IMG/VR virus record: IMGVR_UViG_2925919700_000002
Span: 1 to 12,421 of that record
DNA from: a virus
Lineage: Duplodnaviria; Heunggongvirae; Uroviricota; Caudoviricetes
Reading direction: 5' to 3' (one strand)
DNA: 12,421 nucleotides
In this document: one piece after another, positions 1 through 12,421 of the stretch
How the letters are laid out: each line of letters begins with the position of its first letter
How positions within the stretch are numbered: the first letter of the stretch is position 1
The notes under the pieces: model-generated
What the model saw: the letters and a program-made list of their open reading frames with translations, nothing else
What the model was told of the DNA's origin: nothing
Databases searched by the model: none
Program-made: the position numbers and the translations under genes

Positions 1-1146
1 TTACGCCTTCTTTATATCCTCCATAATTCCAGAGTGGGACATATTTGGGACATTATCACCAAAAATGTCGTCTATTTTCCTCGAATGCTCTGTCAAATGA
101 TTAGGCGCAAGGTGAGCATACCTACGAACCATTTCTATGGACTCCCATCCGCCCATTTCCTGAAGCACTGATAATGGGACGCCTGACTGAATCAGCCAGC
201 TTGCCCAGGTGTGTCTGAGGTCATGGAAACGGAAATCTTCAATTCCTGCACGACGACAAGCTGATAGCCATGATGTCTTGCTGTCGATGCGCATCTTCCT
301 GACCGCAGGCGTTGATGTTCCATCTGCTCGCTTAGCCGCCTTGGTATGTACAAACACCCATTTGTGATGCTTGCCTATTTGATCACGCAACACTTTACAG
401 GCGGTATCGTTCAGCGCCACACCAATGGCGCGGTTTGATTTGCTCTCTTCTGGATTCACCCAGGCAACTCGTCGCTGCATGTCGATTTGTTGCCATTCCA
501 GATTTATGATGTTCGACTTTCTCAGACCAGTTGCCAGCGCAAACTTGACGACAGATTTCAGTGGTTCGGGGCACTCATCAATAAGGCGTTTTGCTTCCTC
601 CTTTTCCAGCCATCTGACTCGCTTGTTTCTGACCGCTGGTTTCTTGATGACAGGCGCTTTTTCCAGCCACTTCCAGTCGCGTTCTGCAGCACGGAGAATG
701 GCCTTTATCATGGCAAGATGCTTTGCCTTTGTCTGAGTTGATACTGGCTTTGGTTCATAAACAGGCGGTTCTTTACCTTTCCTGATGGCGGCCTGAACTT
801 TCTGTTTCCATATTTCTTTCGTCTTTCTGTTATGCATTCTGCTTACAGCAGAGTAAATCTTTGCCTCCGAGATATCTTTACCAGCTCGTTGCTGCCAGAC
901 GATCCAACCGAGAGTCATATCCCATGCCATGTATTCGTTATCGCCGTTTTTTACTCTACGACGATCTACTAAGTCACCGAAACGCTTTTCCATGAATAAT
1001 TCATAGGCTTCGCGTTCATCTGGCTCTACTTCCAGAGATACGAGTGCGATTTCATAAGCACGGCGCTCAATATCGTCTCGAACCTCTAGGCTGCTGATTC
1101 GTTCTTTGATTTCTTTAATCAGTTCTTTATTGGTAAATGTGGTCAT
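1..1146 (-). CDS. int: Phage tyrosine integrase (P22/DLP12 IntD family catalytic and core-binding domains) with a non-canonical N-terminal ~90 aa
   Basis: 381-aa ORF, stop at 1-3, ATG at 1144-1146. C-terminal region carries the tyrosine recombinase signature ([17 protein letters not shown] ... [39 protein letters not shown]). N-terminal ~90 aa are acidic and helical, unlike the MSLFRR-type arm-binding domain I recall for this family. Confidence 0.85.
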
Positions 1147-1508
1147 TATGCTCCAGCCTCCGGTGCTTTTGGCATTACTGCCCAGTGAGTGATATTGACG
1201 TTTTCAAGGTCCCCGACCTGAAATGTCCACTGCCATTCTCCGGTTTCTTTTTGTCCCCAGGTGTACCAGAGAGAACGCCAGCCAATCAGCCAGCCTTCTC
1301 CATTAGCATCAAATAACAGAACACTTTCATTTGCTGGTGGCAGTTCAGCTGACACTGGTATTATTTTGTTTTCCAGTGCCGCACATTTAGCTTCAAGCGC
1401 GTCGAATTTACGTAACAGGTACTCAGCATTTGTTTCATTCACTTTCAGATCTCGCGGTACACATTTCCCGCGAAGAAACCCTTCCATTTCGAAAACATTC
1501 ATGCGCAT
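1146..1508 (-). CDS. Hypothetical phage protein, DUF551-like C-terminus, translationally coupled to int
   Basis: 120-aa ORF. Its TAA stop overlaps the int ATG (TAATG on the minus strand). GGAG lies 8 nt upstream of the ATG at 1506-1508. C-terminal Trp-rich motif ([17 protein letters not shown] ... [12 protein letters not shown]) resembles the conserved DUF551 C-terminus. Function unknown. Confidence 0.6.
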
Positions 1509-1723
1509 TTGCGTAACTCCGATAAATCGTTAAAACGTTCCATAAACATCCCGTAGGCATGACCCGGTGCCAGTGGAATCACGTTGAACATCTCTGTTGC
1601 CGGGATGCCTTCCAGTACCGTGGCATTTGAAGAGAAGTATGGCTCCCAGCTGGAGCTGATATTTCGTTTTATCGATCGCGCACTGGCGATTGGTGTGCTG
1701 GCCTGATTTTGTGGAGAAAGTTA

Positions 1724-2107
1724 ATGCGTGATATTCAGATGGTTCTTGAACGTTGGGGAGCGTGGGCGGCTAATAATCATGAAGATGTGACCTGGTCGTC
1801 CATTGCCGCCGGTTTTAAGGGATTAATTCCTTCAAAAGTAAAATCTCGCCCGCAATGTTGTGACGATGACGCGATGATTATTTGCGGGTGCATGGCCCGT
1901 CTGAAAAAGAACAACAGCGATTTGCACGATTTATTAGTAGATTATTATGTAGTCGGTATGACATTCATGTCACTGGCAGGTAAGCATTGCTGCTCTGATG
2001 GTTATATCGGGAAAAGGTTACAGAAGGCTGAGGGCATAATTGAAGGGATGTTAATGGCATTAGATATCCGGTTAGAGATGGATATCGTTGTTAATAACTC
2101 TAATTAA
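1724..2107 (+). CDS. quuD: Late-gene antiterminator Q, phage 82 / DLP12 QuuD type
   Basis: 127 aa from ATG 1724 ([14 protein letters not shown]...), with GGAGAAAG 5 nt upstream. Cys clusters ([25 protein letters not shown]) are typical of 82-type Q. The ORF track's TTG at 1709 is a less likely start. Sits directly upstream of the late/lysis region. Confidence 0.85.
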
Positions 2108-2246
2108 TATGCCAATTGTTTACTGAAAGTTATTAAAAATGGGGCGTTGCAACGCCCCCAAAAATAAAGGGTAATATATAACAGAAGGTTTATATAGTTA
2201 GAAGCAAGGTTGTGCTCCTAAAGGAAGTGGCTTGAGGGAGCCACTT
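2108..2246 (+). promoter_or_regulatory. Presumed late promoter and Q-utilisation region (pR'/qut equivalent); exact -35/-10 not resolved
   Basis: Position immediately downstream of Q and upstream of a plus-strand terminator, as in lambda and phage 82. I could not pick a convincing sigma-70 hexamer pair by eye. Confidence 0.3.
2133..2158 (-). terminator. Rho-independent terminator on the minus strand, downstream of nmpC
   Basis: Perfect 18-bp GC-rich palindrome GGGGCGTTGCAACGCCCC (2141-2158). On the minus strand it is followed by ATTTTT; on the plus strand it is flanked by A-runs, so it is strand-specific. Confidence 0.6.
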
Positions 2247-2287
2247 ATATGTTGGGGAGGCAACGCCTCCCGCAACATATCTTTTTC
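2225..2287 (+). terminator. Tandem hairpins followed by a T-run on the plus strand; candidate late terminator (tR' equivalent)
   Basis: Hairpin 1 at 2225-2246 (AAGTGGCT / AGCCACTT). Hairpin 2 at 2247-2280 (ATATGTTGGGGAGGC / GCCTCCCGCAACATAT, one bulge). CTTTTT follows at 2281-2286. Confidence 0.5.
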
Positions 2288-2296
2288 GTAATCAGA

Positions 2297-3394
2297 TTAG
2301 AACTGGTAAACCAGACCTACAGCAACGATGTCATCAGTGCTTACACCGAGTGCTTTAGTGAAGTCATTTTTGTCAAGCAGGTTGATTTTGTAATCAACGA
2401 AAGTAGACATATTTTTGTTGAAGTAATAGGTTGCACCTACATCAACATATTTGACTAAGTCCTGATCGCCCCATACTCCAAGATCCTTACCTTTAGATTG
2501 CAGGTAAGCAACGGACGGACGCAGACCGAAATCGAACTGATATTGTGCAACAGCTTCGAAGTTTTGAGCTTTATTAGCAACGAAGTGATCAGCAAATACA
2601 GTCATATTCTGGGTTTCAGAATAGGTAGTGGCCAGGTAAATGTTGTTAGCGTCATATTTCAGACCTGCGGCCCAAACTTCTGCATTTTTACCGGAAGCAA
2701 ATACTTCAGGAAGAACTTTCCCTGCATTAACTTGAGTGTCGGTACGATCAGATTTCGCATAAGTTGCACCGATACCGAATCCTTCGTATTCATAGGTAGC
2801 AGAGAAACCGAAGCCATCACCGTTACCTTCGGTGTAGTTATCGAAATCGCTACGATCGTTTTTGCCTTGGTACTGAGCAGCAAAGTTCAGACCATCAACC
2901 AGACCAAAGAAGTCGTTGTTACGATAGGTTGCAACACCAGTGGTGCGACCAGTCATGAACACATCTGTTTGGGTCCAGGTATCGCCACCGAATTCTGGCA
3001 GAACGTCAGTCCACGCACCGATGTCGTATGCTACACCGTAGTTACGGCCGTAATCGATTGAGCCGTAGTCACCGAATTTCAGGCCTGCAAATGCAAGACG
3101 GGTTTTGTCTTTGGAGGAACCTTGAGATTCAGCGCGGTTGCCTTTGAATTCATATTCCCACTGACCGAAACCAGTCAGCTGATCGTTGATTTGGGTTTCG
3201 CCTTTGAAGCCCAGACGAACATAAGTAGTATCACCATCATCTGCATCGTTAGAGGAAAAGTAGTGCTTGGCATTAACTTTCCCGTACAGATCCAGCTTGT
3301 TACTGTCTTTATTATAAATTTCAGCTGCCTGAGCAGACATCGCCATCAGTACTGATGCAGCTACAGCAGAAATTGCCACTGTTAATTTTTTCAT
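2297..3394 (-). CDS. nmpC: Outer-membrane general porin, prophage-encoded NmpC/Lc type (OmpC/OmpF/PhoE family), intact
   Basis: 365 aa. Sec signal peptide [23 protein letters not shown] then AEIYNKD. Porin signatures throughout and a C-terminal ...VGLVYQF ending in Phe. AAGGG lies upstream of the ATG at 3392-3394. No insertion sequence interrupts it. Confidence 0.9.
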
Positions 3395-3982
3395 CGTGAG
3401 CCCTTTTTTTTGAACTATTATTAAAAAATGATGTCACTGCACGATAAATATTCATCTAATCAATGTGATTATTTCAAGATGTAAGTTTTAGTTTCTCATT
3501 TAATTTGTGAAGTAGATCTCTATTTTTATCTGAACTTTTTCTATCGAAACCTATTTATGGCTCTTATTTGAACAAAAATAAATCTATTAGCTAATTTATA
3601 TTAATGGCTGTTATTTATGGTGGTTCTATAATTCGTCTGTTTAATTTAAACCGGCTAAAAATAACACTGGAAATTATTTATTGGTTATTTGTTGAGGTTT
3701 TCTTATGTATTTGTGGTGATGTTTTGAACACTCGGTAGCATTCTCATAAATATCATTCAGTGGTTTACGTACGTAAAAAATTGGTTATGCTGTTAAGAGT
3801 GGTTACTTCGTCACACAGCTTAAACCCGCCGTCGAGCTGGTTTTTCCATTTTTTGAGTCTCGATATTAGCTGATAACTCAATACCTGAGTTATTCACTGA
3901 CTCGGAGTCAGTTACGTTTCTGCTTTTTTGCGATACGTTGTATTCCCTCAATTTACACCCGCTTTGTCTGCGAGGTGGGGTT
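3395..3982. promoter_or_regulatory. AT-rich 590-bp intergenic region: nmpC promoter/regulatory region and lysis-cassette leader
   Basis: No ORF of 60 aa or more. Degenerate direct repeats of TTATTTATGG at about 3552, 3611 and 3675, roughly 60 bp apart. Hairpin ACTGAC-TCGGA-GTCAGT at 3896-3912 upstream of the holin. Confidence 0.35.
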
Positions 3983-4198
3983 ATGAAATTCATGGATAAG
4001 TTAACAACTGGAGTCGCCTATGGCACCTCAGCAGGTAGTGCCGGTTACTGGTTTTTACAGCTGCTCGATAAAGTCACTCCCTCACAGTGGGCAGCAATAG
4101 GTGTGCTGGGTAGCCTGGTATTTGGCCTGCTGACGTACCTGACAAACCTTTATTTCAAGATTAAAGAAGATAAGCGCAAGGCTGCGAGAGGTGAATAA
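3983..4198 (+). CDS. essD: Class II pinholin, phage 21 S type, with dual-start motif
   Basis: 71 aa, [24 protein letters not shown]... Met1-Lys-Phe-Met4 gives antiholin and holin starts. Two TMDs and a charged C-terminus ([13 protein letters not shown]). GAGGTGGGG lies upstream. Stop overlaps the endolysin start (TAATG). Confidence 0.9.
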
Positions 4199-4695
4199 TG
4201 CCTCCATCATTACGAAAAGCCGTTGCTGCTGCTATTGGTGGCGGAGCAATTGCTATAGCATCAGTGTTAATCACTGGCCCAAGTGGTAACGATGGTCTGG
4301 AAGGTGTCAGCTACATACCATACAAAGATATTGTTGGTGTATGGACTGTATGTCACGGACACACCGGAAAAGACATCATGCTCGGTAAAACGTATACCAA
4401 AGCAGAATGCAAAGCACTCTTGAATAAAGACCTTGCCACTGTCGCCAGACAAATTAACCCGTATATCAAAGTCGATATACCGGAAACAACGCGCGGCGCT
4501 CTTTACTCATTCGTTTACAATGTGGGTGCTGGCAATTTTAGAACATCGACGCTTCTTCGCAAAATAAACCAGGGCGATATCAAAGGCGCATGTGATCAGC
4601 TGCGTCGCTGGACATACGCTGGCGGTAAGCAATGGAAAGGCCTGATGACTCGTCGTGAGATTGAGCGTGAAGTCTGTTTGTGGGGGCAACAGTGA
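4198..4695 (+). CDS. rrrD: SAR endolysin (signal-anchor-release lysozyme, phage 21 R type)
   Basis: 165 aa. N-terminal Gly/Ala-rich weakly hydrophobic SAR domain ([22 protein letters not shown]) followed by a lysozyme-like catalytic region. ATG overlaps the holin stop. Confidence 0.9.
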
Positions 4696-5153
4696 GCAGA
4701 GTAACCGCGATTATATCCGCTCTGATTATCTGCATCATCGTCAGCCTGTCATGGGCGGTCAATCATTACCGTGATAACGCAATCGCCTACAAAGCCCAGC
4801 GCGACAAAAATGCCAGAGAACTGAAGCTAGCGAACGCGGCAATTACTGACATGCAGATGCGTCAGCGTGATGTTGCTGCGCTCGATGCAAAATACACGAA
4901 GGAGTTAGCTGATGCGAAAGCTGAAAATGATGCTCTGCGTGATGATGTTGCCGCTGGTCGTCGTCGGTTGCACATCAAAGCAGTCTGTCAGTCAGTGCGT
5001 GAAGCCACCACGGCCTCCGGCGTGGATAATGCAGCCTCCCCCCGACTGGCAGACACCGCTGAACGGGATTATTTCACCCTCAGAGAGAGGCTGATCACTA
5101 TGCAAAAACAACTGGAAGGAACCCAGAAGTATATTAATGAGCAGTGCAGATAG
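4692..5153 (+). CDS. rzpD: Rz inner-membrane spanin (i-spanin), lambda Rz-like
   Basis: 153 aa from GTG 4692 ([29 protein letters not shown]...). N-terminal TMD plus coiled-coil periplasmic domain. GTG overlaps the endolysin TGA (GTGA). The ORF track's 4680 start is less likely. Confidence 0.85.
4912..5094 (+). CDS. rzoD: Rz1 outer-membrane lipoprotein spanin (o-spanin), embedded in the +1 frame of Rz
   Basis: 60 aa, [20 protein letters not shown]... Lipobox VVGC, then a proline-rich mature part ([15 protein letters not shown]). GGAG lies 7 nt upstream of the ATG. Lies wholly inside Rz. Confidence 0.8.
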
Positions 5154-5184
5154 AGCTGACCATATCGATGGGCAACTCATGCAA

Positions 5185-5478
5185 TTATTTTGAGCAATAC
5201 ACACGCGCTTCCAGCGGAGTATAAATGCCTAAAGTAATAAAACCGAGCAATCCATTTACGAATGTTTGCTGGGTTTCTGTTTTAACAACATTTTCTGCGC
5301 CGCCACAAATTTTGGCTGCATCGACAGTTTTCTTCTGCCCAATTCCAGAAACGAAGAAATGATGGGTGATGGTTTCCTTTGGTGCTACTGCTGTCTGTTT
5401 GTTTTGAACAGTAAACGTCTGTTGAGCACATCCTGTAATAAGCAGGGCCAGCGCAGTAGCGAGTAGCATTTTTTTCAT
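5185..5478 (-). CDS. borD: Bor lipoprotein (lambda Bor-type serum-resistance outer-membrane lipoprotein)
   Basis: 97 aa. Signal peptide with lipobox (LLITGC). Near-identical to the lambda Bor sequence as I recall it. Confidence 0.9.
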   Translation of the reverse strand: MKKMLLATALALLITGCAQQTFTVQNKQTAVAPKETITHHFFVSGIGQKKTVDAAKICGGAENVVKTETQQTFVNGLLGFITLGIYTPLEARVYCSK

Positions 5479-5768
5479 GGTGTTATTCCCGATGCTTTTT
5501 GAAGTTCGCAGAATCGTATGTGTAGAAAATTAAACAAACCCTAAACAATGAGTTGAAATTTCATATTGTTAATATTTATTAATGTATGTCAGGTGCGATG
5601 AATCGTCATTGTATTCCCGGATTAACTATGTCCACAGCCCTGACGGGGAACTTCTCTGCGGGAGTGTCCGGGAATAATTAAAAACGATGCACACAGGGTT
5701 TAGCGCGTACACGTATTGCATTATGCCAACGCCCCGGTGCTGACACGGAAGAAACCGGACGTTATGAT

Positions 5769-6179
5769 TTAGCGTGGAAAGATTTGTGTAGTGTTCTGAA
5801 TGCTCTCAGTAAATAGTAATGAATTATCAAAGGTATAGTAATATCTTTTATGTTCGTGGATATTTGTAACCCATCGGAAAACTCCTGCTTTAGCAAGATT
5901 TTCCCTGTATTGCTGAAATGTGATTTCTCTTGATTTCAACCTATCAAAGGACGTTTCTATAAGATGCGTATTTCTTGAGAATTTAACATTTACAACCTTT
6001 TTAAGTCCTTTTATTAACACAGTGTTATCGTTTTCTAACACAATGTGAATATTATCTGTGGCTAGATAGTAAATATAATGTGAGACATTGTGACGTTTTA
6101 GTTCAGAATAAAACAATTCACAGTTTAAATCTTTTCGCACTTGATCGAATATTTCTTTAAAAATGGCAACCTGAGCCAT
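5769..6179 (-). CDS. ybcV: DLP12-type prophage protein YbcV (DUF1398)
   Basis: 136 aa from ATG 6177-6179 ([11 protein letters not shown]...), with GGAAGG upstream. The open frame extends upstream to an ATG at 6221 and a TTG at 6302, so the start is ambiguous. Confidence 0.7.
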
Positions 6180-6464
6180 TGGTAAAACCTTCCATGTGAT
6201 ACGAGGGCGCGTAGTTTGCATTATCGTTTTTATCGTTTCAATCTGGTCTGACCTCTTTGTGTTTTGTTGATGATTTATGTCAAATATTAGGAATGTTTTC
6301 AATTAATAGTATTGGTTGTGTAACAAAGTGCGGTCCTGCTGGCATTCTGGAGGGAAATACAACCGACAGATGTATGTAAGGCCAACGTGCTCAAATCTTC
6401 ATACAGAAAGATTTGAAGTAATATTTTAACCGCTAGATGAAGAGCAAGCGCATGGAGCGACAAA

Positions 6465-6671
6465 ATGAATAAAGAACAATCTGCTGATGATCCCTCCGTG
6501 GATCTGATTCGTGTAAAAAATATGCTTAATAGCACCATTTCTATGAGTTACCCTGATGTTGTAATTGCATGTATAGAACATAAGGTGTCTCTGGAAGCAT
6601 TCAGGGCAATTGAGGCAGCGTTGGTGAAGCACGATAATAATATGAAGGATTATTCCCTGGTGGTTGACTGA
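6465..6671 (+). CDS. ybcW: Small DLP12-type prophage protein (YbcW-like), function unknown
   Basis: 68 aa, [22 protein letters not shown]... GGAG lies 7 nt upstream of the ATG. Divergent from ybcV. Confidence 0.6.
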
Positions 6672-6937
6672 TCACCATAACTGCTAATCATTCAAACTAC
6701 TTAACCTGTGACAGAGCCAACACGCAGTCTGTCACTGTCAGGAAAGTGGTAAAACTGCAACTCAATTACTGCAATGCCCTCGTAATTAAGTGAATTTACA
6801 ATATCGTCCTGTTCGGAGGGAAGAACGCGGGATGTTCATTCTTCATCACTTTTAATTGATGTATATGCTCTCTTTTCTGACGTTAGCCTCCGACGGCAGG
6901 CTTCAATGACCCAGGCTGAGAAATTCCCGGACCCTTT

Positions 6938-9028
6938 TTGATCAAGAGCGATGTTAATTTGTTCAATCATTTGGTTAGGAAATCCGCGGCAACGCGCGCC
7001 GAGACAGCAGCAAAACGGGCAGAGGATATTGCATCCGCCGTGGCGCTTGAGGATGCGAGCACGACGAAAAAGGGGATAGTACAGCTCAGCAGTGCGACCA
7101 ACAGCACGTCTGAAACGCTGGCGGCAACGCCAAAGGCAGTAAAAGCAGCCAATGACAATGCTGAGAAACGTCTGCAGAAAGACCAGAACGGCGCTGATAT
7201 ACCCGATAAGGGACGCTTCCTGAACAACATTAACGCGGTCAGTAAAACAGACTTTGCTGATAAGCGTGGTATGCGTTATGTGCGGGTTAACGCTCCTGCA
7301 GGTGCAACATCTGGAAAATATTACCCTGTTGTTGTTATGCGTTCTGCTGGCTCAGTAAGCGAACTGGCATCAAGGGTCATTATCACCACGGCAACGCGAA
7401 CCGCAGGCGATCCGATGAATAACTGCGAGTTTAACGGATTTGTTATGCCTGGTGGCTGGACTGACAGGGGGCGTTATGCTTATGGAATGTTCTGGCAATA
7501 TCAAAACAATGAACGAGCCATCCACTCAATAATGATGAGTAATAAGGGCGATGATTTGCGCTCTGTGTTCTATGTTGATGGCGCTGCTTTCCCTGTTTTT
7601 GCGTTTATCGAAGATGGCCTGTCAATATCCGCACCTGGTGCTGATCTCGTTGTTAATGATACGACCTATAAGTTTGGGGCAACAAATCCAGCGACTGAAT
7701 GTATCGCGGCGGACGTTATCCTTGATTTTAAGAGTGGGCGTGGTTTTTATGAGTCTCATTCGTTAATCGTTAACGATAACTTGTCGTGCAAAAAACTTTT
7801 TGCCACAGACGAAATTGTAGCGCGTGGTGGTAATCAGATTCGAATGATAGGTGGGGAGTATGGTGCATTATGGCGTAATGATGGCGCTAAAACTTACCTG
7901 CTGCTTACCAATCAAGGTGATGTTTATGGTGGCTGGAATACATTAAGACCGTTTGCTATTGATAACGCAACCGGCGAACTGGTTATTGGAACCAAACTGT
8001 CCGCAAGTCTGAACGGTAATGCATTAACAGCAACAAAGCTGCAAACGCCAAGACTGGTTTCTGGTGTTGAGTTTGATGGTTCCAAAGATATTACTTTAAC
8101 CGCCGCGCATGTGGCTGCTTTTGCCAGAAGGGCAACGGATACGTATGCCGATGCGGATGGGGGCGTTCCATGGAATGCCGAATCAGGCGCTTACAATGTC
8201 ACCCGCTCTGGCGACAGCTATATTCTGGTTAACTTCTATACCGGAGTCGGAAGTTGCCGGACCTTGCAGATGAAGGCACATTACAGAAATGGAGGTCTGT
8301 TCTACCGTTCCTCAAGAGATGGCTATGGTTTTGAGGAAGACTGGGCAGAAGTTTATACCTCGAAAAATCTTCCACCAGAAAGCTACCCAGTCGGTGCACC
8401 AATCCCGTGGCCATCAGATACCGTTCCGTCTGGTTATGCCCTGATGCAGGGGCAGACTTTTGACAAATCTGCATACCCGAAACTTGCAGCCGCTTATCCG
8501 TCAGGCGTGATCCCTGATATGCGTGGCTGGACGATTAAGGGCAAACCTGCCAGTGGTCGTGCCGTATTGTCTCAGGAACAGGACGGCATTAAATCGCACA
8601 CCCACAGCGCCAGCGCATCCAGTACGGATTTGGGGACGAAAACCACATCGTCGTTTGATTACGGCACTAAATCCACGAATAACACCGGGGCGCATACGCA
8701 CAGTGTGAGCGGTACAGCCGCAAGTGCCGGAAACCATACTCATAGTGTCACAGGCGCATCAGCAGTCAGCCAGTGGTCACAAAATGGGTCAGTACATAAG
8801 GTAGTGTCTGCGGCCAGTGTGAATACAAGTGCTGCAGGAGCGCACACTCATAGTGTCAGCGGCACAGCCGCATCTGCAGGTGCTCACGCACATACTGTCG
8901 GTATTGGTGCTCATACGCACTCTGTTGCGATTGGCTCACATGGACACACCATCACCGTTAACGCTGCTGGTAACGCGGAAAACACCGTCAAAAACATCGC
9001 ATTTAACTACATTGTGAGGCTTGCATAA
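6938..9028 (+). CDS. stf: Side tail fibre protein, 5'-truncated: distal ~680 aa only, lacking the N-terminal tail-attachment domain; start codon uncertain (possible pseudogene)
   Basis: Open frame of 696 codons from TTG 6938. Similarity to Stf begins near 6984 ([55 protein letters not shown]). Conserved C-terminal block (GAPIPWPSD ... [31 protein letters not shown] ... [18 protein letters not shown]) matches lambda Stf and StfR as recalled. No in-frame ATG with an RBS near the 5' end. Confidence 0.8.
8596..8957 (+). repeat. His-x-His repeat array within the stf 3' region
   Basis: Repeated [15 protein letters not shown] units (8688-8732 and 8838-8882) plus shorter HTHS/HAHT/HGHT units. These are coding repeats, typical of the fibre-tip domains of lambda Stf and T4 gp37-type fibres. 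Confidence 0.7.
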
Positions 9029-9603
9029 TGGCATTCAGAATGAGTGAACAACCACGGACCATAAAAATTTATAATCTGCTGTCCGGAACTAATGAATTTA
9101 TTGGTGAAGGTGATGCATATATTCCGCCTCATACAGGTCTGCCAGCAAACAGTACCGATATTGCACCGCCAGATATTCCGGCTGGTTTCGTGGCTGTTTT
9201 CAACAGTGATGAGTCATCGTGGCATCTCGTTGAAGATCATCGGGGTAAAACGGTTTATGACGTGGCTTCCGGCGACGCGTTATTTATTTCTGAACTCGGC
9301 TCATTACCGGAAAATGTCACCTGGTTATCCCCGGAAGGGGAGTTTCAGAAGTGGAACGGCACAGCCTGGGGGAAGGATACGGAAGCAGAAAAACTGTTCC
9401 GGATCCGGGAGGCGGAAGAAACAAAAAACAGCCTGATGCAGGTAGCCAGTGAGCATATAGCGCCGCTTCAGGATGCTGTGGATCTGGAGATCGCAACGGA
9501 GAAAGAAACCTTGTTGCTGGAAGCCTGGAAAAAGTATCGGGTGTTGCTGAATCGTGTTGATACATCAACTGCACCGGATATTGAATGGCCAGCCCTACCG
9601 TAG
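9028..9603 (+). CDS. tfa: Tail fibre assembly protein (Tfa)
   Basis: 191 aa. ATG overlaps the stf stop (TAATG). Conserved C-terminal Tfa block [37 protein letters not shown]. Confidence 0.85.
9455..9568 (+). repeat. Direct repeat copy A (tfa 3' conserved block)
   Basis: About 114 bp, roughly 85% identical by eye to 12226-12340, in the same orientation. Confidence 0.7.
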
Positions 9604-9679
9604 GGTAAGATATATAAATTCTATAATTAGAAGTATCTTTCCATTTAAGGCTAGGAAGGGGGGCTTGGAAAACGTAAGG

Positions 9680-9703
9680 AATCTCACACCGAGATTATTT
9701 TTA
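9680..9703. terminator. Weak hairpin between convergent tfa and recombinase genes; possible bidirectional terminator
   Basis: Stem AATCTC / GAGATT with loop ACACC at 9680-9696, followed by ATTTTT on the plus strand. Short stem, low confidence. Confidence 0.3.
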
Positions 9704-10291
9704 TATATCAGGTGTCTGATTTTTTGCTTTAGCTCTTAAAATGGTTTGCCGCGAGGTTTTGAATTCTTGGGCAATGTCACTTATATTTATACCTGACTTA
9801 ATTTGCTCTAGTACCCTCTGTATTTGTTCATCATTTAACACAGGTGGGCGACCAAATCGCTTTCCTGCGCCCCGTGCTCTTAATATCCCTGAATGAGTAC
9901 GCTCAAGTAAAAGGTCTCGCTCAAATTCAGCGACTGCTGAAATTACTTGCATCATCATTTTTCCAGGTGGACTGGTCAGGTCAACGCCCCCCAATGCTAA
10001 GCAATGCACTTTGATACCTGCTTTGGTCAGTTGTTCCACCGTTTTACTGATATCCATTGGATTACAACCGAGGCGATCCAGTTTTGTGACAATCAATGCA
10101 TCACCTCTTTTCAGTCGATCAAGCAACTGGTTAAAACCAGGACGCTCACTGGTTGCTGCTGAGCCGCTAATTTGTTCTTCAATTATTTGCTGAGATTTGA
10201 TGTTAAAACCTGCACTTTCGATTTCCCGACGTTGATTTTTGGTTGTTTGTTCCAGAGTTGATACCCGACAGTAAGCATAAATTCGAGACAT
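9701..10291 (-). CDS. Small serine recombinase (resolvase/invertase family), PinR/PinQ-like
   Basis: 196 aa. N-terminal catalytic motif [11 protein letters not shown] with the presumptive catalytic Ser. Conserved [12 protein letters not shown] and [14 protein letters not shown] blocks. C-terminal HTH ([19 protein letters not shown]). Position after stf-tfa on the opposite strand matches the Rac and Qin layout. Confidence 0.85.
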
Positions 10292-10609
10292 AGTGAGATC
10301 TTCTATACGAAATTGGTGTACATATCATAATGCATCTCAGAAAATAATTTTGATTATTTTTGTACATATTTGTATGTACACGTTCGAAAATAAACGAATG
10401 CGTATGCAACCCCGTAATTTTGGTGAGATCCAAAATCGATTTTGTGAAAAATGGCCTTAACTCGGTTTGTTTTTCGAGTTCCGGGCGGACTCAAGGAAGA
10501 AGAATAGTGTTGCGTGTTATTTTAACCAGATTTCAAGTTGTTTGGTCGTGGAAAAGTGGAGCAAAATGTTGTTAAAGTGGAAAAATGATAAAAAAGTAAG
10601 TTTATTATA
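10292..10609. promoter_or_regulatory. 318-bp AT-rich spacer upstream of the recombinase, with palindromes
   Basis: Inverted repeat TGTACATA-tttg-TATGTACA (10361-10380), with a TGTACATA half-site copy at 10317-10324. Perfect 14-bp palindrome CAAAATCGATTTTG (10431-10444). Direct repeats of AAGTGGAAAA around 10549-10585. No convincing ORF. Confidence 0.4.
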
Positions 10610-10843
10610 TTACATTTTACCATTTAAATTTTTGTTGTCTTTAAGAACTGATATCGCTGTTTGTAATAATTCTTTGTTATCCAGCCATGACTTTTTCTTT
10701 ATGTTTCCTTCAATGTAATCAAGCAATGTTCTGGTATTGATAGGTCTTCCCTGTTTTGCTACTTCCATTACAGCATCCCCTAGGATAATTCTTACTTCAG
10801 GAAGCTGCGCAGGGAACCACTTTAGGGTGTCTTTTGATTTCAT
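10610..10843 (-). CDS. Small prophage protein, YnaE/YdfK-like by position and size
   Basis: 77 aa from ATG 10841-10843 (MKSKDTLKWFPAQ...), with AAGGAA 7 nt upstream. The ORF track's start at 10876 has no RBS. Sits upstream of the pin-like gene on the same strand, as ynaE/ydfK do in Rac and Qin. Identity is from recollection, not alignment. Confidence 0.5.
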   Translation of the reverse strand: MKSKDTLKWFPAQLPEVRIILGDAVMEVAKQGRPINTRTLLDYIEGNIKKKSWLDNKELLQTAISVLKDNKNLNGKM

Positions 10844-11343
10844 GAAGATATTCCTTAAAATATTATTGATTTTCATTGCGATATTGTATGTCTGATTCAG
10901 TATATGTTGACTTATACATCGGTTTTGTCTGGGTTATTGGATATGCCAATCCCTAATTTTATTAGAGCATGACTAAAAATGCTGAATATGATAAGGAGCG
11001 AAGTGATTATCAGTATGCTGTTCATATAGCCTCGAATTAGTAATGTGTTATATATGATATAGTTGACAATTTTTATCCTGGGGGTTCTTAAAGTTCGTAG
11101 ATAAACATTGTCGTTTCAGGTATACAGGAATGCTAACAGGTGGCAGCAAAAATCAGGCGGTTTATGGCGCAAGCTGAAGTGGCAACTGCAAACTATCTTA
11201 TGCAGAGACTCTACACGGATTGGGTTTAAAAGTATACATAGATAACAGTTTTTATCTGAAGAAGAAAAATATCAAGGTGATATAGCCTATATGCCTATGA
11301 TGCGGAGGAATGAATGTGATGGGAGTGATGTATCTGAATAGTT

Positions 11344-11383
11344 GAAAAACCGCAGACACGCCTTAAGCAAGAACGTGCTGCGG
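11344..11383 (-). terminator. Rho-independent terminator downstream of the ybcY-like gene
   Basis: On the minus strand: stem CCGCAGCACG ... CGTGTCTGCGG (plus 11350-11383, one bulge) followed directly by TTTTT (plus 11345-11349). Confidence 0.6.
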
Positions 11384-11390
11384 TTGGATG

Positions 11391-12059
11391 CTATTTTTTC
11401 CCTGAAGCGGAAAACATTACTACAGTACCTTGAACCTTGGTTTTAACATTCTCGAAATGCTCTGAGAGTATATGTGTTAAGCCTTCTTCGGAATCTTTTG
11501 TGTTTGAAAAGATGCCTTTCTGATTGTAAATGCGCATCAGTTTTTGACCGAAGCTATTGTGCACAACTCCATCGCCAAGAATTGTGGCTCCGTATAGAGT
11601 TCCATCGTCAGTTAAGGCCTGCGCCGCATTGCGTATTACACAGCTTTTTGTAGATATATTTCCAGGCAGGCAGTGAAGAAGGTAAAACATGGAAATGGAA
11701 TCAAATTGACCATGTAACGCCGCGGGATAAGGTTCAAAAACATCATGGCTAATTTTATGTTTAATTTTTGATTCCCCAGCCCTTGTAGATGCCGCGTTCA
11801 GGCTAGCTTCGTTCAAATCCATTAAAGATATCAGACTACTCTCAGGTACGTGAGTAAGGTAAAACCCAGTTCCAACACCAATATCCAGATGGTTGTTACC
11901 TAAATGTTCCAGAAAGTGTGGAAGAAGGTGTTCCTTTGTAGGACATCCCCATGCAAGCCGATTTGATACTCCCAAAACCCACCAGTCATAAAGCTTTAGG
12001 GTAAGTGGTGTGTAAATTTTAGCCCCATCATCTGTGTTTTTTTTCATTAATTTCACCAT
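11391..12059 (-). CDS. ybcY: Class I SAM-dependent methyltransferase (YbcY-like), apparently intact
   Basis: 222 aa. Motif I DIGVGTGFY. The start may instead be the second Met (ATG ending at 12047), which has GGTG upstream; the first ATG at 12059 has no RBS. Confidence 0.7.
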   Translation of the reverse strand: MVKLMKKNTDDGAKIYTPLTLKLYDWWVLGVSNRLAWGCPTKEHLLPHFLEHLGNNHLDIGVGTGFYLTHVPESSLISLMDLNEASLNAASTRAGESKIKHKISHDVFEPYPAALHGQFDSISMFYLLHCLPGNISTKSCVIRNAAQALTDDGTLYGATILGDGVVHNSFGQKLMRIYNQKGIFSNTKDSEEGLTHILSEHFENVKTKVQGTVVMFSASGKK

Positions 12060-12115
12060 GTTATAGTTTTATTTGTGAATTAAATCAATTATGGCGATGA
12101 ATTACAAGGGGTTAA

Positions 12116-12421
12116 ATGCTGCCGCAGCATAGCGATATTGAAATAGCCTGGTATGCTTCGATACAACAGGAGCCGAATGGCTGGAAGACCGTCACCACAC
12201 AGTTCTACATCCAGGAATTCAGTGAGTATATTGCGCCACTGCAGGATGCTGTAGATCTGGAAATCGCAACGGAGGAAGAAAGATCGTTGCTGGAGGCATG
12301 GAATAAATATCGGGTATTGTTGAATCGAGTTGATACATCAGTAGCTCTGGGTATGAAGCTGTTTGTAACTCATGTTACAGTAACAGTCATTACTATCTCG
12401 AAGGTGCAAAATGTATATTGA
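12116..12421 (+). CDS. tfaX: Tail fibre assembly protein remnant (TfaX-like), carrying only the conserved Tfa C-terminal block
   Basis: 101 aa. AAGGGG lies upstream of the ATG at 12116. Contains [37 protein letters not shown], then an unrelated tail. Stop at 12419-12421. Confidence 0.6.
12226..12340 (+). repeat. Direct repeat copy B (tfa 3' conserved block)
   Basis: Partner of 9455-9568, same orientation. Confidence 0.7.

Follow-up and report, generated by a model that had tools for sequence, protein, structure and literature searches.

Crippling deletions of lambdoid prophages, of the lambda nin5 type or arising in the course of decay and domestication, remove immunity and replication functions and leave some late or accessory genes in place; their ends are usually described as scattered. 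DLP12 (qsr') of E. coli K-12 MG1655 sits at the argU site with an IntD-type integrase, has no immunity, replication or virion genes, and keeps the block quuD-porin-essD-rrrD-rzpD/rzoD-borD-ybcV-ybcW-ylcI, which is 97.9–98.3% identical in DNA sequence to that of Escherichia phage PhiR29_1. Its integrase is full length, its porin gene nmpC is split by IS5, and the interval from int to Q holds a remnant composed of xisD', exoD', IS3, emrE, ybcK-ybcN, ninE, ybcO, rusA and ylcG.

Deletions with one fixed end have been studied in another setting. Michel and Ehrlich (1986) reportedly described deletions anchored at the nick sites of rolling-circle origins (M13 gene II origin, pC194). Abrupt cassette junctions are also found in rolling-circle plasmids (PMC5703833).

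The DNA analysed here, a stretch of 12,421 nucleotides hereafter called the window, resembles K-12 DLP12 in its site, its integrase type, the functions it lacks and the block it keeps. It differs by a left arm of the yfdT/S/R type, an intact porin gene, a chimeric truncated integrase and a pin-type invertase, and by a ydfU stump upstream of Q that K-12 does not have. As in other crippled lambdoid prophages, immunity and replication are lost, late genes are kept, and relatives show erosion by IS elements; unlike in the usual case, one deletion end recurs exactly. Taken alone, the scar left upstream of Q is one more decayed DLP12 allele. The locus offers in addition an intact reference phage and graded natural intermediates, so that the order of decay events is directly readable.

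The window and its plaque-forming relative

All 12,421 bases of the window align with the chromosome of E. coli MB06234, with 3 mismatches. In this near-identical locus the tRNA-Arg gene argU ends ~15–16 nt before window position 1, with the sfm/fimZ cluster adjoining, and the argU-adjoining site is the attachment site of the K-12 cryptic prophage DLP12. The gene next to argU encodes an IntD-type tyrosine recombinase (Pfam Phage_integrase, E = 1.2×10−46) and is truncated; the gene order quuD-porin-essD-rrrD-rzpD/rzoD-bor-ybcV-ybcW-ylcI is present, as judged from the annotation of the identical locus and of MG1655, and from Pfam.

The intact relative is PhiR29_1 (PV340556.1), a complete, plaque-forming phage of 46.3 kb. 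Strain ECOR29 carries a matching prophage, the left arm of which is 100% identical to PhiR29_1. The gene order of the phage is int, (xis), yfdT, yfdS, yfdR, yfdQ, yfdP, cI, cro, ymfL/M, O and yfdN on the left, then methylase, rusA, kilA-N, ydfU, Q, porin, S, R and Rz in the middle, and bor, ybcV, ybcW, ylcI, Nu1 and onward through the tail genes on the right. With the window it has in common int, yfdT, yfdS, yfdR, the 3' end of ydfU, Q, porin, the lysis genes, bor, ybcV and ybcW; xis, yfdQ/P, cI, cro, O, methylase, rusA, kilA-N, the full ydfU and the head and tail genes are found only on the phage side.

By alignment, window 1–880 corresponds to PhiR29_1 41–920 (99.1% identity), 879–1618 to 1469–2208, 1616–6982 to 11646–17012, and 6981–7204 to 38215–38437, followed by tail-fibre segments. 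The retained segments of window 1–6982 are colinear with the phage and 99.1–99.7% identical to it. These blocks imply three deletions, at junctions A, B and C, which removed 0.5, 9.4 and 21 kb of PhiR29_1, respectively. Junction C (6981–6982) took away the late region from terminase through the tail genes (PhiR29_1 17013–38214); it was found in only 3 of the 5426 genomes (MB06234, AREA_497 and MEI7BO1-21), and inspection of its sequence revealed no motif related to the hotspot described below. With PhiR29_1 2209–11645 and 17013–38214 absent, the window has no immunity, replication or virion structural genes and, as judged from its sequence, is a decayed DLP12-family cryptic lambdoid prophage at argU, of PhiR29_1-like type. 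To the right of junction C, window 7205–11349 carries tail-fibre, invertase and cold-shock genes that differ from those of PhiR29_1; the serine invertase gene, of pin type, is at 9701–10291, and the sole Rfam match in the window is IS009 (9371–9569), with none near Q.

At the left end, an earlier reading of the window from its sequence only had described an int/xis module, a description that does not hold. The 3' part of intD (1–879, minus strand) comprises the C-terminal 292 codons and the stop; the catalytic domain is kept and the N-terminal 95 codons are gone. Junction A (879–880) is a 548-bp deletion (PhiR29_1 921–1468) with a 2-bp microhomology, TA, by which the int N-terminus, the xis candidate and the final 12 codons of yfdT were lost. 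The 5' part of yfdT (880–1146, minus strand, codons 1–89) is in frame with the int fragment, and the ORF 1–1146 is thus a chimera of 381 aa, made of YfdT codons 1–89 and IntD codons 96–387, in which Pfam Phage_integrase spans residues 178–349. The automatic PGAP label of the identical MB06234 locus is 'site-specific integrase, missing N-terminus'. The supposed xis, an intact gene at 1146–1508 (minus strand), is yfdS (Pfam DUF551; annotated as YfdS family in MEI7BO1-21). The true xis candidate of PhiR29_1, with an HTH_17 domain, lies inside the deleted 548 bp. Since xis is deleted and the N-terminus of the integrase is lost, the element presumably can no longer excise.

The scar between yfdS and Q

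The same reading had noted that only ~215 bp separate the integrase side from Q and that the entire early region is missing. Both observations are borne out. The interval 1509–1723, from the start of the minus-strand ORF 1146–1508 to the start codon of Q at 1724, is 215 bp long. Because window blocks 879–1618 and 1616–6982 match separated segments of PhiR29_1, ~9.4 kb are absent, namely the rest of yfdR, yfdQ, yfdP, cI/cro, O, methylase, rusA, kilA-N and the greater part of ydfU; repressor, replication and nin genes are all gone. The deletion begins midway in yfdR and stops 90 nt short of the end of ydfU. At the joint, junction B (1616–1618), there is a microhomology TAC, and the right-hand end falls at TA|CCGTGGCATTTG within ydfU, the recurrent breakpoint. 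Apart from the deletions, window 1–6982 is syntenic with PhiR29_1, and the interval holds no hidden early region.

Two gene stumps meet at junction B. On the left, 1499–1618 (minus strand) corresponds to the last 39 codons and the stop of yfdR, which encodes an HD-domain 5'-deoxynucleotidase (2089–2625, minus strand, in PhiR29_1); PGAP labels it 'HD family hydrolase, missing N-terminus'. On the right, 1617–1706 (plus strand) contains the last 29 codons and the stop of ydfU (DUF968, an Orf-like domain plus an HNH nuclease). It is followed by the native ydfU-Q spacer of 17 nt (1707–1723, plus strand), colinear with PhiR29_1, which includes the ribosome-binding site of Q (GGAGAAAG).

A short open frame in this interval, with its last sense codon ending at 1703 and its stop at 1704–1706, had been taken in the sequence-only reading for the C-terminal stump of a deleted gene. 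This was right as to the nature of the stump and too generous as to its extent: only 1617–1706 is ydfU, and the residues that precede it in the frame (..MPSS) are an opposite-strand reading of the yfdR stump. The stump has the same sequence as the C-terminus of the 329-aa YdfU of PhiR29_1, which is encoded immediately 5' of the same Q gene. Against Pfam DUF968 the stump matches profile positions 145–171 of 171 (E = 7.9×10−7, 29.7 bits versus a cut-off of 27.8). Full-length YdfU consists of DUF968 and an HNH-type domain, and the breakpoint falls in the context ...CRKHHDELHAD|TVAFEE, so that the HNH catalytic motif (CxxC...HH...CRKHHDELH), ending two codons before the breakpoint, is absent from the stump. 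As the HNH motif is deleted, the stump is, by its predicted product, a gene fragment and not a functional DUF968/YdfU member. RefSeq/NCBI annotation already marks the fragments of the scar as pseudogenes, and the scar itself is ordinary, an already annotated decay product of a DLP12-type prophage.

The right breakpoint in ydfU

The right breakpoint TA|CCGTGG (window 1616–1618; PhiR29_1 11646–48) is common to at least 13 alleles with different left partners. The shared end reads ...TA|CCGTGGCATTTGAAG and lies two codons after the HNH motif HDELHAD. Four of the alleles were found in complete E. coli genomes without any constraint on the junction: 5009|11648 in ~12 genomes, some with later IS1 insertions, 3377|11648 in 2 genomes, 3296|11648 in ~17 genomes, and 2208|11648, the window type, in 2 genomes (numbers are PhiR29_1 coordinates); the left part at this locus is intact in ~170 genomes. 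Nine further left partners were obtained by pattern scans of viral and metagenome contigs, with TA fixed at positions −2/−1. On PhiR29_1, they map in yfdT (~1468), in yfdR (~2257), upstream of the hypothetical gene 4262–4990 (4413), in ymfL (~6520), at two in-frame positions (7296 and 7350) of the replication gene O and in a kilA-N gene; the last two, L015 and L025, are sequences absent from PhiR29_1 and could be mosaic joints instead of deletions. All 11 mappable left partners are in direct orientation, with deletions of 1.5–10.2 kb, and the allele-bearing prophages differ in background, integrase and Q type.

The left partners end with (C)GGNTA, the intact site being CGGATA. At positions −8 to −4, which were not fixed by the pattern, agreement with the intact left half is seen in 29 of 55 cases, versus 13.75 expected (p ~1×10−5). 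The perfect runs of shared sequence at the joints are 2–5 bp long. Because of L022 and of the variants at position −3, a single fixed end for all these sequences must lie between −3/−2 and −2/−1, i.e. GGA|TACC or GGAT|ACC.

The site was used more than once in the ancestry of the window. MEI7BO1-21 combines a 3296-type early junction with junction C, and the other 3296-type strains are devoid of junction C. Since junction C is restricted to MB06234, AREA_497 and MEI7BO1-21, the 3296 junction is older than junction B of the window. As read from these junctions, the strain comparison shows that the scar arose in at least two steps, 3296|11648 first, and then the loss of 1.1 kb more in the MB06234/AREA_497 lineage. 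The second, 1.1-kb deletion ended at the same base pair, with the HNH domain already lost in cis.

We asked how these observations fit with one random illegitimate deletion in the window, the shared breakpoint elsewhere reflecting common descent or coincidence. The microhomologies are short (3 bp TAC at junction B, 2 bp TA at junction A), as is typical of illegitimate recombination, and junction C has no special motif. Against this stand the 13 left partners joined to one right end in differing prophage backgrounds, with different integrases and Q types. Same-design scans at two neighbouring pseudo-sites gave 0 contigs, versus 13 at the true site; scans fixing TA see alleles with other nearby ends only at these two control positions. 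For the four unconstrained alleles alone, the probability of sharing one end by chance is p ~3×10−8, assuming right ends uniform over the 990-bp gene. With, in addition, the reuse of the site within the window's own lineage, a single random deletion is already contradicted, and we regard it as extremely improbable. At least 13 independent deletions with one right end point to a deletion hotspot just upstream of Q, and we are confident that 1509–1723 is the scar of a multi-step deletion in a PhiR29_1-like prophage, in which the 3' end of yfdR was joined to ydfU at a recurrent right end. To our knowledge, a recurrent, base-pair-exact deletion end in ydfU, upstream of Q, has not been described.

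Among the 120 contigs listed without pattern constraint, ydfU was almost always intact, and no deletion allele was present in the GTDB species representatives. One scan looked for alleles in which the left half is retained and joined to a new right partner; it found none, its 22-mer being a rare variant that gave it little power. The motif GGATACC occurs 9 times on the plus strand of PhiR29_1, versus 2.8 expected, and no other copy is known as a breakpoint. With a ydfU-Q query, many genomes had more than one matching place (median 2).

Lambdoid genomes are mosaics, and the shared end might be a module boundary, the last 29 codons of ydfU and Q having been exchanged by homologous recombination at a conserved linker in viable phages. 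Clear boundaries do exist nearby, with alignments ending at the stop codon of ydfU and ~35 bp before Q (window ~1689). L015 and L020 have different Q types behind the stump, which in three alleles is fused in frame to a real gene (O in L017 and L018, a 187-aa ORF in L025). Most left partners, however, are intragenic, and several are antisense (yfdR, yfdQ) or inside O. The joints are not viable phage modules, because their products lack immunity or replication functions, and they are too short for homologous exchange, because the shared perfect run is only 2–5 bp. Among closely related intact ydfU variants, moreover, no change in conservation was visible across the site. Such a module exchange thus appears very unlikely.

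For the deletion hotspot, the most likely explanation, and the one we favour, is a nick or a replication pause, specific for strand and site, at GGA(T)A|CC. The 5' side of the candidate nick or pause, i.e. the right half of the site, would stay fixed, and the receding or slipping 3' end would re-pair with upstream (C)GGNTA microhomologies, generating a leftward deletion. More specifically, and tentatively, GGATA|CCGTGG at the 3' end of ydfU, a position close to Q on its upstream side in many lambdoid prophages, may be a place of sequence- and strand-specific nicking, breakage or stalling. It would then act as a one-way origin of deletions that can be used again and again, taking out immunity, replication and nin genes and sparing Q, porin and the lysis cassette, the agent being a YdfU-type HNH nuclease provided in trans or a host enzyme. 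If true, this would be a built-in route to the crippling of such prophages and their fixation in E. coli genomes. YdfU is predicted to be an Orf-like single-strand-binding domain fused to an HNH nuclease of His-Me finger group 7 (PMC4118853, PMC5714182), and is an obvious candidate for the cutting agent. In the case of reuse, it would have to act in trans, because the HNH domain was already lost in cis.

Several other candidate causes were considered and discarded. Folding of both strands, at intact and deleted sites, gave z values of −0.2 to −1.0, so that an unusual DNA structure is not indicated; the only features seen near the site are a CGG/CCG mini-hairpin of 3–4 bp and, 16 nt to the right, a quasi-palindrome. 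Secondary-site recombination by Int was rejected, as the 27-bp att core GGTTCGAATCCTGCAGGGCGCGCCATT has only a weak, gapped match to the hotspot and the alleles occur with different integrases. Deletion adjacent to an IS was also rejected: the IS1 copies of relatives are at PhiR29_1 2545|4847, 2831–2839 and 2952|12129, and none abuts the hotspot. Checked by eye, the restriction sites BstEII, KpnI, BtgI/DsaI and SexAI, as well as RusA 5'-CC cleavage, Chi, Ter, DnaA-box, relaxase nic and CRISPR PAM sequences, yielded nothing that fits all alleles.

A fixed end would also result if the retained right half were the target of a type II topoisomerase, a site-specific recombinase or a transposase. 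The site is partly palindromic (CGG-ATA-CCG), and the joint regenerates a similar, reusable site; a serine invertase gene is present in the window (9701–10291), and IS1 is active here in relatives. Yet only direct-orientation deletions were observed, with no inversion, and the left partners resemble the left half-site only, not the right half. For a transposase, no IS or transposon end is found at the junction, and the IS1-associated deletions of relatives end elsewhere. For a recombinase, there is no convincing likeness to the prophage att core, and none is annotated in the prophage region of the one J0-type strain inspected, 13TMH22. Nor is the site known to resemble invertase crossover sites. 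Overall, an enzyme of this kind is an unlikely cause.

The nick or pause proposed above is reminiscent of the nick-anchored deletions of rolling-circle replicons. There too, one end is fixed to the base pair and the other is variable, resembling the bases 5' of the fixed point; only deletions are produced, and the site stays reusable. In contrast with rolling-circle origins, the hotspot has no known initiator, origin or nick, and the nearest nuclease is of the HNH (His-Me finger) and not of the HUH type; it lies within a coding region of a lambdoid phage replicating in theta and sigma modes. The likeness is therefore one of working mode, not of membership. To judge from the shared breakpoint, prophages may not always erode at random, and a site beside Q seems to seed repeated leftward deletions. 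Such a hotspot could help to explain the frequent survival of orphan Q-lysis-porin blocks in E. coli genomes and, should a nuclease or replication barrier prove to be the cause, would provide a tractable in vivo system for illegitimate recombination.

Transcription of Q and the lysis genes

Downstream of the scar, quuD (1724–2107, plus strand) encodes an intact Q-type antiterminator of 127 aa (Pfam Phage_antitermQ). Residues 1–118 match positions 1–118 of the PF06530 profile (E = 8.5×10−54), and there is a distant match to the Q21 structures 6p18/6jnx (E = 7.6×10−8). The Q-porin intergenic region (2108–2296, plus strand) is strongly structured, with an RNA fold of −62 kcal/mol (z = −4.3). It contains a hairpin at ~2249–2282, followed by CTTTTTCG up to ~2290; this hairpin and T-run (~2249–2290) form a candidate tR', the late terminator, which did not satisfy the criteria of the terminator scan. 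No Q-binding element was recognised alongside it. The same scan detected a terminator-like hairpin on the minus strand at 2141–2158, and four on the plus strand between argU and Q. An intact porin gene of the nmpC/OmpD type follows (2297–3394, minus strand, 365 aa, Pfam Porin_1, E = 1.8×10−156).

The pinholin/endolysin cassette had been called intact on first inspection, and Pfam agrees for holin, lysozyme, Rz and Rz1. It is composed, on the plus strand, of essD (3983–4198), a P21-type holin (Phage_holin_2_1) with a dual start MKFM at 3983/3992, rrrD (4198–4695), a lysozyme (Phage_lysozyme) predicted to be a SAR endolysin and glycine/alanine-rich at its N-terminus, rzpD (4692–5153, Phage_lysis), and rzoD (Rz1, 4912–5094), embedded in rzpD.

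The sequence-only reading had further argued that Q is deprived of its natural upstream transcription and must use a local promoter. The first point agrees with the PhiR29_1 comparison, the early region being deleted. The second finds no support in a consensus scan, which detected no sigma-70-like promoter on the plus strand of 1509–1723; over window 1–4300, promoter-like sites are in fact fewer than in shuffled sequences (5 versus 8.8). A weak or non-sigma-70 promoter in the stump, or read-through from argU 1.7 kb upstream, may feed Q. In such a prophage, Q would be cut off from pR and from antitermination-dependent read-through, and only small amounts of it would probably be produced, from spurious or read-through transcripts. 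Late transcription would end at the hairpins beyond Q, leaving the intact lysis cassette essentially silent, save for a sigma-E-, Hha- and Q-dependent basal expression as described for K-12. PMC7918800 (with its references 27–29) places the DLP12 lysis operon of K-12 under the control of the Q-like antiterminator, RpoE and Hha, and mentions an effect of the lysis module on vesicle production. The control of Q and of the lysis genes is therefore a question already studied in K-12.

These data bear on whether the arrangement is domesticated, i.e. whether Q, porin, the lysis genes and bor are retained by the host to serve envelope turnover, vesicles or biofilm, with trimming selected and Q under a local, possibly stress-responsive promoter. 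The idea is not new, the precedent of K-12 DLP12 being published: according to PMC7918800, its lysis module affects vesicles, under Q, RpoE and Hha. In the window, three large deletions have left Q, porin, S, R, Rz/Rz1 and bor intact, and sequence similar to window 1–3500 is present in 5086 of the 5426 E. coli genomes. Compared to K-12, pN/pS is ~0.14 over seven genes (10 synonymous and 5 non-synonymous changes). This value is compatible with constraint, but 15 substitutions are too few to decide on domestication, and recent phage ancestry, or exchange with live phages (PhiR29_1 is 99.7% identical over the block), would be expected to give a low pN/pS as well. On the other side, the consensus scan found no promoter-like site before Q, and relatives readily lose these genes: Q itself has been deleted by IS1 in MSB1_4I, and the porin gene is interrupted in 2017-03-3CC by ISVsa5 and in K-12 by IS5. 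We consider domestication rather doubtful. As a separate observation, rusA of strain 2017-03-3CC also carries an internal stop.

The GGATA|CC motif and recurrent deletions

The motif GGATA|CC of the ydfU hotspot, the recurrent right deletion end inside ydfU upstream of Q (1616-1618), is also present at the right side of junction A, the 548-bp deletion at 879/880 (PhiR29_1 1468/1469, AAATGGATA|CCAGC, PhiR29_1 being the intact phage relative). This same site, PhiR29_1 1468/1469, is the left partner at the ydfU hotspot in the viral contig L064, where the microhomology at the joint is GGATACC, 7 bp long. The ydfU gene of the K-12 Qin prophage (L177 1680-1700) has the hotspot sequence in a variant form, CGGATA|CAGTGG, in which position +2 is A and not C.

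In two independent hotspot deletions, in L017 and L018, the 29-codon ydfU tail continues the reading frame of the replication protein O after its first 60 or 78 codons. More generally, at least 60 open codons precede the joint in 5 of the 13 hotspot alleles, which exceeds the expectation for random frames.

Several relatives (L003, L005 and L010) carry IS1 copies within the yfdQ/yfdR area (compare window 1500-1700), and in L010 the flanks of the insertion overlap by 9 bp. Adjacent deletions accompany the IS1 copies in this area, and in MSB1_4I one IS1-associated deletion takes out all of Q. None of the IS1-associated deletions in L003, L005 and L010 ends at the ydfU hotspot.

The chimeric integrase and the antisense site in Q

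An open reading frame of 381 aa occupies positions 1-1146 on the minus strand, and joins IntD residues 96-387 in frame behind YfdT residues 1-89. The chimera retains the catalytic domain of IntD but has lost its N-terminal domain, and xis is missing as well. The yfdT start overlaps the yfdS stop, and translation of the chimera from the yfdT start may still be possible.

The top sigma-70-like match across the first 4.3 kb, GTGACA-18-CATAAT (10/12), lies on the minus strand at 1944-1973, antisense inside Q, a position that resembles that of lambda paQ. If active, this site would work against the expression of Q and would drive transcription through the yfdS/yfdT'-'int remnant.

The porin region and the invertase segment

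The spacer between Q and the porin gene (2108-2300) folds much more strongly than its shuffled versions (-62 kcal/mol, z = -4.3) and contains four hairpins. Among these are a GC-rich hairpin (2141-2158) with a terminator-like score on the minus strand, and a long hairpin (~2249-2282) with a plus-strand T-run after it. The nmpC/OmpD-type porin gene itself (2297-3394, minus strand, 365 aa) is intact, whereas it is interrupted by IS5 in K-12 and by ISVsa5 in strain 2017-03-3CC.

Further downstream, the minus strand encodes a serine invertase of the Pin/Hin type (9701-10291), whose gene is flanked by two 121-bp tail-fibre-assembly segments, 9447-9567 and 12220-12340, 86% identical and in direct orientation. 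Positions 9371-9569 match Rfam IS009. Unlike the window, PhiR29_1 is devoid of the invertase segment, of ydfK and of the YnaM/YnfT gene (9591-11349 overall).

Follow-up and report, generated by a model that had tools for sequence, protein, structure and literature searches.

IpeX reportedly lowers OmpC and OmpF and leaves OmpA unaffected; its effect on ompC is said to be independent of Hfq and that on ompF not, and the abstract of the original description from 2006 is said to state that no complementarity was found. Since 2006 this RNA has been cited as regulating porins by some means other than base pairing. Pairing of IpeX with ompC or ompF is denied in a 2013 review, and another review holds that the mechanism of the RNA does not rely on complementarity alone; as reviewed, IpeX is a 167-nt RNA of DLP12 that is made from the porin promoter within the porin transcript and is then processed. 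MicC (anti-ompC) and MicF (anti-ompF) are small RNAs that are linked to porin genes and act by base pairing. Lambdoid phages also carry morons, such as bor and lom of lambda, with a promoter and a terminator of their own, and make late leaders that end at tR', such as the lambda 6S RNA and StxS. In Stx phages, dRNA-seq has located the late promoter PR' and Term-seq has located tR', with 258 nt between them (PMC7547250), and published work places the lysis operon under the control of Q and RpoE.

The window, that is, the whole stretch of DNA that was analysed, comprises 12,421 nt (positions 1 to 12,421 of IMG/VR record IMGVR_UViG_2925919700_000002). As revealed by Pfam scans and by the RefSeq annotation of a 99.9%-identical genome, it is a remnant of a lambdoid prophage of the DLP12/qsr'/PA-2 type, with the following features.

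1-1146, minus strand: integrase
1146-1508, minus strand: DUF551 gene
about 1584-1706, plus strand: DUF968 gene, 3' fragment
1724-2107, plus strand: quuD, Q-type antiterminator, 127 aa (Pfam PF06530, E = 8.5e-54)
2135-2296, minus strand: porin 3' UTR, which is the IpeX RNA, from the base after the stop to the last U of the terminator tail (K-12/PA-2 identity, K-12 Term-seq)
2135-2158, minus strand: intrinsic terminator of the porin/IpeX transcript (scan; fold of -13.9 kcal/mol; K-12 Term-seq end)
2159-2200, minus strand: mostly unpaired A/U-rich stretch with a candidate seed (hybrid and opening energies, conservation, RIL-seq)
2198-2221, minus strand: stem-loop 3, whose core AGGAGCA/UGCUUCU holds 7 of its 9 predicted pairs (MFE and centroid structure)
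2225-2246, minus strand: stem-loop 2, 8 bp (fold)
2247-2280, minus strand: stem-loop 1, 15 bp with a bulge (fold; K-12 Term-seq 3' end at window 2244)
2247-2289, plus strand: stem-loop 1 read on this strand, then C-UUUUU-CG; candidate intrinsic terminator for quuD transcripts (sequence, fold)
2297-3394, minus strand: intact porin nmpC/lc, 365 aa (Pfam Porin_1, E = 1.8e-156; RefSeq porin)
3764-3845, plus strand: homologue of the Stx-phage PR' and initial transcribed region (blastn, alignments)
3983/3992-4198, plus strand: essD
4198-4695, plus strand: rrrD
4680-5153, plus strand: rzpD
5185-5478, minus strand: bor
5769-6302, minus strand: ybcV
6938-9028, plus strand: tail fibre
9028-9603, plus strand: tail-fibre assembly gene
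9701-10291, minus strand: Pin-like invertase

QuuD is so annotated in RefSeq genomes 99.9% identical to the window; it shares ~79-82% identity with the short Q found in Stx phages and belongs to the Q21 structural family, with a distant match to the Q21 structures 6p18/6jnx (E = 8e-8). The porin corresponds to lc of the PA-2 record J02580. No early region upstream of Q is present in the window, where the integrase gene and the DUF968 fragment abut Q, and the module is ordered as Q, the reversed porin unit together with the terminator of that unit, and the putative late promoter.

Results

Palindromes and crossed terminators in the spacer

The convergent stop codons of quuD (2105-2107) and the porin (2297-2299) enclose a spacer of 189 bp (2108-2296). 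A first-pass annotation of this DNA had claimed three strong palindromes here, one with a T-run on the minus strand only and a tandem pair with a T-run on the plus strand only, and direct reading of the sequence confirmed both the palindromes and the strands of their T-runs. The palindrome at 2141-2158 (GGGGCGTTGCAACGCCCC) continues 3' into ATTTTTAATA when the minus strand is read and into CAAAAATAAAG when the plus strand is read. The tandem pair is made up of a hairpin at 2225-2246 (AAGTGGCT-TGAGGG-AGCCACTT) and another at 2247-2280 (ATATGTTGGGGAGGC-AAC-GCCTCCC(G)CAACATAT), the latter with 15 pairs and a single bulged base at 2272. On the plus strand this second hairpin runs into C-TTTTT-CG, with the T-run at 2282-2286; downstream of it, the minus strand has AAGTGGCT and no U-run.

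Terminator prediction recovered only part of this arrangement. A consensus scan called the palindrome at 2141-2158 as a minus-strand terminator, whereas the hairpin at 2247-2280 was absent from the output for the sole reason that the scanner allows no bulge. The minus-strand terminator consists of a stem (2158-2152/2147-2141), a loop (2151-2148) and a tail of A and UUUUU (2140-2135), and its variation among 80 related loci lies nearly all in the loop. None of the palindromes forms a bidirectional terminator, in which an A-tract upstream and a T-tract downstream flank one hairpin, as no hairpin has U-runs on both strands. The two terminators are distinct and arranged crosswise, and the 3' ends of the transcripts would overlap by ~150 nt if both were used.

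Both strands folded to energies well beyond chance expectation. The minus strand from 2299 to 2125 reached -62.4 kcal/mol (z = -7.8), which none of 200 shuffles equalled, and the plus strand gave z = -4.6. For the tandem pair alone (-34.8 kcal/mol), z reached -8.2 when the minus strand was folded and -5.6 for the plus strand, and two weaker minus-strand stem-loops, at 2221-2198 and 2196-2175, lie between this pair and the terminator. In stem-loop 3, a variant at 2217 turns a G·U pair into A-U. Covariation was sought in 80 IMG/VR loci chosen through Q, which yielded 27 near-identical spacer variants; among these variants there were no double changes, and variable columns amounted to 12 of 112 paired and 17 of 77 unpaired positions. 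A REP element or transposon end was also considered and dropped: the hairpins are unique to the module, lie in a transcribed 3' UTR and match mapped RNA ends.

The minus-strand RNA is IpeX

The minus-strand RNA of the spacer is the 3' UTR of the porin gene (nmpC/lc) and is the published IpeX RNA, and the element is thereby already known. The spacer has the same length as K-12 MG1655 574340-574528 and is identical to it at 184 of 189 positions, two of the five differences falling in the terminator loop; its identity to the region that follows lc in the PA-2 record J02580 is 97.4%. These identities support the first-pass annotation, which had read the minus strand as an nmpC 3' UTR or an independent sRNA, and as a possible counterpart of IpeX. 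The RNA begins directly 3' of the porin stop on the porin strand and carries a Rho-independent terminator at 2158-2141 with a U-tail to 2135, and it measures 162-167 nt from 2296 to where the terminator tail ends.

Mapped RNA ends in K-12, where the window position equals the K-12 coordinate minus 572232, agree with this assignment. Term-seq (Adams 2021) shows strong minus-strand 3' ends at 574367/574366, corresponding to window 2135/2134 and the last U of the tail, so that the minus-strand transcript ending near 2135 that had been predicted from the sequence is found in K-12. A second minus-strand 3' end lies at 574476 (window 2244), three bases 3' of stem-loop 1, and a Rho-dependent region is situated just downstream, at 574331. 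Rfam has no family for IpeX; its gathering thresholds returned only IS009, elsewhere in the window, and a search by E-value returned chance-level matches. The SMRT-Cappable-seq supplements have no entries covering the region.

We propose that the porin is transcribed from its own promoter and that the transcript would run through ~162 nt of structured 3' UTR to the terminator at 2158-2141 and its U5, with the 3' end at 2135/2134. Stem-loop 1 (2280-2247) probably marks a processing or stabilising boundary, and the regulatory RNA would be the part downstream of it, comprising stem-loop 2, stem-loop 3, the A/U-rich unpaired stretch and the terminator. Stem-loop 2 is the probable 5' hairpin of processed IpeX, as the ipeX part in RIL-seq starts at K-12 574466 (window 2234). 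An independent sRNA gene, with a promoter of its own inside the 3' end of the porin gene, would account for the abundant IpeX still found in K-12 despite the IS5 between the porin promoter and IpeX. We regard such a gene as quite improbable, because the minus strand upstream has no promoter-like site of 9/12 and only one poor site of 8/12, the ipeX reads of K-12 RIL-seq reach 574612, inside the IS5 end, which points to read-through from IS5, and the reviewed account is one of synthesis from the porin promoter and processing. We thus retain IpeX as a product of the porin 3' UTR.

The spacer travels with the porin

The spacer is present in 2,509 of 5,426 complete E. coli genomes (46%), mostly at 90-100% identity. 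E. albertii has a copy of it, 87% identical, downstream of a 96%-identical porin; there, homology to the window ends right past the terminator tail and the flank beyond differs, and therefore the unit moves with the porin and not with Q. The substitutions in the E. albertii copy are in loops, except for one compensatory change from C-G to U-A in the top pair of stem-loop 1. Among the 80 most similar porin loci of other species (OmpD, OmpC and OmpF types), no IpeX-like 3' UTR was found outside E. coli and E. albertii. In the window, the porin unit extends from its own terminator at ~2133 to ~3763, where the PR' homology begins. The 189-bp spacer is very probably part of a porin moron, a self-contained lysogenic-conversion unit, and not part of the late operon.

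The late promoter probably lies beyond the porin

The Q gene of Stx2 phage II closes with the hexamers TTTACG-16-TATCAT, and the start deduced from them falls 258 nt before the U-run of tR', which is the mapped spacing. The end-of-Q sequence of this phage matches the window at 3764-3845 (blastn, 76% over 83 nt), between the porin start and essD, and the match covers the PR' promoter and the first ~50 nt of its transcript. The homologue has a -35 element TTTACG (3764-3769), a -10 element TATGCT (3786-3791), an inferred start at about 3798 and a hairpin at 3823-3842 followed by T-runs. The block is also present in K-12 and in the viable phage mEp332, where it has a perfect hairpin and T-runs; compared with these, the hairpin in the window is weakened by one G-to-T change. 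In all likelihood, judging from this homology, the Q-dependent late promoter is located at 3764-3798, 1.65 kb further downstream and in front of essD. The assignment rests on homology and not on consensus because the homologue scores 8/12 against the sigma-70 consensus, which equals the score of two sites in the spacer, where no site reaches 9/12; the consensus promoter scan is non-discriminating and also fails to call the PR' homologue. Nor does this homologue have a 3' end in the K-12 Term-seq lists. As for RpoE, published primers described as covering -121 to +650 fall at 3322 and about 4106 in the window, which puts the sigma-E start at ~3443, beyond the porin, and a GAACT-N17-TCACT motif is found at that position.

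The first-pass annotation had instead placed a late promoter with a tR'-like terminator on the plus strand of the spacer. According to this reading, the promoter is constitutive and its short leader ends at the hairpin pair and T-run, an analogue of tR', until Q modifies RNA polymerase, after which the late transcript runs antisense through the porin to the lysis genes. A hairpin and T5 do follow Q on the plus strand, as in an intrinsic terminator with a short and variable run, and a relaxed scan finds GTAATA-16-TATAGT at 2171-2198, from which an RNA of ~80 nt would arise. Moreover, phage Lambda_ev087 has a tR'-like terminator within ~100 nt of Q and then the reversed gene blc, and therefore such a layout exists in related phages. 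However, the candidate -35 element matches at only 3/6 positions, the spacer shows no similarity to the sequence downstream of Q in either Stx2 II or ev087, the block homologous to the mapped Stx PR' is outside the spacer, and the E. albertii spacer goes with the porin up to the terminator, without Q. In addition, leaders of constitutive promoters of the PR' type are abundant in lysogens, yet K-12 Term-seq, in its thresholded lists for three conditions, has no plus-strand 3' end at 5745xx. A late leader in the spacer is accordingly highly improbable. The suggestion that IpeX overlaps the Q-dependent late leader was not borne out either: the PR' homologue lies beyond the porin, and therefore IpeX does not overlap that leader. 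The sole plus-strand RNA that could overlap IpeX is the 3' end of the Q transcript.

Possible role of the plus-strand hairpin

With the late promoter placed beyond the porin, the plus-strand hairpin and its T5 (2247-2286) would be at most a terminator for read-through from Q, a role for which we see the case as about evenly balanced. Stem-loop 1 and the U5 would then act on the plus strand as a modest terminator that stops Q-gene transcripts from entering the porin antisense. The curated K-12 Term-seq lists for three conditions have no plus-strand 3' end in the spacer, and in thresholded lists of this kind such an absence is uninformative. It is conceivable, though in our view less so, that the terminator-like appearance is incidental, the hairpin serving the minus-strand RNA only, in processing or stability, and an A-run there reading as a T-run on the opposite strand. 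The T-run is just five long, is preceded by C and is reduced to T4 in 35 of 80 related loci (44%), being T5 in the other 45; the stem has an A/U-rich base; a 3' end of the minus strand lies 3 nt from the hairpin; and little plus-strand transcription is expected in a window without an early region upstream of Q. Against an incidental origin, convergent genes need insulation, the hairpin is strong, as the folding energy of the tandem pair indicates, and in two variants the bulge is deleted, which leaves a perfect 15-bp stem.

If the plus-strand hairpin does terminate Q transcripts, a further possibility arises for intact phages such as PA-2 and mEp332. There, the early rightward transcript that carries Q might stop at ~2287, with its last ~150 nt a perfect antisense of IpeX, and at induction it might neutralise IpeX, or RNase III might cleave the duplex and alter Q expression. 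We put this forward as a speculation of low probability; it modifies the interference idea of the first-pass annotation, the 3' end of the Q mRNA taking the place of the late leader. Within this ~150-nt antisense, the plus strand at 2161-2194 is a look-alike of the ompC leader. If the idea held, antisense action of the Q tail on IpeX would couple the lytic switch to the control of host porins.

A candidate seed complementary to ompC and ompF

A blastn comparison of IpeX with the porin loci of other genera gave the same antisense match in ~35 loci, to the leaders of ompC orthologues, and the seed was found in this way. In the predicted duplex with E. coli ompC, IpeX 2190-2176 pairs with positions -21 to -7 (15 bp, one G·U), covering the Shine-Dalgarno sequence, and IpeX 2170-2162 pairs with -31 to -23 (9 bp), giving 15 + 9 = 24 bp within -32 to -6. 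The hybrid has -26.4 kcal/mol and costs 4.9 (IpeX) and 5.5 (ompC) to open, for a net value of about -16. The stretch involved, 2200-2159, is the only long and mostly unpaired part of the predicted IpeX structure and adjoins the terminator; it offers a predicted accessible seed complementary to the translation initiation region of ompC. Over 29 positions, the reverse complement of IpeX agrees with the ompC leader in 26, a score that 4 of 5000 shuffles attained, and a shuffle test on the duplex energy of full-length IpeX was moderately significant (3 of 300, p ~0.01).

Because full-length IpeX gave meaningless, over-extended duplexes with long targets, windowed duplexes and opening energies were used, against a background of 93,213 windows of 30 nt from 78 enterobacterial loci. 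None of these windows was as good as E. coli ompC, and the next best were the ompC leaders of other genera. The region from -15 to +9 of ompF pairs with the same IpeX stretch at -18.6 kcal/mol, within the best 0.1% of the background. The best hybrids of ompA (-9.6 kcal/mol) and of the phage porin's own leader (-10.4 kcal/mol) were unremarkable against the same 93,213 windows. The order of complementarity, ompC > ompF >> ompA, thus fits the reported phenotype of reduced OmpC and OmpF with unaffected OmpA. The seed is the longest invariant block of IpeX, its 22-mer being exact in 79 of 80 loci as well as in the 87%-identical E. albertii copy.

In K-12, Hfq RIL-seq (McQuail 2024) lists ompC.5UTR:::ipeX chimeras (p = 3e-30) in all three replicates of two conditions, the ipeX part spanning 574365-574466 (window 2133-2234); this part includes the seed, the paired bases themselves not being given. 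IpeX has, at 2135-2158, the terminator hairpin and U5 tail typical of an sRNA, and its K-12 copy was recovered in this Hfq RIL-seq. The supplements of Hfq-CLASH do not mention ipeX. The chimeras between ompC and ipeX go undiscussed in the McQuail 2024 paper.

We propose that the unpaired stretch of IpeX would pair with the ompC leader across the Shine-Dalgarno sequence, at the site of MicC, and more weakly with the start region of ompF; this pairing would keep the host porins from being translated during production of the phage porin, whose leader is not complementary. On the evidence of these duplexes, direct base pairing is probably the mechanism by which IpeX acts on ompC and ompF. It is less likely that IpeX represses OmpC and OmpF without base pairing, for example through protein titration or an indirect action on the ompC leader, with the complementarity a coincidence of an A/U-rich, anti-Shine-Dalgarno stretch. 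Both review statements quoted above, one denying pairing with ompC and ompF and the other holding that complementarity alone does not suffice, speak for such an action, as does a full-length shuffle test of only p ~0.01, and, in view of the review statement, mapping may have assigned the activity of IpeX to a region other than the seed. A coincidence would nevertheless have to explain 15 contiguous pairs and 9 more on a conserved ompC leader, a match that outranks the entire background, a seed in the longest invariant block of the RNA, Hfq RIL-seq chimeras in which the seed-containing 3' part of IpeX is joined to the ompC 5' UTR, and a specificity that suits the phenotype.

Discussion

The rediscovery of a published RNA adds little in itself; what is useful here is an explicit map of the module together with a testable pairing model that names the exact bases. 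Compared with IpeX of DLP12 and PA-2, the RNA of the window likewise extends from the porin stop to an intrinsic terminator on the same strand, with 97% identity and matching hairpins, and it is for the K-12 copy that 3' ends and ompC chimeras are on record, at the equivalent coordinates. The two copies differ in that the porin is intact here, whereas the K-12 porin has an IS5 58 nt before its stop. The published description of IpeX differs from ours in lacking the pairing with ompC and ompF that is proposed here.

The comparison with other phage elements concerns the position and content of the unit. Similar to lambdoid late leaders, the spacer has a hairpin and U-run shortly past Q and on the Q strand; in contrast to them, it has no homologous promoter, and the PR' homologue is found on the far side of the porin. 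The porin unit more closely resembles bor and lom, as it is likewise autonomous and oppositely oriented, here inserted between Q and PR'. Unlike these morons, its 3' UTR carries a trans-acting regulator of host genes.

For the regulator itself, a MicC-like antisense RNA is the simplest reading, given the 24-bp match to ompC, the weaker match to ompF and the RIL-seq chimeras. IpeX is not a homologue of MicC. It is nevertheless like MicC and MicF in having a seed followed by an intrinsic terminator with a U-tail, in its recovery with Hfq and in its genetic link to a competing porin gene, and the 5' end of MicC (GUUAUAUGCCUUUAUUG) pairs with the same segment of the ompC leader as is predicted for IpeX. 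The differences are that IpeX is made as the 3' UTR of a porin mRNA, whereas MicC and MicF are transcribed from a divergent promoter of their own; that its predicted duplex with ompC is longer than that of MicC and reaches the Shine-Dalgarno sequence; and that one stretch of IpeX would serve both ompC and ompF. If the pairing model is correct, IpeX would be a third, phage-borne case of a porin gene linked to a silencer of a rival porin, after ompC-micF and ompN-micC, and such a porin-linked silencer would fit a phage that, in the lysogen, exchanges the porin serving as its own receptor.

IpeX and the porin 3' end

IpeX, the minus-strand RNA of the porin 3' UTR, and MicC have the 11-mer CCAACAUAUAA in common, at window 2246-2256 (-) and MicC 63-74, respectively. 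Within IpeX, this 11-mer is located in the stem-loop 1 3' arm. A shuffle test gave 166/5000 for the match, and it may be due to chance. In E. coli K-12, the RIL-seq reads assigned to ipeX at 574510-574612 (-) run into the end of IS5, and RIL-seq also detected chimeras of ipeX with Spot 42; IpeX in this strain seems to be the product of read-through from IS5. The original IpeX abstract reportedly stated a length of '247 bp', which may be explained by the K-12 span 574366-574612, 247 nt in length.

On the opposite strand, one open reading frame begins within stem-loop 1:

2249-2458 (+), ORF of 69 aa, antisense to the porin 3' end

This frame is identical to 'ORF1' in PA-2 record J02580 (1986) and probably does not represent a gene.

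Late-promoter homologue and essD leader

Two promoter-like elements lie between the porin start and essD:

3412-3446 (+), sigma-E-like motif GAACT-N17-TCACT, on the strand opposite the porin and just upstream of its start
3764-3845 (+), TTTACG-16-TATGCT, homologous to PR', the late promoter of Stx phages; start ~3798

The PR' homologue carries the conserved initial transcribed block GTGGTTAC..CAC. The CRP site annotated in the PA-2 GenBank record has its equivalent at window 3799-3819, and in the hairpin that follows the block (3823-3842) a G-to-T change has removed one pair that is intact in K-12, mEp332 and Stx2 phage II. In the Stx2 phage II record (L003), the GenBank-annotated -35/-10 elements (4091-4116) do not fit the PR' start expected from the 258 nt that, according to published data, separate it from tR'; the hexamers at 3923-3950 fit this start. 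The position of the sigma-E-like motif is consistent with the start inferred for the regulatory fragment of the DLP12 lysis operon from the published primers, with -121 set to window 3322. Compared with K-12 and mEp332, the essD leader contains a 16-nt insertion (CTGCTTTTTTGCGATA, 3932-3947), which supplies a T-run 3' of the hairpin at 3896-3912.

Flanking regions

In window 1-1706, an integrase gene and a DUF551 gene (both -) adjoin the 3' fragment of a DUF968 gene immediately 5' of quuD; the early region (repressor, N and replication) is entirely absent, and this element therefore offers no obvious promoter for Q. On the other side, the lysis module adjoins genes for a tail fibre and for tail-fibre assembly, together with a Pin-like invertase in the opposite orientation (6938-10291). 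This arrangement has the appearance of an invertible host-range segment attached to the prophage remnant. Rfam returned a full-length IS009 match at 9371-9569 (+) (212.6 bits, E = 2e-52), located within the tail-fibre assembly gene (9028-9603).

Comparison with Lambda_ev087

In phage Lambda_ev087 (L005 4379-4535), a possible promoter, TTGCTG-17-TAATGT, comes after a Q of 89% identity, and next to it lies a terminator (GCCAGCCTCCCCAAAGGCTGG followed by T8) similar to the Stx tR'. A reversed gene, blc, lies 3' of this tR'-like terminator, and a late transcript in Lambda_ev087 would have to run across it.

Follow-up and report, generated by a model that had tools for sequence, protein, structure and literature searches.

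An intact nmpC/lc porin gene in a DLP12-type prophage remnant, probably a leftward unit of its own between Q and the late promoter

The porin gene nmpC/lc of lambdoid phages, its disruption by IS5 in K-12, its position in qsr'/DLP12 and the IpeX RNA of its 3' UTR have all been described already, and the intact allele is common. Lysogens of phage PA-2 undergo a swap of porins, in which OmpC and OmpF are lowered and the phage porin is added; Castillo-Keller et al. (2006) reportedly attributed the loss of OmpC in these lysogens to this 3' UTR, which follows lc. IpeX is a 167-nt DLP12 RNA that originates from the phage porin promoter within the porin transcript and lowers OmpC (PMC12197685), and it is listed among the regulators of ompC (PMC3333887, PMC5745476). 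For the late promoter of related phages, differential RNA sequencing (dRNA-seq) of Stx phages with a 144-aa Q protein has mapped the start of PR' transcription to a site shortly after Q, at a distance of 258 nt from tR' (PMC7547250).

The DNA analyzed here (the window, 12,421 nt) occurs with 100% identity in E. coli MB06234 (seawater, Galapagos), where it directly adjoins a tRNA-Arg gene, and it comprises an entire 12.4-kb DLP12-type prophage remnant. Its features, in the order of the remnant, are the following:

First in the remnant: integrase fragment fused to a YfdT fragment, annotated as two pseudogenes
Between this fragment and Q: DUF551 gene
1709/1724-2107, plus strand: Q antiterminator of the QuuD type (RefSeq start ATG 1724, 127 aa; PF06530, E 9.8e-54)
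2133-2296, minus strand: 3' UTR of the porin mRNA, putative IpeX equivalent, 164 nt long when counted from the stop codon through the T-run
2247-2286, plus strand: strong predicted intrinsic terminator, a 15-bp hairpin with a bulge (2247-2280) and a following CUUUUU, immediately preceding the 3' end of the porin gene
2297-3394, minus strand: nmpC/lc porin gene, uninterrupted (signal peptide codons 3326-3394, mature protein 2300-3325, stop codon 2297-2299)
3395-3760, minus strand: AT-rich porin control region, 24-31% GC
3764-3845, plus strand: pR' homologue and leader between the porin control region and the holin gene, assigned by homology and conservation
3983-4198, plus strand: S21-type holin/antiholin (71 aa, second start at codon 4; PF04971, E 2e-35)
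4198-4695, plus strand: lysozyme (PF00959; annotated as rrrD in K-12)
4680-5153, plus strand: Rz (PF03245; annotated as rzpD in K-12)
4912-5094, plus strand: Rz1, embedded in Rz (from the ORF list; annotated as rzoD in K-12)
After Rz/Rz1, minus strand: bor
After bor, in this order: ybcV, ybcW, a 5'-truncated tail-fibre gene with its assembly gene, a Pin-like invertase gene, a methyltransferase gene and a tfa fragment

The holin gene is the first gene of the late/lysis operon, and the same gene is annotated in phage 434B. The Q protein is 99% identical to QuuD of K-12 and, the C-terminus excepted, 77-80% identical to the 144-aa Q proteins of Stx phages; it also has a distant match to the structures of Q21. 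No repressor, N, replication, head or tail-shaft gene and no pR was found in the 12.4-kb window. Because repressor, N, replication, head and tail-shaft genes are absent, no lytic programme is possible in the remnant, and "late transcription" in this strain can only be whatever the orphan Q gene achieves.

We hold it to be highly probable that the locus is the classical nmpC/lc lysogenic-conversion unit of lambdoid phages, intact within a DLP12-type remnant at tRNA-Arg, and that it forms a self-contained leftward unit lodged between the Q reading frame and the cognate pR' of Q, with late transcription running away from the porin gene. Such a unit would comprise a CRP-type control region (3395 to ~3760), the porin gene (3394-2297), the 3' UTR (2296-2133) and a terminator (2158-2141). 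Its transcription would give rise to an OmpC-like trimeric porin; IpeX, as a part of the same transcript, would lower the host's OmpC and OmpF, thereby swapping the porins.

A preliminary description of this DNA had recognized that the gene between the late antiterminator and the holin, on the opposite strand, encodes an NmpC/Lc-type porin of full length with a signal peptide, and the protein comparisons, the ORF map and the Pfam assignments of the neighbouring genes agree with it throughout. In the six-frame ORF list, 2297-3394 on the minus strand is a single ORF of 365 codons (365 aa) with an ATG start. The Pfam family Porin_1 (PF00267) spans the protein end to end (profile positions 1-337 of 337, E 1.8e-156), and the protein is identical to Lc of phage PA-2 (GenBank J02580) at 362 of 365 positions in a gapless alignment (99%). 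It passes the NCBIfam model of the OmpC subfamily with 527.8 bits at a cut-off of 484 and stays below the cut-offs of the PhoE and OmpF equivalog models. Residues 24-365 align with the crystallized chains of OmpC, OmpK36, PhoE and OmpF from the first to the last residue (E ~1e-136), whereby residue 24 (AEIYNK) corresponds to residue 1 of the OmpC chains. Because residues 24-365 fully cover the solved porin chains, residues 1-23 are best read as the signal peptide, and its AQA-A motif predicts cleavage after AQA; a signal peptide of the same 69 nt is found in the annotation of lc from PA-2. The constriction-loop (loop-3) motif LPEFGGD is found at residues 132-138, and the C-terminus GLVYQF retains the terminal phenylalanine, the C-terminal aromatic residue that is needed for assembly. 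From the full-length alignment to solved porins, the protein would be expected to form a 16-stranded, trimeric β-barrel that conducts solutes. Moreover, the ORF is no accident of sequencing, as the same 1098 nt recur with 100% identity in 30 of 30 records among the matches listed. Strain 12009 (O103:H2) likewise carries an identical porin.

The statement of the preliminary description that the equivalent gene of K-12 is disrupted by an insertion sequence proved accurate. In MG1655, IS5B splits nmpC 58 nt before the 3' end of the gene; in the alignment, the two nmpC fragments of K-12 are collinear with the gene of the window, and this insertion maps after window position 2358 with the TTAG target at 2355-2358. 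The target is empty in the window, and together with the single 365-codon ORF this bears out that the gene is uninterrupted. What did not hold up is that the intact state is in itself worthy of note. The 1098-nt gene is present at an identity of at least 99% in 853 of 20,395 E. coli records, and, of 5,426 complete genomes, very roughly 650-950 cover a 200-nt probe across the IS5 site in one piece at an identity of at least 95%, a count to be taken as a range only, since the probe also matches some ompC alleles at ~87%. The split matches of the K-12 type come mostly from laboratory K-12 derivatives, and the IS5-disrupted state looks like a feature of the K-12 lineage. Intact nmpC/lc is the common natural state, with near-identical copies in hundreds of E. 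coli genomes. The module of Q, porin and holin genes is also carried by the plaque-forming phages PhiR29_1, Kati, Turner, mEp332 and ev099 (91-99.9% identity), as well as by 434B, a derivative of phage 434 that has acquired the DLP12 segment of K-12 including IS5 and still grows.

Upstream of the porin gene, the control region shares ~96% identity with its counterparts in PA-2 and K-12. The PA-2 record annotates two CRP-type sites upstream of lc, from which we mapped a CRP-like site, TGTGA-N6-TCTCT, to 3503-3523 of the window. A consensus promoter scan of 2100-4300 returned no promoter at the threshold of 9/12 matching positions; a relaxed scan gave weak σ70 candidates with 8/12 at best, for example a -35 TTGAAA at 3477-3472 with a -10 GAATAT at 3453-3448. 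These features bear on an alternative that we consider rather unlikely, namely that the porin is intact but silent owing to H-NS-type silencing of the control region with its 25% GC, catabolite repression or temperature, so that the envelope is unaffected under ordinary conditions. E. coli B reportedly provides a case in point, as it is said to carry an intact but quiescent nmpC (Prilipov, 1998), and the very low GC content, the CRP sites annotated upstream of lc and the missing strong consensus promoter would all be compatible with silence. However, in K-12 the activity of the promoter PnmpC, which is located no more than 199 bp from the ATG, suffices to drive the transposase gene of IS5 (PMC11677980), an NmpC spot has been identified in outer-membrane gels of AIEC isolates (PMC9409007), and loss of an IS element from nmpC restored the mRNA and changed the susceptibility to cefotaxime (bioRxiv 10.64898/2026.08.19.745717); the close identity of the control region to those of PA-2 and K-12 likewise speaks against a silent gene. 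Condition-dependent expression of this porin appears likeliest to us. The effects on expression and permeability that were proposed in the preliminary description are plausible, and their consequences have already been studied in homologues.

At the other end of the unit, a fold with five hairpins is predicted for the 3' UTR on the minus strand (-59.9 kcal/mol, z -7.15). The last of these, GGGGCGUUGCAACGCCCC, is followed by AUUUUU and constitutes the intrinsic terminator of the porin gene according to both the terminator scan and the fold (stem 2158-2141, minus strand). The stretch 2108-2296 is near-identical to K-12, and by its position and length the 3' UTR appears to correspond to IpeX, whose function it would presumably share. 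The intact gene would consequently imply more than an additional porin: IpeX is joined to the porin promoter here, while in K-12 IS5 separates the two. The preliminary description had overlooked this 3' UTR as well as the remnant state of the prophage. At a permissive threshold, Rfam returned no match within 2100-4000, neither to IpeX nor to a late-leader family; its sole matches at this threshold were IS009 in tfa genes and a sub-threshold CssrB.

On the plus strand, the same region contains the bulged hairpin with its T-run at 2247-2286, which a simple scan had missed because of the bulge. The RNA fold of 2215-2292 reaches -35.1 kcal/mol (z -5.43), and none of 200 shuffled sequences was as stable. 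As judged from this fold, the element would stop rightward transcripts that have passed through Q before they enter the porin gene and would thereby shield the latter. For complete phages with the module, one may argue that antisense transcription of the porin gene arises from N-modified rather than Q-modified polymerase, which would read from the early rightward promoter through Q and the 2247-2286 terminator and shut off the porin during lytic growth. N-modified polymerase of lambda ignores intrinsic terminators, and the location of a terminator just before the 3' end of the porin gene suggests that rightward transcripts do arrive there; the scenario is inapplicable to the window, however, which is devoid of N, pR and the repressor region, and we regard it as somewhat improbable. 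For the remnant itself, we retain the reading of a leftward unit that is insulated from rightward transcription.

Crucial for this reading is the location of the late promoter. When the spacer between the porin and holin genes (3395-3982) was compared with phage genomes, more than 280 records of Stx phages, besides the phages that carry the porin, matched; the Stx-phage matches cover one short block only, positions 369-451 of the query, which correspond to 3763-3845 of the window (~76-77% identity). The block falls on the "pR' putative late promoter" annotated in phages 06-3462 and Ss-VASD and, in 06-3462, also on the annotated first rho-independent terminator; both elements are situated directly at the end of Q. 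The alignment with the Stx phages assigns a -35 hexamer TTTACG (3764-3769), which is identical in these phages, a 16-nt spacer and a -10 hexamer TATGCT (3786-3791), for which the Stx phages have TATCAT. This is followed by the conserved initial transcribed block of the leader, AAGAGTGGTTAC, and by a hairpin with a T-run at ~3817-3845; the hairpin of the window carries a mismatch, T3838. The two hexamers agree with the consensus at 8 of 12 positions, which is below the scan threshold of 9/12, so that the assignment was made by homology instead.

Conservation points to the same block. Among six porin loci with up to 10% difference in their control regions, the sequence corresponding to 3763-3878 is invariant except for one base, and the most variable stretch is 3609-3694. 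In Shigella phage SfII, the holin is of another kind and an unrelated leftward gene occupies the place of the porin gene; the block GTTAAGAGTGGTTACTTCGYCACACAGCTTAAACCCGCCGTCGAGCGGGTTTT is kept nearly unchanged there between diverged flanks. The 17-nt core motif of pR' occurs a single time in the window when two mismatches are allowed (at 3763), and 2057-2296 contains no pR' homologue of the related Q family. Upstream of 3764, we sought traces of the longer C-terminus that Q has in the Stx phages; only its last five codons, which overlap pR', are recognizable, and stop codons precede them. Searches of the window for a sigma-dependent pause element and a Q-binding element identified neither. 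Taken together, the cognate late promoter most likely lies on the holin side, beyond the 5' end of the porin gene. From the published 258-nt distance to tR' and the spacing after the -10 hexamer, late transcription would start at ~3798, 185 nt before the ATG of the holin gene; Q would hence act on a promoter 1.7 kb away from its own gene, with pR' and the leader (3764-3845) placed ~185 nt upstream of the holin.

A published lux reporter for the DLP12 lysis operon was built on this porin-holin intergenic region (PMC7918800), and the primers of its fragment map to positions 3322 and ~4105 of the window. The same study cites control of the DLP12 lysis operon by a Q-type antiterminator and RpoE. 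The numbering of the fragment, "-121 to +650", implies another plus-strand start near window position 3444, and by eye a sigma-E-like motif precedes it (GAACT at 3412-3416, 16 nt, TCACT at 3434-3438). This motif may explain the start near 3444 and would fit the cited control by RpoE. Our conclusion is left unchanged by such a start, because it is situated outside the coding sequence of the porin and directed away from the latter.

The boundary of the porin unit on the Q side is seen at the end of the Q gene. The Q genes of the window, phage Lambda_2E9 and the Stx phages align collinearly as far as the codons for RLEMD (~2083) and are fully diverged thereafter. In the Stx phages, Q continues for 24 codons past RLEMD and overlaps pR'. 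In Lambda_2E9, Q ends after ADCLR and is followed by a leftward gene for a Blc lipocalin and a rightward YbgA-like gene; a pR'-like site, GTTTACAATCGTAAAAA-N-TATGAT, is located 1.9 kb downstream of Q. The Q protein of the window has IVVNNSN as its last residues, and the porin unit comes next; the final ~8 codons of this Q gene (from ~2084) constitute a tail specific to this arrangement. The sequence 2084-2296 is to be assigned to the moron and not to Q, because it is absent downstream of Q in Lambda_2E9 and the Stx phages and is present beside lc in PA-2, where it is 97.8% identical. On these comparisons, we delimit the moron to ~2084 to ~3760, i.e. ~1.7 kb that appear lodged between the Q reading frame and pR'. 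The view of the porin gene as a moron is sustained by its absence from the same junction in related phages and by its own minus-strand terminator.

These observations also bear on the claim that Q-modified late transcription must read through the porin gene in antisense, which we can no longer uphold: the sole pR' homologue (3763-3845) lies past the 5' end of the porin gene, the plus-strand terminator at 2247-2286 would halt rightward transcripts before they reach it, and the spacer 2084-2296 appears to belong to the porin unit and not to the Q module. It is thus very improbable that the late promoter directly follows Q as in lambda and that Q-modified polymerase crosses ~1.7 kb, including the porin gene in antisense, to the holin while colliding with porin transcription; such a layout is usual for lambdoid phages and is seen in the overlap of pR' with the end of Q in Stx phages, an extended -10-like TGTTAATAA (2089-2097) followed by TAATAT-GCC (2105-2113) can be made out by eye at the end of Q, and the plus-strand hairpin and T-run at 2247-2286 could pass for tR', but 2057-2296 is without a match to the pR' of related Q genes, the consensus scan found no promoter there, 2084-2296 travels with lc in PA-2 and encodes the porin 3' UTR on the other strand, and the block 3764-3878 on the holin side is invariant but for one base across diverged phages.

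With the porin unit placed between Q and pR', the point after RLEMD becomes a possible, if tentatively proposed, recurrent insertion site for leftward or otherwise independent morons between Q and its promoter or utilisation site, where each insertion would provide Q with a new short C-terminal tail, keep the cargo outside late transcription and leave opposing terminators as insulation. The cargo found at this junction is ipeX-nmpC in the window and Blc together with the YbgA-like gene in Lambda_2E9. Should the pattern be general, the position of the cargo relative to pR' would predict whether a moron trait is expressed in lysogeny or coupled to lysis. The recurrence of the junction with different morons between Q and pR' is the only point here that is mildly new.

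For the locus itself, the analysis amounts to a correction: because the cognate pR' appears to be on the holin side, the porin unit would stand outside the Q-dependent late operon, and the locus offers no basis for models of antisense interference. In strains with the intact allele, one transcript can add a porin and, via IpeX, lower OmpC and OmpF, which is relevant to the entry of antibiotics and to phages that use OmpC.

Among described systems, the lc locus of PA-2 (J02580) is shared in gene length, 23-residue signal peptide, 3' UTR and neighbours, and its pR' block is 100% identical over 3731-3919. The two differ in three residues of Lc (V59A, R99H and V154F) and in a handful of base changes at ~3560-3650 of the control region; moreover, PA-2 is an active phage, whereas the window is a decayed remnant. 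DLP12 (qsr') of K-12 has the argU locus, Q (99%), the spacer, the lysis genes and the pR' block in common with the window. However, in K-12 IS5B follows codon 346 of nmpC, thereby removing the last 19 residues including the C-terminal phenylalanine and separating ipeX from the porin promoter; furthermore, 16 nt of the leader (window 3920-3935) are missing and position 3838 is G instead of T. The protein resembles OmpC and OmpK36 of known structure (for example 2XE2, 1OSM and 2J1N) over its full length, including the PEFGG motif of loop 3 and the C-terminal YQF, but its loops differ, with shorter L4 and L5 regions in the alignment, and its gene is phage-borne and not part of the core genome. 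Finally, Stx phages with a 144-aa Q (933W/Sakai Sp5 type; StxS region) share a related Q and a homologous -35 hexamer, spacer, -10 hexamer, initial block and first hairpin. There, pR' and the 3' end of Q overlap, and the morons (tRNAs and stx) are located downstream of pR' and transcribed late, whereas in the window the moron is found upstream of the pR' homologue, on the other strand and, by this placement, outside the late operon.

The Q genes of three phage groups follow a common sequence as far as the RLEMD codons (around position 2083 in the window) and then run into three unrelated C-terminal tails:

about 2075-2107 of the window: Q-tail junction, tail IVVNNSN
2880-2893 of L007, the phage Lambda_2E9 sequence: Q-tail junction, tail ADCLR
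1440-1514 of L003, the Stx-phage sequence: Q-tail junction, 24-residue tail that overlaps pR'

Downstream of Q past RLEMD, the content is likewise different in each of the three groups, and the junction looks like a hot spot of recombination or insertion. In Lambda_2E9, a Blc-like lipocalin gene (leftward) and a YbgA-like gene (rightward) occupy 3050-4726 between the related Q and a pR'-like site; these two are a further set of cargo genes located at this junction. In the window, two long open reading frames run antisense to the porin gene, both of which are probably artefacts of its codon pattern:

2249-2458 (+): 69-aa ORF, identical to 'ORF1' of the 1986 PA-2 record
2498-3061 (+): 187-aa ORF

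To the left of Q, the whole early region is deleted with a junction near 1509-1620, and as a result of this deletion Q is left without an obvious phage promoter upstream. The left end itself is taken up by a chimera, which the RefSeq annotation of MB06234 treats as two pseudogenes:

1-1146 (-): 381-aa ORF, integrase C-terminal part joined to YfdT N-terminal part

Between the porin and the holin, a sigma-E-like motif was spotted by eye near the 5' end of the porin gene:

3411-3446 (+): candidate sigma-E-like promoter, GAACT (3412-3416), 16-nt spacer, TCACT (3434-3438)

This motif is directed toward the lysis genes and stands back-to-back with the candidate porin promoters; its placement fits both the '+1' to which the numbering of the lux fusion in PMC7918800 points and the RpoE control cited for the DLP12 lysis cassette. 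Further downstream, the late leader varies between strains at two places: Position 3838 is T in the window and in PA-2, where it creates a mismatch within the first leader hairpin, and G in K-12, PhiR26_1, ev243, ev017 and SfII. Moreover, the 16 nt CTGCTTTTTTGCGATA (3920-3935), which include the T-run 3' of a hairpin at about 3893-3911, are missing from K-12 and PhiR26_1. Both the T/G difference and the absence of the 16 nt could change basal read-through into the holin gene.

Across 6938-10291, a tail-fibre gene truncated at its 5' end is accompanied by its assembly gene and, on the opposite strand, by an invertase of the Pin/Gin type; in DLP12 of K-12 this place is occupied by nohD-aaaD-tfaD. 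Together with a further fragment, these genes appear to be what is left of an invertible host-range segment:

12116-12421: second tfa fragment

The candidate small RNA family IS009 of Rfam matches at 9371-9569 (212.6 bits, over the gathering score) and at 12139-12342 (107.4 bits, slightly under the gathering score of 117). The two tail-fibre-assembly genes contain these matches in their 3' portions, and the family probably just mirrors conserved tfa coding sequence.

Finally, the -35 element of the pR' homologue is overlapped by a symmetric sequence, which may be a binding site of a dimeric protein, e.g., Q:

3764-3777: perfect 14-bp palindrome TTTACGTACGTAAA

82Q is thought to bind as a dimer, with its site between -35 and -10 (PMC4914094). 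Stx phages have TTTACGATCGTAAA at the equivalent position, in which the two central bases are changed relative to the window while the dyad symmetry is retained.

Follow-up and report, generated by a model that had tools for sequence, protein, structure and literature searches.

Lambda is the best-studied temperate phage, and the genes at its right end that are the twins of ybcV and ybcW of Escherichia coli are still without an assigned function. These twins, lambdap78 and lambdap79, are the closest described relatives of the two genes considered here, which occur in the same order and orientation and with the same spacer, the whole block from Rz to ylcI being 98.5% identical at the DNA level. 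In lambda this block belongs to a functional late operon and leads on to cos and the terminase genes, whereas in the DNA studied here a deletion junction joins its end to a tail-fibre gene. The DLP12 prophage of E. coli K-12 occupies the same type of argU locus and carries the same RefSeq gene names (ybcW DNA 100%, ybcV about 99% identical). Our copy differs in that ybcV and ybcW are followed by a segment with a tail-fibre gene, tfa and an invertase gene, at the place where K-12 DLP12 carries nohD-aaaD-tfaD. In the Qin prophage, ydfO fills the same slot between the lysis genes and the terminase, also antisense to the late genes, but ybcW is absent and ynfO stands directly upstream. The Qin product YdfO, for which an NMR structure without functional annotation exists (PDB 2HH8), is 80% identical to YbcV over the full length (E = 3e-71).

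Two further comparisons concern the kind of gene. Like bor, which together with lom represents the morons of lambda, ybcV is a small gene on the opposite strand of the late region with variable presence, a differing base composition and terminator-like signals; however, the bor product is an exported lipoprotein with a serum-resistance phenotype, whereas YbcV is predicted to be cytoplasmic. YbcW can be compared with the triggers of abortive infection, as it equals lambdap79, whose co-expression with the defence protein Vulcan is reportedly toxic and whose deletion reportedly lets lambda escape.

A lambda-type right end in a defective prophage

The whole stretch of DNA that we analysed, hereafter the window (12,421 nucleotides), represents a defective lambdoid prophage of the DLP12 type, located at the E. 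coli argU tRNA gene. Many complete E. coli genomes contain identical DNA, in which RefSeq annotates ybcV, ybcW and a gene of the YlcI/YnfO family. In gene order, an integrase remnant, quuD, a porin gene, the genes for a P21-type holin and a lysozyme, Rz/Rz1 and bor are followed by ybcV, ybcW and a truncated ylcI, after which comes, abruptly, a tail-fibre gene of which only the 3' part is present, and then tfa and an invertase gene. The features of this part of the window are as follows.

3938-4198, holin, lysis gene
4198-4695, lysozyme, lysis gene
4680-5153, Rz, listed with the lysis genes
5185-5478, bor, listed with the lysis genes
4693-6982, block shared with the lambda right end (Rz/Rz1, bor, lambdap78, lambdap79, ylcI-like ORF; blastn)
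5769-6179, minus strand, ybcV, 136 aa, DUF1398, soluble, basic (pI 9.2), 31.6% GC
6465-6671, plus strand, ybcW, 68 aa, acidic (pI 4.9), predicted three-helix bundle
6259-6867, ybcW module, present in lambda, DLP12 and Tritos, with about 50 nt in its place in ev099 and Qin (blastn)
6836-6970, minus strand, ylcI remnant (DUF3950, YlcI/YnfO family), convergent with ybcW; extended to 7027 in RefSeq

Window positions 4693-6982 aligned by blastn with lambda 45967-48255 at 98.5% DNA identity and with a single gap, which gives a shared block of 2.29 kb, a relation to lambda itself that the initial annotation had not noted. The homology ends about 250 bp before the lambda cos, at the deletion junction of the prophage (~6982), where ylcI, deprived of its 5' end, is joined to the tail-fibre gene. 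The deletion took out cos, the terminase genes and everything through to the middle of the tail-fibre gene, so that the neighbours of the two genes are indeed the site of former packaging genes, as the initial annotation of this DNA had it; the element as a whole is without cos, terminase genes and most structural genes. The same annotation had placed the genes in a hotspot for accessory genes, which agrees with the contents of this slot in related phages, where bor, ybcV, ybcW, csp genes, ynfN, gnsB and ylcI are combined with one another and with further small ORFs in different ways. An Rfam scan of positions 5480-6990 found no RNA families, and a repeat search found no notable repeats.

The two reading frames and their products

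YbcV matched the Pfam family DUF1398 (PF07166, YdfO-like) over the entire profile (1-119 of 119) with 157.6 bits (E = 1.7e-46), far above the gathering cut-off of 22 bits, and is by this full-length match a member of the family. YbcW matched phrog_657 from end to end (1-68 of 68, E = 7.5e-48), and no Pfam family matched it. These matches and the RefSeq names bear out the description of a 136-aa DUF1398 ORF and a 68-aa ORF as well as their identification as ybcV and ybcW, names that RefSeq gives to the identical DNA in other E. coli. Protein identity amounts to 98.5% between YbcV and lambdap78 and to 100% between YbcW and lambdap79; both genes have long been annotated in K-12 and lambda and are thus already known.

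The lambda RefSeq record gives lambdap78 as an ORF of 177 aa with a TTG start. Because the DNA encoding the N-terminal extension of this version is not conserved in Qin and ev099, whereas the ribosome-binding site and the ATG are, the start that yields 136 aa is the correct one. The putative ybcV Shine-Dalgarno sequence stands 8 nt ahead of this ATG and is conserved in the lambda-type, Tritos, ev099 and Qin copies.

No membrane segment or signal peptide was predicted for YbcV, while Bor, examined for comparison, does show an N-terminal hydrophobic leader. The AlphaFold model of YbcV reached a pLDDT of 45 from a shallow input alignment of 14 sequences at 85-99% identity, and its Foldseek matches were discarded, since it failed to retrieve even 2HH8. 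The 80% identity over 136 residues nevertheless implies, on sequence grounds, that YbcV would share the fold of YdfO (2HH8), which was also the sole match in a PDB search with the DUF1398 profile. The family extends beyond phages: ycgX is a DUF1398 paralogue in the core genome, outside any phage and without a ynfO neighbour.

These results bear on the labels under which YbcV is listed, i.e. 'head protein' (PHROG 413 and RefSeq) and 'putative envelope protein'. Apart from the labels themselves, we found nothing in favour of a virion or envelope component, and such a role is extremely improbable: the gene lies on the strand opposite to the late structural operon, it is absent from many lambdoid phages, the product has neither the signal peptide nor the membrane segment that distinguish Bor, the paralogue ycgX is chromosomal, and knockdown of lambdap78 had no effect on plating (see below). 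The 'head protein' label is therefore an unsupported annotation and, like the envelope label, not worth propagating for lambdap78. Homology to a characterised housekeeping or structural protein, which would have contradicted the initial annotation, was accordingly not encountered.

The model of YbcW (pLDDT 74, moderate) consists of helices at residues 10-21, 30-38 and 43-59, and no membrane segment was predicted. Residues 23-57 are nearly invariant and the N-terminus is variable. Foldseek with this model gave no match in the PDB, its best match in BFVD (E = 3.7) was no better than noise, and a sequence search of the PDB returned nothing meaningful. When 1.84 billion representative proteins were searched exhaustively, 199 matches were obtained, nearly all of them frameshifted, error-ridden copies of lambda, so the YbcW family is tiny. 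The sole truly divergent relative that we found (P0318, 54% identity) is encoded in a CP4-type island, beside AlpA and genes resembling YagK/YfjJ, and no cos sequence of lambda lies in its vicinity. This relative yielded no functional lead. Word-index searches for homologues returned close relatives only, many of them on ENA contigs of about 3.5 kb that resemble error-laden reads of a short lambda fragment and that we take to be, probably, the nanopore control strand. A homologue scan of a genome collection likewise returned mostly lambda contamination.

Membership of a defence family was found for neither YbcV nor YbcW in PADLOC-DB 2.0, which returned nothing meaningful for YbcW. Matches to REase_II (18 bits, 3 of 9 family members) and Csx23 (12 bits, 5 of 9) were rejected as weak and inconsistent, and relaxed Pfam and NCBIfam scans gave chance-level matches only.

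In the more distant comparisons, dN/dS amounted to 0.17-0.35 for ybcV and to about 0.4 for ybcW, indicating purifying selection on both genes. This is relevant to the view that both ORFs are functionless cargo in the present host, preserved only because the decaying prophage acquired this lambda-like block recently. Such a view draws on the loss of cos, terminase and most structural genes, on the 98.5% identity to lambda, which leaves little time for decay, on the dispensability of both genes for lambda and on the binding of silencing proteins to the region. It does not fit well with purifying selection across diverged phage copies, intact reading frames in thousands of genomes and regulated expression in K-12, and it accounts for the state of the local copy rather than for the role of the genes in phages. 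We consider it rather unlikely.

Distribution of the two genes and origin of the spacer

ybcV and ybcW are divergent across a spacer of 285 bp (6180-6464). The initial annotation had described divergent transcription from a shared promoter region; the divergence stands, but the spacer is a mosaic junction of two modules rather than one shared promoter region, and a consensus scan found no sigma-70 consensus promoter in it. Pairwise blastn showed that window positions 5594-6258, comprising ybcV and 79 nt of its leader, are common to ev099, while positions 6309-6817, comprising ybcW and 156 nt of its leader, are common to PhiR63_1; more generally, 6306/6309-6817 is common to phages with ybcW and without ybcV. 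The spacer is thus divided into a part from 6180 to about 6258/6308 that moves with ybcV and a part from about 6306 to 6464 that moves with ybcW. The gene orders conform to this. ev099 and Qin have ybcV/ydfO and no ybcW, mEp460_ev081 and PhiR63_1 have csp-ynfN-gnsB-ybcW-(ylcI)-Nu1 and no ybcV, and Tritos has gnsB, ybcV on the opposite strand and ybcW, which amounts to a 591-bp insertion with ybcV relative to PhiR63_1 (pairwise blastn).

The E. coli genomes gave the same picture. Partial matches to the 903-bp interval covered either query positions 1-490 (window 5769-6258, annotated as ydfO and ynfO) or 538-903 (6306-6671), i.e. they end at the same break points as the phage comparisons. Among 5,426 complete genomes, ybcV-like DNA was present in 3,024 and ybcW-like DNA in 2,008, and the contiguous pair in 1,401. 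From the boundaries in phages and the break points and counts in E. coli genomes we conclude that the 285-bp region is a recombination junction of two modules with a break at about 6258-6308. The treatment of ybcV and ybcW as a pair does not hold in the sense of an obligate one, since either gene can be present alone, in phages as well as in E. coli genomes.

In two respects both genes resemble morons, in that they occur as discrete blocks that are present or absent (the 591-bp ybcV insertion in Tritos relative to PhiR63_1, the 609-bp ybcW module relative to ev099 and Qin) and differ in base composition from the flanking phage genes (31.6% GC for ybcV and 39.6% for ybcW compared with 48.9% for the lysis genes). 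ybcV is, besides, AT-rich and read against the late operon, with a ribosome-binding site of its own, a leader that is conserved and a hairpin resembling a terminator, and looks like a self-contained moron; ybcW, being in late-operon orientation, probably has no independent promoter and terminator.

The distribution also weighs on the possibility that the two genes form one system, toxin-antitoxin-like or anti-phage, in which a basic protein and an acidic one are partners under joint control from the spacer, a view close to that of the initial annotation. They are divergent neighbours in lambda as well as in 1,401 E. coli genomes, their charges are complementary (pI 9.2 and 4.9), both mRNAs depend on PdhR and were induced jointly in two studies, and over-expressed ybcV turned up next to known toxins in a glycogen screen (see below). 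Against this, each gene is common alone, their spacer is a mosaic junction, their divergence precludes an operon, lambda is viable after loss of ybcW with a ybcV-type gene retained, and the PADLOC matches are weak and inconsistent between family members. Type II toxin-antitoxin genes would be co-directional, co-transcribed and always together, whereas ybcV and ybcW are divergent and each is frequent alone. We regard a two-gene system as very unlikely, and ybcV and ybcW are better not studied as a pair.

ylcI/ynfO as the older neighbour of ybcV

In Qin and ev099, ynfO (77 aa, DUF3950) is co-directional with ydfO and precedes it by 58 nt, and ydfO and ynfO also occur together at the sampled E. 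coli loci that have ybcV only. In lambda and DLP12, the 609-bp ybcW module (6259-6867) separates ylcI from ybcV, and the C-terminus of YlcI is different and shorter than that of YnfO of Qin and ev099. From this arrangement it follows that ylcI/ynfO, and not ybcW, is the more conserved neighbour of ybcV.

ybcV could accordingly be paired in function with the DUF3950 gene, as a regulator-effector or toxin-antitoxin-like set beside cos that was split by the insertion of ybcW. The proximity of the two genes in Qin and ev099, their joint occurrence at the ybcV-only loci and the persistence of a ynfO-type 3' end as a palindrome beside ybcV in lambda and DLP12 are in line with a pairing of this kind, and to our eye the YlcI/YnfO sequence fits the pattern of a ribbon-helix-helix protein, an impression from general knowledge. 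However, a profile scan and a PDB sequence search matched YnfO to no ribbon-helix-helix family or solved structure, ynfO is lacking next to the paralogue ycgX, lambda tolerates the separation of the two genes and the changed YlcI C-terminus without apparent harm, and ylcI is 5'-truncated in the window. A functional pairing thus seems improbable to us.

Regulatory signals and expression

The following signals were located around the two genes.

5687-5712, minus strand, terminator-like hairpin followed by a T run (consensus scan, RNA fold; predicted)
6188-6193, minus strand, GGAAGG, Shine-Dalgarno sequence of ybcV
6220-6225, minus strand, GATAAT, -10-like hexamer, candidate promoter element of ybcV
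6241-6257, PdhR box ATCTGGTCTGACCTCTT with palindromic core GGTCTGACC; box centre 70 nt before the ATG of ybcV
6454-6457, plus strand, GGAG, Shine-Dalgarno sequence of ybcW, 7 nt ahead of the ATG

The GATAAT hexamer is present in all four diverged ybcV/ydfO leaders, a sample in which two leaders are close to each other, and no recognisable -35 element accompanies it. The ybcV stop codon is followed after 57 nt by the predicted terminator-like hairpin, which is itself located upstream of the promoter region of bor. The folding of the ybcV 3' region (z-score -1.0) and of the ybcW leader (z-score -1.9) was unremarkable. ybcV is antisense to the late operon, while ybcW is oriented with the late operon and the lysis genes, and a consensus scan found no terminator-like site on the plus strand between Rz and ybcW. 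In an intact phage, ybcW is therefore most likely read from the late promoter.

The PdhR box of the window is an exact match to the K-12 box, with none expected by chance. In K-12, a PdhR SELEX site is located in the spacer, and in a pdhR mutant the mRNA of ybcV was reduced 10.0-fold and that of ybcW 8.9-fold according to RT-qPCR (PMC7660256). The conservation of the palindrome could stem solely from a coding role, since it corresponds to the last ynfO codons in Qin and ev099. Further data from the literature point to regulated transcription. Hha binds the ybcW region in K-12, with a 17-fold induction; both ybcV and ybcW are upregulated after DNase intoxication; and expression of T4 MotB in BL21(DE3) raised both more than 1000-fold, a signal to which the lambda DE3 copies may contribute. 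ybcV was induced in a sabinene-tolerance transcriptome, and its over-expression altered glycogen content in a screen in which it stood beside known toxins. The ybcW-ylcI arrangement has been catalogued as a convergent excludon in K-12. Because both mRNAs fall in the pdhR mutant and rise after DNase intoxication and MotB expression, common control of the two genes in K-12 is possible; the K-12 data show regulated transcription and not function.

Dispensability for lambda and reported activation of Vulcan

A preprint (September 2026) describes protection of E. coli against lambda-vir by Vulcan, in which an NIR-NADase is joined to HEAT repeats. According to the same preprint, all seven sequenced lambda escapers (7 of 7) had lost lambdap79, likely by recombination with Qin, and still formed plaques, and co-expression of lambdap79 with Vulcan was toxic, over-expression being used. 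The plaques of the seven escapers indicate that lambdap79 is non-essential. Recombination with Qin fits our module map, because ybcV/ydfO and ylcI/ynfO, which lambda and Qin share, flank the ybcW module, in which the two differ.

In a dCas12a-based CRISPRi study of lambda, knockdown of lambdap79 cut plating to 3e-4, while no plating effect was seen at lambdap78 (efficiency about 1.9) or bor. The authors raise polarity for the nin region only and leave the lambdap79 result unexplained. As lambdap79 is non-essential and its deletion escapers form plaques, the simplest reading of the drop would be polarity on the late transcript that continues through cos into the head genes. The lambda twins of ybcV (lambdap78) and ybcW (lambdap79) are thus both dispensable for the phage.

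The initial annotation had stated that neither protein has a known function. This remains true insofar as no biochemical function has been established for either, but lambdap79, to which YbcW is identical, is the reported activator of Vulcan (preprint). The Vulcan result tells us what the defence recognises and not what YbcW does for the phage. The ybcW DNA of K-12 strains is identical to the copy in the window. Since Vulcan was expressed in MG1655 and toxicity was reported only on co-expression of lambdap79, the resident chromosomal ybcW is probably almost silent in uninfected cells.

Proposed account and its meaning

With a little more than even confidence, we interpret ybcV and ybcW as two independent accessory modules of a lambda-type right end preserved in a defective prophage, and not as a two-gene system. 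ybcV is a discrete cassette, rich in AT and inserted against the direction of the late operon, that would be expressed from the prophage outside the lytic programme, under host control through H-NS/Hha-type silencing and PdhR dependence. Its product is a soluble, basic, cytoplasmic DUF1398 protein that is not needed for lambda growth, and its older neighbour is ylcI/ynfO, directly upstream and co-directional in Qin and ev099. ybcW, located just upstream of cos, encodes a dispensable, probably three-helix protein to which the HEAT-repeat NADase Vulcan responds, and would most likely be made late in an intact phage by read-through from the Q-dependent late promoter; in the present remnant it would be near-silent. 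It is from the combined data that we infer the ybcV promoter assignments, the late read-through into ybcW, its silence and any benefit to the host.

As to what the proteins do, the most plausible guess in our view is that both exert their effect through protein-protein binding. That YbcV is a modulator or exclusion factor expressed in the lysogen is a tentative suggestion with a clearly less than even chance, and the same applies, separately, to YbcW as a late accessory or counter-defence factor. More specific versions are improbable as they stand, i.e. that YbcW is a late counter-defence factor or packaging accessory or, separately, that the DUF1398 (YbcV/YdfO) and DUF3950 (YlcI/YnfO) proteins form a regulator-effector cassette that excludes phages or adjusts host physiology.

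The genes were annotated long ago, and nothing described here would come as a surprise to the specialist. A DUF1398 copy is, however, carried by more than half of the complete E. coli genomes. Moreover, since YbcW is identical to the reported trigger of Vulcan, thousands of E. coli strains carry on their chromosome a potential self-trigger of an NAD-depleting defence, which bears on the compatibility of defence systems and prophages. If YbcW were a counter-defence factor or packaging accessory, this would explain why a HEAT-repeat NADase evolved to detect it, and if either of the functional readings were true, it would provide the first function for a lambda gene that has lacked one since the genome was sequenced.

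The ylcI locus and its relatives

The window carries a deletion junction near 6982, at which a lambda-like block is joined to the 3' part of the tail-fibre gene, and this deletion has cut the 5' end of ylcI, a small DUF3950 gene. The 63-aa RefSeq call for this gene starts within unrelated sequence, and the window's YlcI lacks the basic N-terminal arm that is present in the YnfO protein of the Qin prophage. In Qin and in phage ev099, ynfO is followed in the same direction by ydfO, the Qin counterpart of ybcV, with a gap of 58 nt, an arrangement which resembles a small operon; the last ynfO codons in both correspond to a palindrome reported in K-12 as a PdhR box. Phage lambda itself contains a ylcI-like DUF3950 ORF between lambdap79 and cos, which is not included in the NC_001416 annotation.

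DUF3950 genes and their neighbours
Window 6836-7027, minus strand: ylcI, 5' end cut by the deletion
Qin locus (L192) 4710-4943 and 5001-5408: ynfO and ydfO, co-directional
Lambda right end (L165) about 2872-3006 (lambda about 48109-48243), minus strand: ylcI-like ORF

Other features of the window

An intact porin gene, whose K-12 counterpart nmpC is disrupted, represents another reverse-oriented insertion within the late region. The Pin-type recombinase gene adjoining the tail-fibre and tfa genes may, together with the second, partial tfa, be the remnant of an invertible tail-fibre segment. Each of the two tail-fibre-assembly genes contains a match to Rfam IS009, one above and one below the gathering score of 117. 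A low-scoring hit to CssrB, an sRNA of Shigella, closely adjoins a methyltransferase ORF (11391-12059, minus strand) and is probably due to chance.

Further features of the window
2297-3394, minus strand: porin gene (365 aa), between the Q antiterminator gene and holin
6938-9603, plus strand: tail-fibre and tfa genes
9371-9569, plus strand: IS009 match, 212.6 bits
9701-10291, minus strand: Pin-type recombinase gene
11245-11382, plus strand: CssrB match, 30.7 bits (gathering score 76)
12116-12421 (window end): second tfa, partial
12139-12342, plus strand: IS009 match, 107.4 bits

Relatives of YbcV and YbcW

A third E. coli DUF1398 paralogue, ycgX (L208 2727-3131, minus strand), is 43% identical to YbcV and is located outside any recognisable prophage, between bluR and ymgL/iraM near icd. 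When the 903-bp ybcV-spacer-ybcW segment was searched against complete E. coli genomes, 5,387 of the 5,426 matched, the typical weakest match being a partial one to ycgX. Another DUF1398 copy (L203 5001-5397; 49% identical) adjoins a Nu1-type terminase gene and once more lies antisense to the packaging genes; since it is interrupted by stop codons, its sequence marks it as a pseudogene.

The sole truly divergent YbcW homologue, P0318 (54% identity; L205 273-464), is encoded on an enterobacterial-like contig, where its gene borders a CP4-type island and has AlpA, replication-protein-like and YagK/YfjJ zinc-ribbon genes as neighbours; no lambda cos sequence was found near it.

Near-identical lambda sequence occurs in species-representative assemblies of unrelated taxa, including Pseudomonas, Flavobacterium, Brevibacillus and Kitasatospora (L168-L202), often on contigs of roughly 3.5 kb. 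Likewise, the 48-kb record of 'Campylobacter phage CJLB-4' (H38) encodes proteins 98.5% (YbcV) and 100% (YbcW) identical to those of the window, which are the values of lambda itself. These assemblies and the CJLB-4 record look like cases of control-DNA contamination. Large protein collections list thousands of 'distinct' YbcV and YbcW entries that derive from such roughly 3.5-kb lambda contigs by frameshifted translation, and these entries make the families seem larger and more diverse than they are.

What the first reader, a model, noticed from the sequence alone, without database searches (positions are those of the whole stretch)
6672..6990. Deletion junction: packaging genes absent and the tail fibre gene starts mid-protein
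After ybcW there is no terminase small-subunit remnant. Instead a 265-bp spacer runs straight into a tail fibre reading frame whose homology to Stf begins at the conserved TPKAVK region, with the whole tail-attachment domain missing. The retained part still encodes an intact receptor-binding distal domain, followed by an intact tfa. It could be a reservoir for recombination with infecting phages, or be expressed from an internal start. An imperfect hairpin CCTGTGACAG ... CTGTCACTGTCAGG lies within the spacer.
Basis: partly seen in the sequence, partly recalled or inferred. Interest (0 to 1): 0.4.

Follow-up and report, generated by a model that had tools for sequence, protein, structure and literature searches.

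The report
Deletion scar in a decaying prophage
This is the scar of one 21-kb deletion that removed the packaging site and all head and tail genes from a lambda-like prophage of E. coli, leaving a headless tail-fibre gene fragment; it is ordinary prophage decay.

Summary
The window is a DLP12-type lambdoid prophage next to tRNA-Arg in E. coli. It is 99.98% identical to strain MB06234.

The deletion junction is real, but it lies at window 6981-6982. It is not at the ORF's first start codon (6938) and not at the TPKAVK motif (7127-7144).

Strain JNU carries the intact, collinear prophage. Against it the window lacks exactly 21,178 bp, joined across a 2-bp AA microhomology. The lost DNA holds:
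- the promoter and first 16 codons of ylcI;
- cosN;
- nohD, the large terminase, all head and tail genes, and lom;
- codons 1-436 of a 1117-codon stfR-type side tail fibre gene.

The "265-bp spacer" is not empty. Its right part is the 3' remnant of ylcI on the minus strand.

The retained stf' (codons 437-1117) has no tail-attachment domain and no credible start or ribosome-binding site. PGAP already marks it as a pseudogene. tfa is intact.

The right arm is 100% identical to JNU, so intact reading frames say nothing about selection.

The hairpin is not better than chance. It lies about 240 bp from the junction, in an intergenic region that intact prophages share.

Only 3 of 5,426 complete genomes carry this junction. 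K-12 and KSC9 have independent deletions of similar size at the same locus.

The verdict is a known kind of event of low interest.

The parts
6465..6671 (+). ybcW, the last intact gene left of the scar
   Evidence: 68-aa ORF. Annotated as protein YbcW, WP_001031427.1, in MB06234, JNU and K-12.
6672..6835 (.). ybcW-ylcI intergenic region, inherited unchanged from the parent prophage. It holds the imperfect hairpin at 6705-6742.
   Evidence: Window 6820-6982 is identical to strain FDAARGOS_536, which is intact at this point, and window 6400-6982 matches it at 100%. Hairpin z-scores are -0.75 and -1.68, and no terminator-like site was found.
6836..6982 (-). 3' remnant of ylcI (YlcI/YnfO, DUF3950): codons 17-64 plus stop. 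The promoter, start codon and first 16 codons are deleted.
   Evidence: Parent YlcI is [24 protein letters not shown]... (64 aa). The remnant starts at FPNQ. PF13132 E = 2.4e-20. The alignment with intact ylcI ends at 6982.
6981..6982 (.). Deletion junction with a 2-bp AA microhomology shared by both parental sequences
   Evidence: The left parent is identical through 6982 and the right parent is identical from 6981. The deleted segment is 21,178 bp relative to JNU.
6938..6980 (+). Spurious 5' extension of the stf' reading frame (TTG at 6938). It is the antisense of ylcI, not fibre sequence.
   Evidence: Translation [15 protein letters not shown] has no counterpart in StfR. No Shine-Dalgarno match better than 4 of 6 before any in-frame start.
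6983..9028 (+). stf': the 3' 61% (codons 437-1117) of an stfR-type side tail fibre gene, a 5'-truncated pseudogene
   Evidence: 680 of 682 residues identical to StfR of strain C9, residues 436-1117, and identical to JNU StfR apart from the junction codon. It lacks PF08400 and keeps the Phage_fiber_2, Gp34_trimer, gp37_C and Collar matches. PGAP marks it 'incomplete; missing N-terminus'.
9028..9603 (+). tfa, an intact tail fibre assembly chaperone gene. Its start overlaps the stf stop (TAATG), and GAGG lies 8 nt upstream.
   Evidence: PF02413 E = 2e-43. Same protein (WP_050877076.1) as in the intact JNU prophage. Start context.
9701..10291 (-). Pin-family serine recombinase downstream of tfa, part of the retained right arm
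   Evidence: Resolvase and HTH_7 domains. No inverted crossover sites in the window.
6836..7027 (-). CDS that PGAP calls 'YlcI/YnfO family protein' (63 codons). It is chimeric: its first 15 codons are antisense stf, and its first codon reads ATC.
   Evidence: L001 9437-9628 corresponds to window 6836-7027. The translation is [20 protein letters not shown]....

Best explanation
The region is the scar of a single illegitimate (microhomology-mediated) deletion of 21,178 bp inside a DLP12-type lambdoid prophage integrated at tRNA-Arg.

What is shown:
- One end of the deletion lay in codon 16/17 of the minus-strand gene ylcI. The other lay in codon 436/437 of the plus-strand side tail fibre gene stfR. 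The ends were joined across a shared AA dinucleotide.
- Everything between is lost: the ylcI promoter and start, cosN, nohD (Nu1), the large terminase, portal, protease, capsid, tail shaft, tape measure, tip (J), lom, and the fibre's tail-attachment and proximal shaft region.
- The prophage therefore can neither package DNA nor build virions.
- Two gene fragments abut tail-to-middle: the ylcI remnant and stf'.

What is inferred:
- stf' has no start codon with a ribosome-binding site, and no promoter of its own was detected. It is most likely an untranslated pseudogene.
- It would be transcribed, if at all, by read-through of the QuuD-antiterminated late transcript that also covers essD-rrrD-rzpD.
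- tfa, which has its own GAGG 8 nt before the ATG, could be translated from such a transcript.
- The fragment can still donate sequence to infecting lambdoid phages by homologous recombination.
For: - Locus identity: searches match the window to MB06234, where tRNA-Arg, integrase, quuD, porin, essD, rrrD, rzpD, bor, ybcV and ybcW lie in DLP12 order. One search gives 3 mismatches in 12,421 bp.
- Intact parent: one search shows that strain JNU has, at the same chromosomal site, a complete prophage. It carries ybcW-ylcI-nohD-terminase...J-lom-stfR(1117 aa)-tfa-recombinase-ydfK-methyltransferase, and many of its protein accessions are identical to those of the window strain.
- Deletions: one search aligns the junction strain to JNU in collinear blocks. 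One break runs from JNU 31937 to 10760 with a 2-bp overlap. One search gives the deletion as 21,178 bp, the parental junction sequences, and 0 mismatches over window 6981-12421.
- Base-level breakpoints.
- Fibre fragment: equate stf' with StfR 437-1117. One search shows PF08400 (residues 1-134) only in the full-length protein.
- cos: searches find cosN (GGGCGGCGACCT) between ylcI and nohD in the three loci that are intact there (L002, L004, L006). It is absent from the window and from the junction strains.
- Not an assembly artefact: one search finds the junction in 3 independent complete assemblies.
- Same kind of event elsewhere: searches show that K-12 DLP12 (aaaD'/tfaD', TAT microhomology) and strain KSC9 have independent deletions of similar size (about 21 to 22 kb) at the same locus.
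- Expression: one search finds no start with a good Shine-Dalgarno match for stf'. One search finds promoter-like sites at chance level.
Against: JNU is not the literal ancestor. The left arm differs at 23 of 5,367 positions, against 0 of 5,441 on the right. The parent is therefore inferred from a close relative.

Expression was not measured. Absence of a Shine-Dalgarno match does not exclude leaderless or weak initiation.

A 2-bp microhomology is too short to tell replication slippage from end joining.
Confidence: 0.93

Rival explanations
1. The truncated fibre is a working gene. An N-terminally shortened Stf is translated from an internal or non-canonical start, folded by Tfa, and acts in the cell. 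It might block a receptor (superinfection exclusion or anti-phage defence, as reported for the chimeric StfE2 of prophage e14), or infecting phages might use it.
For: The 681 fibre codons and tfa have no frameshift or stop. A Pin-family recombinase sits beside them. A cryptic-prophage tail fibre protein has been reported to block T2 adsorption (PMC12529663). An independent deletion in KSC9 also keeps distal stf, tfa and pin, there as an in-frame fusion with a real start codon.
Against: No in-frame start between 6938 and 7565 has a Shine-Dalgarno match better than 4 of 6. Promoter-like sites are at chance level. PGAP calls it a pseudogene. The right arm has zero differences from the intact prophage, so intactness reflects recency and not selection. 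K-12 lost stf entirely at the same locus. The crossover sites used in the e14 system are absent.
Confidence: 0.05
2. The junction arose by recombination between two different prophages, or by import of a foreign stf-tfa-pin module next to ylcI. It would then not be an internal deletion of one prophage.
For: PGAP names the best-matching full-length genes stfR, the name of the Rac fibre gene, and each genome holds several such genes. The left and right arms differ in their divergence from JNU, 23 against 0 mismatches.
Against: JNU carries both arms in the same order and orientation in one complete prophage at the same tRNA-Arg site. Its downstream genes (methyltransferase, tfaX-like fragment, hydrolase, ompT) have identical protein accessions. 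A single deletion explains the structure, whereas the rival needs an extra event.
Confidence: 0.02
3. The deletion was made by the neighbouring Pin-family site-specific recombinase acting on quasi-sites.
For: A Pin-family recombinase lies 0.7 kb downstream of stf'. The junction overlap is 2 bp, the size of the staggered cut made by serine invertases (established knowledge of the Hin/Gin/Cin/Pin family).
Against: Neither parental breakpoint resembles invertase crossover sites. The e14 site TTGGTTTGGGAGAAGG has no match in the window within 3 mismatches. The core AAACCNNGGTTT has one 1-mismatch hit, far away at 11432 and at chance frequency. No inverted-repeat pair stands out. K-12's deletion at the same locus has a 3-bp TAT overlap.
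Confidence: 0.01

Closest known systems
Cryptic prophage DLP12 of E. coli K-12 (the nohD-aaaD'-tfaD' region)
   Same: Same chromosomal site (tRNA-Arg to ompT). Same left arm: quuD, porin, essD, rrrD, rzpD, bor, ybcV, ybcW. It also has a deletion of similar size (about 22 kb) that removed the head and tail genes across a 3-bp microhomology.
   Different: The K-12 deletion runs from inside the large terminase gene (aaaD') to inside tfa. K-12 therefore keeps ylcI, cos and nohD, and it loses stf. Pin and ydfK are also absent there. Here ylcI is truncated, cos and nohD are gone, and 61% of stf plus all of tfa, pin and ydfK remain.
Intact DLP12-type lambdoid prophage of E. coli strain JNU (NZ_CP083263.1)
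   Same: Collinear with the window on both sides of the scar. The right arm is 100% identical and the left arm 99.6% identical.
   Different: It holds the 21,178 bp missing here, and also the early region that the window strain lost in two further deletions.
Side tail fibre Stf with chaperone Tfa of lambdoid phages (Ur-lambda stf/tfa; StfR/TfaR of Rac)
   Same: The distal two thirds are identical to StfR-type fibres. stf'-tfa DNA is 98.1% identical to phage 2H10, and about 97 to 98% identical over about 94% of its length to phages Kati, mEp332, ev099 and PhiR34_1. Tfa is a Caudo_TAP protein.
   Different: The PF08400 tail-attachment domain and about 300 residues of proximal shaft are missing, as is the start codon.
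Defective prophages as DNA donors for temperate phages (De Paepe et al. 2014, PMC3945230)
   Same: In that work lambda recombined with the stf/tfa regions of Rac and Qin and with DLP12. The fragment here offers 2.6 kb of 97-98% identity to known phages.
   Different: No recombination was tested here. With cos deleted, the stimulation of recombination near cos reported for K-12 DLP12 would not apply.
PinQ/PinE inversion of the e14 P segment producing StfE2 (Kirigo et al. 2025, PMC12529663)
   Same: A cryptic-prophage tail fibre gene lies next to a Pin-family serine recombinase.
   Different: There is no invertible segment, no inverted crossover sites and no alternative fibre or tfa copy between tfa and the recombinase gene.

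Membership tests
DLP12-type lambdoid prophage at tRNA-Arg | Integrated beside the tRNA-Arg gene next to fimZ, with ompT and envY beyond the right end | tested here: met
   MB06234 locus: fimZ, tRNA-Arg, integrase remnant ... ompT, envY. Same flanks in JNU. K-12 shows the same right end, ompT.
DLP12-type lambdoid prophage at tRNA-Arg | Late-region order quuD, porin(-), essD, rrrD, rzpD, bor(-), ybcV(-), ybcW, ylcI(-) | tested here: met
   Same order and gene names. ylcI is present only as a 3' remnant.
Illegitimate (microhomology) deletion | Both flanks collinear and contiguous with one intact parental sequence, with nothing inserted at the junction | tested here: met
   The blastn blocks end and start at JNU 31937 and 10760, and no extra bases lie between them.
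Illegitimate (microhomology) deletion | Only a few bases of identity between the two parental breakpoints | tested here: met
   2-bp AA overlap at window 6981-6982.
Functional lambdoid side tail fibre (Stf) | N-terminal tail-attachment domain (PF08400, prophage tail fibre N-terminal) | tested here: not met
   PF08400 matches residues 1-134 of the full-length StfR (E = 1e-71) and is absent from the window fragment.
Functional lambdoid side tail fibre (Stf) | Start codon with a ribosome-binding site | tested here: not met
   The best Shine-Dalgarno match before any in-frame ATG, GTG or TTG between 6938 and 7565 is 4 of 6.
Functional lambdoid side tail fibre (Stf) | Intact distal (receptor-binding) part | tested here: met
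   Residues 437-1117 have no stop or frameshift. Gp34_trimer, gp37_C and Collar matches are present.
Tail fibre assembly protein (Tfa, Caudo_TAP) | Full-length PF02413 protein directly downstream of the fibre gene | tested here: met
   191 aa, PF02413 E = 2e-43, start overlapping the stf stop.
Invertible tail fibre segment (Mu G, P1 C, e14 P) | A pair of inverted crossover sites flanking alternative fibre C-termini, next to the invertase gene | tested here: not met
   No match to the e14 site within 3 mismatches. No convincing inverted repeats in 6300-10500. Only 98 bp separate tfa from the recombinase gene.
Intrinsic terminator (the hairpin at 6705-6742) | A stable G+C-rich stem followed by a T-run, and more stable than shuffled sequence | tested here: not met
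   0 terminator-like sites in 6300-7400. z = -0.75 and -1.68.

The most novel reading that the evidence does not exclude
Independent deletions in DLP12-type prophages (this lineage and KSC9) keep distal stf, tfa and pin because the headless fibre fragment is expressed. It would act as a receptor-masking anti-phage or superinfection-exclusion protein, analogous to StfE2 of e14. In this lineage it would be translated by non-canonical initiation from the QuuD-dependent late transcript.
Probability: 0.04. Interest if true: 0.5.

Novelty: already known. Interest (0 to 1): 0.1.

Why it matters
It matters little beyond annotation.

- It gives a base-exact, datable example of how a lambdoid prophage is disarmed: one deletion removes cos and all virion genes but spares the lysis cassette, bor and the fibre tip.
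- The intact progenitor type is still circulating (strain JNU).
- Two other independent deletions at the same locus are available for comparison.
- It flags a chimeric 'YlcI/YnfO family protein' call in RefSeq.

If the fragment were shown to be expressed it would bear on the recent idea that cryptic-prophage fibre proteins act in phage defence. Nothing here points that way.

Tried and rejected
- Hairpin as a terminator or recombination signal. The fold is no better than shuffles, there is no T-run, it lies about 240 bp from the breakpoint, and it is present in intact prophages.
- Pin-mediated deletion or a local invertible segment. No crossover-site matches and no meaningful inverted repeats.
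- Internal start for stf'. No start with a good Shine-Dalgarno match, and no excess of promoter-like sites.
- A known RNA in the 'spacer'. Rfam at gathering thresholds gives only IS009, inside tfa.
- Assembly artefact. The same junction occurs in three independent complete assemblies from the Galapagos, a human host and Swiss soil.
- A shared GGAWWCC motif at the right endpoints of the three deletions in the window strain. It does not hold for the K-12 deletion (GATAT|TCC). I treat it as post hoc and probably chance.
- Not run, because the E. coli genome set answered the question: protein-database homology searches, structure prediction, and scans of the metagenome and GTDB collections.

Full report
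**What the window is.** A megablast of window 6400-7400 against 5,426 complete E. coli genomes gives full-length matches in only three: MB06234, AREA_497 and MEI7BO1-21. Thousands of other genomes match only query bases 1-583/585, which is window 6400-6982/6984. The whole window aligns to MB06234 with 3 mismatches in 12,421 bp, none of them in the finding. The MB06234 annotation shows the DLP12 layout beside tRNA-Arg. The order is integrase remnant, quuD, porin, essD, rrrD, rzpD, bor, ybcV and ybcW; then a short 'YlcI/YnfO family protein' and a 'phage tail fiber protein' pseudogene marked as missing its N-terminus; then tfa, a recombinase, ydfK, a methyltransferase, a tfa fragment, a hydrolase and ompT.

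**The breakpoint.** Aligned with a prophage that is intact at this point (FDAARGOS_536: ybcW, ylcI, nohD, terminase), the window is identical through 6982 and then unrelated. A search with window 6975-7300 finds more than a thousand genomes that cover most of the query. The best match 100% from query base 7, which is window 6981, inside full-length genes annotated stfR. A three-way alignment shows the join:
- left parent: ...GGTTAGGAAA|GCGG
- right parent: ...ACGGCGGAA|TCCGCGG
- window: ...GGTTAGGAAATCCGCGG

The two parents share only AA at 6981-6982.

**The parent prophage and what was lost.** Strain JNU carries a complete lambdoid prophage at the same chromosomal site. It runs intD ... quuD, porin, essD, rrrD, rzpD, bor, ybcV, ybcW, ylcI, nohD, large terminase, portal, protease, capsid, tail genes, J, lom, stfR (1117 aa), tfa, recombinase, ydfK, methyltransferase ... 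ompT. Many of its protein accessions are identical to those of the window strain. blastn of the junction strain against JNU gives four collinear blocks. The break relevant here runs from JNU locus position 31937 to 10760, with a 2-bp overlap. The missing segment is 21,178 bp.

It contains the first 16 codons and the upstream region of ylcI. The parent protein reads [24 protein letters not shown].... It contains the lambda-type cosN sequence GGGCGGCGACCT. That sequence lies between ylcI and nohD in the three loci that are intact there (L002, L004, L006), and it is absent from the window and the junction strains. It also contains every packaging, head and tail gene, and codons 1-436 of stfR.

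**What remains.** On the minus strand, 6836-6982 is the ylcI remnant (DUF3950, E = 2.4e-20). On the plus strand, from 6981/6983 to 9028, lie codons 437-1117 of the fibre. Of 682 residues, 680 are identical to StfR of strain C9. They are identical to JNU's StfR except at the junction codon. Pfam places the prophage tail fibre N-terminal domain (PF08400) at residues 1-134 of the full-length protein only. The fragment keeps the Phage_fiber_2 repeat that holds TPKAVK, and the Gp34_trimer, gp37_C and Collar matches. tfa (9028-9603) is complete (PF02413, E = 2e-43). Its start overlaps the stf stop, and GAGG lies 8 nt upstream.

- The 'spacer' between ybcW and the ORF's first possible start (6672-6937) is not empty. 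Its right part is ylcI coding sequence read backwards.
- Codons 6938-6980 of the long ORF are antisense ylcI, not fibre.
- Fibre homology starts 49 codons before TPKAVK, which lies at 7127-7144.
- The hairpin arms are at 6705-6714 and 6729-6742. They lie in the ybcW-ylcI intergenic region, which intact prophages carry unchanged.
- The hairpin's folding energy is within the range of shuffles: z = -0.75 and -1.68. No terminator-like site is found.

**Is stf' expressed?** No in-frame ATG, GTG or TTG between 6938 and 7565 is preceded by more than 4 of 6 matches to AGGAGG. Two promoter-like sites occur in 6300-7400, against 2.0 expected by chance. From the established organisation of lambdoid prophages, the Q-antiterminated late transcript runs from downstream of Q through the lysis genes into the structural genes. 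Here it would run across the scar into stf' and tfa. That is an inference and was not measured.

The open frame does not argue for selection. Window 6981-12421 has no difference at all from JNU, so the deletion is too recent for decay to show.

**How common, and how typical.** This junction occurs in 3 of 5,426 genomes. The same locus shows independent deletions of similar size:
- K-12 DLP12 joins the large terminase remnant aaaD' to tfaD' across a TAT microhomology (JNU 30673 to 8567).
- Strain KSC9 joins terminase codon 84 in frame to the distal fibre (JNU about 30725 to 9345).

The finding is therefore one more allele of a familiar process.

**Functional ideas.** Uptake of stf/tfa DNA from defective prophages by infecting lambdoid phages has been shown experimentally (PMC3945230). 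Sequenced phages carry 97-98% identical stf-tfa DNA: 2H10 over the full length, and Kati, mEp332, ev099 and PhiR34_1 over about 94% of it. The donor role is plausible, but it is neither new nor tested here.

A recent report has Pin-family recombinases creating a chimeric fibre protein in e14 that blocks T2 adsorption (PMC12529663). That prompted a check for an invertible segment. The e14 crossover site, the invertase core motif and inverted repeats are all absent or at chance level.

**Verdict.** This is a real, precisely mapped deletion scar in a decaying prophage. RefSeq already annotates the fibre fragment as a pseudogene. It is a known kind of event of low interest.

Noticed in passing
window 879-880 and 1616-1618 (L001 3480-3481 and 4217-4219): Relative to JNU the window strain has two more deletions in the early region. 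One of 548 bp runs from the integrase 5' part to the yfdT 3' end. One of about 8.7 kb runs from yfdR to the DUF968 gene. They have 2-bp and 3-bp microhomologies. MEI7BO1-21 shares the stf junction but keeps intD and yfdT-yfdR intact, so not all three deletions have the same history.
   Followed up: partly
window about 1616 (JNU locus L004 37303); L005 11656; L006 22733: In three strains the early-region deletion has three different left endpoints (JNU 46040, 44952 and 44871) joined to the same right endpoint...GCGGA|TACCGTGGCATTTG, within 0-4 bp. This looks like nested deletions anchored at one site and is unexplained. The right endpoints of all three deletions in the window strain read GGAWWCC, but K-12's does not. 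The motif was noticed post hoc.
   Followed up: partly
window 6836-7027 (-): RefSeq/PGAP annotates a 63-codon 'YlcI/YnfO family protein' (WP_227912901.1; WP_474951893.1 in MEI7BO1-21). Its first 15 codons are antisense stf sequence and its first codon is ATC. It overlaps the stf' pseudogene by 48 nt and is very probably an annotation artefact of the junction.
   Followed up: yes
L006 27706-28752 (strain KSC9): An independent deletion fused the first 84 codons of the large terminase in frame to the distal roughly 240 residues of a related Stf. The result is a 348-aa ORF with a genuine start codon, annotated as an intact 'phage tail protein'.
   Followed up: partly
window 9371-9569 (+): Rfam family IS009 (RF02111) matches at 212.6 bits. 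The match lies entirely inside the tfa coding sequence, so the 'RNA family' here coincides with a conserved protein-coding stretch.
   Followed up: no
window 2297-3394 (-): The porin gene between quuD and essD is intact (365 aa, WP_000737283.1). Its K-12 counterpart nmpC is split by IS5.
   Followed up: no
window 1616-6982 versus 6981-12421: Against JNU the left arm has 23 mismatches in 5,367 bp and the right arm has none in 5,441 bp. The two arms therefore have different recent histories, probably a recombination patch in the lysis/bor/ybcV region.
   Followed up: no
window 9701-10291 (-): A Pin-family serine recombinase (Resolvase and HTH_7 domains) has no crossover sites or invertible segment nearby. 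Like PinQ and PinR of K-12, it could only act in trans on a segment elsewhere in the genome.
   Followed up: partly

Follow-up and report, generated by a model that had tools for sequence, protein, structure and literature searches.

Conserved tail-fibre and tfa motifs were reportedly described by Haggard-Ljungquist in 1992 and by Sandmeier in 1992 and 1994, and genes of this kind stand, in several Escherichia coli prophages and phages, in arrangements close to that of the 12,421-nucleotide stretch of DNA analysed here (the window). The right end of the DLP12 prophage of K-12 (tfaD-ybcY-tfaX-appY-ompT) sits at the same locus of the chromosome as the window, carries the same cassette of hairpin, methyltransferase gene, and tfaX (97.4% identical over window positions 11350-12345), and also has a pair of direct tfa blocks. 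It differs in lacking pin-ydfK-ynaM, the stop codon of tfaD lying 14 nt from the hairpin; in a frameshifted ybcY; in a tfaX with an internal stop yet a canonical tail; and in having appY downstream, where the window lineage has an alpha/beta hydrolase gene. The K-12 prophages Rac (stfR-tfaR-pinR-ynaE-ynaM) and Qin (stfQ-tfaQ-pinQ-ydfK-ynfT) and phage mEp460_ev081 are collinear with window 8900-11387 at 95% identity, terminal hairpin included, but have neither the methyltransferase gene nor a second tfa block, and hence no direct repeat; past the hairpin, each runs into its own attachment or integrase region. The whole order tfa-pin-ydfK-methyltransferase-tfaX is found in the lambdoid phages Turner, Kati, and PhiR68_2 (96% identity, 97-100% coverage), and is followed in Turner by the hydrolase, ompT, and an integrase. 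Unlike the window, a remnant left by deletion in which stf is truncated, these phages are complete and have a full set of tail genes. The Turner record names a water sample as its source.

Two further systems invite comparison. In the relaxed recombination between phages and defective prophages (PMC3945230), mosaic joints likewise fall in short, diverged patches of homology; in the window, the patch occurs twice, directly oriented, in one genome, which makes intramolecular deletion possible besides exchange between genomes. The invertible segments Mu G/Gin, P1 C/Cin, and e14 P/Pin likewise place an invertase by stf/tfa and hold two tfa-related sequences per locus.

The window represents a prophage of the DLP12 family that has decayed. 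Strain JNU is 100% identical to positions 6981-12421, with ompT, envY, ybcH, and nfrA downstream. The features of the region are the following.

6938..9028, plus strand: stf, side tail fibre gene, 5'-truncated; 696-aa ORF with Phage_fiber_2, Collar, and gp37_C domains
9028..9603, plus strand: tfa, full-length, 191 aa, Rac/Qin type; protein ends in PDIEWPALP
9436..9567, plus strand: repeat copy 1, the block for the conserved C-terminal domain of Tfa, at the 3' end of the full tfa
9591..11349, minus strand: Rac/Qin-type accessory module pin-ydfK-ynaM, delimited by homology boundaries
9701-10291, minus strand: pin, recombinase gene, 196 aa, Resolvase and HTH_7 domains
10610-10843, minus strand: ydfK-like ORF, annotated in strain JNU; the ORF extends to 10876 from an upstream ATG
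10912-11025, minus strand: ynaM/ynfT, 37 aa, annotated in strain JNU; translation verified
11351..11388, no strand assigned: hairpin, 10-bp stem with one bulge, followed on the minus strand by UUUUUC
11391..12059, minus strand: class I SAM-dependent methyltransferase gene, Methyltransf_12/23/25/11 domains
12060..12115, no strand assigned: divergent intergenic spacer separating the methyltransferase gene from tfaX; AAGGGG ribosome-binding site 6 nt upstream of the ATG at 12116
12116..12421, plus strand: tfaX-type mini-ORF, 101 aa; 31 unique N-terminal codons, the Tfa C-domain block, and a non-canonical tail (VALGMKLFV...)
12209..12340, plus strand: repeat copy 2, the Tfa C-domain block within tfaX

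A repeat search of the window returned one long direct repeat, 9436-9581 and 12209-12354 (146 nt, 82%), with an ungapped BLAST core of 132 nt (9436-9567 versus 12209-12340, 84.1% identical, E = 8e-36) and a copy-to-copy spacing of 2773 bp. A preliminary description of this DNA had reported direct repeats of ~85% identity at 9455-9568 and 12226-12340; these fall within that repeat and are essentially correct, and the aligned identity came out near that estimate rather than much lower. Each copy lies in frame 0 of its own ORF, copy 1 in tfa (9028-9603) and copy 2 in the ORF at 12116-12421. Third codon positions hold 13 of the 21 differences between the copies (dN/dS 0.19) and 28 of the 48 variable columns among 11 block alleles, and the block aligns with C-terminal residues 113-174 of Mu TfaU (PDB 5yvq_B). 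Judged from these alignments, the repeat codes for the C-terminal domain that is conserved among tail fibre assembly proteins (Tfa). Conservation of copy 1 with other tfa alleles continues to 9590.

Copy 1 belongs to a complete gene. The product of tfa matches Pfam PF02413 (Caudo_TAP) over profile positions 1-130 of 131 (2e-43) and phrog_105 (1.9e-98), and the gene is 95% identical to tfaR and tfaQ of K-12. The cognate fibre is the adjoining stf (6938..9028), whose identity with the full 3354-nt stfR of strain JNU begins only at window 6981. For copy 2, the preliminary description had noted a short ORF with a good ribosome-binding site (AAGGGG), and this ORF proved to be the known tfaX, homologous to the tfaX of K-12, where DLP12 is annotated as tfaD-ybcY-tfaX. 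Its Caudo_TAP match is restricted to profile positions 75-121 (E = 9e-18); none of the Tfa families matches residues 1-31, and other sequence stands where the canonical PDIEWP tail would be. It is an incomplete Tfa, a fragment with the C-domain alone. With its characteristic N-terminus joined to the Tfa block and its position divergent from a ybcY-type methyltransferase gene, it belongs to the tfaX family phrog_2341, which it matches over positions 1-87 of 88 (5e-56). It falls at 99% identity in one protein cluster (P0001), and in the PGAP annotation of strain JNU it appears as a tfa pseudogene, partial. A full-length Tfa with the tfaX N-terminus was absent from the top 120 of 652 hits.

TfaX proteins end in at least eight different C-terminal tails, mostly canonical Tfa tails. 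The gene is disrupted by a stop codon in K-12, by a 7-bp deletion in 2G7b, and by frameshifts or truncations in many clusters. Many genomes retain an intact ORF with a canonical tail, and the unique N-terminal part has a dN/dS of 0.37 against the P2-like copy and zero non-synonymous changes against K-12, so that some function of tfaX is possible. We infer nonetheless that tfaX is non-functional and largely a relic.

The preliminary description had suggested that the DNA between the copies might be a 2.7-kb cargo. Its account of the gene content (recombinase, ydfK-like ORF, methyltransferase) was accurate, save that the 514-bp AT-rich spacer it listed is not empty, holding the ynaM/ynfT gene (10912-11025) and the strong hairpin (11351-11388). 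The bracketed DNA is two independent modules: pin-ydfK-ynaM at 9591-11349, and, from 11350, a cassette of the hairpin, the methyltransferase gene, and the 5' part of tfaX. The former runs from where the conserved tfa block ends to the hairpin, both edges lying outside the repeats; it stands in place of 38 nt between the tfa block and the hairpin of K-12 DLP12, and it is present in Rac and Qin without a second tfa copy. Pin matches phrog_125, DNA invertase (3e-66), as a small serine invertase adjacent to tfa.

Homology with K-12 DLP12, 2G7b, PhiR26_1, and a P2-like prophage at smpB, all of which match from 11350 on without pin, begins exactly at 11350, and homology with the pin-bearing loci ends just past the hairpin, at 11387 for Rac and at 11399 for Qin and phage mEp460_ev081. 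Going by these boundaries, the hairpin is the junction common to both module types. Folding at -22.3 kcal/mol (z = -4.6, minus strand), it is a predicted terminator of the methyltransferase gene. The enzyme itself is an intact homologue of the K-12 pseudogene ybcY; it matches phrog_2132 (8e-157), gives weak matches among solved structures to UbiG and juvenile-hormone acid methyltransferases (E ~1e-3), and differs at 5 of 669 nt from the P2-like prophage copy.

Population frequencies were surveyed in 5426 complete E. coli genomes. The methyltransferase gene with tfaX occurs in 3417 (63%), the tfa/hairpin/methyltransferase junction without pin in ~1506, the ynaM/hairpin/methyltransferase junction of the window type in ~316, and the whole 3.5-kb arrangement in 310. 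Among GenBank phage records, Turner, Kati, and PhiR68_2 have the full arrangement, PhiR26_1 just the methyltransferase gene, and mEp460_ev081 and 2H10 just pin. The DNA that intervenes between the two copies is thus accessory and polymorphic, as had been proposed, and its two modules come and go independently among phage records and genomes, as morons do; that it forms one unit did not hold, since pin-ydfK-ynaM has its own edges and the methyltransferase gene with tfaX is found without pin in K-12 and the ~1506 genomes. As to a terminator and promoter of its own, also looked for as marks of a moron, the cassette has on the methyltransferase strand the hairpin and U-run (z = -4.6), and its promoter side is represented by an in vitro peak for K-12: the ybcY-tfaX spacer of that strain is an RpoD-holoenzyme SELEX peak and is marked as H-NS bound (PMC3946193). 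A consensus promoter scan of the window's spacer gave one promoter-like minus-strand match, not above chance.

For both copies, homology breakpoints lie inside the block or at its edges. In Tritos, HannyBb, PhiR63_1, PhiR49_1, and 2G7b, homology sets in at 9493, in the middle of the block, and the near-identical core common to the P2-like prophage and PhiR26_1 starts within copy 1. The cassette is ~99% identical to K-12 up to ~12300 and then shows 20 differences in 60 nt, and against the P2-like locus divergence jumps at ~12240, both points lying inside copy 2; dS is 0.5-0.64 in the block versus 0.014 in the methyltransferase gene. The copies are 84-89% identical inside each genome checked, their alleles across genomes forming two types, one for each copy, whereas the intervening cassette is 96-100% conserved across phages.

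Alleles without the intervening segment were also found, with the junction inside the repeat, as the preliminary description had suggested related genomes might show. They are rare and come from draft genomes. In three (L019, L020, and L021), precisely the 917 bp that separate the blocks in a PhiR26_1-type parent are missing, and there is a single switch inside a 40-nt run identical in both copies; a fourth (L018) carries, on the left, copy-1 SNPs of the window type and, from ~9501 on, the sequence of copy 2. Two more (P0048 and L012) have further independent joints. Alleles of the L019 and L018 types could in principle be pre-insertion states; we favour deletions, for the sole reason that otherwise their only tfa would end in a non-canonical tail. 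In the window, the longest exact match between the copies is 12 nt, compared with 40 nt between the copies of Turner, PhiR26_1, and K-12 and with the minimal efficient pairing of 23-27 nt for Red-beta and 31-34 nt for RecA (PMC3945230). With exact runs this short, loss by recombination between the window's copies should be rare, and the clean deletion junction of the window type was found in 0 of the 5426 complete genomes, indicating that such recombination is rare or selected against. The earlier claim that the segment is prone to loss is overstated for the window.

We consider it likely, with a probability of roughly 0.75, that the tfa block is a homology patch for phage mosaic recombination and that copy 2 is a displaced tfa 3' end. 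Since nearly all tfa alleles carry the block at 80-100% nucleotide identity, it would act as such a patch for recombination between phages and prophages. Likely agents are divergence-tolerant Rad52-like recombinases such as Red-beta and RecT. Red-beta tolerates 12% divergence with only ~100-fold loss, lambda has been shown experimentally to recombine with Rac and Qin in stf/tfa, and within-gene exchanges of ~100 bp are common (De Paepe et al. 2014, PMC3945230).

An unlikely alternative makes the methyltransferase gene and tfaX a selected two-gene module, with tfaX a working mini-chaperone or decoy consisting of the Tfa C-domain alone and the repeat kept because both proteins need the domain. 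The presence of the cassette in 63% of complete E. coli genomes, in viable phages, and in both lambdoid and P2-like contexts would fit, as would the PHROG family of tfaX's own (phrog_2341), its good ribosome-binding site and canonical-tail variants, a dN/dS below 1 within tfaX, and the binding of RNA polymerase to the K-12 divergent spacer in vitro (PMC3946193). That spacer is, however, also marked as H-NS bound, and tfaX has been disrupted independently, by the K-12 stop codon, the 2G7b deletion, and the changes in clusters P0049, P0054, P0055, and P0060-P0071. In the window it has lost the conserved PDIEWP tail and has no N-terminal fibre-binding domain, and the low dN/dS of the block, with dS jumping from 0.014 to 0.5-0.6, equally fits repeated copying-in from functional tfa. 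Less probable still, and largely refuted, is a single mobile cargo of ~2.6 kb inserted in tfa with target duplication, or a recent in-place duplication. A segment with a serine recombinase gene does lie between direct repeats and is missing from some related loci, but the halves vary independently, and their boundaries, 9590 and 11350, are not in the repeats. The copies are also far more diverged within each genome checked than is the cassette across phages, and their two allele types point to old alleles and no fresh duplication; Pin, moreover, is of the small DNA invertase type, neither transposase nor integrase, and has no crossover site here.

The same invertase, of the Din family, adjoins stf/tfa as in e14, Mu, and P1, whose invertible segments carry two tfa genes, and the locus might on that ground be a remnant of a Pin-inverted tail-fibre segment with copy 2 as the alternative tfa'. 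This reading is likewise largely refuted, and we give it slightly less credence still. The copies are direct, in the same frame and strand; no alternative stf C-terminus stands beside copy 2, and no second stf fragment was found within the window; and the methyltransferase gene with tfaX occurs without an invertase in ~1506 genomes and in P2-like prophages. A search that recovered the e14 pix sites as a control gave, in the window, no pix match at up to 3 mismatches and no match to a generic gix/pix pattern, and a single AAACCNNGGTTT-like core hit at 11432 is at chance level. Least probable of all is that the block is a small-RNA gene in two copies, Rfam RF02111 (IS009). The model matches at both copies, at copy 1 with 212.6 bits (match over 9371-9569) against a gathering score of 117 and at copy 2 at 107.4 bits (E = 6e-26), under that score and with several model base pairs non-canonical. 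The block is nevertheless protein-coding and evolving as such: each copy is read in frame as part of an ORF for a known protein domain with a solved structure, and the two differ mostly at third codon positions; it might serve both as coding sequence and as RNA. The match is most reasonably taken to tag the 3' end of tfa, and membership in this family says little on function.

Under the homology-patch explanation, crossovers in the block or at its edges would link varied fibre modules on the left with varied accessory or "b-region" DNA on the right, and copy 2 would be a tfa 3' end displaced and left behind by such crossovers, now largely a relic. The ORF that holds it, tfaX, belongs to a widespread cassette (terminator hairpin, opposite-strand ybcY-type methyltransferase gene, tfaX); in related loci, of lambdoid phages and of one P2-like prophage family, this cassette usually follows directly on tfa or on part of a tfa gene. 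The window would then be a second-order mosaic, in which a Rac/Qin-type right end (tfa-pin-ydfK-ynaM-hairpin) was joined at the common 38-bp hairpin to a DLP12-type part (hairpin-methyltransferase-tfaX-hydrolase-ompT). Recombination between copies can delete the intervening DNA and appears to have done so in some lineages; in the window the copies are too diverged for this to be likely as a frequent event. Altogether, the feature is real and is a known kind of phage mosaic joint, a product of ordinary phage mosaic evolution.

A repeat search over the whole window returned a single long direct repeat, 9436-9581 and 12209-12354, whose core (9436-9567 versus 12209-12340) aligned by BLAST over 132 nt without gaps at 84.1% identity (E = 8e-36), with a spacing of 2773 bp between the copies. 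The preliminary description had put copies of about 114 bp and roughly 85% identity at 9455-9568 and 12226-12340, an estimate of position and identity that was essentially right. The two copies, hereafter copy 1 and copy 2, and the elements between them are arranged as follows.

9028-9603: tfa, 191 aa, carrying copy 1
9701-10291, minus strand: pin, between the copies
10610-10843, minus strand: ydfK, between the copies
10912-11025, minus strand: ynaM/ynfT, a small annotated gene, between the copies
11351-11388: strong hairpin, between the copies
11391-12059, minus strand: class I SAM methyltransferase gene, between the copies
12116-12421: tfaX-type open reading frame (ORF), 101 aa, carrying copy 2

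The AT-rich stretch described earlier as a spacer holds ynaM/ynfT, which had been missed, and the hairpin.

Both copies are in frame 0, copy 1 within tfa, whose product is a complete member of the Caudo_TAP family (2e-43), and copy 2 within the 101-aa ORF, which matches Caudo_TAP at profile positions 75-121 only. Mu TfaU (PDB 5yvq_B) aligns with the block over its residues 113-174, which make up the C-terminal domain of this chaperone for tail fibre assembly. Since 13 of the 21 differences between the copies fall at third codon positions, with a dN/dS of 0.19, the block evolved as coding sequence. Rfam RF02111 (IS009, a putative small RNA) matches both blocks, at 9371-9569 with 212.6 bits (above the gathering score) and at 12139-12342 with 107.4 bits (just below it); because the substitutions follow codon positions, this family appears, from sequence comparison, to describe the coding 3' end of tfa genes. 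Block alleles across genomes sort into two types, one for copy 1 and one for copy 2, that are 80-89% identical to each other, and the existence of two old types argues that the repeat is not a recent in-place duplication. Gene conversion within genomes was considered and rejected, as the identity of the two copies within a genome (84-89%) is not clearly above the cross-type identity between genomes (80-89%), the P2-like prophage locus adjoining smpB perhaps excepted; the same comparison gave no sign of conversion between the window's own copies.

The segment bracketed by the repeats had been read as a single cargo, yet it consists of two modules with separate homology and separate boundaries. 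As to the first, window 8900-11387 is collinear with and 95% identical to the right ends of K-12 Rac, K-12 Qin and phage mEp460_ev081, with homology stopping just past the hairpin. The Rac right end has the order stfR-tfaR-pinR-ynaE-ynaM, and all three relatives lack both the methyltransferase and the second tfa block. Pin is an orphan invertase here (9701-10291, minus strand), as it is in Rac and Qin. The match that defines the second module starts exactly at 11350, the hairpin start, and runs through the methyltransferase into tfaX; it is common to K-12 DLP12 (tfaD-ybcY-tfaX), PhiR26_1, 2G7b and the P2-like prophage. In K-12, PhiR26_1 and the P2-like loci L016 and L017, the hairpin lies 14 nt past the tfa stop codon and the pin module is missing. 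Compared to the K-12 arrangement, the window has 1759 nt (9591-11349) in place of 38 nt; this replacement starts where the conserved tfa block ends and stops at the shared hairpin. Read on the minus strand, UUUUUC follows the hairpin, whose fold has z = -4.6, and the hairpin is therefore a predicted terminator of the methyltransferase gene. The P2-like loci (L015-L017) carry a second copy of the hairpin, one past tfa and one past tfaX (locus 5236-5276 and 6286-6326; 83% match to window 11350-11390), so that the repeat unit there is block, tail and hairpin; dinI lies past the cassette.

Among 5426 complete E. coli genomes, the methyltransferase with tfaX was detected at a coverage of at least 80% in 3417, the K-12-type tfa/hairpin/methyltransferase junction in 1506, the window-type ynaM/hairpin/methyltransferase junction in 316 and the entire 3.5-kb arrangement in 310. 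Carried by 63% of complete E. coli genomes as well as by GenBank phage records, the ybcY-type methyltransferase gene counts as a very common accessory gene of phages; its usual place is just downstream of tfa or a tfa fragment. The full arrangement occurs in the GenBank phages Turner (source stated as a water sample), Kati and PhiR68_2, the methyltransferase only in PhiR26_1, R29 and R30, and pin only in mEp460_ev081, 2H10 and PhiR34_1, while Tritos, HannyBb, PhiR63_1, PhiR49_1 and 2G7b have a different fibre module joined mid-block at 9493. At this recurrent joint, which lies at locus 3867-3964 in 2G7b (L008), an unrelated module for a tail fibre or chaperone meets the right half of the block.

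Boundaries of homology fall in the blocks elsewhere, too. In other methyltransferase-bearing genomes the upstream homology begins inside the block; in the complete E. coli genome hits H103 and H104 it begins at K-12 positions equivalent to window 9494-9497, as at the mid-block joint of the phages. When compared with K-12, the cassette shows approximately 10 differences over 950 nt up to ~12300 and then 20 within the next 60 nt; compared with the P2-like locus, divergence jumps at ~12240. Between lambdoid and P2-like contexts the methyltransferase gene differs at 5 of 669 nt (dS 0.014) and the blocks flanking it by 11-20%, with a dS of 0.5-0.64 for the copy 2 block, whose changes are almost all synonymous. 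The near-identical core common to the P2-like locus and PhiR26_1 starts within copy 1; on the right, the core boundary falls within copy 2 (versus K-12) or near the tfaX start (versus the P2-like locus). TfaX proteins end in at least 8 different C-terminal tails, most of them canonical Tfa tails; the non-canonical ones include VALGMKLFV... of the window and the common VARKRTA.

Alleles without the interior and with breakpoints in the repeats, as anticipated in the preliminary description, were found and are rare. Two loci (L019 and L020) and a contig that recurs in at least 20 samples (L021) read J-lom-stf-tfa-hydrolase-ompT. L019 is collinear with PhiR26_1 on both sides and is missing exactly the 917 bp between the two blocks; all its informative sites are copy-1 type before, and copy-2 type after, a 40-nt stretch in which the two parental copies do not differ. 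L018 carries the window's own copy-1 single-nucleotide variants on the left and copy-2 sequence from ~9501, the switch falling in the 12-nt shared run ATCGCAACGGAG. Two further independent joints were seen in P0048, with a left part of Rac type, and in locus L012, where a different fibre module is followed by a hybrid block. We infer that the empty alleles are deletions rather than ancestral states, because their sole tfa would otherwise end in a non-canonical tail. Phage ev099 was rejected as a deletion allele: in the phage search its tfa 3' block resembled copy 2 slightly more closely, but the alignment is that of an ordinary tfa allele with unrelated downstream DNA.

How the joints arose may be considered in light of published experiments, in which recombination at stf/tfa between lambda and the prophages Rac and Qin was demonstrated (De Paepe et al., PMC3945230). 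The Rad52-like recombinases Red-beta and RecT dominate at short, diverged homology, a divergence of 12% carries only a ~100-fold cost, and the shortest stretch that pairs is 23-27 nt with Red-beta and 31-34 nt with RecA (PMC3945230). The tfa block matches this class of substrate. In Turner, PhiR26_1 and K-12 the two copies have an exact run of 40 nt in common; in the window the longest exact run is 12 nt, and loss by recombination between its two copies is accordingly expected to be uncommon. A 599-nt synthetic query composed of the window tfa, a hybrid block and the hydrolase flank detected the window-type deletion junction in 0 of the 5426 complete genomes at a coverage of at least 80%; a 999-nt query was confounded, as separate matches to the common tfa-methyltransferase-tfaX arrangement were merged into spans of 2048 bp. 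The proposal of a loss-prone segment has the existing empty alleles in its favour; for the window itself it is overstated, given the short shared run and the missing junction. Pin was rejected as the agent of origin or excision: the e14 pix sites were recovered as a control, but searching the 12.4-kb window for pix, for a gix/pix-like pattern of generic form and for the core motif returned nothing above chance, and since no pix- or gix-like site was found, we take Pin not to be involved.

The ORF carrying copy 2 is a homologue of K-12 tfaX, with its own PHROG family (phrog_2341), and is probably mostly a relic. K-12 tfaX has a stop codon, 2G7b lacks 7 bp, many clusters are frameshifted or truncated, and the window lineage no longer has the PDIEWP tail, all of which points to decay; signs of retention are intact variants with canonical tails, a dN/dS below 1, a good ribosome-binding site and, in the K-12 spacer between ybcY and tfaX, an RNA-polymerase SELEX peak labelled as bound by H-NS. 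On balance, a functional tfaX is improbable. None of the best 120 of 652 homologues is a full-length Tfa with the 31-codon tfaX N-terminus. The methyltransferase, YdfK and TfaX have no NCBIfam matches, PHROG families without assigned function and, in the PDB, weak generic methyltransferase matches only; a literature search on tfaX and ybcY yielded promoter-mapping mentions only.

The whole window is 99.9-100% identical to chromosomes of E. coli MB06234, MEI7BO1-21 and AREA_497, and strain JNU is 100% identical from 6981 on. In JNU a complete lambdoid prophage occupies the DLP12 locus and this region forms its right end, with an alpha/beta hydrolase gene, ompT, envY, ybcH and nfrA beyond it. 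The window is a deleted remnant (integrase, Q, nmpC, lysis genes, bor, ybcV, ybcW and a 5'-truncated stf). Complete relatives have packaging, head and tail genes from the ybcW region to the middle of stf that seem to be gone here, leaving tfa and tfaX without a virion to serve. The stf ORF (6938-9028) has a TTG start, and only from 6981 on is it identical to the 3354-nt JNU stfR; in the stf C-terminus, degenerate short repeats at 8687-8925 (63-nt units 73% alike, plus 20-nt units) encode GAHTHS-type histidine-rich fibre repeats. The nmpC-type porin gene (2297-3394, minus strand; 365 aa) is intact, unlike K-12 DLP12 nmpC, which is interrupted by IS5. The integrase ORF (1-1146, minus strand; 381 aa) has the look of a chimera: the part past about residue 95 seems akin to intD-type integrases such as that of K-12, and the first ~90 residues do not, which suggests a deletion fusion at the left end of the prophage.

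A bolder reading is that hairpin, methyltransferase and tfaX form a homology-guided cassette moving between unrelated tailed phages via tfa. Carrying part of the almost universal C-domain block on either side, it would move or be refreshed among lambdoid siphoviruses and P2-like myoviruses by recombining into any tfa, each insertion would regenerate an intact tfa and a displaced tfaX, and TfaX might act as a C-domain-only chaperone or decoy. It would accord with a methyltransferase nearly the same in lambdoid and P2-like contexts beside diverged flanking blocks, and with the core boundaries given above. None of the observations requires this, and we put its probability at roughly 0.15. The feature is of a known kind: phage mosaicism at a conserved coding block, morons at the b-region position of lambda, and the annotated tfaD-ybcY-tfaX of K-12. 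This specific arrangement is common and can already be found in public annotations. Altogether, the repeat reported earlier is confirmed as an observation, and its interpretation is partly supported: for polymorphic alleles with breakpoints in the repeats, but not for one cargo unit.

These findings leave current views of phage evolution unchanged. Rfam IS009 matches and tfaX-type ORFs are best read as tfa 3' fragments. The locus offers a worked example of a 130-bp conserved coding block serving as a seam for the reshuffling of tail-fibre (host-range) modules and accessory genes across E. coli phages and cryptic prophages, and it also explains the K-12 tfaD-ybcY-tfaX oddity, long annotated but uncommented.

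Follow-up and report, generated by a model that had tools for sequence, protein, structure and literature searches.

Why does a small serine recombinase gene lie beside tail-fibre genes when there is nothing for its product to flip? The question is raised by a 12,421-nt stretch of viral DNA (positions 1 to 12,421 of IMG/VR record IMGVR_UViG_2925919700_000002; the window in what follows), which contains a DLP12-sited, DLP12/Rac mosaic prophage with the gene order stf-tfa><pin<ydfK/ynaE, pin being convergent with tfa. A preliminary description of the window had compared pin with the fibre invertases of Mu, P1 and e14, had called the recombinase intact and had proposed two palindromes upstream of it as candidate crossover sites. 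The range given there for the element, 9701-10876, does include pin but also spans a ydfK/ynaE-like gene (10610-10843/10876, minus strand), which lies outside the recombinase element.

Search for an invertible segment and partner sites

No inverted copy of stf/tfa was detected within the window, where the longest inverted pairs (21-34 nt, 71-86% identity) were at chance level, and the two tfa-like blocks (9436-9581 and 12209-12354) proved to be direct repeats with 82% identity. As these blocks are direct and meaningful inverted repeats are lacking, an invertible segment beside pin was rejected. Invertases such as Hin, Gin, Cin and PinE recombine two inverted 26-bp crossover sites (hix, gix, cix, pix) on either side of the invertible segment and depend on a Fis-bound enhancer in the 5' part of the invertase gene. 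A consensus dyad scan for 26-bp sites of the Hin/Gin/Pin type recovered both pix sites of e14, which served as the positive control, found no site in the window or in Rac and returned two background-level matches in Qin; no pair of inverted crossover sites is thus present in the window. PWM scans for res sites I, II and III and for their half-sites revealed no second res or partner site in the window beyond the one locus described below, and half-sites of at least 8 bits numbered 11 in the window versus 8.9 expected. The palindromic sites likewise have no second copy in the window. The earlier suspicion that the recombinase might be an orphan was borne out here, since neither an invertible segment nor a partner site occurs in cis.

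Transposon remnants surrounding pin

The gene sits inside an 836-bp fossil (about 9658-10493) that is bounded by outward-facing, degenerate 38-bp terminal repeats of the Tn3 family (Table 1).

Table 1. Positions of pin and of the transposon and res remnants around it, in window coordinates (a dot stands for no strand).
Feature	Position	Strand	Remarks
pin	9701-10291	-	196-aa small serine recombinase ORF; tnpR-derived by sequence; PinR/PinQ allele
AGGAA, left copy of putative target-site duplication	9653-9657	.	5-bp direct repeat
IR-R', degenerate 38-bp Tn3-family terminal repeat	9656-9693	+	25/38 vs IR consensus; exact GCTTGGAAAACG
res subsite III remnant ATATGTACACCAATTTCGTATAGA	10302-10325	-	22.4 bits (true sites at least 18.9; best shuffled 13.4)
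TATGAT, likely -10 box of pin promoter	10323-10328	-	between/overlapping subsites II and III
res subsite II remnant TGTACAAAAATAATCAAAATTATTTTCTGAGA	10335-10366	-	22.2 bits (true sites at least 22.2; shuffled maximum 10.0)
Inverted repeat TGTACATA-tttg-TATGTACA	10361-10380	.	outer left half of subsite II plus TGTACA in the 14-bp I-II spacer
res subsite I (crossover) position, decayed to CATACGCATTCGTTTATTTTCGAACG	10381-10406	-	in register, 14 bp upstream of site II
14-bp palindrome CAAAATCGATTTTG	10431-10444	.	outside res, in the 49 bp between IR-L' and subsite I
IR-L', degenerate 38-bp Tn3-family terminal repeat	10456-10493	-	25/38 vs IR consensus
AGGAA, right copy of putative target-site duplication	10494-10498	.	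5-bp direct repeat

Both repeats, IR-R' and IR-L', are the joint best matches in the window to an IR consensus built on related intact transposons, and they are inverted and flank pin. IR-R' has its outer GGGG end toward tfa, begins about 8 bp past the pin stop codon, can be aligned base by base to its counterpart, IR-R, in the intact plasmid transposon L088 (there 9 bp after tnpR) and is found in all lambdoid-type loci. IR-L' has its outer end toward ydfK and the inner end GTTAAG; in Rac, Qin, Tritos, 2H10, L008-L011, L037 and L092, a counterpart matching 23-24 of 38 positions lies at the corresponding point. The pentanucleotide AGGAA abuts both degenerate repeats in the window, Rac, Qin, Tritos, 2H10 and the loci L008/L011/L012/L037. 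Terminal repeats of 38 bp and a target duplication of 5 bp are features of Tn3-family transposons, but their degenerate state marks the locus as a remnant. No transposase ORF (tnpA) exists in the window, where 49 bp alone separate IR-L' from subsite I. The empty insertion site, reconstructed as tfa-AGGAA-ydfK, occurred in 0 of 5426 E. coli genomes and neither in the phage collection nor in IMG/VR, so that the transposition event is deduced from terminal repeats matched at only 25 of 38 positions and from the 5-bp repeat. As every copy lies at one and the same insertion site and no empty counterpart was found, the fossil appears to be immobile. Non-autonomous Tn3-derived elements are IR-bounded derivatives devoid of tnpA, and the fossil resembles them in having terminal Tn3-family repeats around a short, transposase-less segment; in contrast to them, it has preserved accessory res subsites and a resolvase ORF that is under selection.

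The relatives of Pin lead to the same family of transposons. Pin is 80% identical to the TnpR protein P0013, its closest Arg-bearing relative, which is widespread on E. coli plasmids, and 35% identical to PinE; identities to Cin and other phage invertases are about 35% as well. P0013 is the TnpR of the compact 3.8-kb transposon L088, organized as IR-tnpA-res-tnpR-IR, and its neighbour carries DUF4158 and DDE_Tnp_Tn3 domains. Among 80 homologous loci fetched, 67 of which are non-E. coli homologues with 59-77% identity, about 12 have a divergently transcribed Tn3-family transposase beside the pin homologue; in L014 this neighbour matches NCBIfam transpos_Tn3 (NF033527) with 1209.6 bits. The window can be aligned to L088 from site II and the -10 box through site III, the 5'UTR and tnpR to IR-R, and differs from it in the missing tnpA, the destroyed site I, the degenerate terminal repeats, a Cys in place of the Arg71 equivalent, and in being fixed in phage genomes instead of mobile. 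Judged from L092, the fossil demonstrably still exchanges sequence with a related live Tn3-family plasmid transposon. A literature search with res half-site strings and with named compact Tn3-family elements (Tn5403, ISEc63) gave nothing usable. We identify pin as the leftover tnpR of a miniature, decayed Tn3-family transposon.

A res composed of three subsites is typical of Tn3 and gamma-delta. In the 67 non-E. coli loci, the region upstream of the ATG consists of site I (TGTCCGAAACCGAnCGGTTTCGGACA), 14 bp, site II (32 bp), TATAAT and site III. When PWMs derived from these loci were applied to the window and to shuffled windows, subsites II and III were recovered in register and orientation directly upstream of pin, overlapping the promoter position, and subsite III is near-identical to site III of L088. 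TATGAT holds the position of the conserved TATAAT and, by analogy with res of Tn3 and gamma-delta, likely acts in the pin promoter; a simple promoter scan did not call it, and promoter/terminator consensus and Rfam searches of the spacer returned nothing informative. In contrast to subsites II and III, which survive, crossover subsite I is destroyed beyond recognition in the window, scoring 0.8 bits compared to at least 8.3 (median 33.9) in the 67 true sites and to a mean shuffled maximum of 2.9, and its right half-site alone is recognizable (7.2 bits). An intermediate allele of 6.5 bits is present in 2H10, L012 and L092. A pairwise MAFFT alignment in which site I was split by a 20-bp insertion was rejected in favour of decay in register, because of a five-way alignment and the intermediate allele. 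Subsites II and III of Rac and Qin score lower (13.7 and 17.3 bits), so that these subsites and the 5'UTR are less decayed in the window than in K-12 (22 versus 14-17 bits).

Both palindromes proposed earlier were found exactly at the coordinates assigned to them; their role as crossover sites did not hold. The inverted repeat coincides with the left half of the accessory subsite II, whose half-site TGTACAAAAAT (12.2 bits) forms one of its arms, and with the I-II spacer, a register set by the clade consensus; in Rac and Qin one of the arms reads TGCACA, so that the symmetry is not conserved. The 14-bp palindrome occupies the former place of tnpA and its leader. All lambdoid copies share it, those of 2H10/L012/L092 with one double change that preserves the dyad. 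The window contains four perfect 14-bp palindromes where 0.86 are expected from shuffles and two inverted repeats of the 8-N4-8 form where 0.23 are expected; neither palindrome is rare in itself and the 14-bp symmetry is not statistically unusual. The possibility that it represents a relocated site I was rejected because of wrong half-site spacing, low scores and the fact that palindromes of that size are not rare.

Active site and conservation of Pin

Pfam analysis of Pin revealed a Resolvase domain (1e-37, residues 4-144) followed by HTH_7 (1.8e-11, residues 147-190), which is the architecture of a small serine recombinase. A complete active site comprises, in Tn3 numbering, Y6, R8, S10, D36, R68 and R71. 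Pin keeps Y7, R9, S11, E39 and R73, and departs from this set at the equivalent of R71, as its Cys76 (codon 10064-10066) aligns with Arg71 of Tn3 and gamma-delta resolvases. The previous statement that the recombinase is intact therefore holds for the catalytic serine S11 and the HTH and does not hold for this arginine. At the Arg71-equivalent position, Cys occurs in all eight lambdoid-type sequences and Arg in 63 of 63 other sequences; Arg is likewise present in all 59 other clade members compared, and this split between lambdoid-type sequences and the others was repeated in database clusters. Three more residues invariant in the clade are altered in Pin (R35Q, E61K and T113M). The recognition helix TSRQTILR is conserved throughout the clade. 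When Arg71 of Tn3 resolvase is replaced (R71A, R71K), recombination becomes undetectable and cleavage about 1000-fold slower, binding to site I is kept, and such mutants are described as 'not inert' (PMC2794168). By analogy, Pin probably has very low strand-exchange activity.

Among known proteins, PinR (Rac) and PinQ (Qin) of E. coli K-12, both listed as 'putative site-specific recombinases', resemble Pin most in being 85% identical and equal in length and in sharing Cys76, the recognition helix and the synteny stf-tfa><pin<ydfK/ynaE, which places the window gene in the PinR/PinQ group. On sequence comparison, Pin is a new, distinct and older allele of these known genes, located in a DLP12-sited mosaic prophage. 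Pin and PinR differ at 30 amino acids, and a dN/dS of 0.33 (p=8e-5) at a dS of 0.24 demonstrates that the pin ORF is still under purifying selection. The two old alleles, window type and PinR type, each keep a full-length ORF, and cluster sizes range from hundreds to thousands of members. Identity among the window, Rac and Qin is about 99% in the upstream spacer and in ydfK. In live phages, Tritos and 2H10 among them, one finds the stf-tfa><pin<ydfK module together with one fibre set only, and in Erwinia phage LS-2018a a pin homologue is located between terminase and portal genes, away from the fibres. The neighbourhood of pin and stf/tfa reflects the landing site of the transposon in the phage b-region.

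Possible roles of Pin

We consider it probable that Pin is the resolvase of a decayed Tn3 element which, having no substrate in cis and a low catalytic activity, is kept as a DNA-binding protein that regulates its own synthesis. A Tn3-family element appears to have entered the non-essential b-region of an ancestral lambdoid phage a single time, between tfa and ydfK and with duplication of 5 bp, and the fossil was then inherited by Rac, by Qin, by the DLP12/Rac mosaic prophage and by live phages such as Tritos and 2H10. During decay, tnpA was deleted and crossover subsite I destroyed, leaving subsites II and III around the -10 box, and Pin retained its nucleophilic Ser and its recognition helix and now has Cys in place of the active-site Arg. 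Lacking a substrate in cis, Pin should neither invert fibre genes nor resolve anything at its own locus. Tn3-type resolvases repress their own promoter by binding to res. Similarly, Pin may bind to the residual subsites II and III and repress its own promoter; a further role, if any, would be played in trans. Since the ORF is under purifying selection, sequence-specific binding of DNA is most likely what Pin is kept for, and the analogy with Tn3 and gamma-delta suggests self-regulation as the most likely mode of its survival. Several points count against such an explanation: if PinQ catalyzes inversion of the e14 P segment, C76 would not abolish activity; as R71 mutants are not inert, weak catalysis combined with selection could suffice; subsites II and III score lower in Rac and Qin; and the searches for an empty insertion site were negative.

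More tentatively, and with a probability well short of even, the whole PinR/PinQ/window group may consist of catalytically disabled resolvases kept as DNA-binding regulators that occupy sites and do not exchange strands. Such proteins might bias or gate the reaction of another recombinase, or might repress the tnpA and tnpR promoters and the res of the related live plasmid transposon of the Tn3 family. Gating would explain how PinQ can skew the PinE-dependent P segment to 88% while the segment is locked in a pinE mutant, both as reported by Kirigo et al. (2025; PMC12529663).

An active invertase working in trans, which upon phage attack flips an e14-type P segment at pix sites elsewhere in the chromosome, is rather unlikely, and it is the mechanism published for PinQ, where the inversion is said to create a chimeric StfE2 that blocks T2 adsorption. 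According to the same paper, inverted e14 P segments rose from about 30% to 88% when PinQ was overproduced, deletion of pinQ lowered inversion and T2 survival, T2 survivors carried the inversion, and deletion of stfP, stfE or e14 abolished the PinQ effect (PMC12529663). Pin is 85% identical to PinQ and shares its recognition helix, and the preliminary idea of action on a distant site points in the right direction given this reported effect in trans. Furthermore, the intact site I of the clade is a 26-bp dyad (12+2+12) whose inner part, AAACC..GGTTT, resembles that of hix and pix. However, the P segment of a pinE mutant is reported to be locked, which indicates that chromosomal pinQ and pinR do not invert it without PinE, and the available sections describe neither an in vitro reaction nor a test of PinQ in a pinE-deleted strain (PMC12529663). 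An inverted fraction of 88% also departs from the equilibrium near 50% that an invertase should reach; PinE gave 49%. In addition, the equivalent of the catalytic Arg71 is a Cys, the clade half-site PWM gives the pix half-sites -2.3 to 4.3 bits as compared to a true-site median of 13.9, and the spacing of pix half-sites is 2 bp shorter than that of site I.

It is improbable that pin is a pseudogene in the making, one without function that decays slowly and simply travels with the prophage. The losses of tnpA, site I and the catalytic Arg, the three other altered clade-invariant residues and a dN/dS that is relaxed compared to typical housekeeping genes would fit such decay, but dN/dS is significantly below 1 over a synonymous divergence of 0.24, both old alleles have remained full-length, the clusters are large, pin is retained in viable phages, and published work describes phenotypes of pinQ/pinR upon knockout and overexpression. 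Very improbable is a working resolvase that uses a palindrome of the upstream spacer as its site and resolves or deletes, for example, prophage or phage multimers. The earlier suggestion that the enzyme might resolve rather than invert does point the right way, given the resolvase ancestry of the gene; some of res has been kept, the spacer is strongly conserved among the window, Rac and Qin, and the 14-bp palindrome shows its one dyad-preserving double substitution. Against this stand the unrecognizable site I (0.8 bits), palindrome half-sites that are about 4 bp apart instead of 8 and reach at most 5.1 bits each, the lack of any second such site within the window, the lost catalytic Arg, and a database search of E. 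coli genomes with e14, Rac, Qin and CPS-53 in which inversions are reported to have been found in e14 only (PMC12529663).

The parallel drawn at first with the fibre invertases of Mu, P1 and e14 is already contradicted, and a relic of such a Gin/Cin/Pin-type system with deleted segment and crossover sites retains hardly any probability: pin adjoins stf/tfa and, like Hin, Gin, Cin and PinE, encodes a small serine recombinase of about 190 aa with a C-terminal HTH whose best PDB sequence match is Gin (1.8e-27), marginally ahead of gamma-delta resolvase (6e-23), but close kinship is lacking (35% to PinE versus 80% to a Tn3-family TnpR), the recognition helix reads RQTILR instead of STLYK/R, remnants of res, terminal repeats and target-site duplication surround the gene, hix/gix/pix-like sites and an invertible segment are absent from the window, pin is convergent with tfa, unlike gin, cin and pinE, the live phages with the module have one fibre set only, and the Erwinia phage homologue is not near fibres.

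A recombinase beside fibre genes with nothing to flip can thus be explained without a special mechanism, because a transposon would have landed in the dispensable b-region and decayed there. Thousands of E. coli genomes list pinR and pinQ as invertases, and the two genes were recently put forward as the first 'recombinase-activated' anti-phage system. If these genes are resolvase-descended, site-less and Cys-bearing, the question moves from what they invert to what they bind or modulate, and pin would be a clean example of a mobile-element gene kept by a phage after the death of the element.

Genomic setting of the recombinase gene

The window is a cryptic lambdoid prophage of E. coli. It is a mosaic in which a Rac-type stf'-tfa-pin-ydfK block (95-98%) stands in place of the nohD-tfaD region on a DLP12 backbone, and its nmpC gene is uninterrupted, whereas that of K-12 is split by IS5. 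Of 5426 complete E. coli genomes, 5262 contain DNA similar to the pin locus, and in RefSeq the locus is labelled 'recombinase family protein' beside 'cold shock protein YdfK'. The ydfK/ynaE-like gene upstream of the element has a longest ORF of 88 aa, at an internal Met of which (77 aa, 10843) K-12 YnaE/YdfK begin; a Pfam scan gave no match for it, and PF27475 (YnaE) is present in the precomputed annotation of a homologue. The tfa 3' end matches Rfam IS009, with its conserved block repeated directly at 12209-12354 in tfaX, and the C-terminal part of stf carries tandem and dispersed GAHTHS-type repeats that fit Pfam Phage_fiber repeats.

The preliminary description had noted an intact serine recombinase beside stf/tfa with no visible invertible segment. 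The ORF product is 196 aa long and contains both a Resolvase catalytic domain (1e-37) and a resolvase HTH (1.8e-11), and nowhere in the window does an stf/tfa segment recur in inverted orientation. The two tfa-like blocks (tfa 3' end and tfaX, 82% identical), its only substantial repeat, are in direct orientation. A scan for Hin/Gin/Pin-type 26-bp dyads, which recovered both e14 pix sites, was negative in the window and in Rac and gave only background-level matches in Qin. Since both spacer palindromes also lie exactly where described, the observation is confirmed. Tritos, 2H10 and other viable lambdoid phages also carry the stf-tfa><pin<ydfK module, followed by int/att, each with one fibre set; pin therefore sits in the dispensable b-region, and its closeness to the fibre genes is positional, not functional.

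A res remnant and the ends of a Tn3-family element

The pin product shares 85% identity with PinR and PinQ of K-12, against 35% with PinE, and pin is a new allele within a known gene family. Homologous loci were fetched across Proteobacteria (n = 80; proteins 59-85% identical). Sixty-seven non-E. coli loci had upstream sequence that could be used, and there the ~115 bp 5' of the ATG follow one conserved architecture, the three-subsite layout of Tn3/gamma-delta res, whose half-site is also similar. The genes occur in mixed surroundings, on plasmids, in islands and in phages. About a dozen loci carry a divergent transposase of ~1000 aa (the neighbour in locus L014 matches NCBIfam transpos_Tn3 with 1209.6 bits) together with 38-bp GGGG...TAAG terminal repeats. 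Among relatives whose active site is normal, P0013 (80% identical) comes closest; very common on E. coli plasmids, it is encoded as TnpR by a compact transposon of 3815 bp, IR-tnpA-res-tnpR-IR (L088 1823-5637). In Erwinia phage LS-2018a, an Arg-type homologue (L007 7884-8606; 59% identical) lies between terminase and portal genes. Its res is complete (I 22.3, II 14.5, III 24.4 bits; variant half-site TGTACTAAA), and the whole looks like a working resolvase module that a phage carries at a distance from its tail fibres.

Position weight matrices built from the 67 loci show that the window keeps subsites II and III and has lost subsite I, of which the right half-site alone is recognisable (7.2 bits). 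An intermediate subsite I allele (6.5 bits) in phage 2H10 and loci L012 and L092 argues for decay in place. Scans with the matrices found no further site I, II or III elsewhere in the window, and half-sites were not in excess.

Features of the window and scores of the res subsites
Feature	Position	Score or match	Details
DLP12-like stretches	1-6982, 11350-12315	97.8-99.5% to K-12 DLP12	intD, quuD, intact nmpC, essD/rrrD/rzpD, borD, ybcV, ybcW, then ybcY, tfaX
Rac-like stretch	6981-11387	95-98% to Rac right end	stfR', tfaR, pinR, ynaE
nmpC	2297-3394		
stf C-terminal repeats	8687-8932		63-nt at 8687/8837; 27-nt at 8879/8906
tfa 3' end	9371-9569 (+)	212.6 bits	Rfam IS009
tfa-like direct blocks	9436-9581, 12209-12354		
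AGGAA	9653-9657, 10494-10498		
IR-R'	9656-9693 (+)	25/38	38-bp terminal repeat
Old allele patch	9658-10300		pin CDS and IR-R'
pin	9701-10291 (-)		Cys76 (TGT), 10064-10066
Subsite III	10302-10325	22.4 bits	true-site minimum 18.9; shuffled-window maximum 13.4; Rac/Qin 17.3; clade: TTCGTACATCCnTTTCGGACGGAA, 3' of TATAAT box
Subsite II	10335-10366	22.2 bits	true-site minimum 22.2; shuffled-window maximum 10.0; Rac/Qin 13.7; clade: 32-bp dyad TGTACGAAAG-N-TTTCGGACA, then TATAAT box
Spacer repeat	10361-10380		TGTACATA-N4-TATGTACA
Subsite I	10381-10406	0.8 bits	true sites, minimum 8.3, median 33.9; mean shuffled maximum 2.9; Rac/Qin 0.8; clade: 26-bp dyad TGTCCGAAACCGAnCGGTTTCGGACA, then 14-bp spacer
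14-bp palindrome	10431-10444		
IR-L'	10456-10493 (-)	25/38	38-bp terminal repeat
ydfK/ynaE-like gene	10610-10876 (-)		

The two palindromic elements proposed as crossover-site candidates do not hold as such. The spacer repeat combines the outer portion of the left half-site of subsite II with a TGTACA from the I-II spacer (one arm reads TGCACA in Rac and Qin), and the 14-bp palindrome, which is conserved, lies outside res within the tnpA-leader remnant. On their own they carry little weight; the window holds 4 perfect 14-bp palindromes (0.86 expected) and 2 repeats of the 8-N4-8 type (0.23 expected). In 2H10-type copies (L006, L012, L092) the palindrome reads CAAAAAATCGATTTTTG, one change per arm keeping and lengthening the dyad; this is a hint that symmetry is selected for in what was once the tnpA leader, though it is a single event.

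Alignment of the window with L088 runs through subsite II, the -10 box, subsite III, a near-identical 5'UTR and the whole gene up to the terminal repeat, which starts a few bases 3' of the pin stop codon. The two best matches to the 38-bp IR consensus flank pin and face outward; in shuffled windows at least 24/38 was reached anywhere in the 12.4 kb in 3% of trials, and in the other fetched loci matches of at least this level are essentially limited to genuine IRs. The pair recurs at equal relative positions in Rac, Qin, Tritos, 2H10 and most other lambdoid-type loci, and AGGAA adjoins both ends in every copy. Tn3-family insertion is expected to produce a 5-bp duplication, and the AGGAA pair is recognisable as this putative duplication. 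Only 49 bp separate IR-L' from the res block, and tnpA has therefore been deleted. All copies have the same flanks, and a search of 5426 E. coli genomes, of the phage collection and of IMG/VR found no empty insertion site, which points to a single old insertion. Judged by sequence, the pin locus is the fossil of a Tn3-family element like L088. The finding of the preliminary description is thus real, yet explained: the 'missing' invertible segment never existed, and the fibre-gene neighbourhood is an accident of transposon insertion.

Catalytic residues and selection

The pin product, previously described as intact, does retain its HTH, S11 as nucleophile and the counterparts of Tn3 Y6, R8 and R68, with Glu aligned to Tn3 D36, as clade-wide, but Cys76 aligns to Arg71 of gamma-delta/Tn3 resolvase. 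In our alignment this position is Cys in 8 of 8 lambdoid-type proteins and Arg in the other 63, PinE among them; in a large protein database, clusters 84-99% identical have Cys and those at or below 83% have Arg. The R71A and R71K mutants of Tn3 resolvase showed undetectable recombination and ~1000-fold slower cleavage, with site I binding kept (Olorunniji and Stark, 2009; PMC2794168). The lambdoid group alone is altered at three more clade-invariant residues (R35Q, E61K, T113M). Throughout the clade the recognition helix keeps the form T(S/T)RQTI(L/M)R, so that DNA specificity has probably stayed the same.

Seventeen derived residues, including C76, are common to pinR and the window allele, which have since diverged to dS 0.24 with dN/dS 0.33, significantly below neutrality (p = 8e-5); the ORF has therefore been under maintaining selection since the loss of Arg76. 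The pin CDS with IR-R' forms a sharply bounded old allele patch, ~10% diverged from Rac/Qin, within otherwise recent sequence (res remnant, spacer and ydfK ~99% identical). A lambdoid-sited copy in E. coli GCA_910593615.1 (L092 3926-4560) equals L088 tnpR at every aligned position examined from the right half of subsite II to ~codon 185, and looks like a fossil gene-converted by a live transposon, with Arg76 restored and site I not.

PinQ, the e14 P segment and a probable role for pin

The main rival is that overproduced PinQ itself inverts the e14 P segment: PinQ overproduction is reported to shift the segment to 88% inverted, and inversion to yield StfE2, which blocks T2 adsorption (Kirigo et al., 2025; PMC12529663). 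Four points keep this a rival and not an established explanation. In the same report a pinE mutant was locked, so that PinE is needed; 88% differs from the ~50% equilibrium given by PinE; and the available text contains neither an in vitro reaction nor a PinQ assay in a pinE-deleted strain. On the clade half-site model, moreover, pix half-sites score poorly, at -2.3 to 4.3 bits against a true-site median of 13.9, and their spacing differs. Modulation of the PinE reaction by PinQ without catalysis would fit both data sets.

Tn3-type resolvases repress their own promoter. Returning to the fossil resolvase, the pin protein would have no cis substrate and would catalyse very poorly. Its persistence is probably due to site-specific DNA binding, by which it would likewise repress its own promoter via subsites II and III, and any extra role would be exerted in trans. 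A transcriptional-repression phenotype has been claimed for PinR in an unreviewed preprint. Less ordinary is that PinR, PinQ and their kin all look like a resolvase that has lost its crossover site and one catalytic arginine but is still maintained by selection, and such a stripped resolvase would bear directly on the current claim about the function of the group.

What the first reader, a model, noticed from the sequence alone, without database searches (positions are those of the whole stretch)
11391..12059. Apparently intact SAM-dependent methyltransferase carried in the tail-fibre region
A 222-aa class I methyltransferase with a clear motif I (DIGVGTGFY), its own terminator and no frame disruption sits among tail-fibre remnants. 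I recall the K-12 counterpart being annotated as a pseudogene, which would make an intact copy notable. Its substrate (DNA, RNA, protein or small molecule) is unknown. If it modifies nucleic acid it could serve in self-protection or anti-restriction.
Basis: partly seen in the sequence, partly recalled or inferred. Interest (0 to 1): 0.4.

Follow-up and report, generated by a model that had tools for sequence, protein, structure and literature searches.

The report
Common prophage small-molecule methyltransferase (intact ybcY)
The gene is real and intact, but it is the ordinary, already annotated form of a methyltransferase that about 70% of E. coli strains and several live lambda-like phages carry; it looks like a small-molecule enzyme, not a DNA-modifying one, and K-12's broken copy is the exception.

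Summary
The ORF at 11391-12059 (- strand, 222 aa) exists with motif I, no frame disruption and a strong hairpin plus T5 terminator. Homologues and the upstream signals put the real start at M5 (12047, 218 aa). It is the intact allele of K-12 ybcY. K-12 has a 2-bp deletion that removes this ATG and shifts the frame.

Being intact is not notable. The gene is in 3,798 of 5,426 complete E. coli genomes, and about 88% of a sample of 60 records are undisrupted at the K-12 lesion site. RefSeq annotates it as WP_000239881.1, PHROGs as phrog_2132 (unknown function). An identical copy sits in 14 isolated lambdoid phages.

No DNA-methyltransferase motif, target-recognition domain or family match was found. 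A confident AlphaFold model matches small-molecule and lipid methyltransferases only generically. The invariant His129 aligns with the catalytic His115 of juvenile-hormone acid methyltransferase. Relatives in over 70 other bacterial species are stand-alone chromosomal genes with unconserved neighbours, and dN/dS is 0.1-0.2.

Best reading: a self-contained phage "moron" encoding a small-molecule methyltransferase of unknown substrate. The anti-restriction idea is unsupported. Low interest; already known.

The parts
11391..12059 (-). Annotated CDS of the class I SAM-dependent methyltransferase (222 aa, RefSeq WP_000239881.1); the intact allele of K-12 ybcY
11391..12047 (-). Probable true CDS (218 aa), starting at the second in-frame ATG (M5)
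   Evidence: All homologues and phrog_2132 start here. The upstream AGGTGA is conserved across genera, while the first ATG is absent in Salmonella and Enterobacter.
12053..12057 (-). Shine-Dalgarno-like GGTGA, 5 nt upstream of the M5 ATG
   Evidence: Sequence; conserved in L006, L010 and L013
12037..12044 (-). A8 homopolymer immediately after the M5 ATG; the K-12 2-bp lesion lies at this ATG/A-run junction
12060..12088 (-). Sigma-70 promoter TTGATT-17-TATAAC. It was assigned to ybcY in a genomic SELEX study of K-12, which also marks an H-NS site in this spacer. The hexamer assignment was made by sequence inspection, not by TSS mapping.
   Evidence: PMC3946193; the sequence is identical in the window
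12088..12115 (-). Alternative promoter-like site TTAACC-16-CATAAT (9 of 12). Promoter-like sites are no more frequent here than in shuffles.
11859..11888 (-). Motif I (LDIGVGTGFY), the SAM-binding glycine loop
11673..11675 (-). Codon of His129 (His125 in 218-aa numbering). It is invariant across the family and aligns with the catalytic His115 of B. mori JHAMT.
11345..11383 (-). Intrinsic terminator: hairpin 11350-11383 plus T5 at 11345-11349. The hairpin belongs to the conserved cassette; the T-tract belongs to the neighbouring sequence.
12209..12354 (+). Remnant of the tail-fibre assembly gene (tfaX-like). It is a direct repeat (82% identity) of the 3' end of tfa at 9436-9581. Together they bracket the 2.8-kb segment pin-ydfK-ynaM-methyltransferase.

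Best explanation
This is a self-contained accessory gene (a 'moron') of lambda-like phages. It has its own promoter, its own ribosome-binding site and a terminator hairpin. It is transcribed against the late operon, between the side-tail-fibre genes and the attachment site.

It encodes a soluble protein of about 24 kDa that is a single class I methyltransferase domain. The enzyme binds SAM through the usual elements: G61xG63xG65, the acidic D81 at the end of strand 2, and H105-D106. It then transfers the methyl group to a small, probably hydrophobic or aromatic, acceptor. The acceptor would sit under the N-terminal lid helix (invariant Y24, D25, W37, C39). The invariant His129, just after strand 4, would act as the general base, as His115 does in juvenile-hormone acid methyltransferase. 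That favours O-methylation of a carboxyl or hydroxyl group; a thiol is the next most likely acceptor.

In the lysogen the gene would modify a metabolite or xenobiotic (detoxification or metabolic tuning), not nucleic acid.

Shown: gene integrity, fold class, family spread, purifying selection, cassette structure, carriage by live phages.
Inferred: the type of acceptor, the role of His129, and any benefit to the host.
For: Fold: the AF2 model is confident (pLDDT 90.6, pTM 0.87).
- Foldseek top hits are phosphatidylethanolamine N-MT, JHAMT, CurJ and citrinin C-MTs, phosphoethanolamine MTs, NodS, RebM, NovO/CouO and UbiG.

Sequence:
- The best solved relatives are JHAMT (E 5e-5 with the family profile) and UbiG. 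In that alignment the invariant H129 falls on JHAMT His115, which the structure paper shows to be catalytic.
- Of 60 distant members, 25 touch BioC, 17 UbiE/MenG and 13 NodS in NCBIfam; RNA and protein MT models are hit by 1-3.

Family:
- 799 clusters at 50% identity have E <= 1e-10.
- At least 600 genomic matches were found, and the loci inspected come from gamma-, beta- and alphaproteobacteria, cyanobacteria, Acidobacteria, Actinobacteria and Firmicutes.
- Neighbours are not conserved. Only generic SDR, ABC, LysR and GST genes recur.
- One member is fused to a cytochrome P450.

Selection: dN/dS is 0.10-0.20 against the Citrobacter, Salmonella and Enterobacter copies.

Moron features:
- GC is 41%, against 48-54% in the tail-fibre genes.
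- There is a SELEX promoter plus an H-NS site and a hairpin terminator.
- The cassette has the same boundary at 11350 in K-12 and in two phages.
- The identical gene is in 14 isolated phages.
Against: No member of the family has been characterised, and no curated family claims it.

Structural similarity is generic: TM 0.55-0.66 and 10-21% identity. Some tRNA and mRNA-cap methyltransferases (CmoA, Trm9, METTL6) score within 2 Z units of the top hit, so an RNA substrate is not excluded by fold.

The Gln partner of the JHAMT Gln/His pair has no identified counterpart.

The proximity of the conserved residues to SAM is inferred from the positions of the motifs.

Expression in a lysogen has not been shown for this strain, and the marked H-NS site suggests silencing.
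Confidence: 0.68

Rival explanations
1. DNA methyltransferase that protects phage or host DNA, or counters restriction.
For: It is phage-borne and SAM-dependent. There is a weak PADLOC hit to mad2 over the SAM-binding region only (E 0.003, 14 bits).
Confidence: 0.03
2. tRNA or rRNA methyltransferase (for example Trm9/CmoM-like esterification of a wobble-base carboxyl group) that tunes translation in the lysogen.
Against: This protein's own pI is 6.9. No RNA-MT NCBIfam model matches it, and such models are hit by only 1 of 60 family members each. It has no extra RNA-binding domain and no Trm112-like partner nearby.
Confidence: 0.08
3. Phospholipid N-methyltransferase (PmtA-like) that converts phosphatidylethanolamine to methylated forms and so remodels the envelope, alongside the neighbouring lom, ompT and bor cargo.
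For: The top Foldseek hit is the PE N-methyltransferase 8ys9 (E 2e-12, TM 0.62-0.66). There is a weak NCBIfam PmtA hit (E 0.01). The N-terminal helix is strongly aromatic.
Confidence: 0.05
4. Inert passenger: an open reading frame kept only by chance in a decaying prophage.
For: The surrounding prophage is heavily deleted (fused int/yfdT, truncated stf). K-12 has lost the gene without obvious cost. About 30% of E. coli genomes lack it.
Against: dN/dS is 0.1-0.2. About 25 residues are at least 90% conserved across phyla. About 45 nt of upstream sequence is conserved across genera even though synonymous sites are saturated. The gene is identical in viable phages.
Confidence: 0.04

Closest known systems
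E. coli K-12 ybcY (DLP12 prophage pseudogene) / RefSeq WP_000239881.1 / PHROG phrog_2132
   Same: Same gene. DNA identity is 99.3% over 669 nt. It has the same promoter spacer shared with tfaX and the same hairpin. The phrog_2132 match has E 8e-157 over the full length.
   Different: K-12 lacks 2 bp at the ATG/A8 junction, which destroys the conserved start and shifts the frame. The window carries the intact allele. Here a pin-ydfK-ynaM block lies between tfa and the gene, whereas in K-12 and in phages ev243 and PhiR26_1 the gene follows tfa directly.
Juvenile hormone acid O-methyltransferase (JHAMT, PDB 7EBS/7EC0)
   Same: It is the best solved sequence relative (E 5e-5). The family-invariant His129 in 'LLHC' aligns with the catalytic His115 in 'TLHW'. 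Both have a hydrophobic acceptor pocket next to it.
   Different: Identity is about 21%, and the match covers only the SAM-binding half. The catalytic Gln of the Gln/His pair has no identified counterpart. JHAMT has a larger C-terminal substrate domain (255-288 aa).
UbiE/MenG, UbiG, BioC and NodS-type small-molecule methyltransferases
   Different: The window protein reaches none of their cut-offs. The family has its own signature residues (Y24, D25, W37, C39, H129, C130, N186, D189). It is not in a quinone, biotin or Nod-factor gene context.
Lambdoid phage morons (bor, lom, ompT-type cargo)
   Same: An independent transcription unit with its own promoter and terminator, lower GC than its flanks, inserted at the end of the late operon, dispensable, and marked as H-NS bound.
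   Different: The classic examples encode envelope proteins with known lysogenic-conversion phenotypes. This one encodes a cytoplasmic enzyme with no known phenotype.

Membership tests
Class I (Rossmann-fold) SAM-dependent methyltransferases | Glycine-rich motif I (E/DxGxGxG) at the end of strand 1 | tested here: met
   LDIGVGTG at residues 58-65. G61, G63 and G65 are invariant or at least 90% conserved in 60 distant members.
Class I (Rossmann-fold) SAM-dependent methyltransferases | Acidic residue at the end of strand 2 that binds the SAM ribose | tested here: met
   D81 is invariant in both alignments and lies at the end of predicted strand 76-81.
Class I (Rossmann-fold) SAM-dependent methyltransferases | Seven-stranded alpha/beta fold, with a curated domain model above threshold | tested here: met
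YbcY / phrog_2132 | Full-length match to the family profile and to the K-12 locus | tested here: met
   phrog_2132 E 8e-157, profile positions 1-218 of 218. 99.3% DNA identity to K-12 ybcY in the same flanking context.
DNA N6-adenine / N4-cytosine methyltransferases | Catalytic (D/N/S)PP(Y/F/W) motif after strand 4 | tested here: not met
   A regex search finds none; the position holds LLHCLPG.
DNA N6-adenine / N4-cytosine and C5-cytosine methyltransferases | Match to a DNA-methyltransferase family model, and a target-recognition domain | tested here: not met
   Only generic Methyltransf_11/12/23/25/31 and MTS hits appear at E <= 0.1. There is no PC motif. The 218 residues are fully used by the core fold plus the lid helix.
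Anti-phage defence or counter-defence systems (PADLOC) | Significant match to a defence-system component, with partner genes adjacent | tested here: not met
   Only mad2, at E 0.003 and 14 bits, over the SAM-binding region. The neighbours are tfa remnants, ynaM, ydfK and pin.
JHAMT-type carboxyl O-methyltransferases | Catalytic His after strand 4 | tested here: met
   His129 aligns with JHAMT His115 (counted from the alignment). It is invariant in 60 members. Its role in JHAMT is described in PMC8526772.
JHAMT-type carboxyl O-methyltransferases | Catalytic Gln in the N-terminal helix, and overall family-level similarity | tested here: inconclusive
   The profile alignment covers only residues 41-141. 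The N-terminal helix has invariant Y24/D25 but no aligned Gln. E 5e-5 reflects mainly the SAM-binding half.
Phospholipid N-methyltransferase PmtA | Score above the curated family cut-off | tested here: not met
   NF045882 scores 15.6 bits against a cut-off of 390. The profile matches 8ys9 at E 0.054.
UbiE/MenG, UbiG, BioC | Score above the curated family cut-off, and a pathway gene context | tested here: not met
   None is listed for the window protein at E <= 0.001. No quinone or biotin genes are nearby in 76 loci.
Phage moron | Own promoter and terminator, atypical composition, placed between conserved phage modules, dispensable | tested here: met
   Promoter from SELEX, hairpin terminator, and GC 41% against 48-54% in the flanking tail-fibre genes. 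In isolated phages it lies between tfa and the tfa remnant. It is broken in K-12 and absent from about 30% of genomes. Transcription in a lysogen was not tested.
Any methyltransferase | Demonstrated methyl transfer to a defined substrate | not testable with these tools
   No biochemical data were found in the searchable literature.

The most novel reading that the evidence does not exclude
The enzyme is a lysogenic-conversion factor with a new activity. In this reading the phage-borne methyltransferase, with its invariant His-Cys pair, methylates a host envelope lipid, quinone, siderophore or signalling metabolite. It would act together with the adjacent cargo that isolated phages carry (lom, a TAP-like hydrolase, ompT). 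The result would be a change in host physiology or in susceptibility to other phages. The family, which gave at least 600 matches in bacterial genomes, would then define an undescribed reaction.
Probability: 0.1. Interest if true: 0.5.

Novelty: already known. Interest (0 to 1): 0.12.

Why it matters
It matters little as a discovery. The gene is catalogued in thousands of genomes, and its intactness is the normal state.

Its remaining value is as an orphan enzyme. It is a well-conserved family under purifying selection, with no characterised member, and most E. coli strains and viable lambda-like phages carry it. The standard laboratory strain K-12 has it broken, which may explain why it has never been studied.

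Anyone wanting its function should work in a non-K-12 background, or repair the 2-bp lesion.

Tried and rejected
- Curated function: I looked in NCBIfam, PHROGs, PADLOC and PDB sequences and found only generic or sub-threshold hits.
- Recurring esterases: a hydrolase lies next to the gene in E. coli phages, Erwinia and Enterobacter, which suggested a conserved pair. The three hydrolases are unrelated subfamilies (BLASTP E 0.84; different Pfam families), so I rejected the idea.
- Conserved neighbourhood: I clustered 950 ORFs from 76 loci. Only promiscuous families recur (SDR in 13 loci, ABC in 11, LysR in 10, GST in 5, of which 3 are adjacent). No operon or biosynthetic cluster emerged.
- Domain fusions: one P450 fusion and one RCC1 fusion. 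Both are single-member clusters, one of them from a lichen-fungus MAG, so they are too thin to use.
- Literature: four searches (ybcY, ev243, DLP12 plus methyltransferase, moron plus methyltransferase) gave no functional study. They yielded only a SELEX promoter/H-NS entry and a null phenotype for a K-12 ybcY deletion under Hha overexpression.
- Terminator scan: the consensus scan found nothing because the hairpin has a bulge; direct folding was needed.
- Model coordinates were not exposed to scripts, so no pocket or electrostatics analysis was possible.

Full report
**1. What is in the sequence**

The window is a heavily deleted DLP12-type lambdoid prophage of E. coli. It lies next to a tRNA-Arg gene and is 100% identical over all 12,421 bases to strain MB06234.

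On the minus strand, 11391-12059 is an uninterrupted 222-codon ORF. Its product carries motif I, HLDIGVGTGFY. It passes the gathering scores of four generic Pfam methyltransferase domains, the best being Methyltransf_12 at 37.6 bits against a cut-off of 30.

The 71 nt after the stop codon fold into a hairpin:
- The stem has 17 pairs with interruptions, with its GC core at 11350-11383, and is followed by U5 at 11345-11349.
- The free energy is -22.3 kcal/mol, with z = -4.9 against 200 shuffles.
- The simple consensus scanner missed it because of a bulge.

- a truncated side tail fibre gene (6938-9028);
- tfa (9028-9603);
- a pin-type invertase, then ydfK and ynaM;
- the methyltransferase;
- a tfa remnant (12209-12421).

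The 3' end of tfa and the tfa remnant form a 146-nt direct repeat of 82% identity. This repeat brackets the intervening 2.8 kb.

**2. Refinement of the gene model**

The real start is probably the second in-frame ATG, at 12047, which gives 218 aa.
- All 36 aligned homologues (56-90% identical) begin at residue 5 of the ORF, and so does the PHROG profile.
- The upstream sequence TTGATTTAATTCAC-N-AAACTATAAC-A-(T/A)GGTGAAAT(T/C)A-ATG is conserved in a Salmonella copy and in a chromosomal Enterobacter copy. This holds even though synonymous sites between these genes are saturated.
- Those copies lack the first ATG but keep the AGGTGA ribosome-binding site.
- A genomic SELEX study of K-12 lists a constitutive sigma-70 promoter, TTGATT-17-TATAAC, for ybcY, together with an H-NS site in the ybcY/tfaX spacer (PMC3946193). 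In the window this is 12088-12083 and 12065-12060, so the -10 hexamer directly abuts the first ATG.

**3. Relation to K-12**

The K-12 copy (ybcY) is annotated as 'frameshifted'. The alignment shows a 2-bp deletion exactly at the junction of the conserved ATG and the following A8 run. The deletion destroys the start codon and shifts the frame relative to the upstream ATG.

**4. Is an intact copy notable? No.**

- The gene is found at 80% coverage or more in 3,798 of 5,426 complete E. coli genomes. There are up to four copies per genome, and it is routinely annotated as 'class I SAM-dependent methyltransferase'.
- I searched with a 100-nt probe across the start region and sampled 60 records evenly down the ranking. 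Of these, 53 had an ungapped 100-nt match. Six had the 98-nt K-12-type allele, all in strains of K-12 laboratory type (C600, EV36 and similar). One match was partial.
- The 90%-identity protein cluster holds 6,589 member sequences.
- The identical or 99% identical gene is present in 14 isolated lambdoid phage genomes, including ev243, 2G7b, PhiR26_1, PhiR29, Kati and Turner.
- In two of those phages whose annotation I inspected (ev243, PhiR26_1) it lies between stf-tfa and a tfa fragment, followed by a TAP-like alpha/beta hydrolase and ompT; ev243 then shows the integrase.

The intact allele is the norm, and K-12 is the exception.

**5. The gene as a cassette**

Similarity between the window, K-12 and the two phages ends at the same base, window position 11350. 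That is the 3' end of the hairpin.
- In K-12 and the phages the hairpin is followed by CATAATCC, the end of the convergent tfa gene.
- In the window it is followed by TTTTT.

The conserved unit is therefore tfa remnant, promoter, ORF and hairpin. The canonical T-tract is a property of this particular arrangement.

The gene's GC content is 41%, against 48-54% in the tail-fibre genes. Taken together, its own promoter, its own terminator, its atypical composition, its orientation against the late operon and its dispensability make it a textbook phage 'moron'.

**6. What kind of methyltransferase**

*No curated family claims it.* NCBIfam gives nothing near a cut-off. PHROGs calls the family 'unknown function'. 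PADLOC gives only a 14-bit hit over the SAM-binding region.

*DNA-methyltransferase signatures are absent.*
- There is no (D/N/S)PP(Y/F/W) motif and no PC motif.
- There is no DNA-methylase Pfam hit even at E 0.1.
- There is no room for a target-recognition domain.

*The structural model matches small-molecule enzymes, but only generically.* The AlphaFold model built from 37 homologues is confident (pLDDT 90.6, pTM 0.87) and shows a single Rossmann domain with an N-terminal helical lid.
- Foldseek against the PDB returns only small-molecule and lipid methyltransferases in the top 50. These include PE N-methyltransferase, JHAMT, polyketide C-methyltransferases, phosphoethanolamine methyltransferases, NodS, RebM, NovO/CouO and UbiG, at TM 0.55-0.66.
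- The viral structure library adds nothing specific.

*Sequence comparison points weakly to JHAMT and its kind.*
- With the family profile, the best solved relatives are JHAMT (E 5e-5) and UbiG.
- In that alignment the family's invariant His129 ('LLHC') falls on JHAMT His115 ('TLHW').
- The JHAMT structure paper shows that this histidine hydrogen-bonds the substrate carboxyl group and is essential for catalysis, as part of a Gln/His pair (PMC8526772). No counterpart of the Gln could be identified here.
- Across 60 distant members, the recurrent weak NCBIfam hits are BioC (25 members), UbiE/MenG (17), CpaM (14) and NodS (13). RNA or protein methyltransferase models are hit by 1-3 members.

**7. 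Family distribution and context**

The family is large. There are 1,321 clusters at 50% identity with E <= 0.001 and 799 with E <= 1e-10, nearly all full-length matches of about 220 aa.

A scan of one genome per species gave at least 600 matches. The 80 loci retrieved include Enterobacterales, Pseudomonas, Dyella, Vibrio, Burkholderiales, Rhizobiales, Nostoc, Acidobacteria, Pseudarthrobacter, Oceanobacillus and Plesiocystis.

Outside E. coli the gene is chromosomal and stands alone:
- in Salmonella it lies between a PMT_2 glycosyltransferase gene and a cytochrome b561 gene;
- in Enterobacter it follows an ABC transporter operon;
- in Yersinia, Erwinia and Aeromonas the contexts are different again.

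I clustered 950 neighbouring ORFs from 76 loci. No conserved partner emerged. Only SDR, ABC ATPase, LysR and GST genes recur, and only in 5-13 loci each. An apparent recurrence of esterases next to the gene turned out to involve unrelated subfamilies.

dN/dS against the Citrobacter, Salmonella and Enterobacter copies is 0.10-0.20. About 25 residues are at least 90% conserved across the whole family: Y24, D25, W37, C39, H57, the glycines of motif I, D81, S121, H129, C130, P132, G133, K138, N186, D189 and others. This is an enzyme under selection, not a relic.

**8. Most likely mechanism**

*Shown:* an intact, conserved class I SAM-binding fold, in a stand-alone gene with its own expression signals, carried by viable phages.

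*Inferred:* SAM is held by motif I, D81 and H105-D106. A small hydrophobic or aromatic acceptor sits under the aromatic lid helix. His129 deprotonates the acceptor for an SN2 methyl transfer. The position of His129 favours a carboxyl or hydroxyl oxygen, and a thiol is also possible.

I put about 0.68 on the general statement: a small-molecule methyltransferase moron that does not act on nucleic acid. I put about 0.3 on the specific O-methylation chemistry.

Rivals and my confidence in each:
- RNA methyltransferase, 0.08. The fold search does not exclude it.
- PmtA-like lipid N-methyltransferase, 0.05. It is the top Foldseek hit but fails the family cut-off by a wide margin.
- Inert passenger, 0.04.
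- DNA methyltransferase or anti-restriction factor, 0.03.

**9. Comparison with what is known, and verdict**

The feature is the already catalogued ybcY family (RefSeq WP_000239881.1, phrog_2132). It works like the UbiE, BioC or JHAMT type of small-molecule methyltransferase, but it is a member of none of them.

The literature I could search holds no functional study. It offers only the SELEX promoter entry, and a note that a K-12 ybcY deletion (already a pseudogene) did not alter Hha toxicity.

Its claim of notability and its nucleic-acid hypothesis are not supported.

Novelty: already known. Interest: low, 0.12. The one residual point is that a widespread phage-borne orphan enzyme has probably escaped study because K-12 carries a broken copy.

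Noticed in passing
window 1-1146 (- strand): One continuous 381-aa ORF is an in-frame fusion of the N-terminal part of YfdT with the C-terminal part of the IntD integrase. RefSeq annotates it as two partial pseudogenes. Almost the whole early region between int and the Q antiterminator is missing, so the prophage is probably immobile.
   Followed up: partly
window 2297-3394 (- strand): An uninterrupted 365-aa NmpC-type porin gene. From memory, K-12 nmpC is disrupted by IS5; this was not checked here.
   Followed up: no
window 8683-8872 (within the truncated tail fibre ORF 6938-9028): Three copies of a 40-nt repeat that encode a His-rich motif ([15 protein letters not shown]) near the C-terminus of the tail fibre.
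   Followed up: no
window 9701-10291 (- strand): An intact 196-aa Pin-type invertase. No inverted repeat of 25 nt or more was found in 6900-12421. There seems to be no invertible tail-fibre segment left for it to act on. Short crossover sites would have been missed by this search.
   Followed up: partly
window 9371-9569 (+ strand): A full-length Rfam IS009 match (212.6 bits against a gathering score of 117) lies inside the 3' end of the tfa gene. It overlaps the 146-nt direct repeat shared with the tfa remnant at 12209-12354.
   Followed up: no
window 12037-12047 (- strand): An A8 run directly follows the probable start codon, and the K-12 inactivating 2-bp deletion sits at this junction. It may be a slippage-prone site. 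No +1 or -1 alleles were seen in the sample of 60 records.
   Followed up: partly
window 12045-12090 compared with L006:6955-7003 and L013:3697-3745: About 45 nt upstream of the start (candidate -35, -10 and SD) is conserved between the E. coli phage copy and chromosomal copies in Enterobacter (65% aa identity) and Salmonella (79%). Synonymous sites between these genes are saturated. This suggests a constrained regulatory element that travels with the gene.
   Followed up: partly
L003:17605-20229 (just beyond the window's right end); L015:3831-6455; L016:474-3098: A 494-aa TAP-like alpha/beta hydrolase and ompT follow the tfa remnant in this strain. In the isolated phages ev243 and PhiR26_1 they are part of the phage genome. 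OmpT can therefore be phage cargo in these strains. K-12 has appY in place of the hydrolase.
   Followed up: partly
L023 (JBJEFM010000006.1, 4,319-bp contig of a 'Bacillus sp.' MAG): It carries a copy of the gene 100% identical to the E. coli one. This is most likely a mis-binned or contaminating E. coli contig.
   Followed up: no
L054:6726-7439, L077:969-1691, L091:6756-7379: In three unrelated genomes a glutathione S-transferase gene lies within 100 bp of the methyltransferase homologue. This is a weak hint towards xenobiotic metabolism, and too few cases to count as a conserved pair.
   Followed up: partly
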